A DNA stretch of 64,000 nucleotides from Acidimicrobiia bacterium (GCA_036556085.1 DATBKE010000116.1:2209-66208), one strand, 5' to 3'; counted from the stretch's first letter, positions 1-64,000 are shown. A program made the numbers and translations. The notes: generated by a model not told the origin, from the letters alone.

Positions 1-717
1 GTAGGGCCCGAATGTGTGCTGGCCCATGTACAACGCGATGGTCAGCTCGCCAATAACGATGGCAAAGGTGAGCAGCGCCCCGGATAGGAGCGCCACCCGG
101 AGGTTGGGAAAGATCACCCGGCGAATGATCGTCGGCCACTTCGCCCCCAGACTCTGGGCCGCTTCCGTCAAGGTGCGGACGTTGATGGCCCGAAGCCCAT
201 TGTCGACCGAGCGATACATGTACGGGAACGAGAGGGCGGCGTAAGCGCAGATCAACATCACCCGCGTCGATCCATATGTCGAAAGAATCGCCAGCGGAGG
301 TCGGCTGTACATCCGGATCAGACCGAAGACGAGCACAACTGCCGGAATCACGAAAGGGAGGAGGGTGATGAACTCGATCACCGAACGGAGCTTCGGCACC
401 CGCAGAGTGACCCAATAAGCGGTGGGAACGATGACGAGCAGGGAGACGAAGATTGTGAGGACCGCGTTGATGGCCGATTCCCCGAACGTTCGCAAGAACT
501 CCGGGTCGGAGACGACGCGGCGGAACGCCTCAAAACTGAAGGTGCCACCGATGGCCCGGAATGCCCGTTCTCCCGTGGCGATCAGGGGAGTAAGGAAGTA
601 GGCGATGCCGGCAAGGAGGATCAGCCAGGCCATGACCTTGCTGCCGGTGCCGGCCTTGGCCGGGGTCACAACCGCAGCCGGAGTTTCGACCGCGGTGGGG
701 GCGGCGGTAACCGTCAT
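1..717 (-). CDS. ABC transporter permease (second membrane subunit; 3' end runs off window)
   Basis: Hand translation of the minus strand from ATG 715-717 gives MTVTAAPTAVETPAAVVTPAKAGTGSKVMAWLILLAGIAYFLTPLIATGE...TEAAQSLGAKWPTIIRRVIFPNL, an EAA-loop-type permease motif. ATGA overlap with the stop of the upstream permease. Absent from the ORF track only because no stop lies in the window. Confidence 0.8.
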   Translation of the reverse strand, partial: MTVTAAPTAVETPAAVVTPAKAGTGSKVMAWLILLAGIAYFLTPLIATGERAFRAIGGTFSFEAFRRVVSDPEFLRTFGESAINAVLTIFVSLLVIVPTAYWVTLRVPKLRSVIEFITLLPFVIPAVVLVFGLIRMYSRPPLAILSTYGSTRVMLICAYAALSFPYMYRSVDNGLRAINVRTLTEAAQSLGAKWPTIIRRVIFPNLRVALLSGALLTFAIVIGELTIALYMGQHTFGPY

Positions 718-1592
718 CCCAGCCACCTTTCCGCCCGCCGTTGCAAGATTGTGTAGATGCCGATAGAGACCCCCATGATCACCACCATCCCCATGGCCAC
801 TGCGTATCCGAGCCCCTGGTTCTGAAGCACATCACCAGAGATCTGGGCTCCGATCAAGATCGTGGCCAGGCGCAAAGTGCCGCCGGTCAAGGCGTATGCC
901 GTGGCGTGAGCGCCAAAGGCGTTGCCGAAGAGCAGGATGATGGTGCCGAGGATCGAAGGCAACAGCACCGGCAATGCGACGTGCCGCCAGTACTGCCAGG
1001 AAGTGGCTCCCAGGTTCTCCGAGGCCTCCTTCCATTCTTTCTTGAGACCTTCGAGGGCCGGGGTGATGGTGAGCACCATCAGTGGGAACTGAAAGAACAT
1101 GTACACCACCGACAGGCCCCAGAAGTTGTAGAGGGAAAATCCGGATTGGTAGAGCTCGACACCGAAGAAGCCGAAGAGGGCGGTGATCAGGCCGATCCGC
1201 CCGAGGGTGAAGATGAAGGCGGCTGCTAGGGGGACACCGGCAAAGTTGGAGGCCACCCCCGAAAAGGTGGTGAGAAGCGACCGAAAGGGCCGCGGCAACC
1301 CGCCGTAGATCACCGCCCAGGCCATGAGGAAACCAAAGACGCCGCCGATGATGGCGGTAACCAGGCTGATGCGGACCGAGAGCCCATAGGCCTCGAGGAC
1401 TTGGGGATCGGTCAGCTGTTGATAGTTGAGAAGGGTCCATCCACCCTCGTTGGCCTGGAAGCTGCGGACCAACAGGATCGCGGCCGGGCCAAGCAGGAAG
1501 GCGGTCGAGAACACAAGGAAGGGAACGATCCCGACCCAGTTCCAGCTGCGAGGTGGGGGGCGGTTGCCCCCCACCTCACTGATTGAGGTCAC
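714..1592 (-). CDS. ABC transporter permease
   Basis: 292-aa ORF with multiple hydrophobic spans and the EAA-type loop EASENLGATSWQYWRHVALPVLLP. Directly abuts the SBP gene (1592/1593). Confidence 0.9.
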   Translation of the reverse strand: MTSISEVGGNRPPPRSWNWVGIVPFLVFSTAFLLGPAAILLVRSFQANEGGWTLLNYQQLTDPQVLEAYGLSVRISLVTAIIGGVFGFLMAWAVIYGGLPRPFRSLLTTFSGVASNFAGVPLAAAFIFTLGRIGLITALFGFFGVELYQSGFSLYNFWGLSVVYMFFQFPLMVLTITPALEGLKKEWKEASENLGATSWQYWRHVALPVLLPSILGTIILLFGNAFGAHATAYALTGGTLRLATILIGAQISGDVLQNQGLGYAVAMGMVVIMGVSIGIYTILQRRAERWLG

Positions 1593-2768
1593 TCAGCCTC
1601 CGACGTTGACGCCAACGACCGAGTCCCACTGGGTAGTGATCGCCTCGCTAGCCGCCTCGATCTGCTCAAGCGTCGGGAAGACTGCTCCCTCGACGTCTGG
1701 CAGTCGATCGAGCTTCTCCTGAGGCACCGCGTTGTTCGCCACGAGATCTTCGTACCGAATCGGATGGCAGTAGCCGTCGAGCCACAGGTTCTGTCCCTCA
1801 TCGGAGTAGAGGAACTCCATCCAGAGCTTGGCGGCGTTGGGTTGCGGCGCGTAGGCACTGATGCCTTGCACGTAGACCCCGGCATAACGTCCGCTGGCCG
1901 GTACCACCACCTCGATATTGGCGATGTCGGCGTTCGCATCGCGGTTAGCGAGGGCGTTGTAGGTCCAGCGAATAGTGATCGGGGTTTCACCCGACGCCAC
2001 CGTTCCCGATTCGGCGATCACAGGCACCAGGTTGCCTGCCTCCGCCAGTTGGGCGAAGAACTCGAGACCGGGCGCGACATCATCGAGCGAACCGCCGTTG
2101 GCCAGACCGGCAGCTGTAACAGCCGCAATGGCCTGCGCCGAGACCCGGGGATCACCGGCCAGGGCGATGGCCCCGTTGTACTCGGGATTCAAAAGGTCAG
2201 CCCAGTCCTGGGGGACGTTTTCCACCACATCCGCGTTGACCTCGAAGGCGAGCACGCCGTAGTAGTCCCCGTACCAGAAGCCCTCTGGATCCTTGGCATC
2301 TTCAGGGATTGAATCCCAGGTCGACACCATGTACGGCTGGAGGAGACCCTCTTCCTTGGCCGGCTCGGCAAACCCGAGACCGATATCGACCACATCGGGA
2401 GCTTGCGGGCCGGTGCTGCCCTGGTTGGCGCGGATGGCTTCGAGCTCGTCGGCCGATCCTGCATCCGGGGCCAGTCCGTTGTAGGTGAGCCCGTACTTCT
2501 CGGTGAACGTGTCGATCACGCCCCCGTAATTGCACCAGTCCCGGGGAAGGGCAATGGTGGTGAGGGTTCCCTCCGCCTGGGCGGCGGCGATCAGGTCTTC
2601 CATGCCGCCAGCGCCGGCGGCGGTGGTCTCGGTTCCTCCTCCGGCCGTCGTCGCCGGCGCTTCGCCGGCGGTGGTGGCGGTTGCTGGAGCGGTGGTGGTT
2701 GCTGCTGTTCCTCCGCAGGCTGTAACCAACAGCCCGAATACGAGGAGGAGAATCAATTTCCGTTTCAG
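1593..2768 (-). CDS. ABC transporter substrate-binding lipoprotein (family-1 SBP, PotD/AfuA-like)
   Basis: Track ORF is 1593-2912, but its first 48 codons overlap the divergent ppa start region. The lipoprotein signal KRKLILLLVFGLLVTACGG begins at CTG 2768, 5 nt downstream of a perfect SD AAGGAGG (2774-2780). Alternative starts are GTG 2786 and ATG 2843. The body looks like a periplasmic solute-binding protein. Confidence 0.85.
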   Translation of the reverse strand: MKRKLILLLVFGLLVTACGGTAATTTAPATATTAGEAPATTAGGGTETTAAGAGGMEDLIAAAQAEGTLTTIALPRDWCNYGGVIDTFTEKYGLTYNGLAPDAGSADELEAIRANQGSTGPQAPDVVDIGLGFAEPAKEEGLLQPYMVSTWDSIPEDAKDPEGFWYGDYYGVLAFEVNADVVENVPQDWADLLNPEYNGAIALAGDPRVSAQAIAAVTAAGLANGGSLDDVAPGLEFFAQLAEAGNLVPVIAESGTVASGETPITIRWTYNALANRDANADIANIEVVVPASGRYAGVYVQGISAYAPQPNAAKLWMEFLYSDEGQNLWLDGYCHPIRYEDLVANNAVPQEKLDRLPDVEGAVFPTLEQIEAASEAITTQWDSVVGVNVGG

Positions 2769-2841
2769 GTGTGCCTCCTTCGACACTGTGAAACGCCAAG
2801 TTAACGAGCCGCCGACAGGAGTGCCGTCTAGGTTTCTCGGC

Positions 2842-3444
2842 ATGTTCACCTCGTGGCGGCCCCACCCCTGGCATGGGCTGCCGGTGGGACCTGAGCCGCC
2901 TCTGTTGGTCAACGCCTACATCGAGATCACGCCCTTTGACGTGATCAAATACGAGGTCGACAAGCCCAGCGGCTATCTCAAGGTCGACCGCCCCCAGCAG
3001 ACCTCGTCCTCGCCTCCCACCCTCTACGGCTTCATTCCTCAGACGTTCTGTGCCGAAGCCGTGGCTGCCCTCTGCCCGGGTGCCAGCGGGGGAGATGGCG
3101 ACCCCCTCGATATCTGCGTGATCTCCGAGCGCCCGATCGACCGGGCCGACATCCTCCTAACAGCAAGGGCCGTAGGCGGGCTCCAGATAGTCGACGAGGG
3201 CGAGGCCGACGACAAGGTGGTGGCGGTTCTCAGCAGGGATCCGGTCTGGGGAGACGTTGTCGAGCTGGCCCAGCTCCCACTTGCTTTGGTCGACCGGCTC
3301 GCCCACTATTTCGAGACCTACAAGCAGATATCGGGACAGCCCGACGTGATCACAATTCAGGAGCGTTATGGAGCAGAGCACGCCGGGCGCCTGATCGAGG
3401 CGGCCCAGCGGGATTATCAGACCCATTACCCGAAAGGAAGCTGA
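2842..3444 (+). CDS. ppa: inorganic pyrophosphatase (family I)
   Basis: C-terminal 200 aa of track ORF 2530-3444 starting at ATG 2842 (MFTSWRPHPWHGLPVG...). Contains YGFIPQT, DGDPLDICV and EADDKVVAV motifs typical of family I PPase. Confidence 0.9.
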   Translation: MFTSWRPHPWHGLPVGPEPPLLVNAYIEITPFDVIKYEVDKPSGYLKVDRPQQTSSSPPTLYGFIPQTFCAEAVAALCPGASGGDGDPLDICVISERPIDRADILLTARAVGGLQIVDEGEADDKVVAVLSRDPVWGDVVELAQLPLALVDRLAHYFETYKQISGQPDVITIQERYGAEHAGRLIEAAQRDYQTHYPKGS

Positions 3445-4853
3445 TGTCGATCCTGATCAAAAACGGAACTGTCATCACCGCCGCCGGCCAGCAGGAGGCC
3501 GACGTCCTGGTGGCAGGCGAGAAGGTCGAAAGCCTGTCTGCCCGCGGAACCAGCACCAAGGCCGACGAGGTCATCGACGCCACGGGCAAGTACGTGGTTC
3601 CGGGTGGCATCGACGTGCACACTCACATGGAGCTGCCGTTCGGCGGCACGTTCGCATCGGATGACTTCGAGACGGGGACCAGGGCTGCCGCCTGGGGAGG
3701 GACCACCACCATCATCGACTTCGCCGTCCAAACCAAAGGCCAAAACTTGATGGACGGCTTTGAGGCCTGGCGGTCCAAGGCCGAGGGCAATTGCGCCATC
3801 GACTATGGCTTCCATCTCATCGTCGGCGATGTCACCGACCAGTCGCTCAAGGAGATGGACATCGCCATGGGCGAAGGAGTGACTTCGTTCAAGATGTTCA
3901 TGGCCTATCCGGGTGTCTTCTACTCGACCGACGGCGAGATCTTCCGAGCGATGCAGAAGGCGGCCGAAAACGGGGCGACGATCATGATGCACGCCGAAAA
4001 CGGGATCGCCATCGACGTTCTTATCGCCCAGGCGCTGGAGCGGGGCGAGACCGACCCCATTTACCACGGCATCGTCCGTCGCTCGATTCTCGAAGGCGAG
4101 GCCACCCATCGGGCGATCAAGCTGGCCGAGTTGGCCGGATGCCCGCTGTACGTAGTGCACATGTCGGCGCTCGAGGCCTTGGCCGAGGTGACCAACGCCC
4201 GGGACGAGGGACTAAACGTCTTCGCCGAGACCTGTCCCCAATATCTGTTCCTTGACCTCGACGATCTGGGAAACGGCTTCGAAGGCGCCAAGTTTGTCTG
4301 CTCGCCACCGCTGCGCGATCGAGCCGAGGGCCATCAGGAGGCACTGTGGTCTGGCCTTGCCACCAACGACCTGCAGATCGTGTCCACCGATCATTGCCCG
4401 TTCTGCTTCGAAGATCACCCCGAGCTCGGACGGCAGAAGCGGTTGGGCGAGGGCGACTTCTCCAAGATCCCCAATGGACTTCCCGGGGTTGAGCACCGCG
4501 TGGAGTTGATCTACCACGGCGCCGTGGCCGAGGAGCGATTGTCGTTGGAGCGCTGGGTAGAGGTCTGCGCCACCACTCCCGCTCGGATGTTCGGCCTCTA
4601 TCCCCGCAAGGGCACGATCGCCGTTGGGTCAGACGCCGACATCGTCATCTTCGACCCCGAGAAGCGCCACCAGCTCTCGGCGACGACGCACCACATGCGC
4701 ACCGACTACTCGTGCTACGAAGGGATGGAGGTCTCGGGTGGGGTCGATACGGTGCTGTCGCGGGGTCGGGTGATCATTTCCGACGACCAATACCGCGGCA
4801 AGAAGGGCGACGGCCAGTACCTGGTTCGCGACCTCAACCAGTACCTCGTTTGA
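3444..4853 (+). CDS. hydA: dihydropyrimidinase / D-hydantoinase (cyclic amidohydrolase)
   Basis: 469 aa, MSILIKNGTVITA...GGIDVHTHMELPFGGT (HxH metal site), with length and layout typical of hydantoinases. TGATG overlap with the ppa stop. Confidence 0.9.
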   Translation: MSILIKNGTVITAAGQQEADVLVAGEKVESLSARGTSTKADEVIDATGKYVVPGGIDVHTHMELPFGGTFASDDFETGTRAAAWGGTTTIIDFAVQTKGQNLMDGFEAWRSKAEGNCAIDYGFHLIVGDVTDQSLKEMDIAMGEGVTSFKMFMAYPGVFYSTDGEIFRAMQKAAENGATIMMHAENGIAIDVLIAQALERGETDPIYHGIVRRSILEGEATHRAIKLAELAGCPLYVVHMSALEALAEVTNARDEGLNVFAETCPQYLFLDLDDLGNGFEGAKFVCSPPLRDRAEGHQEALWSGLATNDLQIVSTDHCPFCFEDHPELGRQKRLGEGDFSKIPNGLPGVEHRVELIYHGAVAEERLSLERWVEVCATTPARMFGLYPRKGTIAVGSDADIVIFDPEKRHQLSATTHHMRTDYSCYEGMEVSGGVDTVLSRGRVIISDDQYRGKKGDGQYLVRDLNQYLV

Positions 4854-5272
4854 TGCGCAGGCTGCTTGCTATCGCGGCTCTTGCGGTCATGTCCCTCGCC
4901 TGCGGCCAACAATCAGTCTTCAGCCTCCCGGTCGGCACCTGCTTCGACGACCAGGCCGATGGCGAGATCTCGTCGGTGCCGGAAGTGAATTGCGCCGAGC
5001 CTCACGACAACGAGGTCTTCGCATTGATCGAATACACCGAGACCGATACCTACCCGGGCACAGATCAGATGTCTGCGATCTCAGACGAGCTTTGCAGAGC
5101 GCAATTCGACGGATATGTCGGGATTGATTACGAGAGTTCGGCCCTGGAGGTTTTCCCCATCTTTCCCACCGAAGAAAGCTGGAACGAGGACGACGATCGC
5201 GAGATCATCTGTGCGCTCTACAACGACGACTTCTCGAAGATCACAGGTTCGATGGAGGGTGCTGCTCGCTAG
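4853..5272 (+). CDS. secreted lipoprotein, septum-formation-family-like Cys-paired domain
   Basis: ATG 4853 (TGATG overlap with hydA stop). Signal and lipobox MRRLLAIAALAVMSLACGQQ. GTCFDD...VNCAEPHDNEVFALI...REIICAL pattern recalls the Septum_form domain. Confidence 0.7.
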   Translation: MRRLLAIAALAVMSLACGQQSVFSLPVGTCFDDQADGEISSVPEVNCAEPHDNEVFALIEYTETDTYPGTDQMSAISDELCRAQFDGYVGIDYESSALEVFPIFPTEESWNEDDDREIICALYNDDFSKITGSMEGAAR

Positions 5273-6279
5273 TGCCTCGAGCAGTGGTGCTGGGGGGAAC
5301 CGGGAGCATTGGCCAGGCGGTTGCTCAGAGGCTGACTCCGGCCGGCTGGTCGGTTGAGCTGACCGGGCGAACTGCGGGTCGCCTCCCCGAGGAACTTCTC
5401 AGGGCGGGTGTCGAATTCCGACAGGCCGATCGCTCCGACACCCAAATGCTTTCAGAGACGATGAGCGGTGGGGCCGACCTTCTGGTCGACTGTGCCTGCT
5501 ACACGGCCGTCGATGCCCGGTCCCTCATCCCCTTCCTCGCCGATGTCGAGTCGACGGTGATGATCTCGAGCAAAGCGGTCTATGTCGACGAGTGGGGGCG
5601 ACACGTCAATTCGGATTCCCCACCGCACTTTCCTCTCCCGATCCGCGAATCGCAGCCGACGGTGGCACCGGCCGATCGGGACTATCGAACCGCGGCGGGT
5701 TACGCGCCAAACAAGGTCGCAGCCGAGCAGGTCTTGCTGAACAGTGGAGCGCCGGTGACGATCCTGAGGCCATCCAAGATTCATGGGGCAGGGGCGCTAC
5801 GACCCCGCGAGTGGGTGTTCGTAAAACGGGTTCTCGATCATCGGCCGGCGGTGTTCCTGGCCCGACGGGGCGAAGGTATCGATCACACCAGCGCCGCGGC
5901 CAACATCGCCGCCCTCGTCGAACGAGTTGCGGCGGTACCCGGTCGGCGAATCCTGAACAGCGCTGATCCCGACGCTCCCTCTGCTCTTGAAATCGCCCGC
6001 GTCGTGGCAGAACACCTCAATCATGAGTGGCAAGAGGTCCTGCTCGACCAACGCAACGACGGCCTCGGTTCGCACCCTTGGGAAGCTGCTTTCCCGATCG
6101 TCCTCGATACCGGCGCCGCGCTCGAACTTGGATACCAGCCCGCCGGCAGCTACGCCGATACCGCCACCGCAGAGATCGACTGGCTCGTTAATGAGCCCTC
6201 GCGTAGGCCGGCCGTTGATGATCTCTTCTTCGCTCCCTTTCTCGACTACGAGGCCGAGGATCGGTACTTGGGCGGCTAG
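5272..6279 (+). CDS. NAD-dependent epimerase/dehydratase family protein
   Basis: 335 aa with N-terminal Rossmann motif VVLGGTGSIGQAV. Start overlaps the preceding stop (TAGTG). Confidence 0.8.
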   Translation: MPRAVVLGGTGSIGQAVAQRLTPAGWSVELTGRTAGRLPEELLRAGVEFRQADRSDTQMLSETMSGGADLLVDCACYTAVDARSLIPFLADVESTVMISSKAVYVDEWGRHVNSDSPPHFPLPIRESQPTVAPADRDYRTAAGYAPNKVAAEQVLLNSGAPVTILRPSKIHGAGALRPREWVFVKRVLDHRPAVFLARRGEGIDHTSAAANIAALVERVAAVPGRRILNSADPDAPSALEIARVVAEHLNHEWQEVLLDQRNDGLGSHPWEAAFPIVLDTGAALELGYQPAGSYADTATAEIDWLVNEPSRRPAVDDLFFAPFLDYEAEDRYLGG

Positions 6280-7844
6280 ACGTCGCCGCTGACTATGAAG
6301 CTGGCCAGGATCCGGTCGAGCGCCTCGAAGTCGCGGTCGGCGTTGGCTTGCACCTGAACGCGTACCAAGTAGTTGGCCTCGACCGGGTGGGCCGCCACCA
6401 CCACGTAGGTAGCCGCTTCGTCGCCGCAATTGACGAACGTGTCATATGAACCCGTATAAAGCGGGTCTTCGTACACCTCGCGTCCGGCGAACTCGCAGAC
6501 TTCGGTGAAGTTGGACTGGATCTCGTCGAGCAACGCCTCCTCGCTGGTACTCGTTGCCCAATCGGAGGAGGCTGAGAAGATCATCCCGGGAGTCGACCAC
6601 GAATCGAAAAAGGTTGTGAGGCTGCTGGCCGCCCGCACGTCGACGATGAAGTTTCCGGCTTCATCTTCGTAGGGGGCGCCGTCGACGTCGCTCCACTCGA
6701 GCGGAACCTCCACTGAGATCGCACCCGTTTCGTCGGTGATCACGGAATACTCGGCATAGATGCTGGTGTCTTCTTCGACCGTGGCCTCCTCTTCGAGCTC
6801 CTCGGCGAAGGAGTAGAGCTCGGTGAGGGGCTCGCCGTTGAGCTGGCCAGACAAGAACTGGGCGGTGTCATAGCGCAGCACATCGATGTCGATCACTCCT
6901 TGCTCGCCCTGGGTGCGGATGACGTCGCAGAACTCCTCAAGCGTCCCCTCCAGCCCCAGGGACACTCCGGCCATCTGGGTGACGATGTCGCCGCCCGTCA
7001 GACCCGCCTGGTCGGCGGCTGACCCGGGCTGAACCGTCTCCACCCATACCCCGGTGGTGCCGTCATCGGCGGTGACCGCATAGCCGTTGATCCCGACCGA
7101 GTCGACATCGCGGCCGGTGGCAAGCTCATCGACCACGCTGCGCGCTTCCTCGACGCTGATGGCATAGTTCTGATCGGTGTCGTCGCGGCCGGCGTAGTTG
7201 ACGCCGACCACTTTCATATCATCTGTGACCAGCGGGCCCCCGGAATTGCCGCCGCGGATGCGGGCATCGTGCTCCAAGATGGCGTCGATTGACGCCCACT
7301 CGGTCTCCCCTGGAGCGTCGGCCTTGGAGATGATCCCCTGAGTCAATGCGAACTCAGGCTCACCCAACGGGTAGCCGGCCGCCTGCACCTCGAGGCCGGC
7401 GAAGATGTCGCCGTCGTACCACTCGAGGTAGTTGTAACCCTCGCCGTCCAGATCGATGACGGCGAGATCGTTGCATTCGGAGACTCCCAGGATCTGAGCA
7501 TTGACCGTTTCCGCCGATCCGCCGATGTGCACGTCGAGCAGCCCGGCGCCACTGACGACGTGGCTGTTGGAGACCGCGATGCCGGAAGGATCAATGATGA
7601 ACCCAGAACCGCTCCCGCCTCCCTCGAAACTTCCGAAATCGGGGGTAACGAAGGTGCCGGTGGAGACAATCTGAATCGTCGCCAGGGGTAGGTCTTCGAC
7701 CGTGGTGATGAGGCCTTCGGGCACCGTCGTAGTGCTGGCAATCGGCGAGGTCGTCGGGGTAGGTAGGGTCGTCGATGTTGTGGCGCCGCTTTGGCACGCG
7801 ACCAGTGCGATGGCCAGCAACGTCAACTTCAGATTGTGCTTCAC
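6276..7844 (-). CDS. trypsin-like (S1C/HtrA-like) serine protease lipoprotein with PDZ-like and extra C-terminal domain
   Basis: GSGSGFIIDPSGIAVSNSHVV (His region), NDLAVIDL (Asp), GGNSGGPL (Ser). Probable start is GTG 7844 after GGGAGA, giving VKHNLKLTLLAIALVACQSG (lipobox). The track ORF extends to 7943. Confidence 0.85.
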   Translation of the reverse strand: MKHNLKLTLLAIALVACQSGATTSTTLPTPTTSPIASTTTVPEGLITTVEDLPLATIQIVSTGTFVTPDFGSFEGGGSGSGFIIDPSGIAVSNSHVVSGAGLLDVHIGGSAETVNAQILGVSECNDLAVIDLDGEGYNYLEWYDGDIFAGLEVQAAGYPLGEPEFALTQGIISKADAPGETEWASIDAILEHDARIRGGNSGGPLVTDDMKVVGVNYAGRDDTDQNYAISVEEARSVVDELATGRDVDSVGINGYAVTADDGTTGVWVETVQPGSAADQAGLTGGDIVTQMAGVSLGLEGTLEEFCDVIRTQGEQGVIDIDVLRYDTAQFLSGQLNGEPLTELYSFAEELEEEATVEEDTSIYAEYSVITDETGAISVEVPLEWSDVDGAPYEDEAGNFIVDVRAASSLTTFFDSWSTPGMIFSASSDWATSTSEEALLDEIQSNFTEVCEFAGREVYEDPLYTGSYDTFVNCGDEAATYVVVAAHPVEANYLVRVQVQANADRDFEALDRILASFIVSGDV

Positions 7845-7853
7845 TGTTCTCCC

Positions 7854-9344
7854 ATGATCAGTCACTGGATCGACGGACGGCAATGGTCCGAGAAACCCGA
7901 ACGTACCGGAAAGGTATACGACCCGGCCACCGGAGAAGTGCAAAACGAGGTGGCATTGGCCGAAGTCCCGGAGGTCGATGCCGCCGTGGCCGCTGCTTCG
8001 GAGGCGTATCCGGCCTGGCGCGATACCCCGATCACGCGGCGCCAGAACGTCATGTTTGCTTTTCGCGAGCTAGTGGTGCAGAACCGGCACGAGATCGCCA
8101 AGCTCATCACTTCTGAGCACGGGAAGACCGAATCCGATGCCTTGGGCGAGGTGCAGCGGGGACTCGAGGTGGTGGAGTTCGCCTGCAACATCACTCATCT
8201 GATGAAGGGCGAGTTCTCCGAGCAGGTCTCGACCGGGGTCGACACTTTCACCATGCGCCAGCCGCTCGGCGTCGTCGCCGGGATCACGCCTTTCAACTTT
8301 CCGGCGATGGTCCCGATGTGGATGTACCCCCTGGCCATCGCCGCTGGCAACTCATTCGTCCTCAAACCTTCGGAGAAGGATCCTTCGCCTTCGTTGCTTT
8401 GCGCCGACCTATTGAAGGAGGCAGGACTTCCCCCCGGGGTCTTCAACGTCGTGAACGGGGACAAGGTGGCGGTCGATCGCATTCTCGAGCATCCCGATAT
8501 CGCGGCAGTTTCTTTCGTCGGATCAACGCCGATCGCCCGCTACATCTACGAAAACGGAACGAAAGCCGGAAAGCGGGTCCAGGCGCTCGGCGGGGCCAAG
8601 AACCACATGGTCGTGCTCCCGGATGCCGACATGGAGCTGGCGGCCGACGCGGCGGTATCGGCTGGCTATGGATCGGCCGGGGAGCGGTGCATGGCGATCT
8701 CGGTAGTGGTCACGGTGGGTGATGCCGCCGACCGGCTCCTGCCACACATCACCGCCCGCATCGCCAAGCTCCGCACCGGGCCCGGCCACGACCCCGATTC
8801 GGAGATGGGACCACTCGTCACCCCCGAACACCGGGACAAAGTGGTCGGATACATCGGTCAAGGCGAGGCAGAGGGTGCCGACCTGGTGGTGGACGGACGC
8901 GGCTATTCACCGGAGGGGTACGAGGGCGGGTTCTACGTCGCTCCCACCCTTTTCGATCGGGTTCAGCCAGGGATGAAGATCTACGAGGACGAGATCTTCG
9001 GGCCGGTTTTGGGGATGGTGCGCGTCGAGCATTACCAGCAAGCGATCGATCTCATCAACGCCAATCCGTATGCGAACGGAACTGCCGTCTTCACGAACGA
9101 CGGCGGGGCAGCCCGCAAGTTCGGAAACGAGATCCAGGTGGGGATGGTGGGAGTCAACATCCCGATCCCGGTACCCCTGGCCTTTTACTCGTTCGGCGGC
9201 TGGAAATCGTCGTTCTTCGGATCAAGCCCGATCTATGGGCCCGAGGGCATCCGTTTCTACACCCGCCAGAAAGTGGTCATCTCCCGCTGGCCCGACCCCA
9301 TCTACCGCGGGGTCGACCTGGGCTTCCCCCAACACGGCCGCTAA
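7854..9344 (+). CDS. mmsA: CoA-acylating methylmalonate-semialdehyde dehydrogenase
   Basis: ATG 7854 (MISHWIDGRQW...), 496 aa. Aldehyde dehydrogenase fold with the MmsA-type N-terminus and the C-terminal FGGWKSSFFG motif. Confidence 0.9.
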   Translation: MISHWIDGRQWSEKPERTGKVYDPATGEVQNEVALAEVPEVDAAVAAASEAYPAWRDTPITRRQNVMFAFRELVVQNRHEIAKLITSEHGKTESDALGEVQRGLEVVEFACNITHLMKGEFSEQVSTGVDTFTMRQPLGVVAGITPFNFPAMVPMWMYPLAIAAGNSFVLKPSEKDPSPSLLCADLLKEAGLPPGVFNVVNGDKVAVDRILEHPDIAAVSFVGSTPIARYIYENGTKAGKRVQALGGAKNHMVVLPDADMELAADAAVSAGYGSAGERCMAISVVVTVGDAADRLLPHITARIAKLRTGPGHDPDSEMGPLVTPEHRDKVVGYIGQGEAEGADLVVDGRGYSPEGYEGGFYVAPTLFDRVQPGMKIYEDEIFGPVLGMVRVEHYQQAIDLINANPYANGTAVFTNDGGAARKFGNEIQVGMVGVNIPIPVPLAFYSFGGWKSSFFGSSPIYGPEGIRFYTRQKVVISRWPDPIYRGVDLGFPQHGR

Positions 9345-9360
9345 CCCGGGGCAATTTGAA

Positions 9361-9393
9361 ACCTAAGGCTTCAACATGCGGATTCCGCATGTT
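9361..9393. repeat. left copy of a 33-bp imperfect inverted repeat flanking the AbiEi/DUF559 gene
   Basis: acctaaggcttcaacatgcggattccgcatgtt. 26/33 identical to the reverse complement of 10390-10422. Confidence 0.7.
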
Positions 9394-9395
9394 TT
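9373..9395 (+). terminator. hairpin plus short T-run downstream of mmsA (candidate intrinsic terminator)
   Basis: Perfect palindrome aacatgcgga-t-tccgcatgtt followed by tt (run gtttt), 29 nt after the mmsA stop. Confidence 0.5.
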
Positions 9396-9457
9396 AGCCG
9401 ACGGTTTGGGCAGACGACTCTCTAGAAACGCGGCTCCCCCTCACGCATGATCCGGGG

Positions 9458-10369
9458 ATGCTTCAAGCAGCCGAGCAACGCGCTTATCAGTTGGCGGGCC
9501 GACAAGCGGGCTATATCACCAGACGACAAGCAATCGCATGCGGGATGTCCGCCGACGCGATCATGCGTCGCGTCAAGGGCGGTCATTGGACTCGCGCAAA
9601 AGCGGGGCTCTATCTCATCCCGGGCTTCGACCTGACTTGGCGCGGCCAGCTGCTGGCGGCGACCGCTGCTCTCGGAGCTGTGGTATCGCACGAGTCAGCG
9701 GCCGAACTTCACCAACTCCCGGGAATCAAGCGCGGGGTAAAGGCTGTGACAGTTCGAACCCGAACGACGAATCGGTTTCCCAACGTCATTGTCCACCAGT
9801 CCACTGACCTCACTTCGGGCTACGTAGTCGAAGTTGAAGGGTTGCCCGTTACCGATGTCGTCCGAACTACTACAGACCTGGCTATAACCCTCGGACCTCG
9901 AACTATCGGCCGCCTCATCGATCACGTTGTCGTCAACAAGCTCGCCCCACTCGACGCATTCATGACCATCGTCGGGGATCTTTCCCGGAGAGGGAAACCG
10001 GGGATGAAAACGATGCATCAAGTGTTGGAACTCAGAGCCGGCGAGGCGTTCCTCGGCGACAGCGAACTAGAGCTCTTCGTCCTGCGCTGCTTGATCCGCT
10101 GGGGCTTTCCAGAGCCGGCCCCCCAGTATTCGTTGCCCTGGAGAACTCCTCGCCGCGGACGGGTCGACTTTGCCTTTCCAGAACTCCGCCTGATCATCGA
10201 GGTTGACGGACGCAAATGGCACACCACCATGGAAGCCTTTGAGGAGGATCGGTTGCGAGACAACCTCGCTCAACTTGCCGGCTGGAGAGTGATCCGGATC
10301 ACATACCGGATGCTGATCGATCGACCGGAAGACGTGAAGCGGATGATCGGGCAGGCGCTCGCTGCCTGA
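9458..10369 (+). CDS. AbiEi-like N-terminal domain / DUF559 (Vsr-like endonuclease fold) protein
   Basis: 303 aa. N-terminus GYITRRQAIACGMSADAIMRRVKGGHWTRAKAGLY (AbiEi_4-type wHTH). C-terminus VDFAFPELRLIIEVDGRKWH...RDNLAQLAGWRVIRITY is typical of DUF559. Confidence 0.85.
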   Translation: MLQAAEQRAYQLAGRQAGYITRRQAIACGMSADAIMRRVKGGHWTRAKAGLYLIPGFDLTWRGQLLAATAALGAVVSHESAAELHQLPGIKRGVKAVTVRTRTTNRFPNVIVHQSTDLTSGYVVEVEGLPVTDVVRTTTDLAITLGPRTIGRLIDHVVVNKLAPLDAFMTIVGDLSRRGKPGMKTMHQVLELRAGEAFLGDSELELFVLRCLIRWGFPEPAPQYSLPWRTPRRGRVDFAFPELRLIIEVDGRKWHTTMEAFEEDRLRDNLAQLAGWRVIRITYRMLIDRPEDVKRMIGQALAA

Positions 10370-10389
10370 CTCTCCATTCTTAATGCAGA

Positions 10390-10422
10390 AACATGCGGAT
10401 ACCGCAGCACTAAGCCTTAGGT
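10390..10422. repeat. right copy of the 33-bp inverted repeat
   Basis: aacatgcggataccgcagcactaagccttaggt. Contains the stop codon of the convergent LLM oxidoreductase gene. Confidence 0.7.
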
Positions 10423-11427
10423 TTGCGCTTGGAGGGTGGGGATGATGGAACGGCCGTACGCCTCCAGGGTGGCGTCCATCTGGTCGTGCATGAGGTAGAT
10501 GGCGAACTGGTCCACCCCCAGCGACTGCAGCTCCTGGAGCCGGGCGAGATGGCTCTCCACCCCACCCAGGAGGCAGAAGCGGTCGATGATCTCGTCGGGG
10601 ACGAAATCGGTGGAGGGGTTGCCGGCTTTGCCGTGATGGTCGTAGTCGTAACCTTCGCGGGCCTTGATGTAGTCGGTCAACGCCGTCGGAACCGAGGTCG
10701 ATTTCTCCCCGTAGCGCTTCACCAAATCGGCGACGTGGTTTCCCACCATGCCCCCGAACCATCTCACCTGATCGCGTTGATGCTCGAGGTCATCTCCCAC
10801 ATAGGCGGGGGCGGCGACGCAGATCGTCAAGGAGTCGGGGTCACGGCCCGCCTCGGATGCCGCCGCCCGGACGGCGCCAATCGTCCATTCGGCGATTTGG
10901 GGATCGGCCAGCTGGAGGATGAAACCGTCGTAGTGGGTTCCCGTCGATGCCAGGGCCTTGGGACCGTAGGCTGCCATCCACACCGGCAGATCGAAGCCCG
11001 AGGAGACCCAGGGGATCGACAATTCCCTGCCGTTGTATTCGACTGGGCGGCCGGCGACGAGATCCTTGATTACCTGCGTAGCCGTGGCCGTCGTTTCGAG
11101 AGTGGTGGGAGTTCGTCCGATGTAGCGAAGGGCGGAGTCGCCCCGACCCATTCCGCACACGAGCCTGGGCCCGTACATGTCTTGCAATGTGGCAAATAGC
11201 GATGCGAGCACCGTCCAGTCACGGGTGCCAGGGTTGGTCACCATGGGGCCCACCTTGAGGCGGGTGGTCTGGGCCAGAATCTGGCTGTAAATCACGAACG
11301 GCTCTTGCCAGAGGACGTGGGAATCGAAGGTCCACGCATAATCGAAGCCAAGCCGCTCGGCTTCAACCGCTCGGGAAATAACCTCCCGGGCGGGCGGGTT
11401 GGTCTGAAGAACGACCCCGAAGTCCAT
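10417..11427 (-). CDS. LLM-class (luciferase-like) oxidoreductase, probably F420-dependent
   Basis: MDFGVVLQTNPPAREVISRAVEAERLGFDYAWTFDSHVLWQEP... is a typical LLM TIM-barrel N-terminus. Start taken at ATG 11427; the track ORF begins at 11466. Confidence 0.85.
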   Translation of the reverse strand: MDFGVVLQTNPPAREVISRAVEAERLGFDYAWTFDSHVLWQEPFVIYSQILAQTTRLKVGPMVTNPGTRDWTVLASLFATLQDMYGPRLVCGMGRGDSALRYIGRTPTTLETTATATQVIKDLVAGRPVEYNGRELSIPWVSSGFDLPVWMAAYGPKALASTGTHYDGFILQLADPQIAEWTIGAVRAAASEAGRDPDSLTICVAAPAYVGDDLEHQRDQVRWFGGMVGNHVADLVKRYGEKSTSVPTALTDYIKAREGYDYDHHGKAGNPSTDFVPDEIIDRFCLLGGVESHLARLQELQSLGVDQFAIYLMHDQMDATLEAYGRSIIPTLQAQT

Positions 11428-11450
11428 AATTTTCACGATAGGCAGGAGGG

Positions 11451-11891
11451 TTGGTGTCACATTCAATTCAGGTCGTCTTCGCCTGCGAGGATCCGAATCG
11501 GCTCGCCGAGTTTTGGGCGGGAGCCTTGGGTTATGTCATCCAGCCGCCACCGGAAGGCTTCGCTTCCTGGGACGACTTCGCCGACTCCGTTGGCATACCC
11601 AGGGAGAAGCGCAATGACCTCTCGGCTGTGATCGACCCCGATGGCAATGGTCCCCGCTTCTTCTTCGAGCGCTATGACGGCGGTCAACCCAACCAGCGGG
11701 TGCACATCGACGTAAATTCGGTGGGAGACGGGGGCGACCTGGCCGATGACCAGCGTCGGGTCCGGCTGGCCGAGGAGCGGGAGCGACTGGAAAGGCTGGG
11801 TGCCGTTTACAAGCGAGAGGCGACAGGCCTGGCTGGCGAGATCTGGATCGAGATGTTCGATCCTGAAGGCAACTGGTTCTGCGTGCAATGA
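11451..11891 (+). CDS. VOC/glyoxalase-like domain protein
   Basis: 146 aa with IQVVFACEDPNRLAEFWAGALGY...VHIDV...DPEGNWFCVQ. AGGAGG lies just upstream; exact start (TTG 11451 or GTG 11454) is uncertain. Confidence 0.75.
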   Translation: MVSHSIQVVFACEDPNRLAEFWAGALGYVIQPPPEGFASWDDFADSVGIPREKRNDLSAVIDPDGNGPRFFFERYDGGQPNQRVHIDVNSVGDGGDLADDQRRVRLAEERERLERLGAVYKREATGLAGEIWIEMFDPEGNWFCVQ

Positions 11892-12913
11892 GCTCCGTCC
11901 TCGAACTCATCCCCCTTTCGATGCCGTGGATCGGGCTCGACCCGTTCATCTTCACCGTGCACCACGTCGATCATTACCCGGCTGGCAACCAGGCCCAGGG
12001 GCCCCAACCCGGGCTGGCGGGACGCCAAATCGGGGCCGACTTCTCGTACCGGGACGGTTGGAGCATGTACCACGGGCGTCAGGTGCCCGGTTTTCCTCAG
12101 CACCCACACCGCGGCTTTGAGACCGTCACCGTCGTTCGGCGCGGGTTCATCGATCATTCCGACTCCCTCGGTGCCACGGCCCGCTTCGGCCATGGCGACA
12201 CCCAGTGGCTGACAGCCGGTGGAGGGATCCAGCACTCAGAAATGTTCCCGCTCATCGATTCCGAGGGAGCGAATGAACTCGAGCTGTTCCAGATCTGGCT
12301 CAACCTCCCGCCGGCCCAAAAGATGGTCCCGCCCTATTTCCGTATGCTCTGGTCGGAGGAAATCCCGACGGTTGTCTCCGAAGACGGCCAGACCAGCGTC
12401 GACATCATCGCCGGCCGATTCGAGCATCACCGAGCTCCCGCTCCCCCGCCCGATTCCTGGGCGGCACGAGATTCTTCCGAACTGGCGATCTGGCTGATCC
12501 GTCTTGGCGCCGGGGCCAGGTGGGATCTCCCCGCTACCCACGCCGGGGTCAACCGCATGCTCCATTTCTTCGATGGAACCGAGGTGGCTATCGATCGGCA
12601 TCGAATCGCTCCTAATACCGGAGCGCGCCTCCGACCTGACCTGGCTACCAGTCTCACCAACCACGGCAGCCCGGCCGAGTTCCTGCTGTTGCAAGGTCAA
12701 CCCATCGGTGCCCCGGTTTTCCAGATGGGTCCATTCGTGATGAACAGTCCGGAGGAAATCTCCCAAGCCGTGCTCGACTACCGACTAACCCAGTTCGGAG
12801 GCTGGCCCTGGCCTTCCACCGAGCCGGTCCATGACCGCCGAGCAGGAAGGTTCGCGATCCACGCCGACGGTCGGCTCGAAGAGCGTGAGCGCGTGCCGCT
12901 CAAAACAGCCTAG
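11888..12913 (+). CDS. pirin family protein
   Basis: 341 aa with HPHRGFETVTVV metal-binding motif and bicupin length. ATGA overlap with the upstream gene. Confidence 0.9.
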   Translation: MSSVLELIPLSMPWIGLDPFIFTVHHVDHYPAGNQAQGPQPGLAGRQIGADFSYRDGWSMYHGRQVPGFPQHPHRGFETVTVVRRGFIDHSDSLGATARFGHGDTQWLTAGGGIQHSEMFPLIDSEGANELELFQIWLNLPPAQKMVPPYFRMLWSEEIPTVVSEDGQTSVDIIAGRFEHHRAPAPPPDSWAARDSSELAIWLIRLGAGARWDLPATHAGVNRMLHFFDGTEVAIDRHRIAPNTGARLRPDLATSLTNHGSPAEFLLLQGQPIGAPVFQMGPFVMNSPEEISQAVLDYRLTQFGGWPWPSTEPVHDRRAGRFAIHADGRLEERERVPLKTA

Positions 12914-12915
12914 GG

Positions 12916-13389
12916 CTATACCTCGTATTCGAGCTCTTCGCCCATCAGGGCGATAACGAGTAGTTGCTGGACACTGGCCAAATATTCGAGGGCCCCACGG
13001 TCATCTTCTTCGAGTCGTTCCATGTCCCCCTCTTCCTCGACCCCCAACCGGGCCGCCAGGGCCAAGCGCGATTCGTTCAACACTCTCATGAATGCCTCGG
13101 CCTCAGCCACCGAGGCCACAGTGCCGGCGGCGGCAGCTTCGAGAATCAGCTCGAAAGCTGAGCGATCGGCGGTCCGTGATTCCCTGAACTCGTCGACCAT
13201 CAGTCGCCACCATTCGTTCGAGGCATCGGCGTCCTCTCGATAGACGGGCGATTGCAGGCGAGCGGCTGCAGGATCGTTGGCCGGGTCCCCGAGACTGTTC
13301 AAGAATTCCGGCAGCTGAGATAGAAGATCGAGGTCCTCAGGAGTGAGCGTGACCAGGATGCCGTCCTCGACCGGAAGGAAGGGGATCAC
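12916..13389 (-). CDS. DUF2017 domain protein (ClpS-associated)
   Basis: 157-aa acidic protein overlapping the clpS stop by 4 nt. This is the position and composition typical of the actinobacterial clpS-DUF2017 pair. Confidence 0.75.
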   Translation of the reverse strand: MIPFLPVEDGILVTLTPEDLDLLSQLPEFLNSLGDPANDPAAARLQSPVYREDADASNEWWRLMVDEFRESRTADRSAFELILEAAAAGTVASVAEAEAFMRVLNESRLALAARLGVEEEGDMERLEEDDRGALEYLASVQQLLVIALMGEELEYEV

Positions 13390-13664
13390 TTTTCGATAGT
13401 GGCCCAGAGACCGTGCTGATGGAGGCGATAAGCGTCCATCTCGGCCTGCTCCCGCGGGCCTTGTGACACGGTGGCCTTGCCCTCGTTGTGCACTGCCAGC
13501 ATCAAGCGCGTAGCCTCCTCGATCGAATGCCCGAACAGCCGACGGAGGACCCAGACCACGTAGTCCATCAGGTTGACCGGATCGTTCCAGACCACCACCT
13601 GCCAGGGGAGGTCCGTATCGGTGACCGTATCGGGCACCGGTCTTTCGAGGGGCTTGGTCGTCAT
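13386..13664 (-). CDS. clpS: ATP-dependent Clp protease adaptor ClpS
   Basis: 92 aa: WQVVVWNDPVNLMDYVVWVLRRLFGHSIEEATRLMLAVHNEGKA. Confidence 0.95.
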   Translation of the reverse strand: MTTKPLERPVPDTVTDTDLPWQVVVWNDPVNLMDYVVWVLRRLFGHSIEEATRLMLAVHNEGKATVSQGPREQAEMDAYRLHQHGLWATIEK

Positions 13665-13700
13665 GCTAGAGAAATCGTATGTTCCCGCAGTGTGTATCGG

Positions 13701-14522
13701 TCAGCGCAGCACGGAGCGATAGGTACCGAGAAACTCGAGGTCGTCGAGGCTCGACGGACGCGGCTCGAAGATGCGCTTGATGCCCTCGGGCCCCGGCAGA
13801 TGGGTCAGGTCGACAAACATCCGGTAGCGCCACGCTTGTTCGGTGGGTCGGGACTCGATGCGCGTCAGATTGGCGCCCCGCAACCCGAGTTCGGTCAGGG
13901 CTAGGGCGAGGGCGCCGGGGGTGTGGGCGGTGGTAAAGGCAACGGTGGTCTTGTCAGCATCGTCGGCGATCTCGGGTTCGCCGGCACTGAGGACGACGAA
14001 ACGGGTTGTGTTGTGGGGCCGGTCGATCACGTCTCGCAGAAGGACCGTTAGTCCGAAAGGCTCTGCAGCTCTCTCCGGGCCCAAGGCGGCGCTCGTCGAG
14101 GTGCCCGATTCGGACACGATCCTCACCGCGCCGGCGGTGTCGTGCGCCGGAACGGAGCTCCATCCCCAGTGAGTCAATATTGCTTCGGCCTGCGCCAACG
14201 CCTCGGGATGGGAGTGCACCTCTCTGATGTCTTCTAATGAAGCTCCGTGATGCCCCAAGAGCACATGACGAACTTCCACCAGATGCTCGCGGACGATCTT
14301 CACCTGTCCGGGAAGAAGTCGGTCCAAAACCGCGAGGACACTCCCGGTGGTCGAATTCTCGATCGGCATGACGAGGAGATCGACCCCTCCCGATTGGAGT
14401 GAGTCGAAGGCGGCGACGAAGGTCGAAAAGCCCTCCCGGCTCTCGTCGGGGTAGAGCTCCTGGGCGGCCTGGTCGGAGTATGAATAGTCCTCGCCTTGAA
14501 AGCCGATGCGCACCGCAGGCAA
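13701..14522 (-). CDS. pheA: prephenate dehydratase
   Basis: VRIGFQGEDYSYSDQAA..., TRF and ESRPT motifs, C-terminal ACT domain. The N-terminal 88 codons of track ORF 13701-14786 overlap the upstream lipoprotein gene. Probable start is TTG 14522 or GTG 14513. Confidence 0.85.
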   Translation of the reverse strand: MPAVRIGFQGEDYSYSDQAAQELYPDESREGFSTFVAAFDSLQSGGVDLLVMPIENSTTGSVLAVLDRLLPGQVKIVREHLVEVRHVLLGHHGASLEDIREVHSHPEALAQAEAILTHWGWSSVPAHDTAGAVRIVSESGTSTSAALGPERAAEPFGLTVLLRDVIDRPHNTTRFVVLSAGEPEIADDADKTTVAFTTAHTPGALALALTELGLRGANLTRIESRPTEQAWRYRMFVDLTHLPGPEGIKRIFEPRPSSLDDLEFLGTYRSVLR

Positions 14523-14536
14523 CTTAACGTCTGCTA

Positions 14537-15052
14537 CTACTCCCCACTTAACCCCAAGGCGGCGGCGCACGCTTCGACCGCAGGCCCAAAATCGGGATCC
14601 TCGGTGGGGATCTGCTCGGGAGGAAAAGGAGCAAACGTGCCATCGAAGTCGGCGACTGGGTCGGGGAAGTCCTCCACCCCGCTCGCCCGCATGCATCCGG
14701 CATAGTCCTGAAGCTGGGCGCGAACCATCACTCGCAGGCCAGGCGAATTCTCCAATCCCAGGAATTCGCTCAGAGGTCCGGCACAAAGAGTGACCGCCTG
14801 ACGAAAGCTCGGATCGGTGGCGACATCCCCGGCGAGAGCACCCATGTCAGGACGACCCTCATCGTCGACCGCGATCTCAGAGAGGTCGAAGCCGGCGGCC
14901 TGCATGCAGGCCCCAAACACTGCCACCGCCTCGCCCGCAGTTGCGGGCGCGGCCGTGGTGGTTGGGGGCAGGGTCGACTCCGAGACCTCGGTGGTCGGCG
15001 CCGAACAGCCCACCAAGCAAGCCAGAAGGGTCCCCCCAACGAACCGTCGCAT
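14537..15052 (-). CDS. secreted lipoprotein, unknown function
   Basis: MRRFVGGTLLACLVGCSAPTT lipobox, Thr/Pro/Ala linker, and two Cys-containing repeats (GACMQAAGFD / AGCMRASGVEDFPDP). Confidence 0.7.
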   Translation of the reverse strand: MRRFVGGTLLACLVGCSAPTTEVSESTLPPTTTAAPATAGEAVAVFGACMQAAGFDLSEIAVDDEGRPDMGALAGDVATDPSFRQAVTLCAGPLSEFLGLENSPGLRVMVRAQLQDYAGCMRASGVEDFPDPVADFDGTFAPFPPEQIPTEDPDFGPAVEACAAALGLSGE

Positions 15053-15087
15053 CGAATTCGAGCCTAGGTCGCACCTAGGTTTGTCGA

Positions 15088-15315
15088 TTAGCGGCGGTGA
15101 CGCGCCCTTCCGAATCCGGCCTCAGATCCGGCTTCCTCAAGCTTGAGGGAGAACAGCGTCGGGCGGCGCGCGCCGAAGACCTTGGTTGCATCGGCCACAC
15201 CCTGTGCCCGGCTCTCAGTGAGGTCGACCTGAACGGCACCACATCGACTGCATTTGCTGCGATTCCCTGTCGTCACGTAGTCGTGCGCGCTAGCGCACGA
15301 GCGAATAATCGTCAT
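15088..15315 (-). CDS. small hypothetical protein, possible Cys4-type zinc ribbon
   Basis: 75 aa with a good SD (GGGAGGTAGGGG) 4 nt before the ATG and Cys residues spaced C-x(15)-CxxC. No family recognised. Confidence 0.4.
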   Translation of the reverse strand: MTIIRSCASAHDYVTTGNRSKCSRCGAVQVDLTESRAQGVADATKVFGARRPTLFSLKLEEAGSEAGFGRARHRR

Positions 15316-15410
15316 TTGCCCCTACCTCCCAGATCAATCGACCATCACTCTAAGTGACGGTCGGCCAGGGAGCAGGTAACCAGCCGCGATTGCACCGCCG
15401 GCACTAGCTA

Positions 15411-17489
15411 TCAATCGTTGACGAGCATCATCGCCAAATCCCGGACCCGGACGTCCTCGCCCTTCCCCAACTCTTTGATGCCATCGTCAAGCATCACGTA
15501 ACAGAAGGGACAGGAGACAGCGACCTCACTGGCCCCGGTCGCCAAGGCTTCCTCCGCCCTTTCGATGTTGATTTTCTTGCCGGTGTGCTCTTCCATCCAG
15601 AACCGGGCACCCCCCGCACCGCAGCAAAGGGCCCTGGTGCCGTGACGGCGCATCTCCACTAGCTCTGCGCCAGTCGCCGCCGCCACCTCACGAGGCGCCA
15701 GATAGATGTCGTTGTGCCGGCCGAGGTAGCAGGGGTCGTGATAAGTGGTTTTCCGAGCCGATCCATTGCCACCGAAAGTGATCTGTTGCCGGGTCAGGAG
15801 GTCGGCCAGGAGTTGGGAATGGTGGACGACCTCGTACTCCCCGCCCATCTGCGGATACTCGTTGGCCAGAGTGTTGAAGCAGTGCGGGCATTGCGTGATG
15901 ATCTTCTGCACCCCTCGGGCCGCAAACGTCTCGATGTTCTGAGTCGCCAGCTGCTGCCACAGATACTCATTGCCGGCGCGACGGGCGGGATCGCCGTTGC
16001 AGACCTCGGCGGTGCCGAGGATGGCGAAATCGATTCCGGCCTGGTGCAACAACTTGGCCAACGCGATCGACACGGCCATGTTGCGATCATCGAATGATCC
16101 CGCACAACCGACGAACCAGAGATACTCGGCGCTGTCGGCATCCTCGCCCAGGATCGGAACATGGAAGTCGAGGGCTGCCGTCCAGGACCCGCGCTTTTCC
16201 TTGCTCATGCCCCAAGGATTGCCCTGGTTCTCCATCGCCACGAAGGCCTTCGAGAGCTCGCTCGGAAAGGAGGACTCCATCATGGTCAGGTAGCGACGGA
16301 TGTCGAGGATTCGATCGAGAATCTCGATATTGACCGGGCAGATCTCGTCGCACGCTCGACAAGCGGTGCACGACCACACTTCCTCGGGCCGGACTCTTTG
16401 CATCACGTTGTCCCCGGTGATTTCGATGCCGTCGACAAGGCTCACGGGCGGTGAGACTCCGGCACTGACGGCGGCCACCTCCCCCACCTTGAGAACCATC
16501 TCACGAGGGTCCAAGGGCTTGCCGGTGATGTTGGCCGGACAGACCGCGGTGCAGCGGCCACAAATCGTGCACGCGTCGGTGTCGAAGAGCTGTTTCCAGG
16601 TGAAATCGCTCACCACCGAAGCGCCGATGGTGTCGATGTCTTCGACCTCAGCCAGGTTGACTACCGGCCGCATCGCTCCCTTGGGCCGACCGTGCGGCGA
16701 GAGGAACATGTTCGTTGGGCTCGTCAGCATGTGCCGGAGCTTGGTGGTCGGCAGGATGACGAGAAAGGCCAAGAAAGCGGCGGCGTGCACGATCCACGAG
16801 GTGAGATGAACCGTCCCCGCCGCCGAATCCGGAACTAGGAATGACAGCGGATATCCCACTGCCGACCAGCGCTCGAAGCCAGGACGCCCGTATAGGGCGA
16901 TTCGAGCCGCCTCAGTGGTGAGGCCGGTGACTCCCAGCAACGCCAGCGTGATGAGATTCCACGCATCCTCGGGCTTGGTCTTCGAGCGGAGGCGCCAAGG
17001 CCGCTGCAGGTAGCGGCGAACGAATGCCCAAGCCAGGCCGCCGAGGAACACCAGCGAAGTGAGGTCGAGAATCAGCGAGTACCCGAGATATACCCCGCCC
17101 TCGAGGAATTTGAGGTTGTTGGGTAACAGGTGGTCGATCTCGAGAATGACCGTGCCGGCAAAGAGGATCAAAAACCCGAAATAGATCATCGAGTGCATCA
17201 AGCCGGCCGCCCGATCCCGCAGCAGAGTCTGCATGGAGAGGCCGCGGAAAAGCTGGCGCACTCTCTCTCGCCAACGACCGGACCGGGGATCGCGGGCACC
17301 TCTCTCCCACGATCGCGCACGTAGGAAAAAGAGCGCTCCCGCCAGAGCAATGAAGGCGGCGGTAGTGACGTAGAAGACCGCTTGCAGCCATCCCGGGACG
17401 TTGCCGAACACGACCCGTCCCACCTCGGGTTCGACGACCTCGTGCAAGGTCCCCAGATACCCGAGCAGGACCGCCCCTAGCGCACCCAC
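15411..17489 (-). CDS. membrane-anchored (Fe-S)-binding reductase (HdrD/GlpC/DsrK-like, two 4Fe-4S motifs plus CCG domains)
   Basis: 692 aa. About 6 N-terminal TM helices, CTICGRCTAVCP and CTACRACDEICP ferredoxin motifs, and C-terminal Cys-rich CCG repeats (ALCCGAGG). Confidence 0.85.
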   Translation of the reverse strand: MGALGAVLLGYLGTLHEVVEPEVGRVVFGNVPGWLQAVFYVTTAAFIALAGALFFLRARSWERGARDPRSGRWRERVRQLFRGLSMQTLLRDRAAGLMHSMIYFGFLILFAGTVILEIDHLLPNNLKFLEGGVYLGYSLILDLTSLVFLGGLAWAFVRRYLQRPWRLRSKTKPEDAWNLITLALLGVTGLTTEAARIALYGRPGFERWSAVGYPLSFLVPDSAAGTVHLTSWIVHAAAFLAFLVILPTTKLRHMLTSPTNMFLSPHGRPKGAMRPVVNLAEVEDIDTIGASVVSDFTWKQLFDTDACTICGRCTAVCPANITGKPLDPREMVLKVGEVAAVSAGVSPPVSLVDGIEITGDNVMQRVRPEEVWSCTACRACDEICPVNIEILDRILDIRRYLTMMESSFPSELSKAFVAMENQGNPWGMSKEKRGSWTAALDFHVPILGEDADSAEYLWFVGCAGSFDDRNMAVSIALAKLLHQAGIDFAILGTAEVCNGDPARRAGNEYLWQQLATQNIETFAARGVQKIITQCPHCFNTLANEYPQMGGEYEVVHHSQLLADLLTRQQITFGGNGSARKTTYHDPCYLGRHNDIYLAPREVAAATGAELVEMRRHGTRALCCGAGGARFWMEEHTGKKINIERAEEALATGASEVAVSCPFCYVMLDDGIKELGKGEDVRVRDLAMMLVND

Positions 17490-17571
17490 GCCAGCCAGCG
17501 GCCCGATGAGGGCCGACGCCTTCAGCCGTTTCTCGGTCTCGGGAGCCTGCGCCTCTTCTTCTAGGTGAGTG

Positions 17572-18285
17572 TCAAGCGAGGCCGAGCTCCTTCTTCAACT
17601 CCTCGAGACGGGCGTCGGCCTGGGCCATCGAGACAGCCTCGCGCAACTCGCTCTCTGCCCCTTCCGGCGTCGCTTCGCGTAGTTCGGCACGGGCCTGCGC
17701 CTCCGACAACCGGCGTTGGATCTTTTCCTCGACCTTGTCGAGACTGGGAGCGTTGGTTTCCATCGAGACCGAAATCGTCTCGACGGCTCGGTTGACTGCT
17801 TCTTGCATACGAGCCTGCTCCAGCTGTCCCACGAGCTGCATGCGCTTGGCCGCCAGCTCCTGAAGGCGCATGGCGTTTTGGGTGACAGCGCTTTTAGCGG
17901 AGTCCGCTTGCGTGATTGCGATCTCGTACTGCTCTTTGAACCCCTCCAAGTTCGACTCGGCGGCCTGCAATTTGAGGGCGACAGATTGGGCGGCGTTGGT
18001 CCACTTGGTCTGGCTGGCGGTGTCTCCCGAGTTCTTGGCCGACTCCGCCTTCAGCAAGGCTTGCTTGGCGATCTCGCGAGCCTCGCCGACATCCTTGGCC
18101 GAGTCTTCGATCTTGGCTTCGATCTGAGTGCGGTGAGCGATGACCTTGGCCGCTTGGTTTCGCAGCTCCTGGTCTCTCCTCTTGGCTTCGTTTATCGCCT
18201 GTTCGATCTCGACTGACGGATCCATGGCTCGTTCGGCGGCCATGCCAAAAAGAGTTCGCAGGTAGTTCCAGATGCGCCGCAGCAT
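17572..18285 (-). CDS. pspA: PspA/IM30 family protein
   Basis: ATG 18285 gives a 237-aa coiled-coil protein, MLRRIWNYLRTLFGMAAERAMDPSVEIEQAINEAKRRDQELRNQAAKV... The track ORF's 107-codon N-terminal extension overlaps the upstream gene. Confidence 0.9.
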   Translation of the reverse strand: MLRRIWNYLRTLFGMAAERAMDPSVEIEQAINEAKRRDQELRNQAAKVIAHRTQIEAKIEDSAKDVGEAREIAKQALLKAESAKNSGDTASQTKWTNAAQSVALKLQAAESNLEGFKEQYEIAITQADSAKSAVTQNAMRLQELAAKRMQLVGQLEQARMQEAVNRAVETISVSMETNAPSLDKVEEKIQRRLSEAQARAELREATPEGAESELREAVSMAQADARLEELKKELGLA

Positions 18286-18322
18286 TTGTCGCCTTTCGTG
18301 TCCGGTCGGCGAGGATACCGGG

Positions 18323-19516
18323 TCAGCGAGTGCGACGGCCCCGGCCGCGGGAGCCGCGGGAGGCACTTCCCCGACCGCGGCTTGGGAAGGGAATCCCCGG
18401 ACGCCTGCCACCCCTCCGACGGGGCCCGCCCGACCAGTCGTATGGCAACCCCCGCCCCATCCCCCCCACCAGGATCGAGAACACGTCGAGCCAGTCCATG
18501 CCCAGCCCTCCGTGAGTGCGTGGGGCCCGCGGGGCGGGAACCGGCTGGCTGTCGTAGGGAATCTGGCGGGGATCGGGTGACTCGCCCCGCCGGAGCTTTT
18601 CGGCATCGGCTTCGCAAACCATCACTTTTCTCGCCCCGGCCGGGGTTTGGATCTCGGCTTCCACCCGGCCGGTCCCGTGCGTCGGATCGAAGAAACAAGG
18701 CGAAGGGGCATCTTCGGTCGGTTCTGGCGGCAGGGGGCGTCCCTCCACCAGGGCTTGGGCGGCGTCGAGCTGCCAGCGGGCACGGTCGAGATCATCGGAG
18801 AGGTCCTCGAGCTGATCCAGGGATGACGCCTCCGCGAGCCGCGATTCTGCCTGGCGAAACGTCTCGGAGGCCTCTCGATAATGCGAGGTTGCGGTGTCGT
18901 TGCCTGCCACCCGGGGATCATCGGCGAGTTCGACGATGGCGGTGGCGATCACATCCATCTGCTGGCGGATCTCGACTCGAGCTTCCTCGAAGAGCTTCTC
19001 CTTCGCCCGGCCCCGCTCGGCGTTTCCCCTCCAGATGAAGAGCCCCACCAACCCGACCACCCCGATCACAACCAGCACCGGGACCAAGTTGAAGCCTCCT
19101 CCTTCAGACACAGGCTCGGCACCGGTCAAGGAAGCGGCGAACTCTTCGAAGTCCTCTCCGTAACTGCTGCCTCCGGTGGCAACGGTGTCGTCAAGCGCGG
19201 AGTCGATTTCCTCGTCGTCGTATTCGGTACTGACGGCCCCGATCTCGCTGGGGGTCAAGACGACGATCGTTCCGGAGCCAACGCTATCAAGCAACGTGTC
19301 CGCCACTTCGTCGGCGTCTGCGTCTGACTCGAGGCCGACGAAATAGACCTCCTCGAAACGGTCAGCGAGTGCCTCGAGCTCGTCAACGGGGGCGTCGACT
19401 CCCGCATCCAGGTAGTACCCCCGCAACTCGAGGCTGTCGACGATGGGGGAGACGTCGGGTCCGGCCTGCTCCACTGGTGCCAGCAACAACCCAGCCAGGA
19501 GCAGCAGCCCGATCAC
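18323..19516 (-). CDS. bitopic membrane protein, unknown function (acidic ectodomain, cytoplasmic coiled coil, Arg/Gly-rich tail)
   Basis: 397 aa. Signal/TM MIGLLLLAGLLLAP, second TM FNLVPVLVVIGVVGLVGLFIW, motif PCFFDPTHG...VMVCE, tail GGPRRRGGRRPGIPFPSRGRGSASRGSRGRGRRTR. GTGA overlap with the bcp stop. Confidence 0.7.
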   Translation of the reverse strand: MIGLLLLAGLLLAPVEQAGPDVSPIVDSLELRGYYLDAGVDAPVDELEALADRFEEVYFVGLESDADADEVADTLLDSVGSGTIVVLTPSEIGAVSTEYDDEEIDSALDDTVATGGSSYGEDFEEFAASLTGAEPVSEGGGFNLVPVLVVIGVVGLVGLFIWRGNAERGRAKEKLFEEARVEIRQQMDVIATAIVELADDPRVAGNDTATSHYREASETFRQAESRLAEASSLDQLEDLSDDLDRARWQLDAAQALVEGRPLPPEPTEDAPSPCFFDPTHGTGRVEAEIQTPAGARKVMVCEADAEKLRRGESPDPRQIPYDSQPVPAPRAPRTHGGLGMDWLDVFSILVGGMGRGLPYDWSGGPRRRGGRRPGIPFPSRGRGSASRGSRGRGRRTR

Positions 19517-19956
19517 GACACGCCAAGTTCTTCGGTCAAACGAGCAACGTGTCCCTTGGCCTTGACGTTGCGGAACTCTCGCTCGAGCTCGCCATTGGGG
19601 CCGATGACGAAGGTGGACCGAATGAGGCCAACGGATTCTTTCCCATAGAGCATCTTCGGGCCCCAGGCGCCGAACTGCTCGGCGACTTTGTGGTCGGTGT
19701 CTGAAAGAAGCGGAAAATTGAGGTTCTCCTTCTCCTTAAAGCGGGCGTTCTTGGCCGGAGCATCGGGACTGATCCCCACCAGGTCGTATCCGGCCTCCTG
19801 GAGCGCGGCATAGTTGTCGCGAAAGTCACAGGCCTCGGCGGTACAACCGGGGGTCATCGCTGCCGGGTAGAAAAAGACAATCAGCTTTCGCCCCCGGTGG
19901 TCGGCCGTGGAGAACGGTTGTCCATCCTGATCGGGCAAAGTGAAATCAACGCTCAT
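19513..19956 (-). CDS. bcp: thioredoxin-dependent thiol peroxidase (peroxiredoxin Q/Bcp)
   Basis: 147 aa: VFFYPAAMTPGCTAEACDFRD. Confidence 0.9.
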   Translation of the reverse strand: MSVDFTLPDQDGQPFSTADHRGRKLIVFFYPAAMTPGCTAEACDFRDNYAALQEAGYDLVGISPDAPAKNARFKEKENLNFPLLSDTDHKVAEQFGAWGPKMLYGKESVGLIRSTFVIGPNGELEREFRNVKAKGHVARLTEELGVS

Positions 19957-19965
19957 AGTCCGACC

Positions 19966-20877
19966 TTATCCGCCGACCAGGGCTCTGAGGAAAAACGCAA
20001 GATTGGCGGGGCGTTCTCCAAGGCGTCGCACCAAATACGGATACCAATGCGAGCCATATGGGAGATAGATGCGAATTGGGTACCCGGCTTGGGATAGCTC
20101 CGACTGGGCCCTGGACCGAACTCCATAGAGCATCTGGAATTCGAATGGGCCGCTCCGTGTCCGCGCAAGTCGCCTGGTCAACTCGATCAACTTCGGGTCG
20201 TGCGTGGCAATGGCGGGCGTGACTCGATCGGCCGCCATCAACATCTCCAGCAGGCGAGCAAACGCGGCGTCGACGTCGTCACGATCGGTGAACGCAACAA
20301 CGCGATCTTCGACGTAGGCGCCCTTGCAAAGCCGCAGATGTCCACCGTGCATCACCAGGCTGTCGACATCGCCCGGCGTGCGATACAGGTACGCCTGCAG
20401 GGCGAGACCGAGGTTGCCACGGAGCTCTTGTGCCGAGCGGTATAGATCGACGGTGGCCCCGGTGTAGCGCGAATCCTCCATATCGATCGTGATGGTCAGC
20501 CCCAGGTCGGCCGCGGTGGCCGCCAATCGGTCCAGTGTCTTGGCGGCGAGACTCTGGTCGATGGCTAGGCCCAGCTGCGTGAGCTTGACCGAGATGTTGG
20601 CGTCGAGGCTGTTCTCGGCGATGCGCCCCAGACACTCCTCGTAGCCTTTGTAGGCCTGCTCCACCTCGGCGGGCGATGTGACCTCTTCGCCCAGCAGATC
20701 GAGGGAGACTGCCATGCCCGACTGATTGAGGCGCCGAGCAACCGCGGCCGCCTCATCAAGGGTCTCGCCGGCAACGAAGCGATGGGCTAATCGCTGTCCG
20801 GCTTTGGTACGGGTGATGAGGCGCTCGATCGGGGGTGATTCGGCTGTTCCCACCACGAGGCGGGAAAAGAGGCTCAT
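19966..20877 (-). CDS. proline dehydrogenase (monofunctional PutA-like)
   Basis: 303 aa with ...FVAGETLDEAAAVARRLNQSGMAVSLDLLGEEV..., a typical PRODH TIM barrel. ATGA overlap with the proC stop. Confidence 0.85.
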   Translation of the reverse strand: MSLFSRLVVGTAESPPIERLITRTKAGQRLAHRFVAGETLDEAAAVARRLNQSGMAVSLDLLGEEVTSPAEVEQAYKGYEECLGRIAENSLDANISVKLTQLGLAIDQSLAAKTLDRLAATAADLGLTITIDMEDSRYTGATVDLYRSAQELRGNLGLALQAYLYRTPGDVDSLVMHGGHLRLCKGAYVEDRVVAFTDRDDVDAAFARLLEMLMAADRVTPAIATHDPKLIELTRRLARTRSGPFEFQMLYGVRSRAQSELSQAGYPIRIYLPYGSHWYPYLVRRLGERPANLAFFLRALVGG

Positions 20878-21680
20878 CCCGAGCCGAGCTCCCTAGCTCT
20901 TTGGGCGGCGGCTCGCACCGCGTCCTCGACCAACGCCCGAAATCCGCGTTCCTCCAGGACGTGGACGGCGGCGGCCGTGGTTCCCCCCGGAGAAGTCACC
21001 TGCGATCGAAGCTCGAAAGGTCCTCGCTCCGTTTCGGTAAGGAGATGGCCGGCGCCCCGGATCGTCTGATTGACAAACGATTCGGCAATATCGCGGGGCA
21101 GGCCTTCGCGCACGGCCGCTTCGGTGAGAGCCTCGGCCAGAAGGAAGACGTAGGCCGGACCCGTGCCGCTGACCGCAGTGACGGCGTCGAGGAGACCCTC
21201 GTCAAGTTGCTGCACGCCCCCGACGGCCTCGAGCACCAGCCGCGCCTTCTCGAGGTCTTGTTCCCCAGCATGGCGGCCAGCCGCCATTCCGGTAACCGCT
21301 TCCTTCACCAAGGCCGGCGTGTTCGGCATTGCCCTCACCACGGCGACGTCGCCCAGAGCCGACTCGTAGATCGAGGTCGGGACCCCGGCGGCGATCGAGA
21401 GCAAGACCTGTCCAGGCCGGAGCGCTCCCTTCAGCTCCCCCAGAAGGGCCGCAACATCGCGCGGCTTCACTGAGATAACGACGACGTCGCGACCGGCAGC
21501 GCCGTGGGGTGAGAGCGCCACCTCGATCCCGGTGCGTTGCTGAAGCTGAGCCACTCTCTCCGGTCGTCTCACGACCAATGTGAGCTCTGAGGGTTCCCAC
21601 CCTGCGTTGAGCAGTCCGGCGGCGAGAGCCTCGCCCATCGCGCCGACTCCGACGACGGCGACCGTAGGGCGCGTGGTCAT
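20874..21680 (-). CDS. proC: pyrroline-5-carboxylate reductase
   Basis: 268 aa with VAVVGVGAMGEALAAGL Rossmann motif and the C-terminal SPGGTT motif. Confidence 0.9.
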   Translation of the reverse strand: MTTRPTVAVVGVGAMGEALAAGLLNAGWEPSELTLVVRRPERVAQLQQRTGIEVALSPHGAAGRDVVVISVKPRDVAALLGELKGALRPGQVLLSIAAGVPTSIYESALGDVAVVRAMPNTPALVKEAVTGMAAGRHAGEQDLEKARLVLEAVGGVQQLDEGLLDAVTAVSGTGPAYVFLLAEALTEAAVREGLPRDIAESFVNQTIRGAGHLLTETERGPFELRSQVTSPGGTTAAAVHVLEERGFRALVEDAVRAAAQRARELGSG

Positions 21681-22303
21681 CTTGGCGAGTATATGGACGG
21701 GTCGCTGGTGGCCAGATTGGTGCGGATCATCTCGACCACCGTCGCCAGCGCATTGGGGTTGTATCCCTCGGGGATGATGAGGTCCGCGTAGCGCTTCGAA
21801 GGCTCGACGAACTCGAGGTGCATCGGGCGCACGGTGGAGAAGTATTGGTTCAAGACCGAATCGAGATTGCGACCCCGTTCGTCGATGTCGCGTTGGATGC
21901 GACGCGCCAATCGCAAATCGGCGTCGGTGTCGACGTAGATTTTGAGGTCGAGATGAGAGCGAAGGTCGGCGTCGGCCAGCACCAGGATCCCCTCCACTAT
22001 CACGACCCGGGTGGGCTCGGCTGGAACCGTTCGCTCGGCGCGCAGATGGGCGGAGAAGTCGTAAGTGGGGATCTCGGTGGCCTCACCCTTGCCCAACAGG
22101 ATGAGGTGTTCGATCAGGAGCTCAGTCTCGAGAGAATCCGGATGGTCGTAATTGACCGCTGCTCGCTCGGCAAACGCCAGCTCCGGTCGATGCCGGTAGT
22201 AGGCATCGTGCTGGATGATCCTGACCCCAGACAAAGTGGAGGCCACCGCCGCGGCAATAGTGGTCTTGCCGGAGCCGGATCCGCCAGCGATCCCGATCAC
22301 CAT
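21677..22303 (-). CDS. udk: uridine kinase
   Basis: 208 aa with P-loop IGIAGGSGSGKTT and YDHPDS and DTDADLRLARRIQRD motifs. Confidence 0.9.
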   Translation of the reverse strand: MVIGIAGGSGSGKTTIAAAVASTLSGVRIIQHDAYYRHRPELAFAERAAVNYDHPDSLETELLIEHLILLGKGEATEIPTYDFSAHLRAERTVPAEPTRVVIVEGILVLADADLRSHLDLKIYVDTDADLRLARRIQRDIDERGRNLDSVLNQYFSTVRPMHLEFVEPSKRYADLIIPEGYNPNALATVVEMIRTNLATSDPSIYSPR

Positions 22304-22356
22304 ACGTTCTTGCGTGAAAACCCTCGGATTAGGGGCGCGATGCTACGCAAGAATGG

Positions 22357-23238
22357 TTAGGACTGGCCGGTCCTCAGCTTTCGCATGTCCCCCAGAACAT
22401 TGGAGACGAGGGTGGTCTCGGGGGATGCGACCACAGATCTCAGAGCGCGCCGATTGGGATCGACTTCGTACTCCTCTTCGTCCTCTTCCTCATCGTCGTC
22501 TTCGTAATCCTCGTCGTCCTCGTCGTCGGTGGCCCCAGGGCTGAGGTCGACGGCTCCCTCGACTTGATGATCGCCCAGCCAATCGAGGATGGGGGGGTCC
22601 GGCTCCGAACTGACGACGACGCTGACCTCGTTGAGGACGATCGGTTCGGGTACGGGGACCGTGTCGATGGCCACCTCAACCTGGGTGTCTGGGGCAGGAA
22701 CCGTAAGCCCCCGTCCGAGGAGGGCGCTGAGGAATTGGAGGGCGCGGGAGTTGCCGAAGGTCTCCTGCAGAGACGCCAGGCTGAACGAAGGAACGAGGGC
22801 ACAAACCGCGGCCCACTCCTCGGAATGGAGGGTGACAGGAGTTGCAACTTCGGAGGCAAGGCGAAGGGACGTCGACTCGGTGACCCCCTGGGAGGTGACC
22901 TCGTGCTCCATCTGCCGGAGGCGTTCGACCTCCATCATGACCTCGGCTACGTCCCAACCGCGCAAGGCAGGATCGAAGTCGGGTTCGGCGACGAGGAAGG
23001 CACCATCTCCTGTCGACGTGAGCACGTGCAGGGCATCGACTGTCGCCCGCAGGGCCTCTTCCGCGTTGCGGGGAACGCGTTGGCCCGCCAGGCCGGCACC
23101 AACGATGCGGCCATCACCGAAATGGATTACTCCGGGGCGCGAGCCATCGATTCTCAATGTGGCCGTCTTGGCCGTGACCCGCATTATTTGCAACAGGTCA
23201 TTCACCGACCAGTTGCTCAGACTCCCCGAAAGAAGCAT
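22357..23238 (-). CDS. DUF4388 (PATAN-like) domain protein with polyacidic C-terminal region
   Basis: MLLSGSLSNWSVNDLLQIMRVTAKTATLRIDG...GVIHFGDGRIVGA matches the DUF4388 N-terminal signature. C-terminal DDEDDEDYEDDDEEEDEEEYE. Confidence 0.7.
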   Translation of the reverse strand: MLLSGSLSNWSVNDLLQIMRVTAKTATLRIDGSRPGVIHFGDGRIVGAGLAGQRVPRNAEEALRATVDALHVLTSTGDGAFLVAEPDFDPALRGWDVAEVMMEVERLRQMEHEVTSQGVTESTSLRLASEVATPVTLHSEEWAAVCALVPSFSLASLQETFGNSRALQFLSALLGRGLTVPAPDTQVEVAIDTVPVPEPIVLNEVSVVVSSEPDPPILDWLGDHQVEGAVDLSPGATDDEDDEDYEDDDEEEDEEEYEVDPNRRALRSVVASPETTLVSNVLGDMRKLRTGQS

Positions 23239-23318
23239 CCCTCGTCGACCTCCTGAGTTACCAGAGATGTATCGGCCCTCTCGGTGGCGAAGTTGAGTGA
23301 GAGCTAGCCTCGAAATAG

Positions 23319-24917
23319 ATGCAGGTTCTTGAGAGCCGGGTGGATCGGCGCAGCGACGAGTTCGCTTCCAACTACCGGGCCAGTCGGGCTCGCCTCGACG
23401 AATTCGGGGCCCTCCAGGCCGAGGCCCGGCTGGGCGGGGGTCAGAAGTACATCGATCGCCACCGCTCCCGGGGCAAGATGCTGGTGCGGGAGCGAATCGA
23501 GCTCTTGCTCGACCCCGATTCCCACTTCCTCGAGCTCTCGACGTTGGCGGCGTGGGGGACCGACAAGAAGCTCGGCGCCAATGCCGTCACCGGTGTCGGG
23601 GTCGTGTCGGGAGTCGAATGCATGATCTCGGCCAACGATCCCACCAGCCAGGCGGGATCATCGAACCGGTACAGCCTGGCTAAGACCCTGCGGGCGCAGG
23701 ACATCGCCCGAGAGAATCGGCTGCCGCTTATCAACCTCGTCGAATCGGGTGGAGCCGACCTGCCAGATCAGGCCGAGGTTTTCATCACCGGCGGCAAATG
23801 GTTCCGAAACCTCACTCAACTCTCACGCCTCGGTATCCCGACAGTCGCTTTGGTATTCGGGAACTCGACTGCCGGCGGCGCCTATGTGCCGGCGATGTGT
23901 GACTACTCGGTGATGGTGAAGGAGCGAGCCAAGGTCTTTCTCGGCGGCCCGCCACTGGTGAAGATGGCGACTGGGGAAGAGTCGACCGACGAGGAGCTGG
24001 GCGGAGCCGAAATGCATTCCCGGGTCTCCGGTCTTTCCGATTACTTCGCCCAAGATGAGCCTGACGCGATTCGCATCGGCCGTGACATCGTTGCCCACCT
24101 CAACTGGCGCAAGCACGGATACGGACCCACGCAGTCGCCCGACGCCCCGGTCCATGACGCCGACGACATCCTTGGCCTCATCCCGGCCGATCTCCGCACA
24201 CCTTTCGATCCTCGCGAGATCCTGGCTCGCACCCTCGACGGCTCGCGCTTCGAGGAGTACAAGGCGACCTACGGCACGTCACTCGTCACCGGATGGGGAT
24301 CGATACATGGCTTTGTCGTTGGGGTTCTCGCCAACGCCCAGGGGGTGCTCTTCTCCGAGGAAGCTCACAAAGCCACCGAGTTCATTCAGCTTTGCAACCG
24401 CTACGACACACCGCTCCTTTTCATCCACAACACCACCGGCTACATGGTGGGCAAGGAATACGAACAGCGGGGGATCATCAAAGACGGGGCGAAGATGATC
24501 AACGCGGTGGCCAACTCGACCGTCCCCCATTTCGCCCTGATGGCTGGGGTCTCCTATGGGGCAGGCAACTACGGCATGTCAGGACGCTCCTACAGCCCGA
24601 GGTTTGTCTTCGGCTGGCCGAATCACAAGGTGGCGGTGATGGGGCCCAAGCAACTGGCGGGGGTGATGTCGATCATCGCCCGGCAGGCAGCGGTCGACCA
24701 GGGCCGCCCCTTCGACGAGGACGCCGATCAACAACGACGTGCTTTGATCGAGACCCAGATCGGGCACGAAGAACAGGCGTTTTTCTCTACTGCTCGAATC
24801 CGCGACGACGGTCTCATCGATCCGCGGCAAACCCGCCACGTCCTCGGGATCGCCCTCTCCGCCAGCCACTCGGCACCCGTGCAAGGATCGGCAGAGTTCG
24901 GCGTCTTCCGCATGTAG
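23319..24917 (+). CDS. acyl-CoA carboxylase carboxyltransferase (beta) subunit, methylcrotonyl-CoA carboxylase-like
   Basis: 532 aa. N-terminus ...GGGQKYIDRHRSRGKMLVRERIELLLDPDSHFLELS is typical of MCCase beta-type carboxyltransferases. Confidence 0.9.
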   Translation: MQVLESRVDRRSDEFASNYRASRARLDEFGALQAEARLGGGQKYIDRHRSRGKMLVRERIELLLDPDSHFLELSTLAAWGTDKKLGANAVTGVGVVSGVECMISANDPTSQAGSSNRYSLAKTLRAQDIARENRLPLINLVESGGADLPDQAEVFITGGKWFRNLTQLSRLGIPTVALVFGNSTAGGAYVPAMCDYSVMVKERAKVFLGGPPLVKMATGEESTDEELGGAEMHSRVSGLSDYFAQDEPDAIRIGRDIVAHLNWRKHGYGPTQSPDAPVHDADDILGLIPADLRTPFDPREILARTLDGSRFEEYKATYGTSLVTGWGSIHGFVVGVLANAQGVLFSEEAHKATEFIQLCNRYDTPLLFIHNTTGYMVGKEYEQRGIIKDGAKMINAVANSTVPHFALMAGVSYGAGNYGMSGRSYSPRFVFGWPNHKVAVMGPKQLAGVMSIIARQAAVDQGRPFDEDADQQRRALIETQIGHEEQAFFSTARIRDDGLIDPRQTRHVLGIALSASHSAPVQGSAEFGVFRM

Positions 24918-24943
24918 GTGCCTTTTTTGCGAACCCAGGGTTG

Positions 24944-24968
24944 TGATCCGCGTCTAGCGCGGATTACG
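24944..24968 (+). terminator. 10-bp stem hairpin after the carboxyltransferase gene (no T-tract)
   Basis: gtgatccgcg-tctag-cgcggattac, 27 nt after the stop codon. No U-run, so its terminator function is uncertain. Confidence 0.3.
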
Positions 24969-25010
24969 GCACTCAGAATCAGAGAATCGACAACTACCTA
25001 ATCTGACAGC

Positions 25011-25586
25011 ATGGCTGCCACTTCGACCATGCTCGCCCTCGGGACCGAGCTACCCAAGTTCCTACTCAACGACGTTCGCACCAACGAGAACGTCGGATCC
25101 GACGATTTCGCCGATCGCCCGGTGTTGGTCGCCTTTATCTGCGTCCACTGTCCCTATGTGAAGCGCATCCAGGACGGGCTCGCTCAATTCGGCAAGGACT
25201 TTCACGGCACGGACCTCGCAATTGTCGGCATCGCTTCCAACGACATCGAGGCCTATCCGGAGGATGCCCCCGAGAACCAGGCCCGCGTTGCCGACGAAGT
25301 GGGATTTACCTTCCCCATCCTTTTCGACGAGAGCCAAGAGGTGGCCCGGGCTTTCACCGCCGCCTGCACACCGGACTTTTTTCTGTTTGATCACGATCAC
25401 CGACTGGCCTATCGCGGCCAGTTCGATGGCGCGCGGCCCAGTAACGACGTCGAAGTGACCGGCGAGAGCTTGCGCGCGGCGACGAAAGCGGTTCTCGCCC
25501 GCGAAGAGGTCAAAGTCGACCAGGTGCCCTCGCTGGGATGCTCGATCAAATTTCGCTCGGAGGGCGAGCCCGTCACCCTTAGGTAG
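25011..25586 (+). CDS. thioredoxin-fold (TlpA/AhpC-TSA-like) protein
   Basis: 191 aa with VLVAFICVHCPYVK active-site-like motif and the TPDFFLFD pattern. Confidence 0.8.
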   Translation: MAATSTMLALGTELPKFLLNDVRTNENVGSDDFADRPVLVAFICVHCPYVKRIQDGLAQFGKDFHGTDLAIVGIASNDIEAYPEDAPENQARVADEVGFTFPILFDESQEVARAFTAACTPDFFLFDHDHRLAYRGQFDGARPSNDVEVTGESLRAATKAVLAREEVKVDQVPSLGCSIKFRSEGEPVTLR

Positions 25587-26433
25587 AGAGAAACCGGGCC
25601 TCGTGGGCGGCCACGACTTTGATCCACAAGGACGCGAGGGCGGCGGGCTGGACATCGAGGCGCATACCGAACAGGTCACTAATTACCGCCAACCAGTCGT
25701 CGGGCCGATCGAGCACCCGCTCGGAGCGTTCTTCACCATCGATGCGAGTCAGCACCAGACCCCGCAACATGTCCACGCCGGTCGCATGACGCCGCTGAGC
25801 GGTTAGCACTCTCACAAAACCCGACTCCGGTGAGGTCGACAAGTAGGCGTGGCGCTCGCGGAAGGCGTCGATCGAGACCGCTCCCAGGCGGAAGCTCATG
25901 CCGGCGAAGGAACCCGTCGGATCATGCGCCAGATGCCAATCGCCGACACCATCGTTTGTCTCGGCCAACCCAAACCGCATCGGTGTTTGCTGGTAGTCAC
26001 CGGCCATCAGTGGGAGGGGCTCGTACAACGCATCACCCAACCCCGCATCGACATACCACTTGCCCTCTGGATTGGCATCAGTCGGCAAACCTTCCACGAC
26101 GAGAACGAGATGGTTGGTGAGCGCCTCGGCACTGGGCCCCTCGGGGCCATGGACGCCGCCGACGTGACGGGTCACGCGATAGCCGAGCGCTTCCAACAGT
26201 TCAAAGAATGCGCCGTTGAGGTGATAGCAATACCCGCCACGTCCGTCGTACGCCACGCGCCGGAGCGAATCGATCGGATCGATGCCCCACTGCTGGCCAA
26301 GGTGGATCCAGATGGTCTCGTAGGGCACGTGCTCGACCTGGGCCCGATGGAGACGACCCAGCGCCTCGGCTGAGGGCGGCTCGGGATGGAGTCGCAACCG
26401 ACGGAGGTAAGCGTCGACATCTTCGCTGTCCAT
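25579..26433 (-). CDS. arylamine N-acetyltransferase
   Basis: MDSEDVDAYLRRLRL...VPYETIWIHLG...GRGGYCYHLNGAF (catalytic Cys). Start taken at ATG 26433 (alternative 26457); the track ORF extends to 26601. Confidence 0.85.
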   Translation of the reverse strand: MDSEDVDAYLRRLRLHPEPPSAEALGRLHRAQVEHVPYETIWIHLGQQWGIDPIDSLRRVAYDGRGGYCYHLNGAFFELLEALGYRVTRHVGGVHGPEGPSAEALTNHLVLVVEGLPTDANPEGKWYVDAGLGDALYEPLPLMAGDYQQTPMRFGLAETNDGVGDWHLAHDPTGSFAGMSFRLGAVSIDAFRERHAYLSTSPESGFVRVLTAQRRHATGVDMLRGLVLTRIDGEERSERVLDRPDDWLAVISDLFGMRLDVQPAALASLWIKVVAAHEARFLST

Positions 26434-26491
26434 CGGCGTCTTCCGGGATCCAGTCATTGAGCGATTCAACCAGTCAGCCGATAGGTGATCG

Positions 26492-27964
26492 GTGCGTCTC
26501 CGAAGCTCTCTCGGAATTCTCAGCCTCATCGTCCTGCTGGCGGCCGACCTCCCGCCCGGTGGCACGTTCACAGACGACAACGGCAACCCCCACGAGCCCA
26601 ATATCGAGGCGCTCTTCGCCGCCGGTATTACGTCGGGATGCGCTCACAGTCGCTTCTGTCCGAGCGAAGCCGTCACCCGCGGACAGATGGCTGCTTTTCT
26701 CAGCCGTGCCCTCTCGCTAGCTCACACCTCGACTAACCACTTCACGGATGACGAAGGCTCTCCCTACGAGGACTTCATCAATCGGCTGGCCCAGAGCGGA
26801 ATCACCACCGGATGCAACGCCACCAGCTTCTGTCCCAACCACCCGATCACCCGGGAGCAGATGGCGGCCTTCCTGGTCCGCGGCTACGGCTACGGGGAGG
26901 CGCCCATCGACCGATTTCTCGACGATGAGAACTCGGGCTTCGAAGACGAGATCAACCGCCTCGCCTCCGCCGGTATCACTACCGGCTGCGCGGCTGACCG
27001 CTTCTGTCCGACGGAGGCGGTTCTACGCGACCAGATGGCAACCTTCCTCGTTCGAGCCGAGAACCTCTCTCCCATCCCCGTATCAGCCCCGGCGGAGTGT
27101 CAAATCCTTCCGCCTAACAACATCTGGAACACCCGAGTCGACCAGGCACCGGTCCACGCCCGCTCGTCCCAGTACGTGTCGTCGATCGGGGCCAGCTCTC
27201 AGGTGCACGCCGACTTCGGATCGGGGGTCTGGCCTCCCGGATCGACCTCCCCCATCGGCATCCCGTTTGTCGCTGCCGACTCAAGCCCGGTGCCGATCGT
27301 CTATACGGCCTACGGCGACGAGAGCGACCCCGGACCCTTCCCCATCCCCCTGACCGCGCCGGTGGAAGGTGGACCCAGCTCCGATGGCGATCGCCATGTT
27401 CTCGCGCTCGACCAAACGGCTTGTCGTCTCTACGAGCTCTACCGGGCTTTCCCCCAGGCAACTGCCTGGGCTGCCGACTCGGGGGCGGCCTACGACCTCC
27501 GTTCCAACGCCCTTAGGCCAGCGGGTTGGACTTCGGCCGACGCCGCCGGGCTTCCGATCTTTCCCGGACTGGTTCGCTACGACGAAGTCGCTTCCGGCTT
27601 CATCGGGCATGCCATTAGGTTCACGGCTCCCCAGACGCAGCGCGCCTACGTGTGGCCGGCGCGGCACTTCGCCTCGTCCAACACTTCAACGAGCTTGCCG
27701 CCGATGGGCCAACGCTTCCGGCTCAAGGCGTCGTTCGATCACAGCGGATTTTCGCCCCAAGTGCAGGTCATCCTCACCGCGCTCAAGCAGTACGGGATGA
27801 TCCTGGCCGACAACGGATCCGCTTGGTACCTCTCCGGTGCCCCCGACTCTCGCTGGGACAACGACATTCTTCACGAGCTGGGAGCAATCCCCGGTTCGGC
27901 GTTCGAAGCCGTCGACGTGTCTGCCTGGCAAGTGGCCGCCGACTCAGGTGAGGTCGCGCCCTAG
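26492..27964 (+). CDS. secreted protein: three SLH-like repeats plus uncharacterised ~300-aa C-terminal domain
   Basis: Signal peptide MRLRSSLGILSLIVLLAADL. Three repeats of about 50 aa, F(T/L)DD..x..I..L...GIT(S/T)GC....FCP...(V/I)TR.QMA.FL.R. The C-terminal domain (GDRHVLALDQTACRLYELY...) is unrecognised. Confidence 0.8.
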   Translation: MRLRSSLGILSLIVLLAADLPPGGTFTDDNGNPHEPNIEALFAAGITSGCAHSRFCPSEAVTRGQMAAFLSRALSLAHTSTNHFTDDEGSPYEDFINRLAQSGITTGCNATSFCPNHPITREQMAAFLVRGYGYGEAPIDRFLDDENSGFEDEINRLASAGITTGCAADRFCPTEAVLRDQMATFLVRAENLSPIPVSAPAECQILPPNNIWNTRVDQAPVHARSSQYVSSIGASSQVHADFGSGVWPPGSTSPIGIPFVAADSSPVPIVYTAYGDESDPGPFPIPLTAPVEGGPSSDGDRHVLALDQTACRLYELYRAFPQATAWAADSGAAYDLRSNALRPAGWTSADAAGLPIFPGLVRYDEVASGFIGHAIRFTAPQTQRAYVWPARHFASSNTSTSLPPMGQRFRLKASFDHSGFSPQVQVILTALKQYGMILADNGSAWYLSGAPDSRWDNDILHELGAIPGSAFEAVDVSAWQVAADSGEVAP

Positions 27965-27983
27965 AGAGCTACGCTCCGCGTCC

Positions 27984-29960
27984 GTGAGCAGAGCGATTCG
28001 AAAGGTCCTCGTCGCCAATCGGGGCGAGATCGCCCGTCGCATCTTTCGCACCTGCCGGGCGATGGGGATCGCCACAGTGGCGGTCTTTTCCGACGCCGAT
28101 CGCCACTCGCCGTTCGTAGCCGAGGCCGATGAAGGTTTTGCCCTCGGAGGCAACACTCCAGCCGAGTCCTATCTCGATACGGAGAAGGTGCTGGAGGCGG
28201 CGCGTGTCACGGGAGCCGACGCGATCCATCCCGGATATGGCTTCCTGGCAGAGAACGGCAACTTCGCCGCCCGGGTAGTGAGCGCCGGTCTTACCTGGAT
28301 TGGCCCCAGTCCCCAAGCGATCACGACCATGGGCAGCAAGCTCGAATCGAAGCGGCTCGTGGAAGCAGCGGGAGTGTCGACGCTGCCCTCGGTTGACCTC
28401 ACCGGAATGAACGAAGCCGGGATTGCCCAGGCGGGTGAACAGATCGGCTATCCCCTCTTGGTCAAGGCCTCGGCAGGCGGTGGTGGCAAGGGGATGCGGA
28501 TCGTTCGCCGCCCATCAGACCTCGCGGAGGCGGTCGCCTCGGCCGGCAGGGAAGCGACGTCGGCGTTCGCAGACGGCACGGTCTTCATTGAGCGTTATTT
28601 GGACCGACCCCGTCACATCGAGATCCAAGTGATGGGTGATCGCCATGGTCAGATCAGCACCCTGTTCGAACGTGAGTGCTCGATCCAACGACGCCATCAG
28701 AAGATCGTCGAGGAGGCACCCTCGCCCGCTCTCGACGAACCAACCCGATCCCGCATGTGCGAGGCGGCCATAGCGGTCTGCAAAGCGGTCGACTACGAAG
28801 GGGCCGGCACGGTCGAGTTTCTCTTCGATGGAGGCGAGTTCTATTTCCTGGAGATGAACACTCGCCTGCAAGTGGAGCATCCGGTGACCGAGGAGATATG
28901 TGGCGTCGACCTCGTCCGCTGGCAGATCCTGGTTGCCGGCGGCGAACGGCTGGGGGAAGAACTGATGGAGCCGGCTCGCATAGGGCATGCAATCGAGGTC
29001 AGGCTTTATGCCGAGGACCCTATGCGTGACTTCTTGCCGGTCACCGGGACGATGGACCGCTTCGAGTTCTCGGAAGTGCTGGGGCTCCGGGTCGAGTCGG
29101 GAGTCGAGTCCGGCTCGGTCATGAGTCCGTTTTACGACCCACTGATCGCCAAGGTGATCGCCTGGGCGGAGACCCGTGAAGAAGCGGCATCGCTGCTGGC
29201 CCGCTCGCTCCAAACGGCCCGCATCCATGGACCGACCAACAACCGCGACCTGCTGGTCCGCATCCTCCGGCACCCGGAATTTCTCGAGGGGAAGACCGAC
29301 ACCGATTTTCTGGAACGCAACCCGCCGGCAGAGCTCGGAGTGCCCCTACCTACCCGGGAAGAGTGTGAGCTAGGGGCAATAGCCGCGGCTTTGGCGGCCG
29401 CCGCTGCCCGCCGGGATCACGCTGACCTGCTGCCCGCGATTCCTTCCGGCTGGCGGAACAATCCCTCGCAATTACAAACCGTCAGGTTTGCGCAGGGGGA
29501 CCGAGAGATCCATATCGGGTACCGATATGACGATATGGGGGTGACGGTCGAGGTCGACAGCCAGCCCCTCCACGGGATCGAAGTTCACGGGGTGAAGGTG
29601 GACCGCGTGGGGCTGTTGGTCAACGGTCACCTGCGCGGATTCACGGTCCATCGAGTGGGCGACGTGGTTCACGTCGATGGCCCGACCGGTTACATAAGAC
29701 TGCGGGAGATCCCGCGTTTTCCCGAGTCATCCATCGACGAAGAAGCTGGCTCTCTCCATGCCCCGATGCCCGGCAAGGTGATCAAGGTGCTGGTGGCTCT
29801 AGGCGAGACCGTCTCCGAAGGCCAGGCATTGTTGGTGCTGGAGGCGATGAAAATGGAGCACAGCCTGCGTGCCCCCCACGCCGGGATCGTAAGAGACATC
29901 CGAGCCGGTGAGGGGGAGCAAGTGGCGGCGGACCAGGTGCTGGTGGTCGTCGAGGCCTAG
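27984..29960 (+). CDS. acyl-CoA carboxylase alpha subunit (biotin carboxylase + BCCP), MCCase-alpha-like
   Basis: GTG 27984 gives VSRAIRKVLVANRGEIARRIFRTCRAMGI... ATP-grasp core and C-terminal biotinylation motif LEAMKMEH. The upstream part of the track ORF overlaps the SLH gene. Confidence 0.9.
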   Translation: MSRAIRKVLVANRGEIARRIFRTCRAMGIATVAVFSDADRHSPFVAEADEGFALGGNTPAESYLDTEKVLEAARVTGADAIHPGYGFLAENGNFAARVVSAGLTWIGPSPQAITTMGSKLESKRLVEAAGVSTLPSVDLTGMNEAGIAQAGEQIGYPLLVKASAGGGGKGMRIVRRPSDLAEAVASAGREATSAFADGTVFIERYLDRPRHIEIQVMGDRHGQISTLFERECSIQRRHQKIVEEAPSPALDEPTRSRMCEAAIAVCKAVDYEGAGTVEFLFDGGEFYFLEMNTRLQVEHPVTEEICGVDLVRWQILVAGGERLGEELMEPARIGHAIEVRLYAEDPMRDFLPVTGTMDRFEFSEVLGLRVESGVESGSVMSPFYDPLIAKVIAWAETREEAASLLARSLQTARIHGPTNNRDLLVRILRHPEFLEGKTDTDFLERNPPAELGVPLPTREECELGAIAAALAAAAARRDHADLLPAIPSGWRNNPSQLQTVRFAQGDREIHIGYRYDDMGVTVEVDSQPLHGIEVHGVKVDRVGLLVNGHLRGFTVHRVGDVVHVDGPTGYIRLREIPRFPESSIDEEAGSLHAPMPGKVIKVLVALGETVSEGQALLVLEAMKMEHSLRAPHAGIVRDIRAGEGEQVAADQVLVVVEA

Positions 29961-30613
29961 CCGGCCTGCACCACCCGAACGTCGCTGTAGCCGAGTCCCA
30001 GAAGGAAATTGGTGAGCACTTCGGCGGCGTTGGCCTCCGCCTCCTCGATGATGCCCGACACCCGGGCTTGCTCCACCAGCACGTCCTCCGCCACCTGCCG
30101 GGCATCGGTCTCCAGACGGGGATCGCCCTGGCGGAAGACTCCCGTCGATCGATCGAGCACCTGCGTGGCCTCGTTGTCTACGGCCACATATTGGATGTCC
30201 GCCGCCGGAAGGCGGACTACCACCTCCCCGGTCTCGAGGTCGACGTCGAATGAGGAGGCGTCGAGTGCCGAGAGGTCGACCCCCGCCCCAATCCGCGCCA
30301 CGGCCAGCAGAGTCAGAGAGTCGCCGGTCGCCCAATTGAGGATGCCGGAGTTGGTGCCCTTCTCGACGATGGTGTACTCGACGTATTCGACGGTGGTGAG
30401 GTTGGCGAGTTCCCGGATCGAGCGGATCACCACCGGACCGACTTCCTCGAACGGCTCGCCCTCGAAAGCGGTGGAGATGTCGTCCACCGTGGGGATGCGG
30501 TCGACGATGGCCCGAACGGCCAAGAACCCCGCCAGTAACAGGAGGATGGTCATCGCCACCAGCGCGTAGGGCCAGCGCGAAGCCTCCCTGACGATCGTGG
30601 GTCGCTCGTCCAT
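29957..30613 (-). CDS. DUF4230-like membrane-anchored protein
   Basis: 218 aa with N-terminal TM PYALVAMTILLLLAGFLAVRAIV. Size and layout match DUF4230. Confidence 0.6.
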   Translation of the reverse strand: MDERPTIVREASRWPYALVAMTILLLLAGFLAVRAIVDRIPTVDDISTAFEGEPFEEVGPVVIRSIRELANLTTVEYVEYTIVEKGTNSGILNWATGDSLTLLAVARIGAGVDLSALDASSFDVDLETGEVVVRLPAADIQYVAVDNEATQVLDRSTGVFRQGDPRLETDARQVAEDVLVEQARVSGIIEEAEANAAEVLTNFLLGLGYSDVRVVQAG

Positions 30614-30651
30614 CCGATCAAGGTACCCCAGACGAATAGTGTTGTCGGCGG

Positions 30652-31524
30652 ATGCAAGAACGAATTGGGTTCGTAGGGCTGGGGATCATGGGGCGGGGGA
30701 TGGTTGCCAACCTGGCGACCAAGGGGTATCGCCCGATGGTTTGGAATCGGACCCCGGGCAAAGCCGACGGTCTCAAGGTGGAAGAGGCTGACGATCTGGC
30801 CTCCCTCGCCAAAGGCAGCGACATCATCATCATCTGCGTTTCGGACACCCCGGATGTGGTGGAGGTTGTGTCGGGACTCACTGACGGACTCAGCGAGGGA
30901 CAGTTGATAATCGATCACTCCACCATCTCTCCGCTCGAGACCCGCCGGCTGGCTATGGGTCTGGTCGAGAGAAAAATCGATTGGCTCGACGCGCCGGTCA
31001 GCGGTGGCTCCGAGGGAGCAGAAAAAGGGACGCTGACCACCATGATCGGTGGCAGCGAAGCGGACGTAAAAAGAGCCCGCCCGATACTCGAGTGTTATTC
31101 GACCACCATCACCCACCTGGGACCGGTGGGAAGCGGCCAGCTCGCCAAGCTCGTGAATCAAATCCTCGTGGTCGGCAATCAGCTCGCCGCCTCAGAGGCA
31201 CTTCTCTTCGCCGAGGCGGCGGGGCTCGATCTGGCACGCACCCTTGATGCCGTCAAAGGCGGGGCGGCCGGATCCTGGATGCTGGCCAACCGCGGGCCGC
31301 AGATGATCACAGGAAATTGGGAGCCGGGATTCACGATTGATCTCCAGCAGAAGGACCTGCGTCTGGTCCTCGACACCGCCGACGAGATCGGCACTCCTCT
31401 GCCGGGCACAGCGCTCATCTTCCAGCTCTACCGAGCCCTGCAGCACTCCGGTCTGGGACAGGAGGGAAATCACGCTCTCATCAAGGCCCTGCGCCAGCTA
31501 GCGGGGGAGACCTCCCGTGCGTGA
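30652..31524 (+). CDS. NAD(P)-dependent 3-hydroxyisobutyrate dehydrogenase-like oxidoreductase
   Basis: 290 aa with IGFVGLGIMGRGMVANL and DAPVSGG motifs of the beta-hydroxyacid dehydrogenase family. Confidence 0.85.
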   Translation: MQERIGFVGLGIMGRGMVANLATKGYRPMVWNRTPGKADGLKVEEADDLASLAKGSDIIIICVSDTPDVVEVVSGLTDGLSEGQLIIDHSTISPLETRRLAMGLVERKIDWLDAPVSGGSEGAEKGTLTTMIGGSEADVKRARPILECYSTTITHLGPVGSGQLAKLVNQILVVGNQLAASEALLFAEAAGLDLARTLDAVKGGAAGSWMLANRGPQMITGNWEPGFTIDLQQKDLRLVLDTADEIGTPLPGTALIFQLYRALQHSGLGQEGNHALIKALRQLAGETSRA

Positions 31525-32293
31525 GATCCTCCTCGATCTGGTGGCCGAACAGGACGATCTCGATCGTCTGGTGGCGGGGTTGCGGGCCGAACAGTGGGAC
31601 TTACCCACCCCCGCCGAACCCTGGTCGATTCGCGACACGATTTCCCACTTGGCCTTCTTCGATGAGCGCCAGACCCAGGCGATTCTCGACCCGGAAGGTT
31701 TCGCTCGCGAGGTCAATCAGCGACTCATCGGCGACTACGACGAATACATGGCGATTGGTCTCGAACATGGCCGCTCGGTGGAGCCGCCGGAGGTGCTCGA
31801 GTGGTGGCGAAATGCCCGGGCCGAGGAGCTCACAGCTCTGTGGACGATGGCGCCCGAGCAGCAACTCCCCTGGTACGGGCCGCCGATGAAGGCCCGCTCA
31901 GCGGCGACCGCCCGCCTGATGGAAACTTGGGCCCACGGCCATGACGTCGCCCAGGCCCTTTCCTTCCAGAGGGCCCCTACCGACCGGCTATTTCACATCG
32001 CCGAGCTCGGGGTGAAGACCTTCTCCTGGAGCTTCATCAATCGAGGTCTCGAAGTTCCGTCACAACGGGTGCGGGTGGAGCTGAGCGGTCCGGCGGGTAA
32101 CACCAGGGTTTGGAATGCGGAGGCGGATGAATCGATCACCGGGCCGGTAGCCGACTTTTGCCTGGTGGTCGCCCAGCGCATCAACCACCGCGACACCGAC
32201 TTGAAGATCGAAGGTGAGGTCGCTCGCCGCTGGATGGAGATCGCTCAGGTGTTCGCCGGGCCTCCGGGACCGGGGAGACCTGCCACGTCCTGA
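31517..32293 (+). CDS. TIGR03084-type DinB/MDMPI_N-like metal-binding protein
   Basis: 258 aa: MREILLDLVAEQDDLDRLVAGL...WSIRDTISHLAFFDE. 8-nt overlap with the upstream gene. Confidence 0.7.
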   Translation: MREILLDLVAEQDDLDRLVAGLRAEQWDLPTPAEPWSIRDTISHLAFFDERQTQAILDPEGFAREVNQRLIGDYDEYMAIGLEHGRSVEPPEVLEWWRNARAEELTALWTMAPEQQLPWYGPPMKARSAATARLMETWAHGHDVAQALSFQRAPTDRLFHIAELGVKTFSWSFINRGLEVPSQRVRVELSGPAGNTRVWNAEADESITGPVADFCLVVAQRINHRDTDLKIEGEVARRWMEIAQVFAGPPGPGRPATS

Positions 32294-33210
32294 GTGGTTT
32301 CTTTCAAGAAGGAGGATCCTCCCGCCACCAGGCCGGCGATCAAAGGAATCCAGTAAGAGACGATCCGATAGATCAGCACCGGCGCCAGCGAGATCTCGGC
32401 GTCGAAGCCAAAGGCCGCCAGGGCTCCCACCAATCCGGCCTCGGCAAATCCCACTCCCCCGGGGGTCCCAGGAAGGCCACCCGCCAGCTGGCCCACCCCG
32501 AACGCCGCAGCGGTCTGCATCGGTGTGAGGTGGAGGTCGAAGGCCTGCATAACCAAGAAGAGGGCGAAGGCCTCCAGAGCCAGCCGTGACCAGAGAAGAA
32601 ACTGCGAGCGCCCGTCTGGAATGTGGCTTTCCATGGGAGGACCGAGACGATCGCGAAACCGGGGGGGAAGGCGGGTGGCGAGCAGGCCGATCAGCCTGGT
32701 TCCGAATAACAAGAGCAGGCCGATCGTGATGGCGATGATCCCCAAGACCCAGGTCCCCGCTTCGAGCGATTCATAAAGGCCGCGATTGATCACCCACAGC
32801 AACGCGAACCCGGTGCCCAGCAACAACCCGGCATAGTTGAGGACCGTGGCGCGCACGGCGGCACCCCCCGAAGCGCGCGCCTCCTTCCGAACCATCCACG
32901 ACATCGCCACCGGAGTGACCGCACCGCCCGCCGGGATCAACCGGGCGACACCTGCGCCCACCAAGGCCGCTTTCACGGCCGAGCTGGGGTGGAGATGCCC
33001 TCCCGTCTCGACGACCCCGTGCCGGAACTGGAGGCCGAAGGCCCAGAGGGCGGCGATCTGGCCTGCTGCGGCCACCAGCAGGAGGATGCCGGAGAGGATG
33101 TCAAAAGGAGGAATGTCGAGATTGGTCAGGGTGAGTACGAGGGCGGTCGCATACACCAAGGCTGTGACCGCGGCGATGGCGAATATGGTGCGGCGGCTAA
33201 GACGCCGCAT
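32245..33210 (-). CDS. flippase-like / lysylphosphatidylglycerol-synthase TM-region (UPF0104) membrane protein
   Basis: Start ATG 33210 (TAATG overlap with the plsY stop), MRRLSRRTIFAIAAVTALVYA..., polytopic with about 8 TM helices. The upstream part of the track ORF overlaps plsY. Confidence 0.7.
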   Translation of the reverse strand: MRRLSRRTIFAIAAVTALVYATALVLTLTNLDIPPFDILSGILLLVAAAGQIAALWAFGLQFRHGVVETGGHLHPSSAVKAALVGAGVARLIPAGGAVTPVAMSWMVRKEARASGGAAVRATVLNYAGLLLGTGFALLWVINRGLYESLEAGTWVLGIIAITIGLLLLFGTRLIGLLATRLPPRFRDRLGPPMESHIPDGRSQFLLWSRLALEAFALFLVMQAFDLHLTPMQTAAAFGVGQLAGGLPGTPGGVGFAEAGLVGALAAFGFDAEISLAPVLIYRIVSYWIPLIAGLVAGGSSFLKETTQDVAGLPGPGGPANT

Positions 33211-33851
33211 TAGAAGCGGACCGACTCCGTGGCTCTCGAGAGATGCTGCCCGTCGGTATCGAAGATTGCCCGATGAAGAGCGGCCCGCAATCCCGGCAAC
33301 CGGCCGGGGTTGCCCTGCATCCGGCGGCCGACCATCAGCAGGCTCAAACCCAAGCAGCCAAGAACCGACGCTGCTGGGCGTTGGAAGATAACGGCGAGGA
33401 CAGGTAATGAGGCCCAACCCAAGAATCCGCACAGCCCACCGCCAAACTTCCACCCGGCTACGGCCCAGCCCCCCGGCCAGACGATCAACGACGGGTCGAT
33501 TCCCAACAGGACCCCCGCCGATGGAGCCAGCCCGCGCCCCGAACGGCCGCGCATGAAGATCGACCAGTTGTGTCCGATGACGATGGCCAATCCAGAGACG
33601 GCGACCAATGCCGGCCCCAGCTGCTGCTCACGCATGAGCACCACCGGGATTAGGGCCTTGAAGCCGTCGAGAATGGCGGCGGCAAATCCGGCCTTCAAAC
33701 CCGCCACCCGGGTCAGGTTGCCGGCGCCGACGTTCCCGCTTCCTACTTTGCGGAGGTCAACGCCTAACGCTCTTCCGATCAGGAATGCAAACGGCACCGC
33801 CCCCAGCAGGTAAGAAACGACGGGTGTAAGCCATATGAGGGGGTGAGTCAT
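33210..33851 (-). CDS. plsY: glycerol-3-phosphate acyltransferase PlsY
   Basis: 213 aa: SYLLGAVPFAFLIGRALGVDLRKVGSGNVGAGN. Confidence 0.9.
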   Translation of the reverse strand: MTHPLIWLTPVVSYLLGAVPFAFLIGRALGVDLRKVGSGNVGAGNLTRVAGLKAGFAAAILDGFKALIPVVLMREQQLGPALVAVSGLAIVIGHNWSIFMRGRSGRGLAPSAGVLLGIDPSLIVWPGGWAVAGWKFGGGLCGFLGWASLPVLAVIFQRPAASVLGCLGLSLLMVGRRMQGNPGRLPGLRAALHRAIFDTDGQHLSRATESVRF

Positions 33852-34582
33852 GCCCAGCGAAAAGTTAACAGCAGGAAACTCGCCAGAAGCTCCCGAACCT
33901 CGTTGGGAGCCTCGGTGACCATCATGTGTCCCGCTCCATCTACGACCTCGAGTTGGGCTCCTCCAATGGCTGTCGCCAGGCGACGGACAGCATTGAGAGG
34001 CACCATGCGATCGAGCTTTCCAGCGATGACCAACGTAGGAACCTTGACGCTGGCGGCCGCCTCCGCTCCGCGCCCGTAAGCACCGGTGGCCCTGAGATCG
34101 ATCCCGAGATTGCCGAGCTCGGATTCGAGGAGTCGTCCGCTGACGATGGCAGGAGCGATGCCCGGGTCGGGATGCCCGCCCAGTCGGCCGATCGGGTCAT
34201 AGGACCATCCGACAATCATCGACACTGCCTTATCGAGGCGGTTGTCGGCCGCATCCTGTAACTCAGAGTTGACTTCGATCGAGGTCGAAGTACCAGTCAG
34301 AACCAGCCGCTCAACCAGATCGGGGCGGATCCGGGTCAGTTCCAGCGCGATGAGACCGCCCATGCTGTGACCGACCACAGCAGCCGCTCGATCGAACTTT
34401 CCTGCCACCCATTGGGCCATCTCCTCCACCGTCTCCAGCGGTTGGTCATGATCCTCCCCGTGCCCGGGAAGATCGAGGGCGACAACTTCGGGCCCACGGC
34501 TTCGGAGCCAGCGCGCTTGGTATCGCCACCTGGTGCGGTTCTCGCCCGCACCGTGGATGAGGACTACTAGCCCTGGCTCGAT
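33848..34582 (-). CDS. alpha/beta hydrolase (start codon unresolved)
   Basis: The canonical-start ORF is 33848-34429 (GTG) and contains the nucleophile elbow GHSMGG. Hand translation shows the same frame stays open upstream and encodes VVLIHGAGEN...VVALDLPGHG (oxyanion HG motif), with no ATG/GTG/TTG. The upper bound given here is ATC 34582. Confidence 0.75.
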   Translation of the reverse strand: MEPGLVVLIHGAGENRTRWRYQARWLRSRGPEVVALDLPGHGEDHDQPLETVEEMAQWVAGKFDRAAAVVGHSMGGLIALELTRIRPDLVERLVLTGTSTSIEVNSELQDAADNRLDKAVSMIVGWSYDPIGRLGGHPDPGIAPAIVSGRLLESELGNLGIDLRATGAYGRGAEAAASVKVPTLVIAGKLDRMVPLNAVRRLATAIGGAQLEVVDGAGHMMVTEAPNEVRELLASFLLLTFRWA

Positions 34583-35859
34583 CGAAGCCCCCGTCGGAGG
34601 TCGGCGATGAGATCGTCAGGACTCTCGAGTCCGACCGACATCCGCACCATGCCCGGATCGACCCCCGCCATGGCCAGACCCTCGGCATCGAGTTGTTGAT
34701 GAGTCGTGGAGGCCGGGTGAATCACCAAGGAACGGCTATCACCGACATTGGCCAGGTGCGAAAAGAGCCGAACGCTTTCGATAAAGCGGGCCCCTGCCTC
34801 CCGGCCTCCTTTGACCGTGAAAGCGAATACGGCTCCCGCTCCTCGTGGCAGCAACCGGTTGGCCACCTCATAGTCGGGATGATCGAGTCGCCCTGGATAG
34901 AGAACTCGCTCCACCTCGGGGGCGGCGGCGAGAAAGTCGACGATGCGGTGGCTGTTGGCGAGATGGCGATCCATCCTCGCCGGGAGGGACTCGATGCTCT
35001 GGAGGAGTCGGAACGCGGTTTCCGGGGCGAGACAGGCGCCGAAATCGCGCAGCCCCTCAGCTCGCGCCCTAGCGATGAAGGCGGCCGGACCGAACTCGTC
35101 GGTGAAGACCACGTCGTGATAGGGGGCATAAGGCTCGGTGAGTCCGGGGAAACGACCCGAGGACTTCCAATCGAAACGACCGGAATCGACCAGCACCCCG
35201 CCGATCACCGATCCGTTGCCAGCCAGAAACTTGGTCGCCGAGTGAATGACGAGATCGGCTCCATGGTCAAAGGGCCGGCATAAATAAGGTGTGGCGAAGG
35301 TGTTGTCGATCAGAAACGGTACTCCGGCCTCGTGGGCGATCTCAGCCACCCGGGGTTGATCGATGACGCTCATTCCGGGGTTACCGATCGTCTCGGCGAT
35401 CACGGCACCGGTCTCGGGGAGAATTGCCGCCTTGATCCCGTCGAGGTCATCACTGGGCACGAACGTGGTCGTGATCCCGAAGCGGGGAAGCGTGACCCGA
35501 AGCAGGTTGGCGGTGCCGCCGTAGACCGCCGCCGAGCAAACCAGATGCCCGCCGGCTCCAACCAAGGTCATTACGGCCAACGCCAGGGCAGCCTGGCCAC
35601 TGGCCGTCGCCACCGCCCCTACTCCTCCTTCGAGTGAAGCCATCCGCTCCTCAAAAGCCGCCACGGTGGGGTTGGAGATCCGGGAGTAGATGTGTCCCGG
35701 CCGCTCCAGGTTGAAAAGAGATGCGGCGTGTTCAGTGTCCTCGAAGACGAAGCCAGCCGTGAGGTAAATGGGCATCACCCGGGCTCCAGTAGCGGGGTCG
35801 GCCCTCACTCCGGCGTGGACGGCCCGGGTCTCAAAGCCCGGGTTTTCCGGCTGAGTCAT
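34567..35859 (-). CDS. metY: O-acetylhomoserine aminocarboxypropyltransferase (sulfhydrylase), PLP-dependent
   Basis: 430 aa: FETRAVHAG...YSRISNPTV...SATKF (PLP lysine). Confidence 0.9.
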   Translation of the reverse strand: MTQPENPGFETRAVHAGVRADPATGARVMPIYLTAGFVFEDTEHAASLFNLERPGHIYSRISNPTVAAFEERMASLEGGVGAVATASGQAALALAVMTLVGAGGHLVCSAAVYGGTANLLRVTLPRFGITTTFVPSDDLDGIKAAILPETGAVIAETIGNPGMSVIDQPRVAEIAHEAGVPFLIDNTFATPYLCRPFDHGADLVIHSATKFLAGNGSVIGGVLVDSGRFDWKSSGRFPGLTEPYAPYHDVVFTDEFGPAAFIARARAEGLRDFGACLAPETAFRLLQSIESLPARMDRHLANSHRIVDFLAAAPEVERVLYPGRLDHPDYEVANRLLPRGAGAVFAFTVKGGREAGARFIESVRLFSHLANVGDSRSLVIHPASTTHQQLDAEGLAMAGVDPGMVRMSVGLESPDDLIADLRRGLRSSQG

Positions 35860-35866
35860 TGCCGGC

Positions 35867-38077
35867 TCAGGCGGGCCCGACGGTGACCGGGATGCCGTTC
35901 AGCACCGCATTACCCGATACCGGATCGATCGACCCGTCCGAGAGGAAGTTGACGTTGACGCCGGCATAAGCCGCCGCCACCTGCATGGCCGATCCCAGGC
36001 GACCGTGACCCCACCCGTAAGGAATCGAGACCACCCCCGGACGGATATCGGCAGTGACCTCTACCGGCACCTCCACCTTCCCGGCCGCCGAAGCGACCAG
36101 GGCCTTTTCGCCATTGACCAGGCCCCAGCGTTCGGCATCATCGGGGTGGACCTCGAGCGTGCATCGCTCTCTACCCTTCATCAAGACCTCGACGTTGTGG
36201 GTCCACGAGTTGGCCGACCGCAGTTGGCGCCGGCCCACCAGCATCGCCTCACCATTCCGTCCTTTGGCGATGGCGTCTTGCAATCGCGGGAGGTCGGAGA
36301 TGATCGCCTCGGGTGTCAACTCGATCCGACCAGAAGCCGTGGCGAGTACCTGGTCGAGGCGAGGCTCGAGAGGGCCGAAGTCGATGCCGTGCGGGCTTTC
36401 CTCGAGCTTTTGCAGGCTCAGCCCTCCCGGAGTTGCCCCGAAATGATCGCCGCGGTTGCCGATTCGCAAGAGAAAGTCGAGATTGCGCTCCGGCCAGGGA
36501 CGATCACCGAGGGCCTCAAGGATTTCGACCGGGTCCCGACCGCTGATGGGCGAGTCCGCCTTCTGCACTTCCGCCTGGATGGCACCGGTCAAAGCCGCTG
36601 CTGCGAGCAGGTTGGGATCGGCCTCGGGGCCAAACCCGCTGAAGATGGCGGCCAGCTTGACCAGAATCTCGAACTCGGAGGGCGCCTCGGTTTCGAAAAC
36701 CGGTGGCGAATAGTCGGCGTAGTCCCGGACCGAGAATCCCGTGAAGGCCAGGTCGTAGTGGGATCGCTCGAGAGCAGAAGGGGGAGGCAGCACCACGTCG
36801 GCATGGCGCGAGGTCTCGTTGAGGTAAACGTCGACAGAAACCATGAAATCGAGCCCTTCGAGCGCCTCCTCGAGGGCCGCGCTGTTCGGAGTGGTGAGAG
36901 CAGGGTTGCCGGCCAGGGTCACGAGCATCCGCACCTGTCCCTCGCCGGGGGTGACCATCTCTTCGATCAAGCTCGCCACCGGGAGCTCGCCGATCACTTC
37001 CGGCCGACCGCTCGCCCGCCCGTGCCAGCGCCCCATAACGAAAGGGCGCTTGGCCCGCTGGCCGCCAATGTGCGACGGGTAGGGGAACATGGCTCCTCCC
37101 GCCCGGTCAAGATTGCCGGTGATGACGTTGAGCACGTCAACCGCCCAAGAGGCGGTGGTGCCGAAGGCGACGGTGTGGGTGCCGATCCGGCCATAGACCG
37201 CAGCCCTCCTGGCATGGCTCAGATCCTCCGCCACCACTCGCGTGACCGCTGCGTCCACTCCGGTGAACCCGGCGGTCGCCTCAGGCGTAAAGGGCGCTAT
37301 CAGATCGAGAAGAGCGTCGAAGCCCTCCACTCGATCGCGGAGATGATCGGCCAAGACGGGCCGTTCCTCGAGAATCGCCTGGGCGATCGCGAGGAGAAAG
37401 GCGGCGTCGGCACCGGGGTTGATGGCGATCCAGCGATCGGCTTTGGCGGCGGTCTTCGTCCGGCGGGGATCGACGACGACGAATTTGCCTCCTCGCGCCT
37501 GTAATCGCTCGAGCCGACCGGGGAAATCCGGAGCGGTGCAGAGGGAACCATTTGACTCGTATGGATTAGCTCCCAGCATGAGGAGGTAGTCGGTCCGGTC
37601 GAGATCGGGCACAGGAATGCTGAGTGGATGACCGAACATCAGACCGGCGGAGACATGCTTGGGCAGCTGGTCGACAGAAGAAGCCGAGAACACGTTCTTG
37701 GTGGCCATCGCTTTTATCAGCGGTCGCAGCGCCAAGCTGTTCTCAAACTGGTGAGCATTGGGATTGCCGAGATAGACCGCAGTCGCTTCCCGGCCGTGTG
37801 CGTCAGTGATCTGTACCCAACGATCGGCGATCAGCGCGTACGCCTCTTCCCACGAGGCAGGGCGATGGTGGCCGTCCTCTTTGATCATCGGGGTCCGGAG
37901 GCGGTCCGGATCCTCATAAAGCTGTTTCAACGTCGAGCCTTTGGGGCAGATGAAACCTGCCGACATCACGTGAGATCGGTCACCCCGGATCCGCTTGACG
38001 CGCTCGTCCACGATTTCGATTTCGAGGCCACAGCTCGCCTCGCACAGTGGACAGGTTCGAAAGGCGGCCCGTTCCAT
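35867..38077 (-). CDS. molybdopterin-dependent oxidoreductase (MopB superfamily, FdhF/BisC-like)
   Basis: 736 aa with N-terminal 4Fe-4S motif CPLCEASCGLEI...ICPKG, followed by the molybdopterin-binding and C-terminal dinucleotide-binding regions. Confidence 0.85.
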   Translation of the reverse strand: MERAAFRTCPLCEASCGLEIEIVDERVKRIRGDRSHVMSAGFICPKGSTLKQLYEDPDRLRTPMIKEDGHHRPASWEEAYALIADRWVQITDAHGREATAVYLGNPNAHQFENSLALRPLIKAMATKNVFSASSVDQLPKHVSAGLMFGHPLSIPVPDLDRTDYLLMLGANPYESNGSLCTAPDFPGRLERLQARGGKFVVVDPRRTKTAAKADRWIAINPGADAAFLLAIAQAILEERPVLADHLRDRVEGFDALLDLIAPFTPEATAGFTGVDAAVTRVVAEDLSHARRAAVYGRIGTHTVAFGTTASWAVDVLNVITGNLDRAGGAMFPYPSHIGGQRAKRPFVMGRWHGRASGRPEVIGELPVASLIEEMVTPGEGQVRMLVTLAGNPALTTPNSAALEEALEGLDFMVSVDVYLNETSRHADVVLPPPSALERSHYDLAFTGFSVRDYADYSPPVFETEAPSEFEILVKLAAIFSGFGPEADPNLLAAAALTGAIQAEVQKADSPISGRDPVEILEALGDRPWPERNLDFLLRIGNRGDHFGATPGGLSLQKLEESPHGIDFGPLEPRLDQVLATASGRIELTPEAIISDLPRLQDAIAKGRNGEAMLVGRRQLRSANSWTHNVEVLMKGRERCTLEVHPDDAERWGLVNGEKALVASAAGKVEVPVEVTADIRPGVVSIPYGWGHGRLGSAMQVAAAYAGVNVNFLSDGSIDPVSGNAVLNGIPVTVGPA

Positions 38078-38124
38078 AAATGGAGGTTAGGACGTATCGT
38101 GAGGTCGAGAAGAGGGTTCCCCAG

Positions 38125-39684
38125 ATGACCACCAAGATCACCTACGCCACCATGTCGGCCGACAACGCCGAGCTCAATCAGAGCTTCGACGAGGCGGTCG
38201 AGCGGGTCCGAGCCGGACTCGGCCAGCGACATCCGTTCGTCGTAGACGGGGAGGAGCGCTGGGGGGAGGGCTTTTACGAAGAACGCTCCCCGATCGATTC
38301 CGAAATAGTCGTCGGCAGCTTCGCCCAAGCGACCGATGCCGACGCCAACGACGCCGTCGCGGCCGCGAGGAAGTTCTTCCCCATCTGGGCCGATACACCC
38401 TGGCGGGAACGGGCGACCCTGCTGCTCAGCGCCGCCGACATCATGGAGGCCAGGCAATTCGAACTCGCTGCCTTGGTGGCGATCGAAGTCGGGAAGAATC
38501 GGCTCGAGGCCCTGGGTGATGTGGCGGAGACGGTCGAGTTCTTCCGTTACTACGTCCGGCAGATGGAGGAACACGATGGCTTCGTAACTCCGCTCTCCAA
38601 GCTATCGGCCGTCGAGGACAACCAGTCGGTCCTCCGTCCTTACGGGGTCTGGACGGTGATCTCTCCTTTCAATTTCCCGATGGCGCTGGCGGGCGGACCC
38701 TCGATCGCAGCCCTTTTGACCGGGAACACCGTCGTCCTCAAGCCCTCCAATGCCGGAGCGCTCACCGGTCTCGAGTTCGCCAAAGTGCTGGCGGCAGCGG
38801 GAGTGCCGCCGGCGGCTTTCCAGGTTGTCACCGGATCCGGCAGCAAAGTGGGGGCGACCCTGGTCAACCACCCCGACGTTGCCGGCATCACCTTTACGGG
38901 CTCCTACGACGTGGGGATGGGGATCTACAAGGGCTTCGCCAAAGATTTTCCCAAGCCGGCGGTGTGCGAGATGGGAGGGAAGAACCCCGTGATCGTCACC
39001 GCCACGGCCGACCTCGATGTGGCGGCGGAAGGTGTGACCCGGGCCGCATTCGGATTCTCGGGCCAAAAGTGCTCGGCCAACTCACGGGTCTATGTCGAGC
39101 GTCCGGTATACGACGAGTTCATCGATCGACTGGTGGAACGAACCGAATCGCTCCGGGTGGGAAACCCGCTCGAGAACGGCGTTTTCGTCGGACCAGTAAT
39201 CGACAGCCAGGCCACCAAGCGCTTCGAGGAGGCAGTGGCAGAGGTCAAGGCAAGCGGCGGAGAGGTGCTGGCGGGCGGCGAACTCGTCTCAAAGGACGGG
39301 CTCGAGCGCGGCAACTTCGTCGAGCCCACCGTGGTCACGGCACCGGAGTCCTCCTGGGTGTGGGATCGCGAGCTGTTCCTGCCCTTTGTGGCGGTGATGC
39401 CGGTCGATTCACTCGACGAGGCCCTCACCCGGGCCAACGACACCGAGTTCGGGCTCACCGCTGGTCTGTTCTCAAATGACGAGATGGAAATCGAGGAGTT
39501 CTTCGACCGCATCGAAGCGGGGGTGACCTACGTCAATCGACAGGCCGGGGCGACCACCGGCGCCTGGCCGGACATGCAGTCATTCGGCGGGTGGAAGGGC
39601 TCGGGAACCTCGGGCACGGGTGGCGGCGGTCCCTGGTACCTCCGTCAATACATGCGCGAGCAAAGCCGAACCCGGATCCGCTGA
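38125..39684 (+). CDS. aldehyde dehydrogenase, RocA/PruA-like (L-glutamate gamma-semialdehyde dehydrogenase candidate)
   Basis: ATG 38125, 519 aa. Contains CEMGGKN, FGFSGQKCSANSR and C-terminal FGGWKGSGTSGTGGGGPWYL, which resembles the Bacillus RocA tail. Confidence 0.8.
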   Translation: MTTKITYATMSADNAELNQSFDEAVERVRAGLGQRHPFVVDGEERWGEGFYEERSPIDSEIVVGSFAQATDADANDAVAAARKFFPIWADTPWRERATLLLSAADIMEARQFELAALVAIEVGKNRLEALGDVAETVEFFRYYVRQMEEHDGFVTPLSKLSAVEDNQSVLRPYGVWTVISPFNFPMALAGGPSIAALLTGNTVVLKPSNAGALTGLEFAKVLAAAGVPPAAFQVVTGSGSKVGATLVNHPDVAGITFTGSYDVGMGIYKGFAKDFPKPAVCEMGGKNPVIVTATADLDVAAEGVTRAAFGFSGQKCSANSRVYVERPVYDEFIDRLVERTESLRVGNPLENGVFVGPVIDSQATKRFEEAVAEVKASGGEVLAGGELVSKDGLERGNFVEPTVVTAPESSWVWDRELFLPFVAVMPVDSLDEALTRANDTEFGLTAGLFSNDEMEIEEFFDRIEAGVTYVNRQAGATTGAWPDMQSFGGWKGSGTSGTGGGGPWYLRQYMREQSRTRIR

Positions 39685-40379
39685 CGGCCGTCCTCGTCAC
39701 TGGCGCCTCCGGTCTCCTTGGGCGGCGCGTCGTCCAATCCCTGCAGAGTCGAGATCTCTCGGTTGCAGCCGCACCCCGCGACTTGTCTCAGGTTGACGTC
39801 TCGCCTGTCGATGCGGTGGTGATCTGTGCGACTGATTCCAGCCGGCCCTTCGAAGTCGACCTCGGTCAAATCGACTTTCTCGTCACCCACACCGAAGCTC
39901 ACCTCGTCTATCCCTCGATCGTCGGCTGTGATCTCATGCCGTGGCCGTACTATGAAGCCAAGGCCACCTGCGAGGAGAGCCTTCAGAGCCGGGCTAGTCG
40001 GTGGACGATCATCCGCGCCACCCAGTTCCATCAACTGATCTGGGGTTGGTACACCGCTCCTACCCGCTGGCCCTGGCTGGCGGTCCCCGTCGAGACGCGA
40101 TACCAGGTACTTGATCCTGTGGTTCATGCCGAGGCGCTGGCGGCGGCCGTCTCCGACCAGATGTTCGGCCGCCTCCCTGACGTCGGCGGTCCGTTCGCCT
40201 ATGAGGCGCGGGAGCTGGCCCGCTCCTGCCAGCGGGCGATCGGACGAAAGCGGCCGGTTCTGACCTACAACAAGCGAGGACTGTTCGGCGCCGCCCTTCG
40301 CGCCGGCGCCAACCTCACCCCCAATCGCGCCGGTGGCGAGACCTGGAACGAATTTATTGCCAGGCGAATGAAGCGCTAG
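39591..40379 (+). CDS. NAD(P)H-binding NmrA/SDR-like protein
   Basis: Rossmann motif VLVTGASGLLGRRV. The only canonical start, GTG 39591, overlaps the upstream gene by 94 nt. CTG 39681 overlaps its TGA (CTGA) and would give LTAVLVTGASG. Confidence 0.7.
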   Translation: MEGLGNLGHGWRRSLVPPSIHARAKPNPDPLTAVLVTGASGLLGRRVVQSLQSRDLSVAAAPRDLSQVDVSPVDAVVICATDSSRPFEVDLGQIDFLVTHTEAHLVYPSIVGCDLMPWPYYEAKATCEESLQSRASRWTIIRATQFHQLIWGWYTAPTRWPWLAVPVETRYQVLDPVVHAEALAAAVSDQMFGRLPDVGGPFAYEARELARSCQRAIGRKRPVLTYNKRGLFGAALRAGANLTPNRAGGETWNEFIARRMKR

Positions 40380-41497
40380 CGGGTCGAACCAAACCAGATC
40401 CGGACGCCGTCGGGATCATCGACTCCAAAGACCGTGTCGCCCCATGCCTCGACTTTGAGCTCTCGGGTTACCGGCACTCCCCCGGCAACGAGATGCTCGT
40501 GCCAGGCCACGACATCTTCGACAAAGAATCCCAGCTCGAGTCCGGAAGGACGAGGCCAGCTCGACCCCGGCGGGGGACCGAGCAGCTGCAGCGTCTCCCC
40601 GCCGGCAGCCTCCAACACTGCGCCGGAACCGGTCTCACGATCCCATCCGGTGAGTCGGCGGAACCCGAGGATGCGCTCGTAGAAGTCGACCGAGCGCCCA
40701 AAGTCCGAGACCCGCAGCAAAGCCCGCAGCCCTTCCACCCGACCCGGGGCACGGGTCGGCGCTTCGCCGGTGATGACCCGCCTCGCCTCGGCGATCGTGA
40801 AGCGCCCGGCAGTTACCTCACGCCCGACAATCACCCCTGCCAACCGCCGGGTGCCGACGCTCAGTCGGCGCATGGTGGCGATGTCGTTGAGATCGCGCAC
40901 CCCTCCCGACGCAATGACGGGCTCTTCCACCGCCTTCAACGCCTCGGCCAACACCGCGAACCCGGGGGCTTCGGTCAAGGCGTCGCGCTTTGCCTCCCCA
41001 ATCAGAAATGCGGCCGCTCCGGCCGAAGACATCTCAACCAGGGCCTCCTCGAGATACCGACCCGAGTGTCCTGTCCAGCCGCCGGTGACCACCTCGCCGT
41101 CCGGGAGGACATCGAGGGCGACGGCAACTTTGTCGTGGAAGTTGCGGCACGCCTCCCAGACCATGTTCTGGTTCTCGATCGCCGCCGTCCCCATCACCAC
41201 CCGCCAGGCGCCGTTGTTGATCAGGCGCTCGAGCTCGGACTCAGATCGAACTCCGCCCGCGACTTGGACCGGGATAGTGGCGGCTTTGAGGATCTCGTCG
41301 ATCAGCGGGCGATTGCGGTACTCGCGCCGAATGGCGGCGTCGAGATCGACCACATGCAGGTAGTCAACTCCAAGTCGTTCCCATGACAGGCAGCGCCCGA
41401 TGGGATCGGCGTCGAGATGAACGACCTCCCGCAGATCGCCGTGAGTCAAACGAACGGAGCGCCCGTCCAGGATGTTGACCCGGGCGTAGAGGTCCAT
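40376..41497 (-). CDS. fusion protein: HisA/HisF-family (beta/alpha)8 barrel + C-terminal VOC/glyoxalase domain
   Basis: 373 aa. Residues 1-245 show the HisA-like pattern (LHVVDLDAA, VQVAGGVRS, VALDV, ASGGVRDLNDI, GVIVGRE). Residues 255-373 are VOC-like (LRVSDFGRSVDFYERILGF...DPDGVRIWF). Confidence 0.85.
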   Translation of the reverse strand: MDLYARVNILDGRSVRLTHGDLREVVHLDADPIGRCLSWERLGVDYLHVVDLDAAIRREYRNRPLIDEILKAATIPVQVAGGVRSESELERLINNGAWRVVMGTAAIENQNMVWEACRNFHDKVAVALDVLPDGEVVTGGWTGHSGRYLEEALVEMSSAGAAAFLIGEAKRDALTEAPGFAVLAEALKAVEEPVIASGGVRDLNDIATMRRLSVGTRRLAGVIVGREVTAGRFTIAEARRVITGEAPTRAPGRVEGLRALLRVSDFGRSVDFYERILGFRRLTGWDRETGSGAVLEAAGGETLQLLGPPPGSSWPRPSGLELGFFVEDVVAWHEHLVAGGVPVTRELKVEAWGDTVFGVDDPDGVRIWFGSTR

Positions 41498-41500
41498 GCT

Positions 41501-43339
41501 TCATTCTGCCTTCTGTTTGCCCGTCTCGCCTTCGATACCGAGCGTGGTCTCGACCGCCTCGATGGTCTGCCCCCCTTTTGCCACCGGGGCAAAGAGATCT
41601 CCGAACCGGGCGAGGCGGTCCCAGAAGTTGCCGATGTTGAAATCACCGTTGCGGAGGGTGTCGACCTCTTTCCAGGTGATCGGAAAGGAGATCGGAGCTC
41701 CGGGTCGTGGGCGAACCGAGTAGACCGAGGCGATGGTCTGACCGTAGGCGTTGCGGTTGTGGTCGATGAAGACCTTGCCTTTGCGTTTGGGGATGTCCCA
41801 CTCCATGGTGAGATCAGCGGGGTTGGCAGCGACGAGGAGCTTGCCGATTGCTTCCACCAGCCGCCTTACGCGCGAGTGTCGATACTTGGCCTCGATCGGC
41901 ACGTAGACGTGAAGCCCTTTGGAACCGGAGAGCTTGGGATATCCATTCAGGCCCAGTCGGCCGAGCAGTACTTCGAGGAGCTTCGCTCCGGCCACGACCT
42001 GTTCCCACTCCGCCCCTTCGGCTGGATCGAAATCAAAGATCGCTAGATCGGGATGTTCGAGGTTCCCGGCCCGGGAGTGGAAGGGGTGGATCTCGATGCA
42101 GCCCATGTTGGCGAACCACATCAGCGACTCCCGGTTGGAGGCGAGCAGAAAGTCCTGAGCTCCCCCCGACGAGTCCGACGGCACCGCCGCCGTCTCCATC
42201 CAGGCGGGCTGATGTCCGGGTGCCCGCTTCTCGTAAAAGGTCGGACCATTGATGCCGTCCGGATATCGGGACATGGAAATGGGTCGGTCGCGCAAGTGAG
42301 GCAACAACACTGACGACACCGAGGCGTAGTACTGAATGAGATCGCCCTTGGTGAAGCCCTCGGGGAAGAAGGGCTTGTCAAGGTTCGAGAGCTTGAGCGG
42401 ACGGACTCCGGGAACGAGAAGGTTCTTACCGTCCTTCTTCCCCCTGACCTTGGCCGGGAAATCGATCCGGCCGGAGTCGATGTTTCGTCCTTCGCTCTTG
42501 CTGCTCGGTCCCTTGCTGATCGTTTCCTCGAGCTCGTTTTGGATGGCATCGTGGCTTGATTGCTCTCGCGCCTCGGAGATCACCACCATCGACAGCTCGT
42601 CGTGGAGGGCGGCCTCGATCAGCGGTCCGATCCGGAGGGTGCCTTCGCCGTAGGGGAGGTGTCTCACTTCCCCACCGGCGTTGAAGAGGTTGTCGGTGAA
42701 TTGGGTTTGCAGCGGGTCGATCATCCAGCCGGGAAAGCTCCCGCGAATGAAGCCGATAACCGATTCGAATGCTTCGACGCTGGTGAGGGCTCCGCCGGTC
42801 TGGGCGTGGACGTGAGCCCAGTCGACGATCGGCCGGATGAAGCTGAACTCGTCGGCCAGAAGGGCGATATCACCGAGGGTTCCGAAGTTCCGCTCGGCCC
42901 CGCTCGTCTCGAGCCCGAGACCGACCCCCATCTGCTCGATCTTGGGGCTGATCCTTCGCAGTCGCTCCTGGATCATTCCGGTCAACACTTCGGGGTCGCG
43001 GCCCTGGGCGGCACCGAAGTGGGCGCAGATGATGCGACTGCCGAGAGCCCGGCCCAGCTTCATCGTGTGCTCGAGGGCGGCCAGGCATTGTTTCGCCCTG
43101 TCCTCGTCTTCGACGGTGAGTACGGCGAAGTAGGGAGCGTGGACAGATACCCAGATGTCGCGCTCTCGGGCGAGATCGCCGAACCGTTGACATCGCTTCT
43201 CCTTCCAGGGGAAGGCGGTGACGAAGGCGAGCTCGAAAGCGTTGTGGCCCTTCTTGACGAGATCGTCGAGGAACGCGGCGTCGTCTTCCGGTTTGCCGCG
43301 TGGAAGGCCCGAGATCCCGAAGCGAATCTGGGCCGGCAT
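41501..43339 (-). CDS. fusion protein: endonuclease IV-like AP_endonuc_2 TIM barrel + LigD-type primase-polymerase (AEP) domain
   Basis: 612 aa. N-terminal part has SVHAPYF, ICAHFGA, GLETSG, DWAHVHAQTGG, VRHLPYGEGTL, VVISEA. C-terminal part has KLSNLDKPFFPEG, AIFDFDP, SGSKGLHVYVP, FIDHNRNAYGQT. Confidence 0.9.
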   Translation of the reverse strand: MPAQIRFGISGLPRGKPEDDAAFLDDLVKKGHNAFELAFVTAFPWKEKRCQRFGDLARERDIWVSVHAPYFAVLTVEDEDRAKQCLAALEHTMKLGRALGSRIICAHFGAAQGRDPEVLTGMIQERLRRISPKIEQMGVGLGLETSGAERNFGTLGDIALLADEFSFIRPIVDWAHVHAQTGGALTSVEAFESVIGFIRGSFPGWMIDPLQTQFTDNLFNAGGEVRHLPYGEGTLRIGPLIEAALHDELSMVVISEAREQSSHDAIQNELEETISKGPSSKSEGRNIDSGRIDFPAKVRGKKDGKNLLVPGVRPLKLSNLDKPFFPEGFTKGDLIQYYASVSSVLLPHLRDRPISMSRYPDGINGPTFYEKRAPGHQPAWMETAAVPSDSSGGAQDFLLASNRESLMWFANMGCIEIHPFHSRAGNLEHPDLAIFDFDPAEGAEWEQVVAGAKLLEVLLGRLGLNGYPKLSGSKGLHVYVPIEAKYRHSRVRRLVEAIGKLLVAANPADLTMEWDIPKRKGKVFIDHNRNAYGQTIASVYSVRPRPGAPISFPITWKEVDTLRNGDFNIGNFWDRLARFGDLFAPVAKGGQTIEAVETTLGIEGETGKQKAE

Positions 43340-43429
43340 TTCGGCGAGGATAAAGGAGGGCTGGCGGAACTAGTCAGGTTGTGTGTAATCGCGACCACCC
43401 TGACGTGTCTTGCTCGACGTGCCGAAGAG

Positions 43430-43582
43430 ATGGGGATGAGCACGACGACTCTCGCCACCAAACAGATGATTCCCCTCCTGGGGATGATGTGGCGCGGGAT
43501 GTGGGGCGCCACTGCTGCCACCGCAGCTGCTCAGGTCATCGCTGCCGACGAAGACAGCGACGACGAAGAAACCGCCGCCTGA
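43430..43582 (+). CDS. candidate small protein (50 aa), Met/Trp-rich with acidic tail
   Basis: MGMSTTTLATKQMIPLLGMMWRGMWGATAATAAAQVIAADEDSDDEETAA. High third-position GC. Sits in an otherwise empty 290-bp intergenic region. No clear SD. Confidence 0.3.
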   Translation: MGMSTTTLATKQMIPLLGMMWRGMWGATAATAAAQVIAADEDSDDEETAA

Positions 43583-43629
43583 TTCCTCGCCGTTCATCGA
43601 ACGGCCTCCCATACCTAGGGTGACCCCTG

Positions 43630-44097
43630 ATGCCCGCCGTCACCAAGAGTCCGGCGCTGCGAGCGTTTTGGCGGCTTCACCGGTTCCTGCTCCGAATCAG
43701 CAATGGCCGCTTCTTCACCCGGCTCGGGCCGGGACGCCAGTTGCTGTTGACCACCAGAGGACGTAAATCTGGCGAGCCGAGGCAAGTAGGCCTTACCTAC
43801 CTGGCCGATGGTGATTGGTGGGTAGTGATCGCCTCCAATGCCGGGGAGGACTCGAACCCGGCCTGGTGGCTGAATCTTCTCGCCGAGCCAACAGCCACGG
43901 TGACAGTCGGTGGCGAAACCATCCCGGTCACTGCTCGTGAACTGGAAGAGCCCGAGCGCTCATCGTTCCTCTCTCGCTTTGTTTCAGAGATCGACGCCAG
44001 CTACGCCGAATACCAGCGGCGAACGGCGCGCAGACTCCCTGTGATAGCGCTAGGCCGTGCGGCGGCTGCGAGTCCAGAAGGCGGTTCCCACAAGTAG
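43630..44097 (+). CDS. deazaflavin (F420H2)-dependent nitroreductase family (Ddn-like, split beta-barrel)
   Basis: 155 aa: LLLTTRGRKSGEPRQVGLTYLADGDWWVVIASNAGEDSNPAWWLNL. Confidence 0.85.
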   Translation: MPAVTKSPALRAFWRLHRFLLRISNGRFFTRLGPGRQLLLTTRGRKSGEPRQVGLTYLADGDWWVVIASNAGEDSNPAWWLNLLAEPTATVTVGGETIPVTARELEEPERSSFLSRFVSEIDASYAEYQRRTARRLPVIALGRAAAASPEGGSHK

Positions 44098-44334
44098 GAG
44101 TAGCGAAGCTGCCAACGGAATCGGCCCTGAGCCGAAAATAACCAAGACGCCGTAGAAGACGCTGAGCACCGACACCATCCACAGCGGGACAGTCGCTTCC
44201 CGAATCGCGTAGAACAGTGACAGGCCCGCAAAAGCAGCGAAGAAGAAGCCGCTGCTTTGGCCGGTCGCTATTCCGACTCCGATCAACAAGGCGGCCGGAA
44301 TCGCGATGAGCCAAAACCGGTTGTCCCAATGCAA
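44050..44334 (-). CDS. possible small 3-TM membrane protein
   Basis: The hydrophobic C-terminal 94 aa of track ORF 44050-44490 (the N-terminal part is the complement of tRNA-Lys). TTG 44334. Has a 48-nt convergent overlap with the Ddn-like gene. Confidence 0.3.
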   Translation of the reverse strand: MHWDNRFWLIAIPAALLIGVGIATGQSSGFFFAAFAGLSLFYAIREATVPLWMVSVLSVFYGVLVIFGSGPIPLAASLLLLVGTAFWTRSRRTA

Positions 44335-44406
44335 CGTCGCCGAACCTACTCGCCGGCAGTGAGCGAGCCGGTGTCGGATGACTTTGCTGGCTGGTTCAAT
44401 AGAGGC

Positions 44407-44480
44407 GGGCCCGTAGCTCAAGCAGGCAGAGCAGGGGACTTTTAATCCCAAGGTTGAGAGTTCGATTCTCTCCGGGCCCA
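44407..44480 (+). tRNA. tRNA-Lys (anticodon TTT)
   Basis: Hand-folded cloverleaf: acceptor GGGCCCG/CGGGCCC, D stem GCTC/GAGC, anticodon loop CTTTTAA, T arm GAGAG-TTCGATT-CTCTC, discriminator A. CCA is not encoded. Confidence 0.9.
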
Positions 44481-44519
44481 CCGGACACAAATCAATGCTG
44501 ACGGGAACCGCTTGTCATT

Positions 44520-44777
44520 GTGGATAATGGCGGAAGCACACGGAGGTCCTCGATGCAGACCAGCTCCATTCCCTCCGCCCCAGATGCCCAATCCCCTGCA
44601 GGAGCGGAAGTCCGGTATCTGGTGGAAGGCCCAACCGGCAACATGATCCACTCCACCGTCCCGCCCGGTCAGGCCAATAGGGCAACCGTCCACGCCACAG
44701 TGAGCGAGTTCTGGCACGTTCTGTCTGGCGAGGGCCAGATTTGGCGGCGAGGGGAACCGACCGCTCCTGAAGGCTGA
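44520..44777 (+). CDS. cupin-like small ORF, possibly truncated
   Basis: 85 aa. EVRYLVEGPTG...HATVSEFWHVLSGEGQIWRRGE looks like the first half of a cupin barrel, and the ORF ends where the second half would be expected. Confidence 0.35.
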   Translation: MDNGGSTRRSSMQTSSIPSAPDAQSPAGAEVRYLVEGPTGNMIHSTVPPGQANRATVHATVSEFWHVLSGEGQIWRRGEPTAPEG

Positions 44778-44857
44778 CTCCAGACGTCGCCCTGCGTAGA
44801 TCCGCCTCACGACACCAACGAACACCGCGTCGTACGCTGCGACTGAGAGGAGAAGAA

Positions 44858-45445
44858 ATGGCCGATCCGGTGGACGACATCATCGGGGACTACCGAGGGT
44901 TCGCGGCACAGCAGCACCACCGGCTGCTCGCCCGGGGTATCGACATCCGGCCATACTCGCTCAGCCACCTGGCATACCGCGTGCCAGAGTGGGACCAGTA
45001 CATCCACCTGCGCACGCTGCTCGAACGCCACGCCAGCTCGAACGTCGAAAACGTTTGGAACGGTCGGCCGATCTCATTGATCCTTCTTGCCACCCCGCTC
45101 GAGGTCCTCGAGGGAATGAGCGTGCCGCTGATCGAACTCATCCCACCGGTCCACCAGCGCGTCTACAAGATGGGCCTCGAGCATCTCGGAGTGGTCATTG
45201 GGGAGGAGGTGGATGCCTTCTCGAGGGAGCATCGCGACGTCTTAACCGGTCAGCAGTTCCAGAACGAGCACAACGAGCCCTACTACGTCCTCTTTGAGGA
45301 CTTCACCCACGTGAAGTTCCACCGCCGTCCGCTGCACGACGTCCTCGTCCTCCAGGGAGCCACATTCGATGGAATCGTCCATGTCGATGACTGGGTCCCA
45401 CAGCGCCTCGTAACGGCTACCGGCCCACACCCTCTGCCGCGGTGA
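44858..45445 (+). CDS. YecM-like VOC-fold metal-binding protein
   Basis: 195 aa: SHLAYRVPEWDQY...NGRPISLILLATPL...LIELIPP...GLEHLGVVIG. Confidence 0.6.
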   Translation: MADPVDDIIGDYRGFAAQQHHRLLARGIDIRPYSLSHLAYRVPEWDQYIHLRTLLERHASSNVENVWNGRPISLILLATPLEVLEGMSVPLIELIPPVHQRVYKMGLEHLGVVIGEEVDAFSREHRDVLTGQQFQNEHNEPYYVLFEDFTHVKFHRRPLHDVLVLQGATFDGIVHVDDWVPQRLVTATGPHPLPR

Positions 45446-45463
45446 GCGTGAGAGTACGCCCTA

Positions 45464-45503
45464 TTCAAGTCATTTGACTATTTAGTCAACTTGAACATAA
45501 CCT
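45464..45503 (+). promoter_or_regulatory. AT-rich imperfect palindrome (candidate ArsR operator) overlapping -35/-10-like hexamers
   Basis: TTCAAGT-catt-TGAC-tattta-GTCA-ACTTGAA (45464-45495). TTGACT at 45474-45479, then TAACCT at 45498-45503 after an 18-bp spacer. GTG start at 45510, 6 nt after the -10, suggests a leaderless transcript. Confidence 0.4.
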
Positions 45504-45509
45504 GGCAGG

Positions 45510-46085
45510 GTGCGCCGGGTGCTGGCTCTTGAGTCTCGGGAACAGATCGAGCTGCTTGGGGACGACCTCAAGCTGGCCATCCTCGAACAGGCGATCCGTC
45601 CCACGACCGTGTCCGCGATGGCGGTCGCACTCGGAGTTCCCCGGACTCGGCTTTATCACCACGTCAAGCGCTTGTTGGACAACGACCTGTTGCGGGTCGT
45701 CAAGCAGCGCCAGGTGGGACCGGTTGTTGAGAGTCAGTATCAAGCGACTGCGGTCAACTACCGGGTGTCGAAGCGGCTCCTCGAATCCCTGTCCATATCC
45801 GAAGTCGGGGCTGTCCTCGTCTCCTTGGTATTCGGCCCGGCCAAGGCGGAGTTCGTCACGGCATTGCAAGACGGCCTGTTCTCATTGATGGACTCAAAAC
45901 GCCGGCGGGAAGTCCAAGTCGCCCGGCATCACATGATGCTGACTCCCGCCGAGCTGAACCAACTCATTGGAGAACTCGAGGAGCTTTACGCCCGCTACGA
46001 CCCCGATCCGCAGATCGAGCGGGAGGGAACGATCCCGGTGGCGGCTGTGAGCGTCGTCCATCCCCGCCGTAGCAGATCGGGGTGA
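45510..46085 (+). CDS. ArsR-family (wHTH) transcriptional regulator
   Basis: 191 aa: LKLAILEQAIRPTTVSAMAVALGVPRTRLYHHVKRLLDNDLLRV. GTGA overlap with the MFS gene. Confidence 0.8.
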   Translation: MRRVLALESREQIELLGDDLKLAILEQAIRPTTVSAMAVALGVPRTRLYHHVKRLLDNDLLRVVKQRQVGPVVESQYQATAVNYRVSKRLLESLSISEVGAVLVSLVFGPAKAEFVTALQDGLFSLMDSKRRREVQVARHHMMLTPAELNQLIGELEELYARYDPDPQIEREGTIPVAAVSVVHPRRSRSG

Positions 46086-47323
46086 GGACGCTCCTCGCCA
46101 ATGTTGGATTCCGGCGACTGTGGATGTCCCACGTCATTTCCACTTTTGGAGACTCAGTGACTGCCTTGGCTCTCCTCCTGACCGCTCAGCGGCTCACCGG
46201 CTCGACCGCAGCCGTGGCTACCACTGCCATCGCCATCGCTCTTCCTCAGCTCCTGTTCGGGCTCTTCTCCGGAGTGTTGGTCGACCGCTGGGACCGTCGG
46301 CGGATCATGGTCTCTTCAGACCTGGTGCGAGCTGGCCTGGTCCTCGGTTTCGTTGCGATCAACTCGGCCGACCTGATGTGGCTCCTGTATTTCATTGCGT
46401 TCGTCCAGGCCACAGTCGGCACACTCGACAACCCAGCTCGGTCGGCGGTGCTTCCTCAGATCGTCGGGGAATCGACTGACCAGTCACCTTCCGGCTCCAA
46501 CCTATTGGCGGCCAACTCGCTGTTTCAAAGCAGCGCGATCGTGGCCGGGGTACTGGGAACCGCCACCGCCGGTCTCGTTGCCGGGCTCGCCTCCACCATG
46601 ACTCCGCTCTTCGTCCTCGACGCAGTTACTTATGTCGTGTCGTCGACCCTGGTAGCCAAGCTCGTCATTGAGAAGAGGGCGGCGACCGACTTGGGCCAAC
46701 CGGCCAAACGGATCTGGTCCGAGCTGCGCTCGGGACTCCGTTTGGTCACATCCTCGAGATCACTGAGGACTGTTCTGGTGGGTGCCGGAGTCGTGATGCT
46801 CGGTCTCGGTGCGGTCAACGTGCTTCTAGTGCCATTCATCGTCAACGAACTTGCCGTGCCTGAGACCTGGTTCGGCTTGCTTGAGGCCGCCCAGGTTTCA
46901 TCGATGGTTCTGGCCGGCCTATTGGTGGCGTCCATCGGCAAACGAATTCGCCCGGGGACATTGCTTCCGGTCGGACTAACGGGAATCGCCGTGTTCGTGA
47001 CGGCCATGAGCCTCGCCTCCAGCGTCTGGCATCTGATCGTCCTTCTATTTGCCGTGGGCTGGTTCGTATCGCCGACCCAAGGTGCCGTCTCGACGATCAT
47101 CCAGAGCGAAGTCCCGGCCGCATCGCTTGGCAGGGTCAGCTCCAGCCTGGGAACCGTGGTGACCACCGCTCAGGTCGTCTCCATGGCCCTGGCCGGAGTT
47201 GCGGCGGAGCTGCTCGGTCTGCGGACGGTGTTCGTCATCGCCGGTGGTATCACTCTCTTGTCCGCTGCTCTCACCTACCTCGGACAACGAACGTCGCAGG
47301 ATTTGGTCGCCGCCGCTAACTAG
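46082..47323 (+). CDS. MFS transporter (EntS/MFS_3-like)
   Basis: 413 aa with about 12 TM helices and the VLVDRWDRRRIM loop motif. Confidence 0.85.
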   Translation: MRTLLANVGFRRLWMSHVISTFGDSVTALALLLTAQRLTGSTAAVATTAIAIALPQLLFGLFSGVLVDRWDRRRIMVSSDLVRAGLVLGFVAINSADLMWLLYFIAFVQATVGTLDNPARSAVLPQIVGESTDQSPSGSNLLAANSLFQSSAIVAGVLGTATAGLVAGLASTMTPLFVLDAVTYVVSSTLVAKLVIEKRAATDLGQPAKRIWSELRSGLRLVTSSRSLRTVLVGAGVVMLGLGAVNVLLVPFIVNELAVPETWFGLLEAAQVSSMVLAGLLVASIGKRIRPGTLLPVGLTGIAVFVTAMSLASSVWHLIVLLFAVGWFVSPTQGAVSTIIQSEVPAASLGRVSSSLGTVVTTAQVVSMALAGVAAELLGLRTVFVIAGGITLLSAALTYLGQRTSQDLVAAAN

Positions 47324-47621
47324 TCCCCGGGGTTGGATCGAATACGGGCCTCCGGGAACCCAGCCCAAACGGCCGATGGTGGGGAATGGACCGATTCAAA
47401 GAGCTTTGCAGGGGCTTTCAACGGAAGCTGCTCGGCCAAGGAAACGCCAGCCACTACGGGGACCTGGCTTGGGTGGTCCGACCGGAATTGGCGACAAGCA
47501 TTCCCCGGCGCGCGTGGCGCGAGGAGCTTGACCGAATCGCGGTCACCACCCTCGGCGACCAAGTGTTGATCGACAGCTAGCCCACTGCCGATCCGAGCAA
47601 TTCTTCTTATCCTCTCGGGTC

Positions 47622-47981
47622 GTGAATGAGCAAGTCGAACTAACTCTTCAGCTGGTTGAAGCCACCGACGCCGAGACGCTCGATCGAGCTACGCAGAGCC
47701 TGCGTCGCGATCTGAATGAGATCGACTTGGTGCAGGCACGCCCCACCGATACCGCCAGCGTCCCCGGGGCCAAGGGAGACCTCAACCTTCTGGGAACCCT
47801 TTCGGTCACCATGGTGAGCGCAGCGATTCCACACGTAATAGCCCTCATTAGCCGATGGCTTAGTGATCGGGGACGTTGCGTGGTTCGAATTGACAAGCCC
47901 GACGGCACTTCACTCGAGATCCAGCACAGCCTGAAGAAAGACGAGATCGAGCGTATCGTCGCCAGCCTTGTCCCCAAGTAA
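47622..47981 (+). CDS. EACC1-like protein (effector-associated constant component 1)
   Basis: 119 aa: VELTLQLVEATDAETLDRATQSLRRDLNEIDLV...PGAKGD...VTMVSAAIPHVIALISRWL...VVRIDKPDGTSLEIQ. Sits immediately upstream (3-nt gap) of a caspase gene. Confidence 0.7.
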   Translation: MNEQVELTLQLVEATDAETLDRATQSLRRDLNEIDLVQARPTDTASVPGAKGDLNLLGTLSVTMVSAAIPHVIALISRWLSDRGRCVVRIDKPDGTSLEIQHSLKKDEIERIVASLVPK

Positions 47982-47984
47982 GAC

Positions 47985-49547
47985 ATGACCAGCACCCCTC
48001 GCCGGCTGGCTTTGGTGATCGCCACAACCGAATACGACGACAGCCGGCTGCTCCGCTTGGGAGCGCCTTTGGCCGACGCCCTCGAATTGGCCCGGACTCT
48101 GAAGGAGCACGGTGACTTCGACGTCGAAACGCTGATCAATGCCGAGGCGCAAACGGTCCAGAGACGCATTGAGCGCTTCTGCAAAGCGGGACGGCAGAGC
48201 GCCGACACCATCCTCGTCTACTTCACCGGACACGGAGTCAAAGATGATGACGGCAACCTTTACTTTGCTCTTCGTGACACGGACCGCGACCTATTGAGGA
48301 CGACCGCTGTCTCCGCCGAATTGTTGGCGGCGGTGATGGACGAGAGCCCTGCCCGTTCCCAGCTCCTGATGCTCGACTGCTGCTACTCCGGCGCTTATGC
48401 CCGTGCGCTGCGCCCCAAAGGCGAAGAAGACGCCGGGCTCGGTGACCAGTTCGCCTCTTCCCCGGCAGCTCGGGGTCGGGTGGTGCTGGCGGCCTCGGGA
48501 GCCATCGAGCAAGCGTGGGAGGAAGACGCCGGTTCCATCTACACCCGAGCAGTGGTGGACGGGATACGGACCGGCCGCGCCGACCTCGACGGCGATGGCC
48601 GCATCACCGCCAGCGAACTCCACGCCCACGTCAGCGAGAATCTCCGAAGCGAAGGGCGGCAGACTCCGCGCAAGTTCGAATTCGACGATGCCGGGAGCCT
48701 GCTGGTCGCCCGTCGGGGTGAGGCGCCACCAATCGTTCCGAGCATGCCCGCCGCAAAGAGAGCAAAGCGACCCGCGGTCCGAGAAAGGCAGATCACTCCC
48801 TCAAATCGAAAGGCTCCGGCCTGGATCCCTGGGATGATGGCGGTGGCCCTCGCCGCGGTGCTCGGAACCCTGTGGCTGAGCGGAGGGATTGGCTTCCTTC
48901 CTTCGCCCTTGATCGAGGTCACCACCACGGCCGCCGTAGTGGTGCCACCACCTCCAACTGCCGTTGCATCGGCGACCACAGTCAGCACCGCAGTTGAGTG
49001 GCAGGTAGCGATCGACGAGCAGTTCACCGTTAACGACCGGGAATGGGCCGAGGGCGATTTCGGCGACACCTCCGCTGACTGGTTCTTCCGATTCGTCGGG
49101 GGAACGTACGAGGGGGGTTTCACCACAGGGACGTCCGATCTGACTTACTACAGCACGGTTCCGTTTACTCCCGAATCGAGGCCCTTGTACATCGAAACTG
49201 AAACCACGAGCTATTCGGCAGGCAGCCAATGCGGAATTGCGTTGCAAAACGCGGATGGATCGCTGACGGCAGTAGGAATAGGCAGTGGCGAGGTCGTCGC
49301 CCGTCATCATGTTGAGAACGAGATCGCCAATTCCGGGTCGTGGCCGGTACCTTTAGCAGGACCAACTGAGACCCAACTAGGGCTTTGGATCGACGGGTCA
49401 ATTGTCACGATCTATATCGATGACCGCGAGCTGGCGAGCTTCGATGAGCCTTCGCTCACAGACATCTCCGCGATTGGAGTCGGCCTGATCGGTGGGACCG
49501 ACGTGTATTGCGGGTTCGATTACATCGTCGCTCAAGAAGGTGACTGA
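47985..49547 (+). CDS. caspase-family (C14) peptidase with TM helix and extracytoplasmic beta-rich (ConA/LamG-like) domain
   Basis: 520 aa. RRLALVIATTEYDD, His in ILVYFTGHG, Cys in LLMLDCCYSGAYA. K/R-rich segment, then TM AWIPGMMAVALAAVLGTLWLSGGIGFL, then a C-terminal domain of about 200 aa. Confidence 0.85.
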   Translation: MTSTPRRLALVIATTEYDDSRLLRLGAPLADALELARTLKEHGDFDVETLINAEAQTVQRRIERFCKAGRQSADTILVYFTGHGVKDDDGNLYFALRDTDRDLLRTTAVSAELLAAVMDESPARSQLLMLDCCYSGAYARALRPKGEEDAGLGDQFASSPAARGRVVLAASGAIEQAWEEDAGSIYTRAVVDGIRTGRADLDGDGRITASELHAHVSENLRSEGRQTPRKFEFDDAGSLLVARRGEAPPIVPSMPAAKRAKRPAVRERQITPSNRKAPAWIPGMMAVALAAVLGTLWLSGGIGFLPSPLIEVTTTAAVVVPPPPTAVASATTVSTAVEWQVAIDEQFTVNDREWAEGDFGDTSADWFFRFVGGTYEGGFTTGTSDLTYYSTVPFTPESRPLYIETETTSYSAGSQCGIALQNADGSLTAVGIGSGEVVARHHVENEIANSGSWPVPLAGPTETQLGLWIDGSIVTIYIDDRELASFDEPSLTDISAIGVGLIGGTDVYCGFDYIVAQEGD

Positions 49548-50301
49548 CAACCTCGCCGCCGCGGCTGAAGTGTTGAAGGGAGCACTTCCGATCCTGGCTT
49601 TCACCGGAGCTGGGATCTCAACCGAGTCGGGCATCCCCGACTTCCGCGGCCCTAACGGCCTCTGGACCAAGATGGATCCGGCCGATTTCACCATCGAGAA
49701 GTATCTGGCCGATCCCGAGCGGCGGAAGCGAGGATGGAGGATGCACGCCGAGGGATCGCTGTGGGGAGCACGGGCGACCCTGACTCCAAACGCCGCTCAC
49801 CTCGCCCTGGTCGACCTCTATCGAGATCAGCGTCTCGTCGGTTGCGTCACGCAGAACGTCGACGGCCTCCACCTCCAAGCTGGTCTTCCCGAGGAAGCGG
49901 TTGCCGAAGTGCATGGCCACGTTCGCGCCGTTCGTTGCTACGACTGCGGGCTCACCTGGCCCACCGAGGAAATCCTGGTGCGGGTTGATCAAGGTGAGGA
50001 GGAGCCGCGGTGTGAGATCTGCAGAGGGGTCATCAAAACCACCACCGTTATGTTCGGCGAGAATCTCCCACAGGCAATCGTCGATAAGGCTTGGGCGCTT
50101 GCCTCCCGGGCTCGATCGGTCCTCGCCATTGGCACCACCCTCGGGGTGTGGCCGGCGGCGGAGATTCCCTTTTCCATGGTTCAGTCCGGAAAGCCCCTGG
50201 TAATCGTCAACGAGGGCGAGACCGAGATGGATCGCCTGGCGACCGTCCGACTCGAGGGAAAGGCGGGGGCGACGGTGAGCGAGTTGGCCAGGAGCATTTA
50301 A
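49540..50301 (+). CDS. Sir2-family NAD-dependent protein deacylase
   Basis: GTG 49540 overlaps the caspase 3' end by 8 nt. FTGAGISTESGIPDFRG, TQNVDGLH, catalytic EVHG, and Zn ribbon CYDC...CEIC. Confidence 0.9.
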   Translation: MTDNLAAAAEVLKGALPILAFTGAGISTESGIPDFRGPNGLWTKMDPADFTIEKYLADPERRKRGWRMHAEGSLWGARATLTPNAAHLALVDLYRDQRLVGCVTQNVDGLHLQAGLPEEAVAEVHGHVRAVRCYDCGLTWPTEEILVRVDQGEEEPRCEICRGVIKTTTVMFGENLPQAIVDKAWALASRARSVLAIGTTLGVWPAAEIPFSMVQSGKPLVIVNEGETEMDRLATVRLEGKAGATVSELARSI

Positions 50302-50303
50302 CG

Positions 50304-51248
50304 GTGAAGCTGATTCCTTTGGAGCAAGAAATGCTCCCCGCCCTTTACGACCTTTATCGCCGGATCGAGATCTTCGACCAGATCCCGATCGTCACCCCTT
50401 GGGAGGAGATCGCCGAGATGGCAGACGATCCCCATCTCGACCTACCCAACGACGGTCGCCTGGCTCTGATCGACGACCAGGTCGTGGGCTTCTGCCACGT
50501 CATCCGTCGGCCGGGAGAGTCCGATCATGCCCGCGCCTTCCTCGTCGGCGGGGTTGACCCCGACTATCGCCGGCAAGGCATCGGCAGCGCGCTGCTTTCC
50601 TGGGAGATGGATCGGGGGGCACAGATATTGCGCCGGGAGTCGCCCCACGTTCCCCGCTTCCTCCGCACCTTTGCCTTCGACTTCGAACAGGCCGCCATCG
50701 CCCTCTATGAGCGCCATGGGCTTACTCCGATTCGGTCCTTCGCCGAGCTGATCCGGCCCCTGCATGAGCCTGTACCCACAAGACCAGTTCCAGGCATCGA
50801 CATCGTCAGCTGGGAGGACGGACGTTATGAAGAGGCTCGGCTGCTGCTGAACCTGGCCTTCCGCGACCATTGGGGTTCGACTCCCCGCGACGGCGCTGCC
50901 TGGGACCATTTCATCAGAGGCACTGGCACCCGTCTCGATCTTTCGTGCATGGCGCTGGCCGGCGATCGCCTGGTTGGCGTGACGGTCAATGCTCATTTCC
51001 CATCCGACCAGGAGATCACCGGGCGCCGAGATGGCTGGATCGGTCATCTCGGCACCCACCCCGAATTCCGCAAGCGCGGGATCGCTTCGGCTCTGATCGA
51101 GCGGTCTTGCGCTCAATTCAGTGAGGCTGGCTTCGACCACGCCCTGATCGGCGTCGACTCCGCCAGCCTCACCGGTGCCTATCGCCTATACGAAAGTCTC
51201 GGCTTCCGACCGCTGCATCGACAGGTGCAGCATCAGATCGAGGTCTAA
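50304..51248 (+). CDS. tandem-GNAT N-acetyltransferase (MshD/mycothiol-synthase-like architecture)
   Basis: GTG 50304, 2 nt after the Sir2 stop. 314 aa with two GNAT cores (VDPDYRRQGIGSALL and THPEFRKRGIASALI). Confidence 0.8.
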   Translation: MKLIPLEQEMLPALYDLYRRIEIFDQIPIVTPWEEIAEMADDPHLDLPNDGRLALIDDQVVGFCHVIRRPGESDHARAFLVGGVDPDYRRQGIGSALLSWEMDRGAQILRRESPHVPRFLRTFAFDFEQAAIALYERHGLTPIRSFAELIRPLHEPVPTRPVPGIDIVSWEDGRYEEARLLLNLAFRDHWGSTPRDGAAWDHFIRGTGTRLDLSCMALAGDRLVGVTVNAHFPSDQEITGRRDGWIGHLGTHPEFRKRGIASALIERSCAQFSEAGFDHALIGVDSASLTGAYRLYESLGFRPLHRQVQHQIEV

Positions 51249-51772
51249 CCGGTGATGGGCTCGCCATCGGGTCCGATGACCCACCAGATGTCGCCTACCC
51301 CTTGGCCGTTGATGTCGCCCGGGGCGGCGTCAGCCGCGAAGTAATAGAGTGGCCAGCCGTTGTAGGTGACCTGCATGGTCCCGTCGCCCCGATCGGCCAG
51401 GCCCAGGAGCGAAGCGTCGAGGCCCTCCCCCGCCGCAACCTCGGTGGTGAGCGGCGGCCAGTTGGCGGCGCAATCGTCAAAGCAGGTCGGGTCGCCCTGC
51501 TCATCGGGCGTGAAGATGTAGAGGGTTGACCCCTCCGCATCGGTGATGATGTCGCCCAGATCGGTCGAGGAAACCGCCAGGGCTTCCCCTTCCGCTGTTG
51601 CCATGGTGGTGGCAGCGGCGGTTGTTTCGGGAGCGGCGGTGGTCTCAGCAGGGGCAGCGGTAGTAACGGCGTCGGCGGTGGTGCCGGGAGCGGCGGTGGT
51701 GGCGACGCCGCCTCCTCCGCAGGCAGCGACGATCAAGACGATGATGGCTATTAGGGCTCGATTTGTTTTCAT
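51245..51772 (-). CDS. lipoprotein with Lipoprotein_15-type repeats (COG4315-like)
   Basis: MKTNRALIAIIVLIVAACGGGG lipobox, Thr/Ala linker, GSTLYIFTPDEQGDPTCFDDCAANWPP and GWPLYYFAAD repeats. Confidence 0.8.
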   Translation of the reverse strand: MKTNRALIAIIVLIVAACGGGGVATTAAPGTTADAVTTAAPAETTAAPETTAAATTMATAEGEALAVSSTDLGDIITDAEGSTLYIFTPDEQGDPTCFDDCAANWPPLTTEVAAGEGLDASLLGLADRGDGTMQVTYNGWPLYYFAADAAPGDINGQGVGDIWWVIGPDGEPITG

Positions 51773-51866
51773 ATTTCCAACCTCCAGAGAGCCATACGGC
51801 AGTAGTCGAAGCTCTGGTTCCCGGTCTGCTTGAGATCACCGCCAAGTAGCCTGATGGCCAAGAACC

Positions 51867-53618
51867 ATGGGATATAAGGCACCTCTCGAAGACATCGACT
51901 TCACCCTCAACCACGTTGTCGACCTGGCGGCCGTCGCCAAGCTCAACGGCTTCCAGCATGCCGATCCCGAGACCGTACGGGGAGTGCTGGAGGAGGCGGG
52001 ACGATTTTTCTCAGAGGTCATCGCCCCTTTGAACACCGTCGGCGACAAGCAGGGAAGCCGCCTCCAATCGGATGGAACCGTCAAGACCCCTGAGGGCTTT
52101 CGGGCCGCCTACGCCAAGTTCGTCGAAGCGGGCTGGGGCGGCGTCCATGTCGACGAGCGCTGGGGTGGCGGCGGCCTTCCCTACATCGTCGGGGTCGTTA
52201 TCCAGGAAATGTTCAAGTCCGCCAATATGGCCTTCTCGCTTTGTCCCCTCCTCACCCAAGCCGCCATCGAGGCGCTCAGCCAGCATGGATCCGAGAAGCA
52301 GCAAGCCACTTATCTGGAAAAGCTGGTCTCCGGCGAGTGGAGCGGAACGATGTGCCTCACCGAACCCCAAGCTGGCTCCGACGTCGGGGCACTGACCACC
52401 AGAGCCGAGCCCCAGGGCGACGGCACCTATCGCCTCTTCGGCCAAAAGATCTTCATCACGTGGGGTGAGCACGACCTCACCGAGAACATCGTCCATCTCG
52501 TCCTGGCCCGCACGCCCGATGCCGCCCCCGGCACCAAAGGGATCTCGCTCTTCCTGGTTCCCAAATTCATTCCCAACGCAGAAGGCGAACCCGGCGAGCG
52601 CAACGACCTCAAAGTGGTGTCGATCGAGCACAAGATGGGCATCCACGCCTCACCCACCTGCGTCCTCTCCTTCGGCGACGAGGGCAAGGGTGCTCTCGGA
52701 TTCCTGATCGGAGAAGAGCAATCGGGAATGCGATACATGTTCACGATGATGAACACGGCTCGGATCGGAGTCGGGATCGAAGGTCTTTCGATTACGGAAG
52801 CCGCTTATCAGAAGGCACTGGAATTCTCCCGGGTGCGAGTCCAGGGCCGGCCGGTGGGCGAACACGAGGACGCCGAGATCATCGAGCATCCCGATGTCCG
52901 GCGGATGCTTCTCACCATGCGTGCCTACAAAGAGGCCCTCCGCGGGGTTCTCTATTACAACGCCTATCAACTCGATCGCGAGCGCCACGGCGAGAGCGAA
53001 GAGGATCGGCAACGAGCAAGCGAACTGGTCGCGCTATTCACCCCCATCTCCAAGGCCTGGTCCACCGACGTCGGAGTCGAGATGGCCTCGATCGGAATCC
53101 AGGTTCACGGAGGCATGGGGTTCATCGAGGAGACCGGAGCCGCCCAGTTCTATCGCGACATCCGCATCGCCCCCATTTACGAGGGAACCAATGGCATCCA
53201 GGCCATCGATCTCGTCAGCCGCAAGCTCGGCATGCGCCAGGGCCAGGTTCTGTCCGAGTTGCTCGACGAGATCCAGCGGACTGCGGGCGAGTGTGGACCT
53301 GACCTCGCCGACCTCGCCGCCCCGTTGCTGGAGGCACTGACGGCGGCGCGCCAGGCCACTCAGCATCTCCTGGCGGTCGGCGATCCCAACGACGCCCTGG
53401 CAGGAGCAACTCCCTACTTGGAGATGTTGGGTTTGCTGCTGGGAGGTTGGGTTCACACCCTGTCGGCACTCTCGGCGTCGCAAAAGCCCGAGGACGACTT
53501 CATGCGGGGGCGGCTGGGCTTGGCGCGTTTCTATAACACGCAGATCCTCCCGAAGGCCGCGGCTCTCCTGCCGGCGGTCACCGCCCCTCAGACTCAACTG
53601 GCAGAGTCCTTCCTCTAA
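51867..53618 (+). CDS. long-type acyl-CoA dehydrogenase (FadE5-like)
   Basis: 583 aa. MGYKAPLEDIDFTLNHV... N-terminal extension, LTEPQAGSD motif, C-terminal helical domain. Confidence 0.9.
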   Translation: MGYKAPLEDIDFTLNHVVDLAAVAKLNGFQHADPETVRGVLEEAGRFFSEVIAPLNTVGDKQGSRLQSDGTVKTPEGFRAAYAKFVEAGWGGVHVDERWGGGGLPYIVGVVIQEMFKSANMAFSLCPLLTQAAIEALSQHGSEKQQATYLEKLVSGEWSGTMCLTEPQAGSDVGALTTRAEPQGDGTYRLFGQKIFITWGEHDLTENIVHLVLARTPDAAPGTKGISLFLVPKFIPNAEGEPGERNDLKVVSIEHKMGIHASPTCVLSFGDEGKGALGFLIGEEQSGMRYMFTMMNTARIGVGIEGLSITEAAYQKALEFSRVRVQGRPVGEHEDAEIIEHPDVRRMLLTMRAYKEALRGVLYYNAYQLDRERHGESEEDRQRASELVALFTPISKAWSTDVGVEMASIGIQVHGGMGFIEETGAAQFYRDIRIAPIYEGTNGIQAIDLVSRKLGMRQGQVLSELLDEIQRTAGECGPDLADLAAPLLEALTAARQATQHLLAVGDPNDALAGATPYLEMLGLLLGGWVHTLSALSASQKPEDDFMRGRLGLARFYNTQILPKAAALLPAVTAPQTQLAESFL

Positions 53619-53621
53619 TCC

Positions 53622-54389
53622 ATGGACATCGCCGGCAAGGTGGCGGTGGTAACTGGGGCAGGGAGCGGGATCGGAGCCGCCTTGACCCGATCATTCTCCG
53701 GCAACGGGGCCAAGGTGATGGCCGCCGACATCGACCTCGGCCGGGCAGCTGAGATCGCCAGCGAAACCGGGGCTTACCCGATTGGGGTCGATGTTTCCCA
53801 GGAGGAAGACAACATCCGTCTCATCGAGGAGACGGAAGCCCAGCTGGGGCCGATCGACCTCTTCTGCGCCAATGCCGGTATCGCGTACGAAGGTTCCGAG
53901 CAGAGCCCAGACGAGGAGTGGGAGCGGATGTGGCGGGTGAACTTTCTCTCCCATGTCTACGCCGCCCGCCACCTCTTCCCCCGCTGGCAGGAGCGAGGCG
54001 CCGGCTATTTTCTCGTGACCGCGTCGGCGGCAGGCCTCCTGACCAACATCGGCGCCGCCCAATACTCGGTGACCAAGCACGCTGCTGTGGCCCTGGCCGA
54101 ATGGCTGGCGGTTACCTACGGCGACGATGGGATCAAGGTTTCCTGTCTTTGCCCGCAAGGGGTTCTGACCCCGATCCTGGAGCAGGAGGGCGAGACCAGC
54201 GAGTACCTGCGGGCATCGGCCATCACGCCCGAGGCTGTGGCGGAGTCGGTTGTGGAGGGCCTGGCTGCGGAGCGCTTCCTCATCCTGCCTCATCCGGAGG
54301 TGGCCGGCTACGAGCAGCGCCGGGCGGAGGACCGCGACGGCTGGCTCGAAGCAATGCGCCGGCTCCGGCGTAACCTTCGCGGGCGATGA
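53622..54389 (+). CDS. SDR-family oxidoreductase
   Basis: 255 aa with VAVVTGAGSGIGAAL and YSVTKHA catalytic motifs. Confidence 0.9.
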   Translation: MDIAGKVAVVTGAGSGIGAALTRSFSGNGAKVMAADIDLGRAAEIASETGAYPIGVDVSQEEDNIRLIEETEAQLGPIDLFCANAGIAYEGSEQSPDEEWERMWRVNFLSHVYAARHLFPRWQERGAGYFLVTASAAGLLTNIGAAQYSVTKHAAVALAEWLAVTYGDDGIKVSCLCPQGVLTPILEQEGETSEYLRASAITPEAVAESVVEGLAAERFLILPHPEVAGYEQRRAEDRDGWLEAMRRLRRNLRGR

Positions 54390-55552
54390 ACAAGCGGCGA
54401 GTAGCCATCACCGGGGTCGGAATCGTCAGCCAGCCGGGGATCGGAGTCGCTGACTTCTGGAAGGGACTCCAGACCGAACCCGTTCCAGGCCAGCATCACG
54501 AGATCACCAACTGGGATCCGGAGCAATGGATGCCGCGCAAGGAAGCCCGTCGCGTTGATCGGTTCGCCCAGATGGCCCTCGTGGCGACAGAAGAGGCGAT
54601 GAAGCAAGCGGGTTCCTTGACCGCCACCACCGATCGGATCGCGGTGGCGATTGCCAGCGGGATCGGAGGCTTGGCAGCTCTGGAGGAACTTGTCGAAAGC
54701 TCCTACGACCCGGAGCGTCGTCCTTCCCCGTTGTTGATACCGATGATGATGTGCAACGCCGCCGCCGCCGCAGTTTCGATCAAGTACGGATTCGGCGGTC
54801 CGGTGACCACTCAGGTGGTGGCCTGTGCCGCCGGAGCTCAAGCGATCACCGACGCCCTCCGCACCGTGCAATGGGGCTACGCCGACGCCGCCATCGCCGG
54901 TGGCTGCGAAGCCGCCGTTCGCCAGCCCGCCGTCGCTGGCTTTCTCTCTTCGAAGGCGATGTCACCAACTACCACCGCCCGACCTTTCTCAGTCGACCGT
55001 GACGGAATGGTCCTCGGAGAGGGCGCCGGCATCTTTGTCATCGAGGAATGGGAGATGGCGCATGCCCGCGGGGCCGCGATTCTGGCCGAGCTCGCCGGCG
55101 CCTCGGCCACCGGCGATGCTCACCATCTCACGGCCCCACATCCCGAAGGGGAGGGAGCCGAGCGCGCCATCCGCTTGGCCCTGGCCGACGCCGGTCTCGA
55201 AACTGCTGATGTGGGATATGTCAACGCCCATGGCACCGGAACCGATCTCAACGACCGGACCGAAGGAGCGGTGATCTCCAGAGTCTTCGACCCCCAACCA
55301 CCGGTGTCCTCGATCAAAGGCAGCACCGGACACGCCTTAGGGGCGAGTGGGGCCATCGAAGCGGTGGCTTCGGTCCTTGCTATCACCAACCGCGAGCTGC
55401 CGCCCAACCTCGGTATGACCCGTCAGGATCCTGAGATCCCGCTGACCGACATCGTCACCGAGCCGAGACGGTTTGATCCCGCCCCGGTGATCACCAACTC
55501 CTTCGGCTTCGGCGGCCACAACAGCGTCCTCGTTATCTCGCCGCCGTCGTAA
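54386..55552 (+). CDS. beta-ketoacyl synthase family protein (KAS II-like, short)
   Basis: 388 aa. VAITGVGIVS, active-site Cys in VVACAAGAQ, NAHGTGT, GHALGASG. ATGA overlap with the SDR gene. Confidence 0.85.
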   Translation: MNKRRVAITGVGIVSQPGIGVADFWKGLQTEPVPGQHHEITNWDPEQWMPRKEARRVDRFAQMALVATEEAMKQAGSLTATTDRIAVAIASGIGGLAALEELVESSYDPERRPSPLLIPMMMCNAAAAAVSIKYGFGGPVTTQVVACAAGAQAITDALRTVQWGYADAAIAGGCEAAVRQPAVAGFLSSKAMSPTTTARPFSVDRDGMVLGEGAGIFVIEEWEMAHARGAAILAELAGASATGDAHHLTAPHPEGEGAERAIRLALADAGLETADVGYVNAHGTGTDLNDRTEGAVISRVFDPQPPVSSIKGSTGHALGASGAIEAVASVLAITNRELPPNLGMTRQDPEIPLTDIVTEPRRFDPAPVITNSFGFGGHNSVLVISPPS

Positions 55553-55557
55553 CCTGA

Positions 55558-55648
55558 GAACACACACGGGAGCCCCACCTGGGGCTGAGAGGGAGAACCA
55601 CTCCGACCGTAGAAACCTGATCCGGATAATGCCGGCGTAGGGAGGAGA
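55558..55648 (+). promoter_or_regulatory. TPP (THI-box) riboswitch
   Basis: GGGAGCCCCACCTGGGGCTGAGAGGG...ACCTGATCCGGATAATGCCGGCGTAGGGAGGAG contains the CTGAGA and ACCTGATC-GGATAATGCC-GCG cores. The 3' end overlaps the SD (GGGAGGAG) of the thiamine SBP gene. Confidence 0.9.
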
Positions 55649-55651
55649 TCG

Positions 55652-56611
55652 ATGAAGCGACTAGTGCTGTTGGTGGTCTGGGCGGCGACCGCTTTCGGGT
55701 GCGCATCCGACGAACCGGTGACCCTCACTTTGATCTCTCACGACTCCTTCGCCGATGCGGTGACCGAGGAGACCTTCGCCGCTTTCACCTCCGAGACAGG
55801 TGTGGCGGTGGAGGTGCTGGCGGCTGGAGACACCGGAGCCATGGTCAACCAAGCGATCCTCACCAAGGACAACCCGTTGGCCGACCTGCTCTTTGGCGTC
55901 GATGACACGTTCTTGCAGCGCGCGGTCGACGCAGAGATTTTCGGCGGCGAGGTCAGTGCGATTGACTACGGCGACGTCTGCATCAACTACGACCGCGAGG
56001 CGTTTACGACCAGCCCGCCGCCAGAAACGCTCGACGACCTCACCGCCCATGCCAACCAGCTCGTAGTGGAGGACCCGTCGCTCTCCTCACCGGGCCTGGC
56101 ATTCCTGCTCTCGACGATCGACCGCTATGGAGAGGGTTGGGTCGACTACTGGACTACCTTGCGCGACAACGGTGTGCTGGTCGCCCCGGGGTGGTCGGAG
56201 GCCTACTACGGCGAATTTTCGGGCGGGGCCGGAGAAGGTGACCGGCCCCTCGTGGTTTCCTATGCGTCGTCTCCCCCGGCGGAAGTGATCTTTGCCGATC
56301 CTCCGGTGGAAGAACCGCCGACGGCGGTTATGACAGACGGCTGCTACCGACAGACCGAATTCGCCGGAGTCCTGGCCGGGACCGACCACCCTGATGAGGC
56401 AGCAGCGTTGATCGACTTCATGCTCAGCGTGCCATTCCAGGAAACCATTCCGCTCACCTGGTTCGTCTACCCGATCAACAAGGAGGCCGCGTTGCCTCCG
56501 GCATTTGTCGAGAACACGGCGGTGCCGAGCGACCCGGTGCAGATGGATCCGGCCACGATCGATGAGAATCGCGAGCAATGGCTGGAAGAGTGGTCCGAAA
56601 TCTTCGGATAG
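55652..56611 (+). CDS. thiB: thiamine ABC transporter substrate-binding lipoprotein
   Basis: 319 aa with lipobox LVVWAATAFGCAS. TbpA-like pattern (LISHDSF...) and the preceding TPP riboswitch. Confidence 0.85.
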   Translation: MKRLVLLVVWAATAFGCASDEPVTLTLISHDSFADAVTEETFAAFTSETGVAVEVLAAGDTGAMVNQAILTKDNPLADLLFGVDDTFLQRAVDAEIFGGEVSAIDYGDVCINYDREAFTTSPPPETLDDLTAHANQLVVEDPSLSSPGLAFLLSTIDRYGEGWVDYWTTLRDNGVLVAPGWSEAYYGEFSGGAGEGDRPLVVSYASSPPAEVIFADPPVEEPPTAVMTDGCYRQTEFAGVLAGTDHPDEAAALIDFMLSVPFQETIPLTWFVYPINKEAALPPAFVENTAVPSDPVQMDPATIDENREQWLEEWSEIFG

Positions 56612-58119
56612 CGCTCCTCTGGGGGCTACCGCTCCTCTTCATTGGCTATCTCTTCGTTTATCCGCTGACGCGGATTCTGGCCGAGTCGCTCACCGGTGAG
56701 GGCTTCGCCCAAGTCCTCGATCGGGAGCGATTTCGCAACGCCGCCTGGTTCACCGTGTGGCAAGCGGTGGTCTCGACTGTTCTCACCCTGATCGCCAGCC
56801 TCCCACTCACCTGGGCGATATCGCGTTTCAACTTCAGAGGCAAGCAACTCGTTCGCGCATTGGTCACCATCCCCTTCGTTCTTCCGTCGGTGGTGGTGGC
56901 AGCGAGCTTTCTCGATCTGCTGCCGCCCGGAGTGGTCGCCATCCTCGCCGCTCACGTGTTCTACAACGTGGCGGTTGTGGTCCGCACCGTTGGCGGCGTG
57001 TGGAGCAGGATCGATCCCCGAGTGGAGGATGCCGCCGCCACCTTGGGGGCATCACCGTGGCGAGTCTTCCGCTCCGTGACCCTGCCGCTCCTTCGACCCG
57101 CTCTTGCCTCTGCCGCCGCCATCGTTTTCCTGTTTTGTTTCGCCTCCTTCGGCACGGTTCTTATCTTGGGCGGGGGGCGAATTCGAACGATCGAGGTCGA
57201 GATCTACCAGCAAGCGGTGACCTTTCTCAACCTTCCGGTGGCAGGCGCGCTCGCCGTTCTGCAACTGGTCTTCGTGCTGACGGCGCTGGTGGTGGCCAAC
57301 CGGCTGCAGCGCCGGATCGGTGTCGACTTGGCGGCCGAAGTCACCCTCCCGCCCCCCGGCCCTCGACATCGGCTCGCCGTCGCAGCTTCAGTACTCATCA
57401 CGCTGGGTTTTCTGGCAGTGCCCCTGGCATCGCTGGTGAGCAGCTCGATCAGCCGCCGCGGCTGGAGCGGACTGGCGGGCAACGCCGCCAGTGCTCTCAG
57501 CCCCGGGCAGGCGATCGGCAACTCGCTCCTCTACGCGGCGATCGCCACGATCATCGCTACCGGAGTCGGGTTGGCGGCGGCGCGGATAATCGAAAGGCGA
57601 GGGGGAGGATGGCTCGACACCGCTCTCATGCTCCCACTGGGGGTGTCGGCGGTCACGATTGGATTTGGCTTCCTCCTCGCCCTCGACCAACCCTTTGACT
57701 TGCGCGGGTCGTTCATCCTGGTGCCCTTGGCTCACGCGTTGGTGGCAACACCCCTCGTCGTGAGGGCGGCGCTCCCTCTCCTCCGATCGATCAGACCCGA
57801 GCTGCGAGAAGCAGCCCGGGTGCTGGGCGCCTCCCCGGCCCTCGTGTGGAAGGAGATCGACTTTCCGATCATCGCCCGGGCCTTGGCAGTGGGGGCAGGC
57901 CTGGCGGCGGTGGTTTCTCTCGGCGAGTTCGGTGCCACGTCCTTCGTCGCCCGACCCGCGAGTGTCACCGTGCCGACGCTGATCTTCCGCTTGCTCGGCC
58001 GCCCGGGGACATCTTCTTTTGGAACTGCGATGGCCCTGGCGGTGATCCTGGCGGCGATGACCGCCTCGCTGGTGTTGTTGATCGATCGCCTCCGGGGTAG
58101 CGAGGCGGGGACCTTTTGA
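56578..58119 (+). CDS. thiP: thiamine ABC transporter permease (duplicated permease domain)
   Basis: 513 aa with two EAA loops (DAAATLGASPWRVFRSVTLP and EAARVLGASPALVWKEIDFP). Start may be GTG 56590. Confidence 0.85.
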   Translation: MAGRVVRNLRIALLWGLPLLFIGYLFVYPLTRILAESLTGEGFAQVLDRERFRNAAWFTVWQAVVSTVLTLIASLPLTWAISRFNFRGKQLVRALVTIPFVLPSVVVAASFLDLLPPGVVAILAAHVFYNVAVVVRTVGGVWSRIDPRVEDAAATLGASPWRVFRSVTLPLLRPALASAAAIVFLFCFASFGTVLILGGGRIRTIEVEIYQQAVTFLNLPVAGALAVLQLVFVLTALVVANRLQRRIGVDLAAEVTLPPPGPRHRLAVAASVLITLGFLAVPLASLVSSSISRRGWSGLAGNAASALSPGQAIGNSLLYAAIATIIATGVGLAAARIIERRGGGWLDTALMLPLGVSAVTIGFGFLLALDQPFDLRGSFILVPLAHALVATPLVVRAALPLLRSIRPELREAARVLGASPALVWKEIDFPIIARALAVGAGLAAVVSLGEFGATSFVARPASVTVPTLIFRLLGRPGTSSFGTAMALAVILAAMTASLVLLIDRLRGSEAGTF

Positions 58120-58826
58120 TGCTCTCGGTCAGAGACGTCTCGGTCGAATTCGGAGCCAAGGTCGCCCTTGATCGGGTCTCACTCGACCTCGGACAGGCTG
58201 AGATTCTTGCCCTTTTGGGCCCGTCGGGCTCGGGGAAGTCGACCCTGCTTCGGGCCATCGCCGGCCTTGAGGAAATCACCACCGGAACGATCACCTTCGA
58301 AGAGGAGGACTTGGCTGGCGTTCCCACTCACTTGCGCGGTTTCGGCCTCATGTTTCAGACCTATGCCCTCTTTCCGCACCTCACCGTCGCCGGCAACGTC
58401 GCCTTCGGCCTGCGGATGGCCAATCTGGAACCGGCTTCGATCAAGTCCCGGGTCAGTGAGGTGCTCGAGTGGGTGGGTCTGAGCGAACTCGCTAGTCGAC
58501 GAATCGAGCGCTTGTCGGGCGGGGAGATGCAGCGGGTGGCGCTGGCCCGGACCCTTGCTCCCAATCCCCGGCTGGTGATGCTCGACGAGCCGGTAGGCGC
58601 TCTCGATCGGCGACTGCGGGAGCGACTGGTGGAGGACATGGCCGACTCGTTGCGAGAGACAAAGCTGGGAGTGATCTACGTCACTCATGATCACGATGAG
58701 GCGCGGGTAATCGCCGATCGAGTGGCGTTGATGAACAACGGTCGTATCGTCCAGACGGGGACCTATCAGGAAATTGCCGAACGCCCTGCCGACGCCTGGG
58801 TGGCCGACTTCGTCGCCTCCTCCTAG
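58116..58826 (+). CDS. thiQ: thiamine ABC transporter ATP-binding protein
   Basis: 236 aa with Walker A GPSGSGKST, signature LSGGEMQR and Walker B VMLDEP. ATGA-type overlap with thiP. Confidence 0.85.
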   Translation: MMLSVRDVSVEFGAKVALDRVSLDLGQAEILALLGPSGSGKSTLLRAIAGLEEITTGTITFEEEDLAGVPTHLRGFGLMFQTYALFPHLTVAGNVAFGLRMANLEPASIKSRVSEVLEWVGLSELASRRIERLSGGEMQRVALARTLAPNPRLVMLDEPVGALDRRLRERLVEDMADSLRETKLGVIYVTHDHDEARVIADRVALMNNGRIVQTGTYQEIAERPADAWVADFVASS

Positions 58827-59215
58827 ATCGCCCCCATCGCTTCGGCAAAACCAGGAGGCGGCCGGCTCAGCTTTCCTTCCCGATTGGTGAAGGCCGCCCG
58901 CAAGTCGAGGCTGGCGATGAGCTGATCCTGGCGGCGGATCTCCTGGGACCAGCGCGAGCTGGCGCGTGACACCTCTGTGACCTTGGTCTCAATCACCAGA
59001 TCCTCATGCAAGGTTGCCGAGGCGAAGAAGCGAGCGGTCAACTCGACGAGAACGATCTGGAACCCTGCCTCTCCCATCACGTCGAGCCCAAAGCCCACCG
59101 CCGCCAACGCCTCCACGCGGGCCGCCTCGAAGTATTGGAGGTAGGCCGTGTGGTTGACGTGGTTGTAAGGGTCGAGTTCGTAAAAGCGCGGGCGGATCGA
59201 AAACCGGTGAGCCAC
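58823..59215 (-). CDS. acyl-CoA thioesterase (4HBT/YbgC-like hotdog fold)
   Basis: 130 aa: RPRFYELDPYNHVNHTAYLQYFEAAR. Confidence 0.85.
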   Translation of the reverse strand: MAHRFSIRPRFYELDPYNHVNHTAYLQYFEAARVEALAAVGFGLDVMGEAGFQIVLVELTARFFASATLHEDLVIETKVTEVSRASSRWSQEIRRQDQLIASLDLRAAFTNREGKLSRPPPGFAEAMGAI

Positions 59216-59234
59216 CGGCCGACATTAGGTCGGG

Positions 59235-59597
59235 CTAATCGTGTCGAGCGATGCAGAACTCGTTGCCATCGGGATCGGCCATCACCCTCCAATGAAAGCC
59301 CCCAATGTCATGGTCCTCGACCTGGCTGCCGCCCAGTTCGAGAATTCTTGCCGAGGCGGCGTCGATGTCTTTGACACTGGTGTCGAGGTGGAGGCGACGT
59401 CGGCCGGGAGTTGGATCGGCGACCCTTTGAAACGCGATCGAGTAGCCACCCTGGCGCTGGCGACGGAGCCAGATGAAACCGTCGGTGCGATGTCCGACCT
59501 CTACACCGAGAAGCTGTGACCAGAAGGAAGCCAGCTTCTCCTCATCAGTCGTGTTGATGACGACCGAGGTCACCTCGACCACTGCCTCGTCAGTCAT
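59235..59597 (-). CDS. VOC/glyoxalase-like domain protein
   Basis: 120 aa: VVINTTDEEKLASFWSQLLG...LHLDTSV...DPDGNEFCI. Internal GTG starts are also possible. Confidence 0.75.
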   Translation of the reverse strand: MTDEAVVEVTSVVINTTDEEKLASFWSQLLGVEVGHRTDGFIWLRRQRQGGYSIAFQRVADPTPGRRRLHLDTSVKDIDAASARILELGGSQVEDHDIGGFHWRVMADPDGNEFCIARHD

Positions 59598-59619
59598 GCG
59601 ATCCTCCTACTCTCGCCAG

Positions 59620-60639
59620 GTGCGCGCCTGGCTTCTCCACGACACCACCGGTATAGATGCCCTTGGCCTCGAAGACGTGCCAACCCCCGAGCCTGGTCCA
59701 GGACAGGCCCGAGTTCGGCTGAAGGTAGCTGGTCTCAATCATCTCGATGTTTGGGTGTCGATGGGACTTCCGAAGCCGAAATCACTCCCTCACATCTTGG
59801 GCGGAGACGGCGCGGGGATCATCGAAGCCCTCGGCCCGGGAGTGAGCGGATGGAAGGTGGGCGATGAAGTTGTCATCAATCCCTCGCTCTCCTGTGGCGA
59901 GTGCGAGTTCTGTCGCGCTGACAACATGGTCTTTTGTCGCCAGTACTCGATCCTGGGCGAGGTGGAGCCGGGCACTCTCGCCGAGCAGATCGTTGTTCCC
60001 GTCGCCAGCCTGATCGCCAAGCCGGCGGGGCTCAGTTGGGAGGTGGCAGGCACCTTCGGACTGGCCACCTCGACGGCTTATCGAATGCTCGCTCGGGCCG
60101 AAATCAAGGCGGGAGAGACCGCGCTGGTGGTAGGAGTGGGGGGCGGAGTTTCCTCGGCGGCGGCCCTCATTGCGCTGGCGATGGGGGCGCGGGTTCTGGT
60201 GACTTCGCGAGATCAGAAGAAGATCGCCTGGGCGATGGAGCACGGCGCAGATGCGGGCTTCGACTCCGGTTCGTCCTTCTCCGTCAATGTCAAGGAGGCG
60301 ACCGGCCGGGGTGCCGACGTGGTGGTGGAGAACGTCGGCAAGGCGACCTGGGACCAATCGTTTCGCTCGCTGGCGCCCGGGGGTCGAATGGTGATCTGCG
60401 GGGCAACGGCCGGAAACAGGGTGGAACTGGCGCTTCCCGTCGTCTGGTTCAAGCAGCTGAAGATCATCGGCTCCACCATGGCCAATCGTTCGGAATTCGA
60501 GGCCGCGCTAGATCTCGTCGCTAGCGGTCGGGTGCAGCTTCCAATCGATCAGATCTTCCCCTTCGAAGAACTCCCGGCCGCCATGGAGCGTATTGATAAA
60601 GGTGAGCAGCTGGGCAAGGTCGGCATAAGAGTCTCCTGA
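59620..60639 (+). CDS. zinc-type alcohol dehydrogenase / quinone oxidoreductase (MDR family)
   Basis: GTG 59620 gives (M)RAWLLHDTTGIDALGLEDVPTPEPGPGQARVRL... GVGGGVSSAA Rossmann motif. The track ORF's longer N-terminus overlaps the divergent VOC gene. Confidence 0.85.
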   Translation: MRAWLLHDTTGIDALGLEDVPTPEPGPGQARVRLKVAGLNHLDVWVSMGLPKPKSLPHILGGDGAGIIEALGPGVSGWKVGDEVVINPSLSCGECEFCRADNMVFCRQYSILGEVEPGTLAEQIVVPVASLIAKPAGLSWEVAGTFGLATSTAYRMLARAEIKAGETALVVGVGGGVSSAAALIALAMGARVLVTSRDQKKIAWAMEHGADAGFDSGSSFSVNVKEATGRGADVVVENVGKATWDQSFRSLAPGGRMVICGATAGNRVELALPVVWFKQLKIIGSTMANRSEFEAALDLVASGRVQLPIDQIFPFEELPAAMERIDKGEQLGKVGIRVS

Positions 60640-61451
60640 TGGCCGACTTCCTTCGAGTCAATCGCCGGCTCTTCCTCGCCACTTTGGGCAAAGGATCCAT
60701 GGCCCTGGTCGTCTTCGGCGCCTGCGGCGATACCGGTGGCTCTGGGAGAACTCCGTCGACATCATCCGCAGTGCCCTCGACGACGGCTGGCGGCACGACC
60801 AGCTCTCCAGCTACTACTTCACCTGCCACGAGCTCAGCCTCTTCGACGACGTCACCTGCCGCTGACGCTCAATTCCAGCGCGTCAATCTGGGCTTCGTCT
60901 CGGCCTACATCGTTGTGCGCGGAAGCGAGGCGGCAATAGTCGACACCGGTGTCTCCGGAAGTGAGGGCGATATCGAGGCGGCGCTGGGAGAGGTGGGTCT
61001 GGGTTGGGAACAGGTTGGCCATGTCATCCTGACCCATCGACATCCCGACCACCAGGGAAGCACTCCGGCGGTGCTGGATGCAGCCAGCGGAGCGACTGGC
61101 TATGCCGGTGAAGGAGACCTCGACAGCATTACTGCTCCTCGCCAGCTCACCGCCGTGGTCGATGGTGACAATGTCTTTGGTCTCGACGTGGTCAGTACTC
61201 CCGGCCACACCGCCGGACATATCTGCCTGCTCGATCCGGTGGCCGGGGTATTGGTGGCAGGCGATGCATTGGTAGGTGCCGCGGGAGGCGTCGCGGCCCC
61301 CGATCCACAGTTCAGCTCCGACCATGACGAGGCGCTGCGATCGGTTGAGAAACTCGCCGGATTGGCGTACGAGCAGATTCTTTTTGGCCACGGCGATCCG
61401 GTGACGTCTGGCGGCTCGGGGTTGGTCGTCAACCTGGCCGCCGGCCTCTAG
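60639..61451 (+). CDS. MBL-fold metallo-hydrolase, Tat-signal lipoprotein
   Basis: 270 aa. Twin-arginine VNRRLFLATLG, lipobox VFGACGD, Ser/Thr/Pro linker, THRHPDHQG (HxHxDH). Confidence 0.85.
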   Translation: MADFLRVNRRLFLATLGKGSMALVVFGACGDTGGSGRTPSTSSAVPSTTAGGTTSSPATTSPATSSASSTTSPAADAQFQRVNLGFVSAYIVVRGSEAAIVDTGVSGSEGDIEAALGEVGLGWEQVGHVILTHRHPDHQGSTPAVLDAASGATGYAGEGDLDSITAPRQLTAVVDGDNVFGLDVVSTPGHTAGHICLLDPVAGVLVAGDALVGAAGGVAAPDPQFSSDHDEALRSVEKLAGLAYEQILFGHGDPVTSGGSGLVVNLAAGL

Positions 61452-61500
61452 TACTGCCCCTCCTATACTTTCCCGCCGCAAGGAGAGCCGGTCCCTGTTC

Positions 61501-61576
61501 GGGGGTGTGGTGAAGCTTGGCCGTTCACGCCGGCCTGTCAAGCCGGAGGTCGCGGGTTCGAATCCCGTCATCCCCG
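61501..61576 (+). tRNA. tRNA-Asp (anticodon GTC)
   Basis: Hand fold: acceptor GGGGGTG/CATCCCC (one G-T pair), D stem GTGA/TCAC, anticodon stem CCGGC/GCCGG with loop CTGTCAA, T arm GCGGG-TTCGAAT-CCCGT, discriminator G. Confidence 0.9.
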
Positions 61577-61605
61577 CTAACCCAGATGATGACTTGCTCT
61601 CCTTT

Positions 61606-61678
61606 GGCCAGGTAGCTCAGTTGGGAGAGCGACGGTCTGAAAAACCGTAGGTCGGCAGTTCGATCCTGCCCCTGGCCA
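61606..61678 (+). tRNA. tRNA-Phe (anticodon GAA)
   Basis: Acceptor GGCCAGG/CCTGGCC, D arm GCTC-AGTTGGGA-GAGC, anticodon stem ACGGT/ACCGT with loop CTGAAAA, T arm GGCAG-TTCGATC-CTGCC, discriminator A. Confidence 0.95.
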
Positions 61679-61740
61679 CCCAAATACCCTCGATGGCCGA
61701 CCTAGCCCAAGAAGCGATTGGGGGCGGGCAAGGAATCGCC

Positions 61741-63009
61741 TCAGGGGTCGCGACCGCTGGTGGTATAGCGATGTCCCGTGGGACTGGTCCATAGGTGATC
61801 GCCCGAGTCAAGCGGTTCGTGTTTCCACCCGCCCTCATGCCGGAGCATGTGATGATGGCGACAGAGGGGGACCAGGTTGCCGACCTCGGTCGGGCCACCT
61901 ACTCCGTAGGGCTGACGATGATCGAGGTCGCAGTTCGAGGCCGGCATCCGACAGCTTGGAAAGACGCAGCGTCGATTTCGAGCCTCGACGAAACGCCTCT
62001 GACTCCTGGTGGGACGGCGCCGGGTGATGCCATTCGCCACTGGTAGACCCGAATCTGGGTCGGTGACGGTAAAACGCCACTCCCCGGCCACCTGCTCGGC
62101 CGCCACCTGACGACAGATGTCGGCGATGACGGGACCGAAGCCTCCAAGCTCGCCGGGGGTCTCGGCCAGGCCGACCAGCGTGGCGAGGTCGACCAGAAGA
62201 TCAATGGTTCCCCTGCCGGTGGCATGGTCGACGACCTTGCCCATCAACAGGTCCAAGAAGACATCGGCTCGGATCTGGTCGAGAGTTCGACCATCGCTTC
62301 CGGCGAGGGAGAAGGCAATCTCAGTGATCCGCCGGAGTGCGGCCACAGCCTCGGGGGCCGCGAGGTCATAGCCCGAAAGGTGAGCCGTTCCCTCCTCGCT
62401 GGCCTCGAGTTCCACCCTCCGCTCGGCCAGGGCCTCTTCATAACGGCGCTGGGCGAGGTCGGGATCCGCTTCCACGCAGCGCTTGCGCAGGTAGGCGGCG
62501 AGCTGGCCCGAGGTCAATTGAGACGCCCGCTCGATCACCTCGGCTGCCAATGGCTGGGCGGTCTCGGGAGGGAGAGAGGCCAGACCCTTCACCAGCACCC
62601 CAGCCCTTCTCCGATCGATCCGTCCCCAGAGGAGGGCCGAGAAGACTGCCGGCAGGGCGAGAAGGCCGGAGGCAAAGGCGAGGTCGAGGGTGGCGGCCCG
62701 ACGCGTGAGCCGGAGGGCAGAGCCGATCTCAGCCTCGGCGGCGCCATAGGCTGCCTCGATGTCCGCGGGATCGGTTTCCTCCTCCCAGGAGCGAGAGATG
62801 GAAACCATGTCCCGATAGACCTGGGCCTGGAAGTGAGAGGCCAGTCGTTGGTGGGCTCGCAAGACCAAGACCCGGTCATAGGAACCGAGCTCGCTGACAT
62901 CGATCGTCGCCAGCACCTGGGCCAGGTCGCAACCGGGAGAAAGCCGGTCCAAATCCTCAGGAAGAACGCTGGTGCTAGTGTTGTAGCTATCGAACATTTG
63001 TACGATCAA
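61741..63009 (-). CDS. DUF222 + HNH endonuclease protein (mycobacterial REP13E12-like family)
   Basis: 422 aa with C-terminal CVFPSCRMPASNCDLDHRQPY...GNLVPLCRHHHMLRHEGGW (HNH). The long helical N-terminal region is typical of DUF222. Confidence 0.85.
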   Translation of the reverse strand: MIVQMFDSYNTSTSVLPEDLDRLSPGCDLAQVLATIDVSELGSYDRVLVLRAHQRLASHFQAQVYRDMVSISRSWEEETDPADIEAAYGAAEAEIGSALRLTRRAATLDLAFASGLLALPAVFSALLWGRIDRRRAGVLVKGLASLPPETAQPLAAEVIERASQLTSGQLAAYLRKRCVEADPDLAQRRYEEALAERRVELEASEEGTAHLSGYDLAAPEAVAALRRITEIAFSLAGSDGRTLDQIRADVFLDLLMGKVVDHATGRGTIDLLVDLATLVGLAETPGELGGFGPVIADICRQVAAEQVAGEWRFTVTDPDSGLPVANGITRRRPTRSQRRFVEARNRRCVFPSCRMPASNCDLDHRQPYGVGGPTEVGNLVPLCRHHHMLRHEGGWKHEPLDSGDHLWTSPTGHRYTTSGRDP

Positions 63010-63122
63010 CCTACAAGACAGCTGGGACAGAATCCATCCCCCTGTCAGAACTTTCTCTGAAGAATCGAGAAGAACTTTTCCGCTTGGCTGGCTCGAGCGC
63101 CTTTCGGGATTAGCGTCGAAAC

Positions 63123-63800
63123 ATGGCCCCCGACGTACGGCTGACCGATCAAGCCGGGAAGCCCTGGGTTCTTGCCGATCATCTTGATGCCGCTGCCTTG
63201 CTGATCTTCCTCCGCGGCGACTGGTGATCGTATTGCAACGGCCAGCTGGTCAGCCTGGCGAGACTCCACCCTCAGTTTCTTGAAGCCGGGACCCGGCTCT
63301 TTGCTATTTCGATCGATTCGCCGAAGCAGAACTCGGCCATGATCGAGAAGTTGTCGTTGCCCTTCCCCTATCTCTCCGATCCTGATCGGTCCCAGGCGAT
63401 CACACCCTTCGGAGTGGCCGACGAAAAAGACGAGCGCAACATCTCGCGTCCGGCCCTAGTGGTGCTGACCGCCGATGCCAAGGAAGCGTTCCGTTTCGAA
63501 TCACGGGACTTCGCTGACCGGATGCCCGAAGAAGACGTGCTGGCGACCGTCCGAGCACTCGGTTTTCCGGCGACGACTCAGGAGCCTCCAGAAGTCGGTC
63601 CTGCCAAGGCCGGGCCCCGGACCCTCAGCCTTCGCGAACTGAAGGTGTATTACCGGGGAGCTCGCTTCGCTGCCCAGGCCATGGGGCTACGGCATGCGCA
63701 CTACGCCGATGAAATCAAGGTCGACTCGAAGGCCTTCGTGGCAGAGATGGATCGCTACACCGCAGCCATCGAATGGCTCGAAAGGCTCAACTCGAAGTAG
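63123..63800 (+). CDS. redoxin/peroxiredoxin-like thioredoxin-fold protein with in-frame TGA at the active site (selenoprotein candidate or pseudogene)
   Basis: ATG 63123 is in frame with track ORF 63339-63800. Hand translation gives MAPDVRLTDQAGKPWVLADHLDAAALLIFLRGDW-TGA-SYCNGQLVSLARLHPQFLEAGTRLFAISIDSPKQNSAMIEKL... The TGA (63225-63227) occupies the first Cys position of the WCxxC motif. Confidence 0.6.
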
Positions 63801-63842
63801 CTCGATTCAAGTTCTCGAGCACTAGAACCGATCCCGATTCCC

Positions 63843-64000
63843 ATGTCGGTGCGATGGCCTTTGTGCTTGTTCGTGGTCGTCGCACTGGTGACGGCAGCAG
63901 CTCCAGCTTTCGCTACCGAGAGTCCGGAGATCCAACCGCTCGGAAATGAGATCTTGCTGGCCGGCGTCTACTCCGATCAGTGGGTGGCGGGATCGGACCT
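63843..64000 (+). CDS. secreted protein, N-terminal fragment (runs off window)
   Basis: ATG 63843: MSVRWPLCLFVVVALVTAAAPAFATESPEIQPL..., a signal peptide with an AFA-T cleavage-like site. Confidence 0.4.
   Translation, partial: MSVRWPLCLFVVVALVTAAAPAFATESPEIQPLGNEILLAGVYSDQWVAGSD

What the first reader, a model, noticed from the sequence alone, without database searches (positions are those of the whole stretch)
63123..63800. In-frame TGA exactly at the first Cys of the CxxC motif of a redoxin: selenocysteine candidate
Seen in sequence:
- The track ORF 63339-63800 begins at an internal Met of a thioredoxin-fold protein.
- The same frame is open back to ATG 63123, which is immediately preceded by an in-frame TAG. 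It is interrupted by a single TGA at 63225-63227.
- The translation reads ...AALLIFLRGDW-[TGA]-SYCNGQLVSLARLHPQFLEAGTRLFAISIDS..., so the TGA sits where redoxin/AhpC-TSA-like proteins have the resolving WCxxC cysteine.
- Thirteen nt downstream there is a GC-rich hairpin, GCCAG-cuggucagc-CUGGC (63241-63259), with GGU in its loop. The loop begins 19 nt after the UGA. As far as I recall the bacterial SECIS rules, this spacing and loop are compatible, but the stem is only 5-6 bp.

Established knowledge: UxxC thioredoxin-fold and Prx-like selenoproteins are a recurrent class of bacterial selenoproteins, and Sec almost always replaces a catalytic Cys.

Alternative: a TGC/TGT-to-TGA nonsense mutation, giving a pseudogene. 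The gene sits next to a selfish HNH gene.
Basis: partly seen in the sequence, partly recalled or inferred. Interest (0 to 1): 0.75.

Follow-up and report, generated by a model that had tools for sequence, protein, structure and literature searches.

The report
Selenocysteine peroxiredoxin-like redox gene, mis-annotated
The in-frame TGA is real and almost certainly encodes selenocysteine in a thioredoxin-like UxxC redox protein of Acidimicrobiia bacteria; this kind of selenoprotein is already known, but gene callers cut this one short in every database entry I looked at.

Summary
One 225-codon frame (63123-63800) is interrupted only by TGA 63225-63227, giving RGDW-U-SYC.

It is not a pseudogene.
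- All 28 homologous loci examined carry TGA at the same column. They come from at least 21 species, mostly Acidimicrobiia, down to 53% identity.
- The 31 codons upstream of the TGA are under purifying selection (dN/dS 0.14).
- More distant full-length homologues have Cys at that column (RGDWCPYC).
- TGA is an ordinary stop in 7 of 14 confident window genes, so the codon is not reassigned.

The hairpin at 63241-63259 has 7 bp, one bulged C and a GGUC tetraloop that starts 20 nt after the UGA. It meets all four published bacterial SECIS constraints. Its synonymous sites are nearly frozen in the Sec forms but vary freely in Cys forms that encode the same peptide.

Weak points:
- Covariation is minimal.
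- Folding energy is no better than that of shuffled sequence.
- The Sec machinery could not be checked, because no sel genes or tRNA-Sec lie in the window.

The gene fits the known "Prx-like thiol:disulfide oxidoreductase / Prx-like 1" selenoprotein class (PF00578, UxxC). Here it carries a C-terminal two-helix extension with no Pfam or PDB match.

Verdict: a genuine selenoprotein gene, a new member of a known kind, of modest interest.

The parts
63123..63800 (+). Complete selenoprotein coding sequence of 225 codons: ATG 63123, Sec-UGA at codon 35, stop TAG 63798-63800.
   Evidence: Translation. Full-length collinear homologues in 28 loci. Pfam AhpC-TSA at 1.8e-21.
63111..63113 (+). In-frame TAG that bounds the ORF upstream. 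ATG 63123 is the first start codon after it.
   Evidence: Sequence.
63225..63227 (+). In-frame TGA, the predicted selenocysteine codon (U35) and first position of the UxxC redox motif.
   Evidence: TGA at this column in 28 of 28 loci. It aligns with an invariant Cys in the Cys-form homologues (alignment A2). The upstream 31 codons have dN/dS 0.14.
63234..63236 (+). TGC, Cys38, the second residue of the UxxC motif. It is equivalent to the peroxidatic Cys position of peroxiredoxins.
   Evidence: Invariant in A2. It aligns with the Cp of PrxQ 2cx3. The codon is TGC in 24 of 24 Sec forms.
63241..63259 (+). Predicted bacterial SECIS hairpin: GCCAGCU / GGUC loop / AG-(C bulge)-CUGGC.
   Evidence: RNAfold and RNAalifold both predict it. 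98% of cells are paired in 23 distinct sequences, with one compensatory G-C to A-U change (L024) and several G-C/G-U changes. Synonymous sites are frozen in Sec forms but not in Cys forms. It meets the bSECIS constraints quoted in PMC13188914.
63248..63251 (+). Apical tetraloop GGUC of the hairpin (GGCC in one clade). It starts 20 nt after the UGA.
   Evidence: G24, G25 and C27 are invariant in alignment A3. The loop of the E. coli fdhF SECIS also contains GGUC (my own recollection, not tested here).
63123..63560 (+). Peroxiredoxin/thioredoxin-fold domain (residues ~1-146).
   Evidence: AlphaFold2 model with pLDDT 96.9. Foldseek matches Bcp4 3hjp, AhpE 1xxu and PrxQ 2cx3 at rmsd 1.4-2 A over ~147 residues. 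The PDB profile search gives E = 4e-18.
63630..63791 (+). C-terminal two-helix hairpin extension (residues ~170-223, motif YFRGARFAAxAxGLRH...DSKAYVAEMDRY). It has no Pfam match.
   Evidence: Helices H170-191 and H196-223 in the model. This part is not covered by any PDB match or by Pfam. It is shared with the Cys-form homologues, in which Y176 and R190 are invariant.
63339..63800 (+). The 153-aa ORF that gene callers report. It is an annotation artefact that starts at internal Met73.
   Evidence: The same truncation, to 153 or 179-183 aa, occurs in 119 of the 120 best database homologues.

Best explanation
63123-63800 encodes one 225-residue selenoprotein. UGA 63225-63227 is recoded as selenocysteine. 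This is directed by a small stem-loop 13 nt downstream (63241-63259; 7 bp, bulged C, GGUC tetraloop) that would be bound by SelB carrying Sec-tRNA(Sec).

The protein has a peroxiredoxin-fold domain with a thioredoxin-type U35-x-x-C38 motif at the N-terminus of helix alpha1, followed by a C-terminal two-helix extension.

Inferred chemistry: the selenolate of U35 attacks an oxidised substrate, either a disulfide or possibly a peroxide. C38 then resolves the intermediate into an intramolecular selenenylsulfide, which a cellular thiol reductant recycles.

What is shown: the reading frame, the conservation of the TGA, the Sec/Cys pairing, the fold, and the conserved hairpin. What is inferred: actual Sec insertion, SelB binding, the substrate and the reductant.
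For: 1. The TGA sits at the identical column in 28 of 28 loci: the window, L001-L021, L023, L024/L025 and L108-L111. These come from 21 GTDB species representatives, mostly Acidimicrobiia plus Euzebya and OM1, and reach down to 53% protein identity.
2. The 31 codons before the TGA have mean dN 0.22, dS 1.55 and ratio 0.14, with no stops in any sequence. They are therefore translated in that frame.
3. None of the 120 closest database proteins is a Cys form. 119 start after the TGA. The single 225-aa entry (P0007) has 'W' there, which is a TGA called under genetic code 4.
4. Full-length homologues at roughly 50% identity or less carry RGDWC[PSA][YFW]C, and Cys aligns with the TGA column.
5. TGA terminates 7 of 14 confident genes in the window, so there is no codon reassignment.
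6. For the hairpin, 98.1% of pair cells are standard pairs, against 45% or less when the partners are slid by 1-3 columns. There is one compensatory change and 15 one-sided G-C/G-U changes.
7. Codon entropy at codons 38-44 is 0-0.76 bits, against a typical 1-2 bits elsewhere in the gene.
8. In 36 Cys-form genes that encode the same CNGQL peptide, the Gly, Gln and Leu codons vary freely: GGG in 21/36, CAA in 10/36, CTC in 17/36. In the Sec forms they are GGC in 22/23, CAG in 22/23 and YTG in 23/23 (Fisher p = 2.7e-6, 0.038 and 2.9e-6). These p values treat related sequences as independent, so they overstate the significance. The Cys forms also lack the 3' arm of the hairpin.
9. All four published bSECIS constraints are met: a 3-9 nt loop with a 4-16 bp stem, G in the first two loop positions, a 16-37 nt spacing (here 20), and MFE of -7.5 kcal/mol or lower (here -8.9).
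10. The AlphaFold2 model (pLDDT 96.9) puts residue 35 immediately before helix 36-47, as in thioredoxin-fold CxxC proteins.
11. UxxC Prx-like selenoproteins are an established class (PMC1088965, PMC2398784, PMC13188914). A preprint reports that all 84 complete genomes of Actinomarina, a genus of the class Acidimicrobiia, carry selA, selB, selC and selD.
Against: - No selA, selB, selD or tRNA-Sec was found in the 64-kb window or in ~595 kb of related loci. This is uninformative for whole genomes, but it leaves the decisive prerequisite untested.
- True covariation is minimal. Only one double change was seen, and the column shuffles reach the observed score in ~200 of 500 trials. The structural claim therefore rests on conservation, which could in principle reflect another nucleotide-level constraint.
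- The region does not fold more stably than shuffled sequence (z = -0.09).
- In several homologues the hairpin alone is weaker than -7.5 kcal/mol, ranging from -2.8 to -6.5.
- There is no Rfam match.
- No experimental evidence for Se incorporation exists for this family.
Confidence: 0.9

Rival explanations
1. Pseudogene. A TGC/TGT-to-TGA nonsense mutation inactivated a redoxin gene, perhaps in a decaying region next to a mobile HNH gene.
For: There is a single premature stop at a Cys codon position. The neighbouring HNH/DUF222 gene is a variable insertion.
Against: The same TGA is present in 28 of 28 loci from at least 21 species. None has a further frame disruption, and dN/dS is 0.14 upstream of the TGA. 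L024 lacks the HNH gene but keeps the TGA gene.
Confidence: 0.01
2. Termination at the UGA, with the downstream part translated separately from an internal start. This is what the databases annotate: a 153-183-aa AhpC/TSA-like protein plus a 34-aa peptide.
For: Gene callers produce exactly this split. Internal ATG, TTG or GTG codons exist.
Against: - The downstream product would lack the CxxC motif, strands beta1-beta3 and the start of helix alpha1 of the fold.
- The internal start positions are not conserved: the called proteins are 153, 167-169 or 178-184 aa long.
- The upstream 34 codons always stay in the same frame, contiguous with the rest, and under purifying selection.
- The Cys-form homologues are single continuous proteins.
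Confidence: 0.03
3. UGA is read through as a standard amino acid (Trp, Cys or Gly) by near-cognate decoding or a suppressor tRNA, not as Sec. The conserved downstream sequence would be a read-through stimulator.
For: The Sec machinery was not demonstrated for the source genome. The hairpin is small and thermodynamically unremarkable.
Against: - The codon sits exactly at the catalytic Cys of a CxxC motif, the classic Sec/Cys pair.
- The hairpin position and the GG-containing loop fit the bSECIS model.
- TGA is a normal stop elsewhere in the window.
- If Cys were inserted, nothing would hold TGA in place of TGC/TGT across a whole class-level clade.
- At least one genus of the class Acidimicrobiia is reported to have complete Sec machinery.
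Confidence: 0.05

Closest known systems
Prx-like thiol:disulfide oxidoreductase, also called the 'Prx-like 1' selenoprotein family (PF00578, UxxC). Described by Kryukov/Zhang/Gladyshev; the reference protein in PMC13188914 is WP_010940744.1. There were 22 sequences in the Sargasso Sea survey and 225 in the GOS survey.
   Same: [quoted passage not shown] Cys-containing homologues exist. The SECIS-like hairpin has G in its apical loop.
   Different: This clade is actinobacterial (Acidimicrobiia, Euzebya). No Cys form was seen at 53% identity or above. It carries an ~85-residue C-terminal linker and two-helix extension that has no Pfam or PDB match.
PrxQ/BCP and AhpE peroxiredoxins (PDB 2cx3, 3hjp, 1xxu).
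   Same: These are the closest solved structures, with rmsd 1.4-2 A over ~147 residues. The second Cys of the UxxC motif aligns with their peroxidatic Cys.
   Different: The Pro and Thr/Ser of the PxxxT/SxxC signature are replaced by Arg31 and Sec35. The position that aligns with the catalytic Arg is a near-invariant Pro110. These structures also lack the C-terminal helical hairpin.
SelL-related redox proteins (NCBIfam NF040769) and vertebrate selenoprotein L (UxxU).
   Same: This is the best NCBIfam match (E = 1e-10). They are also Prx-like proteins with a Sec-containing xx-spaced redox pair.
   Different: The score of 41.5 bits is far below the family cut-off of 120, so this protein is not a member.
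E. coli fdhF SECIS, the archetypal bacterial SECIS.
   Same: It is a hairpin that starts ~11-13 nt after the UGA, with one bulged nucleotide in the upper stem and GGUC in the apical loop. The fdhF details are from my own knowledge. The general bSECIS constraints are from PMC13188914.
   Different: The element here is much shorter. There is no consistent lower stem across homologues, the bulge is on the 3' side, and the loop is a tetraloop. One clade has GGCC instead of GGUC.

Membership tests
Bacterial selenoprotein gene (Sec-UGA with bSECIS) | An in-frame UGA that aligns with Cys in homologues (a Sec/Cys pair). | tested here: met
   In alignment A2, the column of U35 is an invariant Cys in P0123, P0125, P0128, P0134, P0135, P0141 and P0169. 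The 70 distinct Cys-form loci have TGC or TGT there.
Bacterial selenoprotein gene (Sec-UGA with bSECIS) | Protein-level conservation on both sides of the UGA in the same frame, across species. | tested here: met
   Seen in 28 of 28 loci. Upstream dN/dS is 0.14.
Bacterial selenoprotein gene (Sec-UGA with bSECIS) | A stem-loop just downstream of the UGA that meets the bSECIS model: 3-9 nt loop, 4-16 bp stem, G in the first two loop positions, 16-37 nt spacing, MFE of -7.5 kcal/mol or lower. | tested here: met
   The window element has 7 bp plus a bulge, a GGUC loop, a spacing of 20 nt and an energy of -8.9 kcal/mol. It is conserved in all homologues. Caveats: some homologues fall below the energy threshold, covariation is minimal, and z = -0.09 against shuffles.
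Bacterial selenoprotein gene (Sec-UGA with bSECIS) | selA, selB, selC (tRNA-Sec) and selD present in the same genome. | not testable with these tools
   None was found in the window or in ~595 kb of fetched loci. Indirect support only: a preprint reports full Sec machinery in all 84 complete genomes of Actinomarina, a genus of the class Acidimicrobiia.
Bacterial selenoprotein gene (Sec-UGA with bSECIS) | Experimental selenium incorporation. | not testable with these tools
   This needs 75Se labelling or mass spectrometry.
Prx-like thiol:disulfide oxidoreductase / Prx-like 1 selenoproteins | A PF00578 (AhpC/TSA) domain. | tested here: met
   E = 1.8e-21 and 76.8 bits against a cut-off of 26.
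Prx-like thiol:disulfide oxidoreductase / Prx-like 1 selenoproteins | A thioredoxin-like UxxC motif rather than TxxU. | tested here: met
   The motif is W-U-S-Y-C. U aligns with the Ser/Thr of T/SxxC in PrxQ, and C aligns with its Cp.
Prx-like thiol:disulfide oxidoreductase / Prx-like 1 selenoproteins | Sequence relationship to the described reference members (for example WP_010940744.1). | not tested
   The reference sequence could not be retrieved with these tools.
Canonical peroxiredoxin (PrxQ/BCP type) | The PxxxT/SxxC active-site signature plus a conserved catalytic Arg. | tested here: not met
   Pro is replaced by Arg31 and Thr/Ser by Sec35. The position aligning with the catalytic Arg of 2cx3 is a near-invariant Pro110.
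NCBIfam NF040769 SelL-related redox protein | A score at or above the curated cut-off of 120 bits. | tested here: not met
   The score is 41.5 bits.

The most novel reading that the evidence does not exclude
This may be a distinct subfamily of Prx-like UxxC selenoproteins that is always Sec-containing and spans the class Acidimicrobiia (with Euzebya). It would be defined by a C-terminal two-helix module with no Pfam or PDB match, and by an unusually small SECIS whose sequence is frozen (7 bp, GGYC tetraloop). That element could represent the minimal recognition site of actinobacterial SelB. Public annotation appears not to record the family as a selenoprotein, because every close database entry is truncated.
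Probability: 0.4. Interest if true: 0.4.

Novelty: new member of a known kind. Interest (0 to 1): 0.3.

Why it matters
- **Annotation.** It corrects a systematic error. 119 of the 120 closest database entries lack the catalytic UxxC and the first 45-72 residues, and the remaining entry has a spurious Trp. Any functional or structural inference drawn from those entries is therefore wrong.
- **Selenium biology of the lineage.** The gene marks Acidimicrobiia as selenium-using organisms. They are abundant in soil, freshwater and marine habitats.
- **SECIS model.** It provides a compact, highly conserved SECIS that could serve as a lineage-specific model for finding further actinobacterial selenoproteins.
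- **Limits.** It does not change the general understanding of Sec decoding or of Prx-like selenoproteins.

Tried and rejected
- **Sec genes in hand.** I searched for selA, selB and selD using the E. coli proteins and tblastn, and for tRNA-Sec using ARAGORN, in the window and all fetched loci. Nothing was found. This says nothing about the rest of the genome.
- **Rfam.** A permissive-threshold scan of 63100-63400 gave no match. Bacterial SECIS elements are poorly represented in Rfam.
- **Other selenoprotein genes, first scan.** I looked in the window for in-frame TGAs flanked by coding-like sequence. This found only adjacent genes that happen to share a frame.
- **Other selenoprotein genes, second scan.** I searched for TGA plus a GG-loop hairpin. 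This gave dozens of chance hits in GC-rich, non-coding frames and nothing else recurrent, so the hairpin pattern alone is not specific.
- **Metagenome scan.** The scan was seeded with RGDWC[PSA][YF]C, so it returned only Cys forms. I used them as the negative control rather than as extra Sec forms.
- **A longer lower stem.** An extension (UUGCA...UGCGA) folds in L006-L010 but not in the window clade, so I rejected it as a conserved feature.
- **Gene neighbourhoods.** Six contigs were examined. There is no conserved partner gene and no sel gene nearby, so the gene stands alone.
- P0007 was used instead.

Full report
**1. The observation**

- The frame that starts at ATG 63123 is bounded upstream by TAG 63111-63113, three codons before the ATG.
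- It runs to TAG 63798-63800 and contains a single stop, TGA 63225-63227.
- The translation is MAPDVRLTDQAGKPWVLADHLDAAALLIFLRGDW*SYCNGQLVSLARLH...
- With Cys substituted for the stop, Pfam AhpC-TSA matches residues 2-118 (E = 1.8e-21) and Redoxin matches at 8.9e-12.
- The 153-aa ORF 63339-63800 that a gene caller would report starts at an internal Met.
- The complementary pentamers GCCAG (63241-63245) and CUGGC (63255-63259) are present.

**2. Is the TGA a lesion or a conserved feature?**

The database proteins point to a conserved TGA.
- A search of 5.8 billion proteins returned 324 relatives. Of the best 120 (57-100% identity), 119 cover only 65-80% of the query and are 148-194 aa long. They begin after the TGA.
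- The one 225-aa entry, P0007, has Trp at the position. Its DNA (L108) has TGA there, so it was called under genetic code 4.

The genomic loci confirm it.
- A scan of one genome per GTDB species found 21 full-length loci. Nineteen are Acidimicrobiia-type MAGs, one is Euzebya and one is binned as Kiloniellales. Three lie on complete ~3-Mb chromosomes.
- All 21 have TGA at the same column, with the N-terminal ~34 codons in frame and recognisably conserved.
- Seven further loci obtained through exact-protein look-ups show the same.
- That makes 28 of 28 loci, with identity down to 53%.

Two further checks close the alternatives.
- Across 25 sequences, the 31 codons upstream of the TGA have dN 0.22, dS 1.55 and ratio 0.14. 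This segment is translated in this frame.
- TGA is the stop codon of 7 of 14 confidently identified genes in the window. The organism has not reassigned TGA.

The pseudogene explanation and the split-gene explanation are therefore untenable.

**3. The Sec/Cys pair**

An exhaustive HMMER search of 1.84 billion cluster representatives with P0007 found 2,314 relatives. Those that cover the N-terminus are continuous proteins with RGDWC[PSA][YFW]C: P0123, P0125, P0128, P0134, P0135, P0141, P0169 and others, at roughly 31-49% identity.

In alignment A2 the TGA column is an invariant Cys, and the second Cys (C38) is invariant throughout. This is the classic signature of a selenoprotein family with Cys homologues.

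**4. The downstream RNA element**

Structure. RNAfold and RNAalifold agree on a hairpin (numbering with the U of UGA as 1):
- The pairs are G17-C35, C18-G34, C19-G33, A20-U32, G21-C31 (or C30), C22-G29 and U23-A28.
- One C is bulged, and the apical loop is G24-G25-U26-C27.

Conservation of pairing.
- In 23 distinct sequences, 98.1% of pair cells are standard pairs. When the 3' partners are slid by 1-3 columns, the figure is 2-45%.
- Variation is almost entirely structure-neutral: G-C to G-U at 21-31 (8 sequences), C-G to U-G at 22-29 (5), and U-G at 18-34 (1).
- There is one true compensatory change. In L024, CAG became CAA and CTG became TTG, giving A21-U31.
- Because there is so little variation, the column-shuffle control is not significant. 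About 200 of 500 shuffles reach the observed score. I therefore do not claim covariation support.

Synonymous-site suppression is the stronger argument.
- In the 24 Sec-form genes, codons 38-44 (TGC AAC GGC CAG CTG GTC AGC) have codon entropies of 0-0.76 bits. Four- and six-fold degenerate codons elsewhere in the same gene typically show 1-2 bits.
- The third positions just outside the stem (N15 and N36) vary freely.

The Cys forms serve as the control.
- The metagenome scan happened to return only Cys forms.
- In 36 distinct Cys-form genes that encode the same CNGQL peptide, Gly is GGG in 21, Gln is CAA in 10 and Leu is CTC in 17.
- In the Sec forms these are GGC in 22/23, CAG in 22/23 and YTG in 23/23 (Fisher p = 2.7e-6, 0.038 and 2.9e-6).
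- These p values treat related sequences as independent, so they overstate the significance.
- The Cys forms also lack the 3' arm: codon 45 is Tyr.
- Local folding energy is lower in the Sec forms, -8.5 against -5.8 kcal/mol.

Fit to the published model. The window element meets all four constraints of the bacterial SECIS model as quoted in PMC13188914:

| Constraint | Required | Here |
|---|---|---|
| Apical loop | 3-9 nt | 4 nt |
| Upper stem | 4-16 bp | 7 bp |
| G in first two loop positions | at least one | GG |
| UGA-to-loop spacing | 16-37 nt | 20 nt |
| MFE | -7.5 kcal/mol or lower | -8.9 kcal/mol |

Caveats.
- The 60 nt after the UGA fold no better than dinucleotide shuffles (z = -0.09).
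- Several homologues have weaker hairpins, from -2.8 to -6.5 kcal/mol.
- Rfam has no match.
- A generic TGA-plus-GG-loop hairpin search is non-specific in this GC-rich DNA.

**5. What the protein is**

Fold.
- AlphaFold2 on a 30-sequence alignment gave a confident model: pLDDT 96.9, pTM 0.92.
- It has a peroxiredoxin/thioredoxin fold over residues ~1-146, with residue 35 immediately before helix 36-47. A linker follows, then two long helices (170-191 and 196-223).
- Foldseek against the PDB matches only the first ~147 residues. The best matches are Bcp4 3hjp (rmsd 1.4 A), AhpE 1xxu and PrxQ 2cx3/4gqf.
- The PDB profile search agrees: 2cx3 at E = 4e-18.

Active site.
- In that alignment, W-U-x-Y-C pairs with F-S-P-V-C of PrxQ.
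- Sec therefore occupies the Thr/Ser position of the peroxiredoxin T/SxxC signature, and Cys38 occupies the peroxidatic position.
- The signature Pro is Arg31. The position that aligns with the catalytic Arg is a near-invariant Pro110.
- The protein is thus not a canonical peroxiredoxin. It is a Prx-fold protein with a thioredoxin-type redox pair.
In thioredoxin-type motifs the N-terminal residue is the attacking nucleophile (established knowledge).

Other features.
- The C-terminal helical module has no Pfam match but is shared with the Cys forms, in which Y176 and R190 are invariant.
- The best NCBIfam model is SelL-related redox protein, far below its cut-off at 41.5 against 120 bits.

**6. 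Mechanism**

Shown: one continuous, conserved reading frame with a conserved UGA at a catalytic Cys position and a conserved downstream hairpin.

Inferred from established knowledge of bacterial Sec decoding:
- SelB carrying Sec-tRNA(Sec) binds the GGUC loop and upper stem while the UGA is in the ribosomal A site, and inserts Sec.
- The selenolate attacks an oxidised substrate, either a disulfide or possibly a hydroperoxide.
- Cys38 resolves the intermediate to a selenenylsulfide, which a cellular thiol system reduces.

The substrate, the reductant and the role of the C-terminal helices are unknown.

**7. Context**

- The gene stands alone. Its neighbours differ between lineages, and no sel gene or redox partner is consistently adjacent.
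- In the window clade it follows tRNA-Asp and tRNA-Phe.
- The HNH/DUF222 gene between tRNA-Phe and the selenoprotein gene is present in L001, L002, L009 and L023 but absent in L024. It is a variable insertion, unrelated to the TGA.

**8. Comparison with the literature**

- "Prx-like 1 (pfam00578, UxxC)" had 225 sequences in the GOS survey (PMC2398784).
- [quoted passage not shown] is listed as predicted with high confidence in a 2026 review (PMC13188914). Earlier genome surveys found it mainly in Deltaproteobacteria (PMC1794560).
- Sec machinery in Acidimicrobiia is documented for Actinomarina in a 2026 preprint.

The finding is therefore a new, systematically mis-annotated member of a known kind. 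Its lineage-specific features are an actinobacterial clade in which every member seen is a Sec form, a C-terminal helical extension, and a compact frozen SECIS.

**9. What remains open**

Whether the source genome encodes selA, selB, selC and selD could not be tested. This check and direct detection of Sec are the decisive missing pieces.

Overall I put 0.9 on a genuine selenoprotein gene. Interest is 0.3.

Noticed in passing
window 55556-55661 (+), with ORFs 55652-56611, 56578-58119 and 58116-58826 (+): A TPP riboswitch (Rfam RF00059, 66.2 bits) lies directly upstream of a three-gene ABC importer. The homologues of these genes in L023 carry SBP_bac_1, BPD_transp_1 and ABC_tran. This is probably a thiamine-regulated thiamine or precursor uptake operon.
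   Followed up: partly
window 41501-43339 (-): A 612-aa protein fuses an AP_endonuc_2 / xylose-isomerase-like TIM barrel (aa 25-267) to a LigD primase-polymerase domain (aa 330-583). This may be an uncommon domain combination for a non-homologous end-joining (NHEJ) polymerase module; I did not check how common it is.
   Followed up: no
window 61741-63009 (-), between tRNA-Phe 61605-61682 and the selenoprotein gene: The HNH endonuclease / DUF222 gene is a variable insertion next to the tRNA-Asp/tRNA-Phe pair. It is present at the same place in L001, L002, L009 and L023, and absent in the otherwise syntenic L024.
   Followed up: partly
window 63284-63298 (+): A terminator-like hairpin (AGCCGGGACCCGGCT followed by CTTTGCTATT) lies inside the selenoprotein coding sequence, ~60 nt after the UGA. 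It is probably a chance match, and it is only partly conserved in homologues.
   Followed up: no
L109 9863-9973, L110 9818-9922, L108 582-1259: Public gene calls split the selenoprotein into a 34-36-aa stub plus a truncated main ORF. In one JGI record the gene was called under genetic code 4, producing a spurious Trp at the Sec position.
   Followed up: yes
window 15411-17489 (-): A 692-aa Fe-S oxidoreductase with two CCG domains and 4Fe-4S dicluster motifs (GlpC/HdrD-like). It belongs to a family that includes selenoproteins elsewhere, but no in-frame TGA is seen here.
   Followed up: partly
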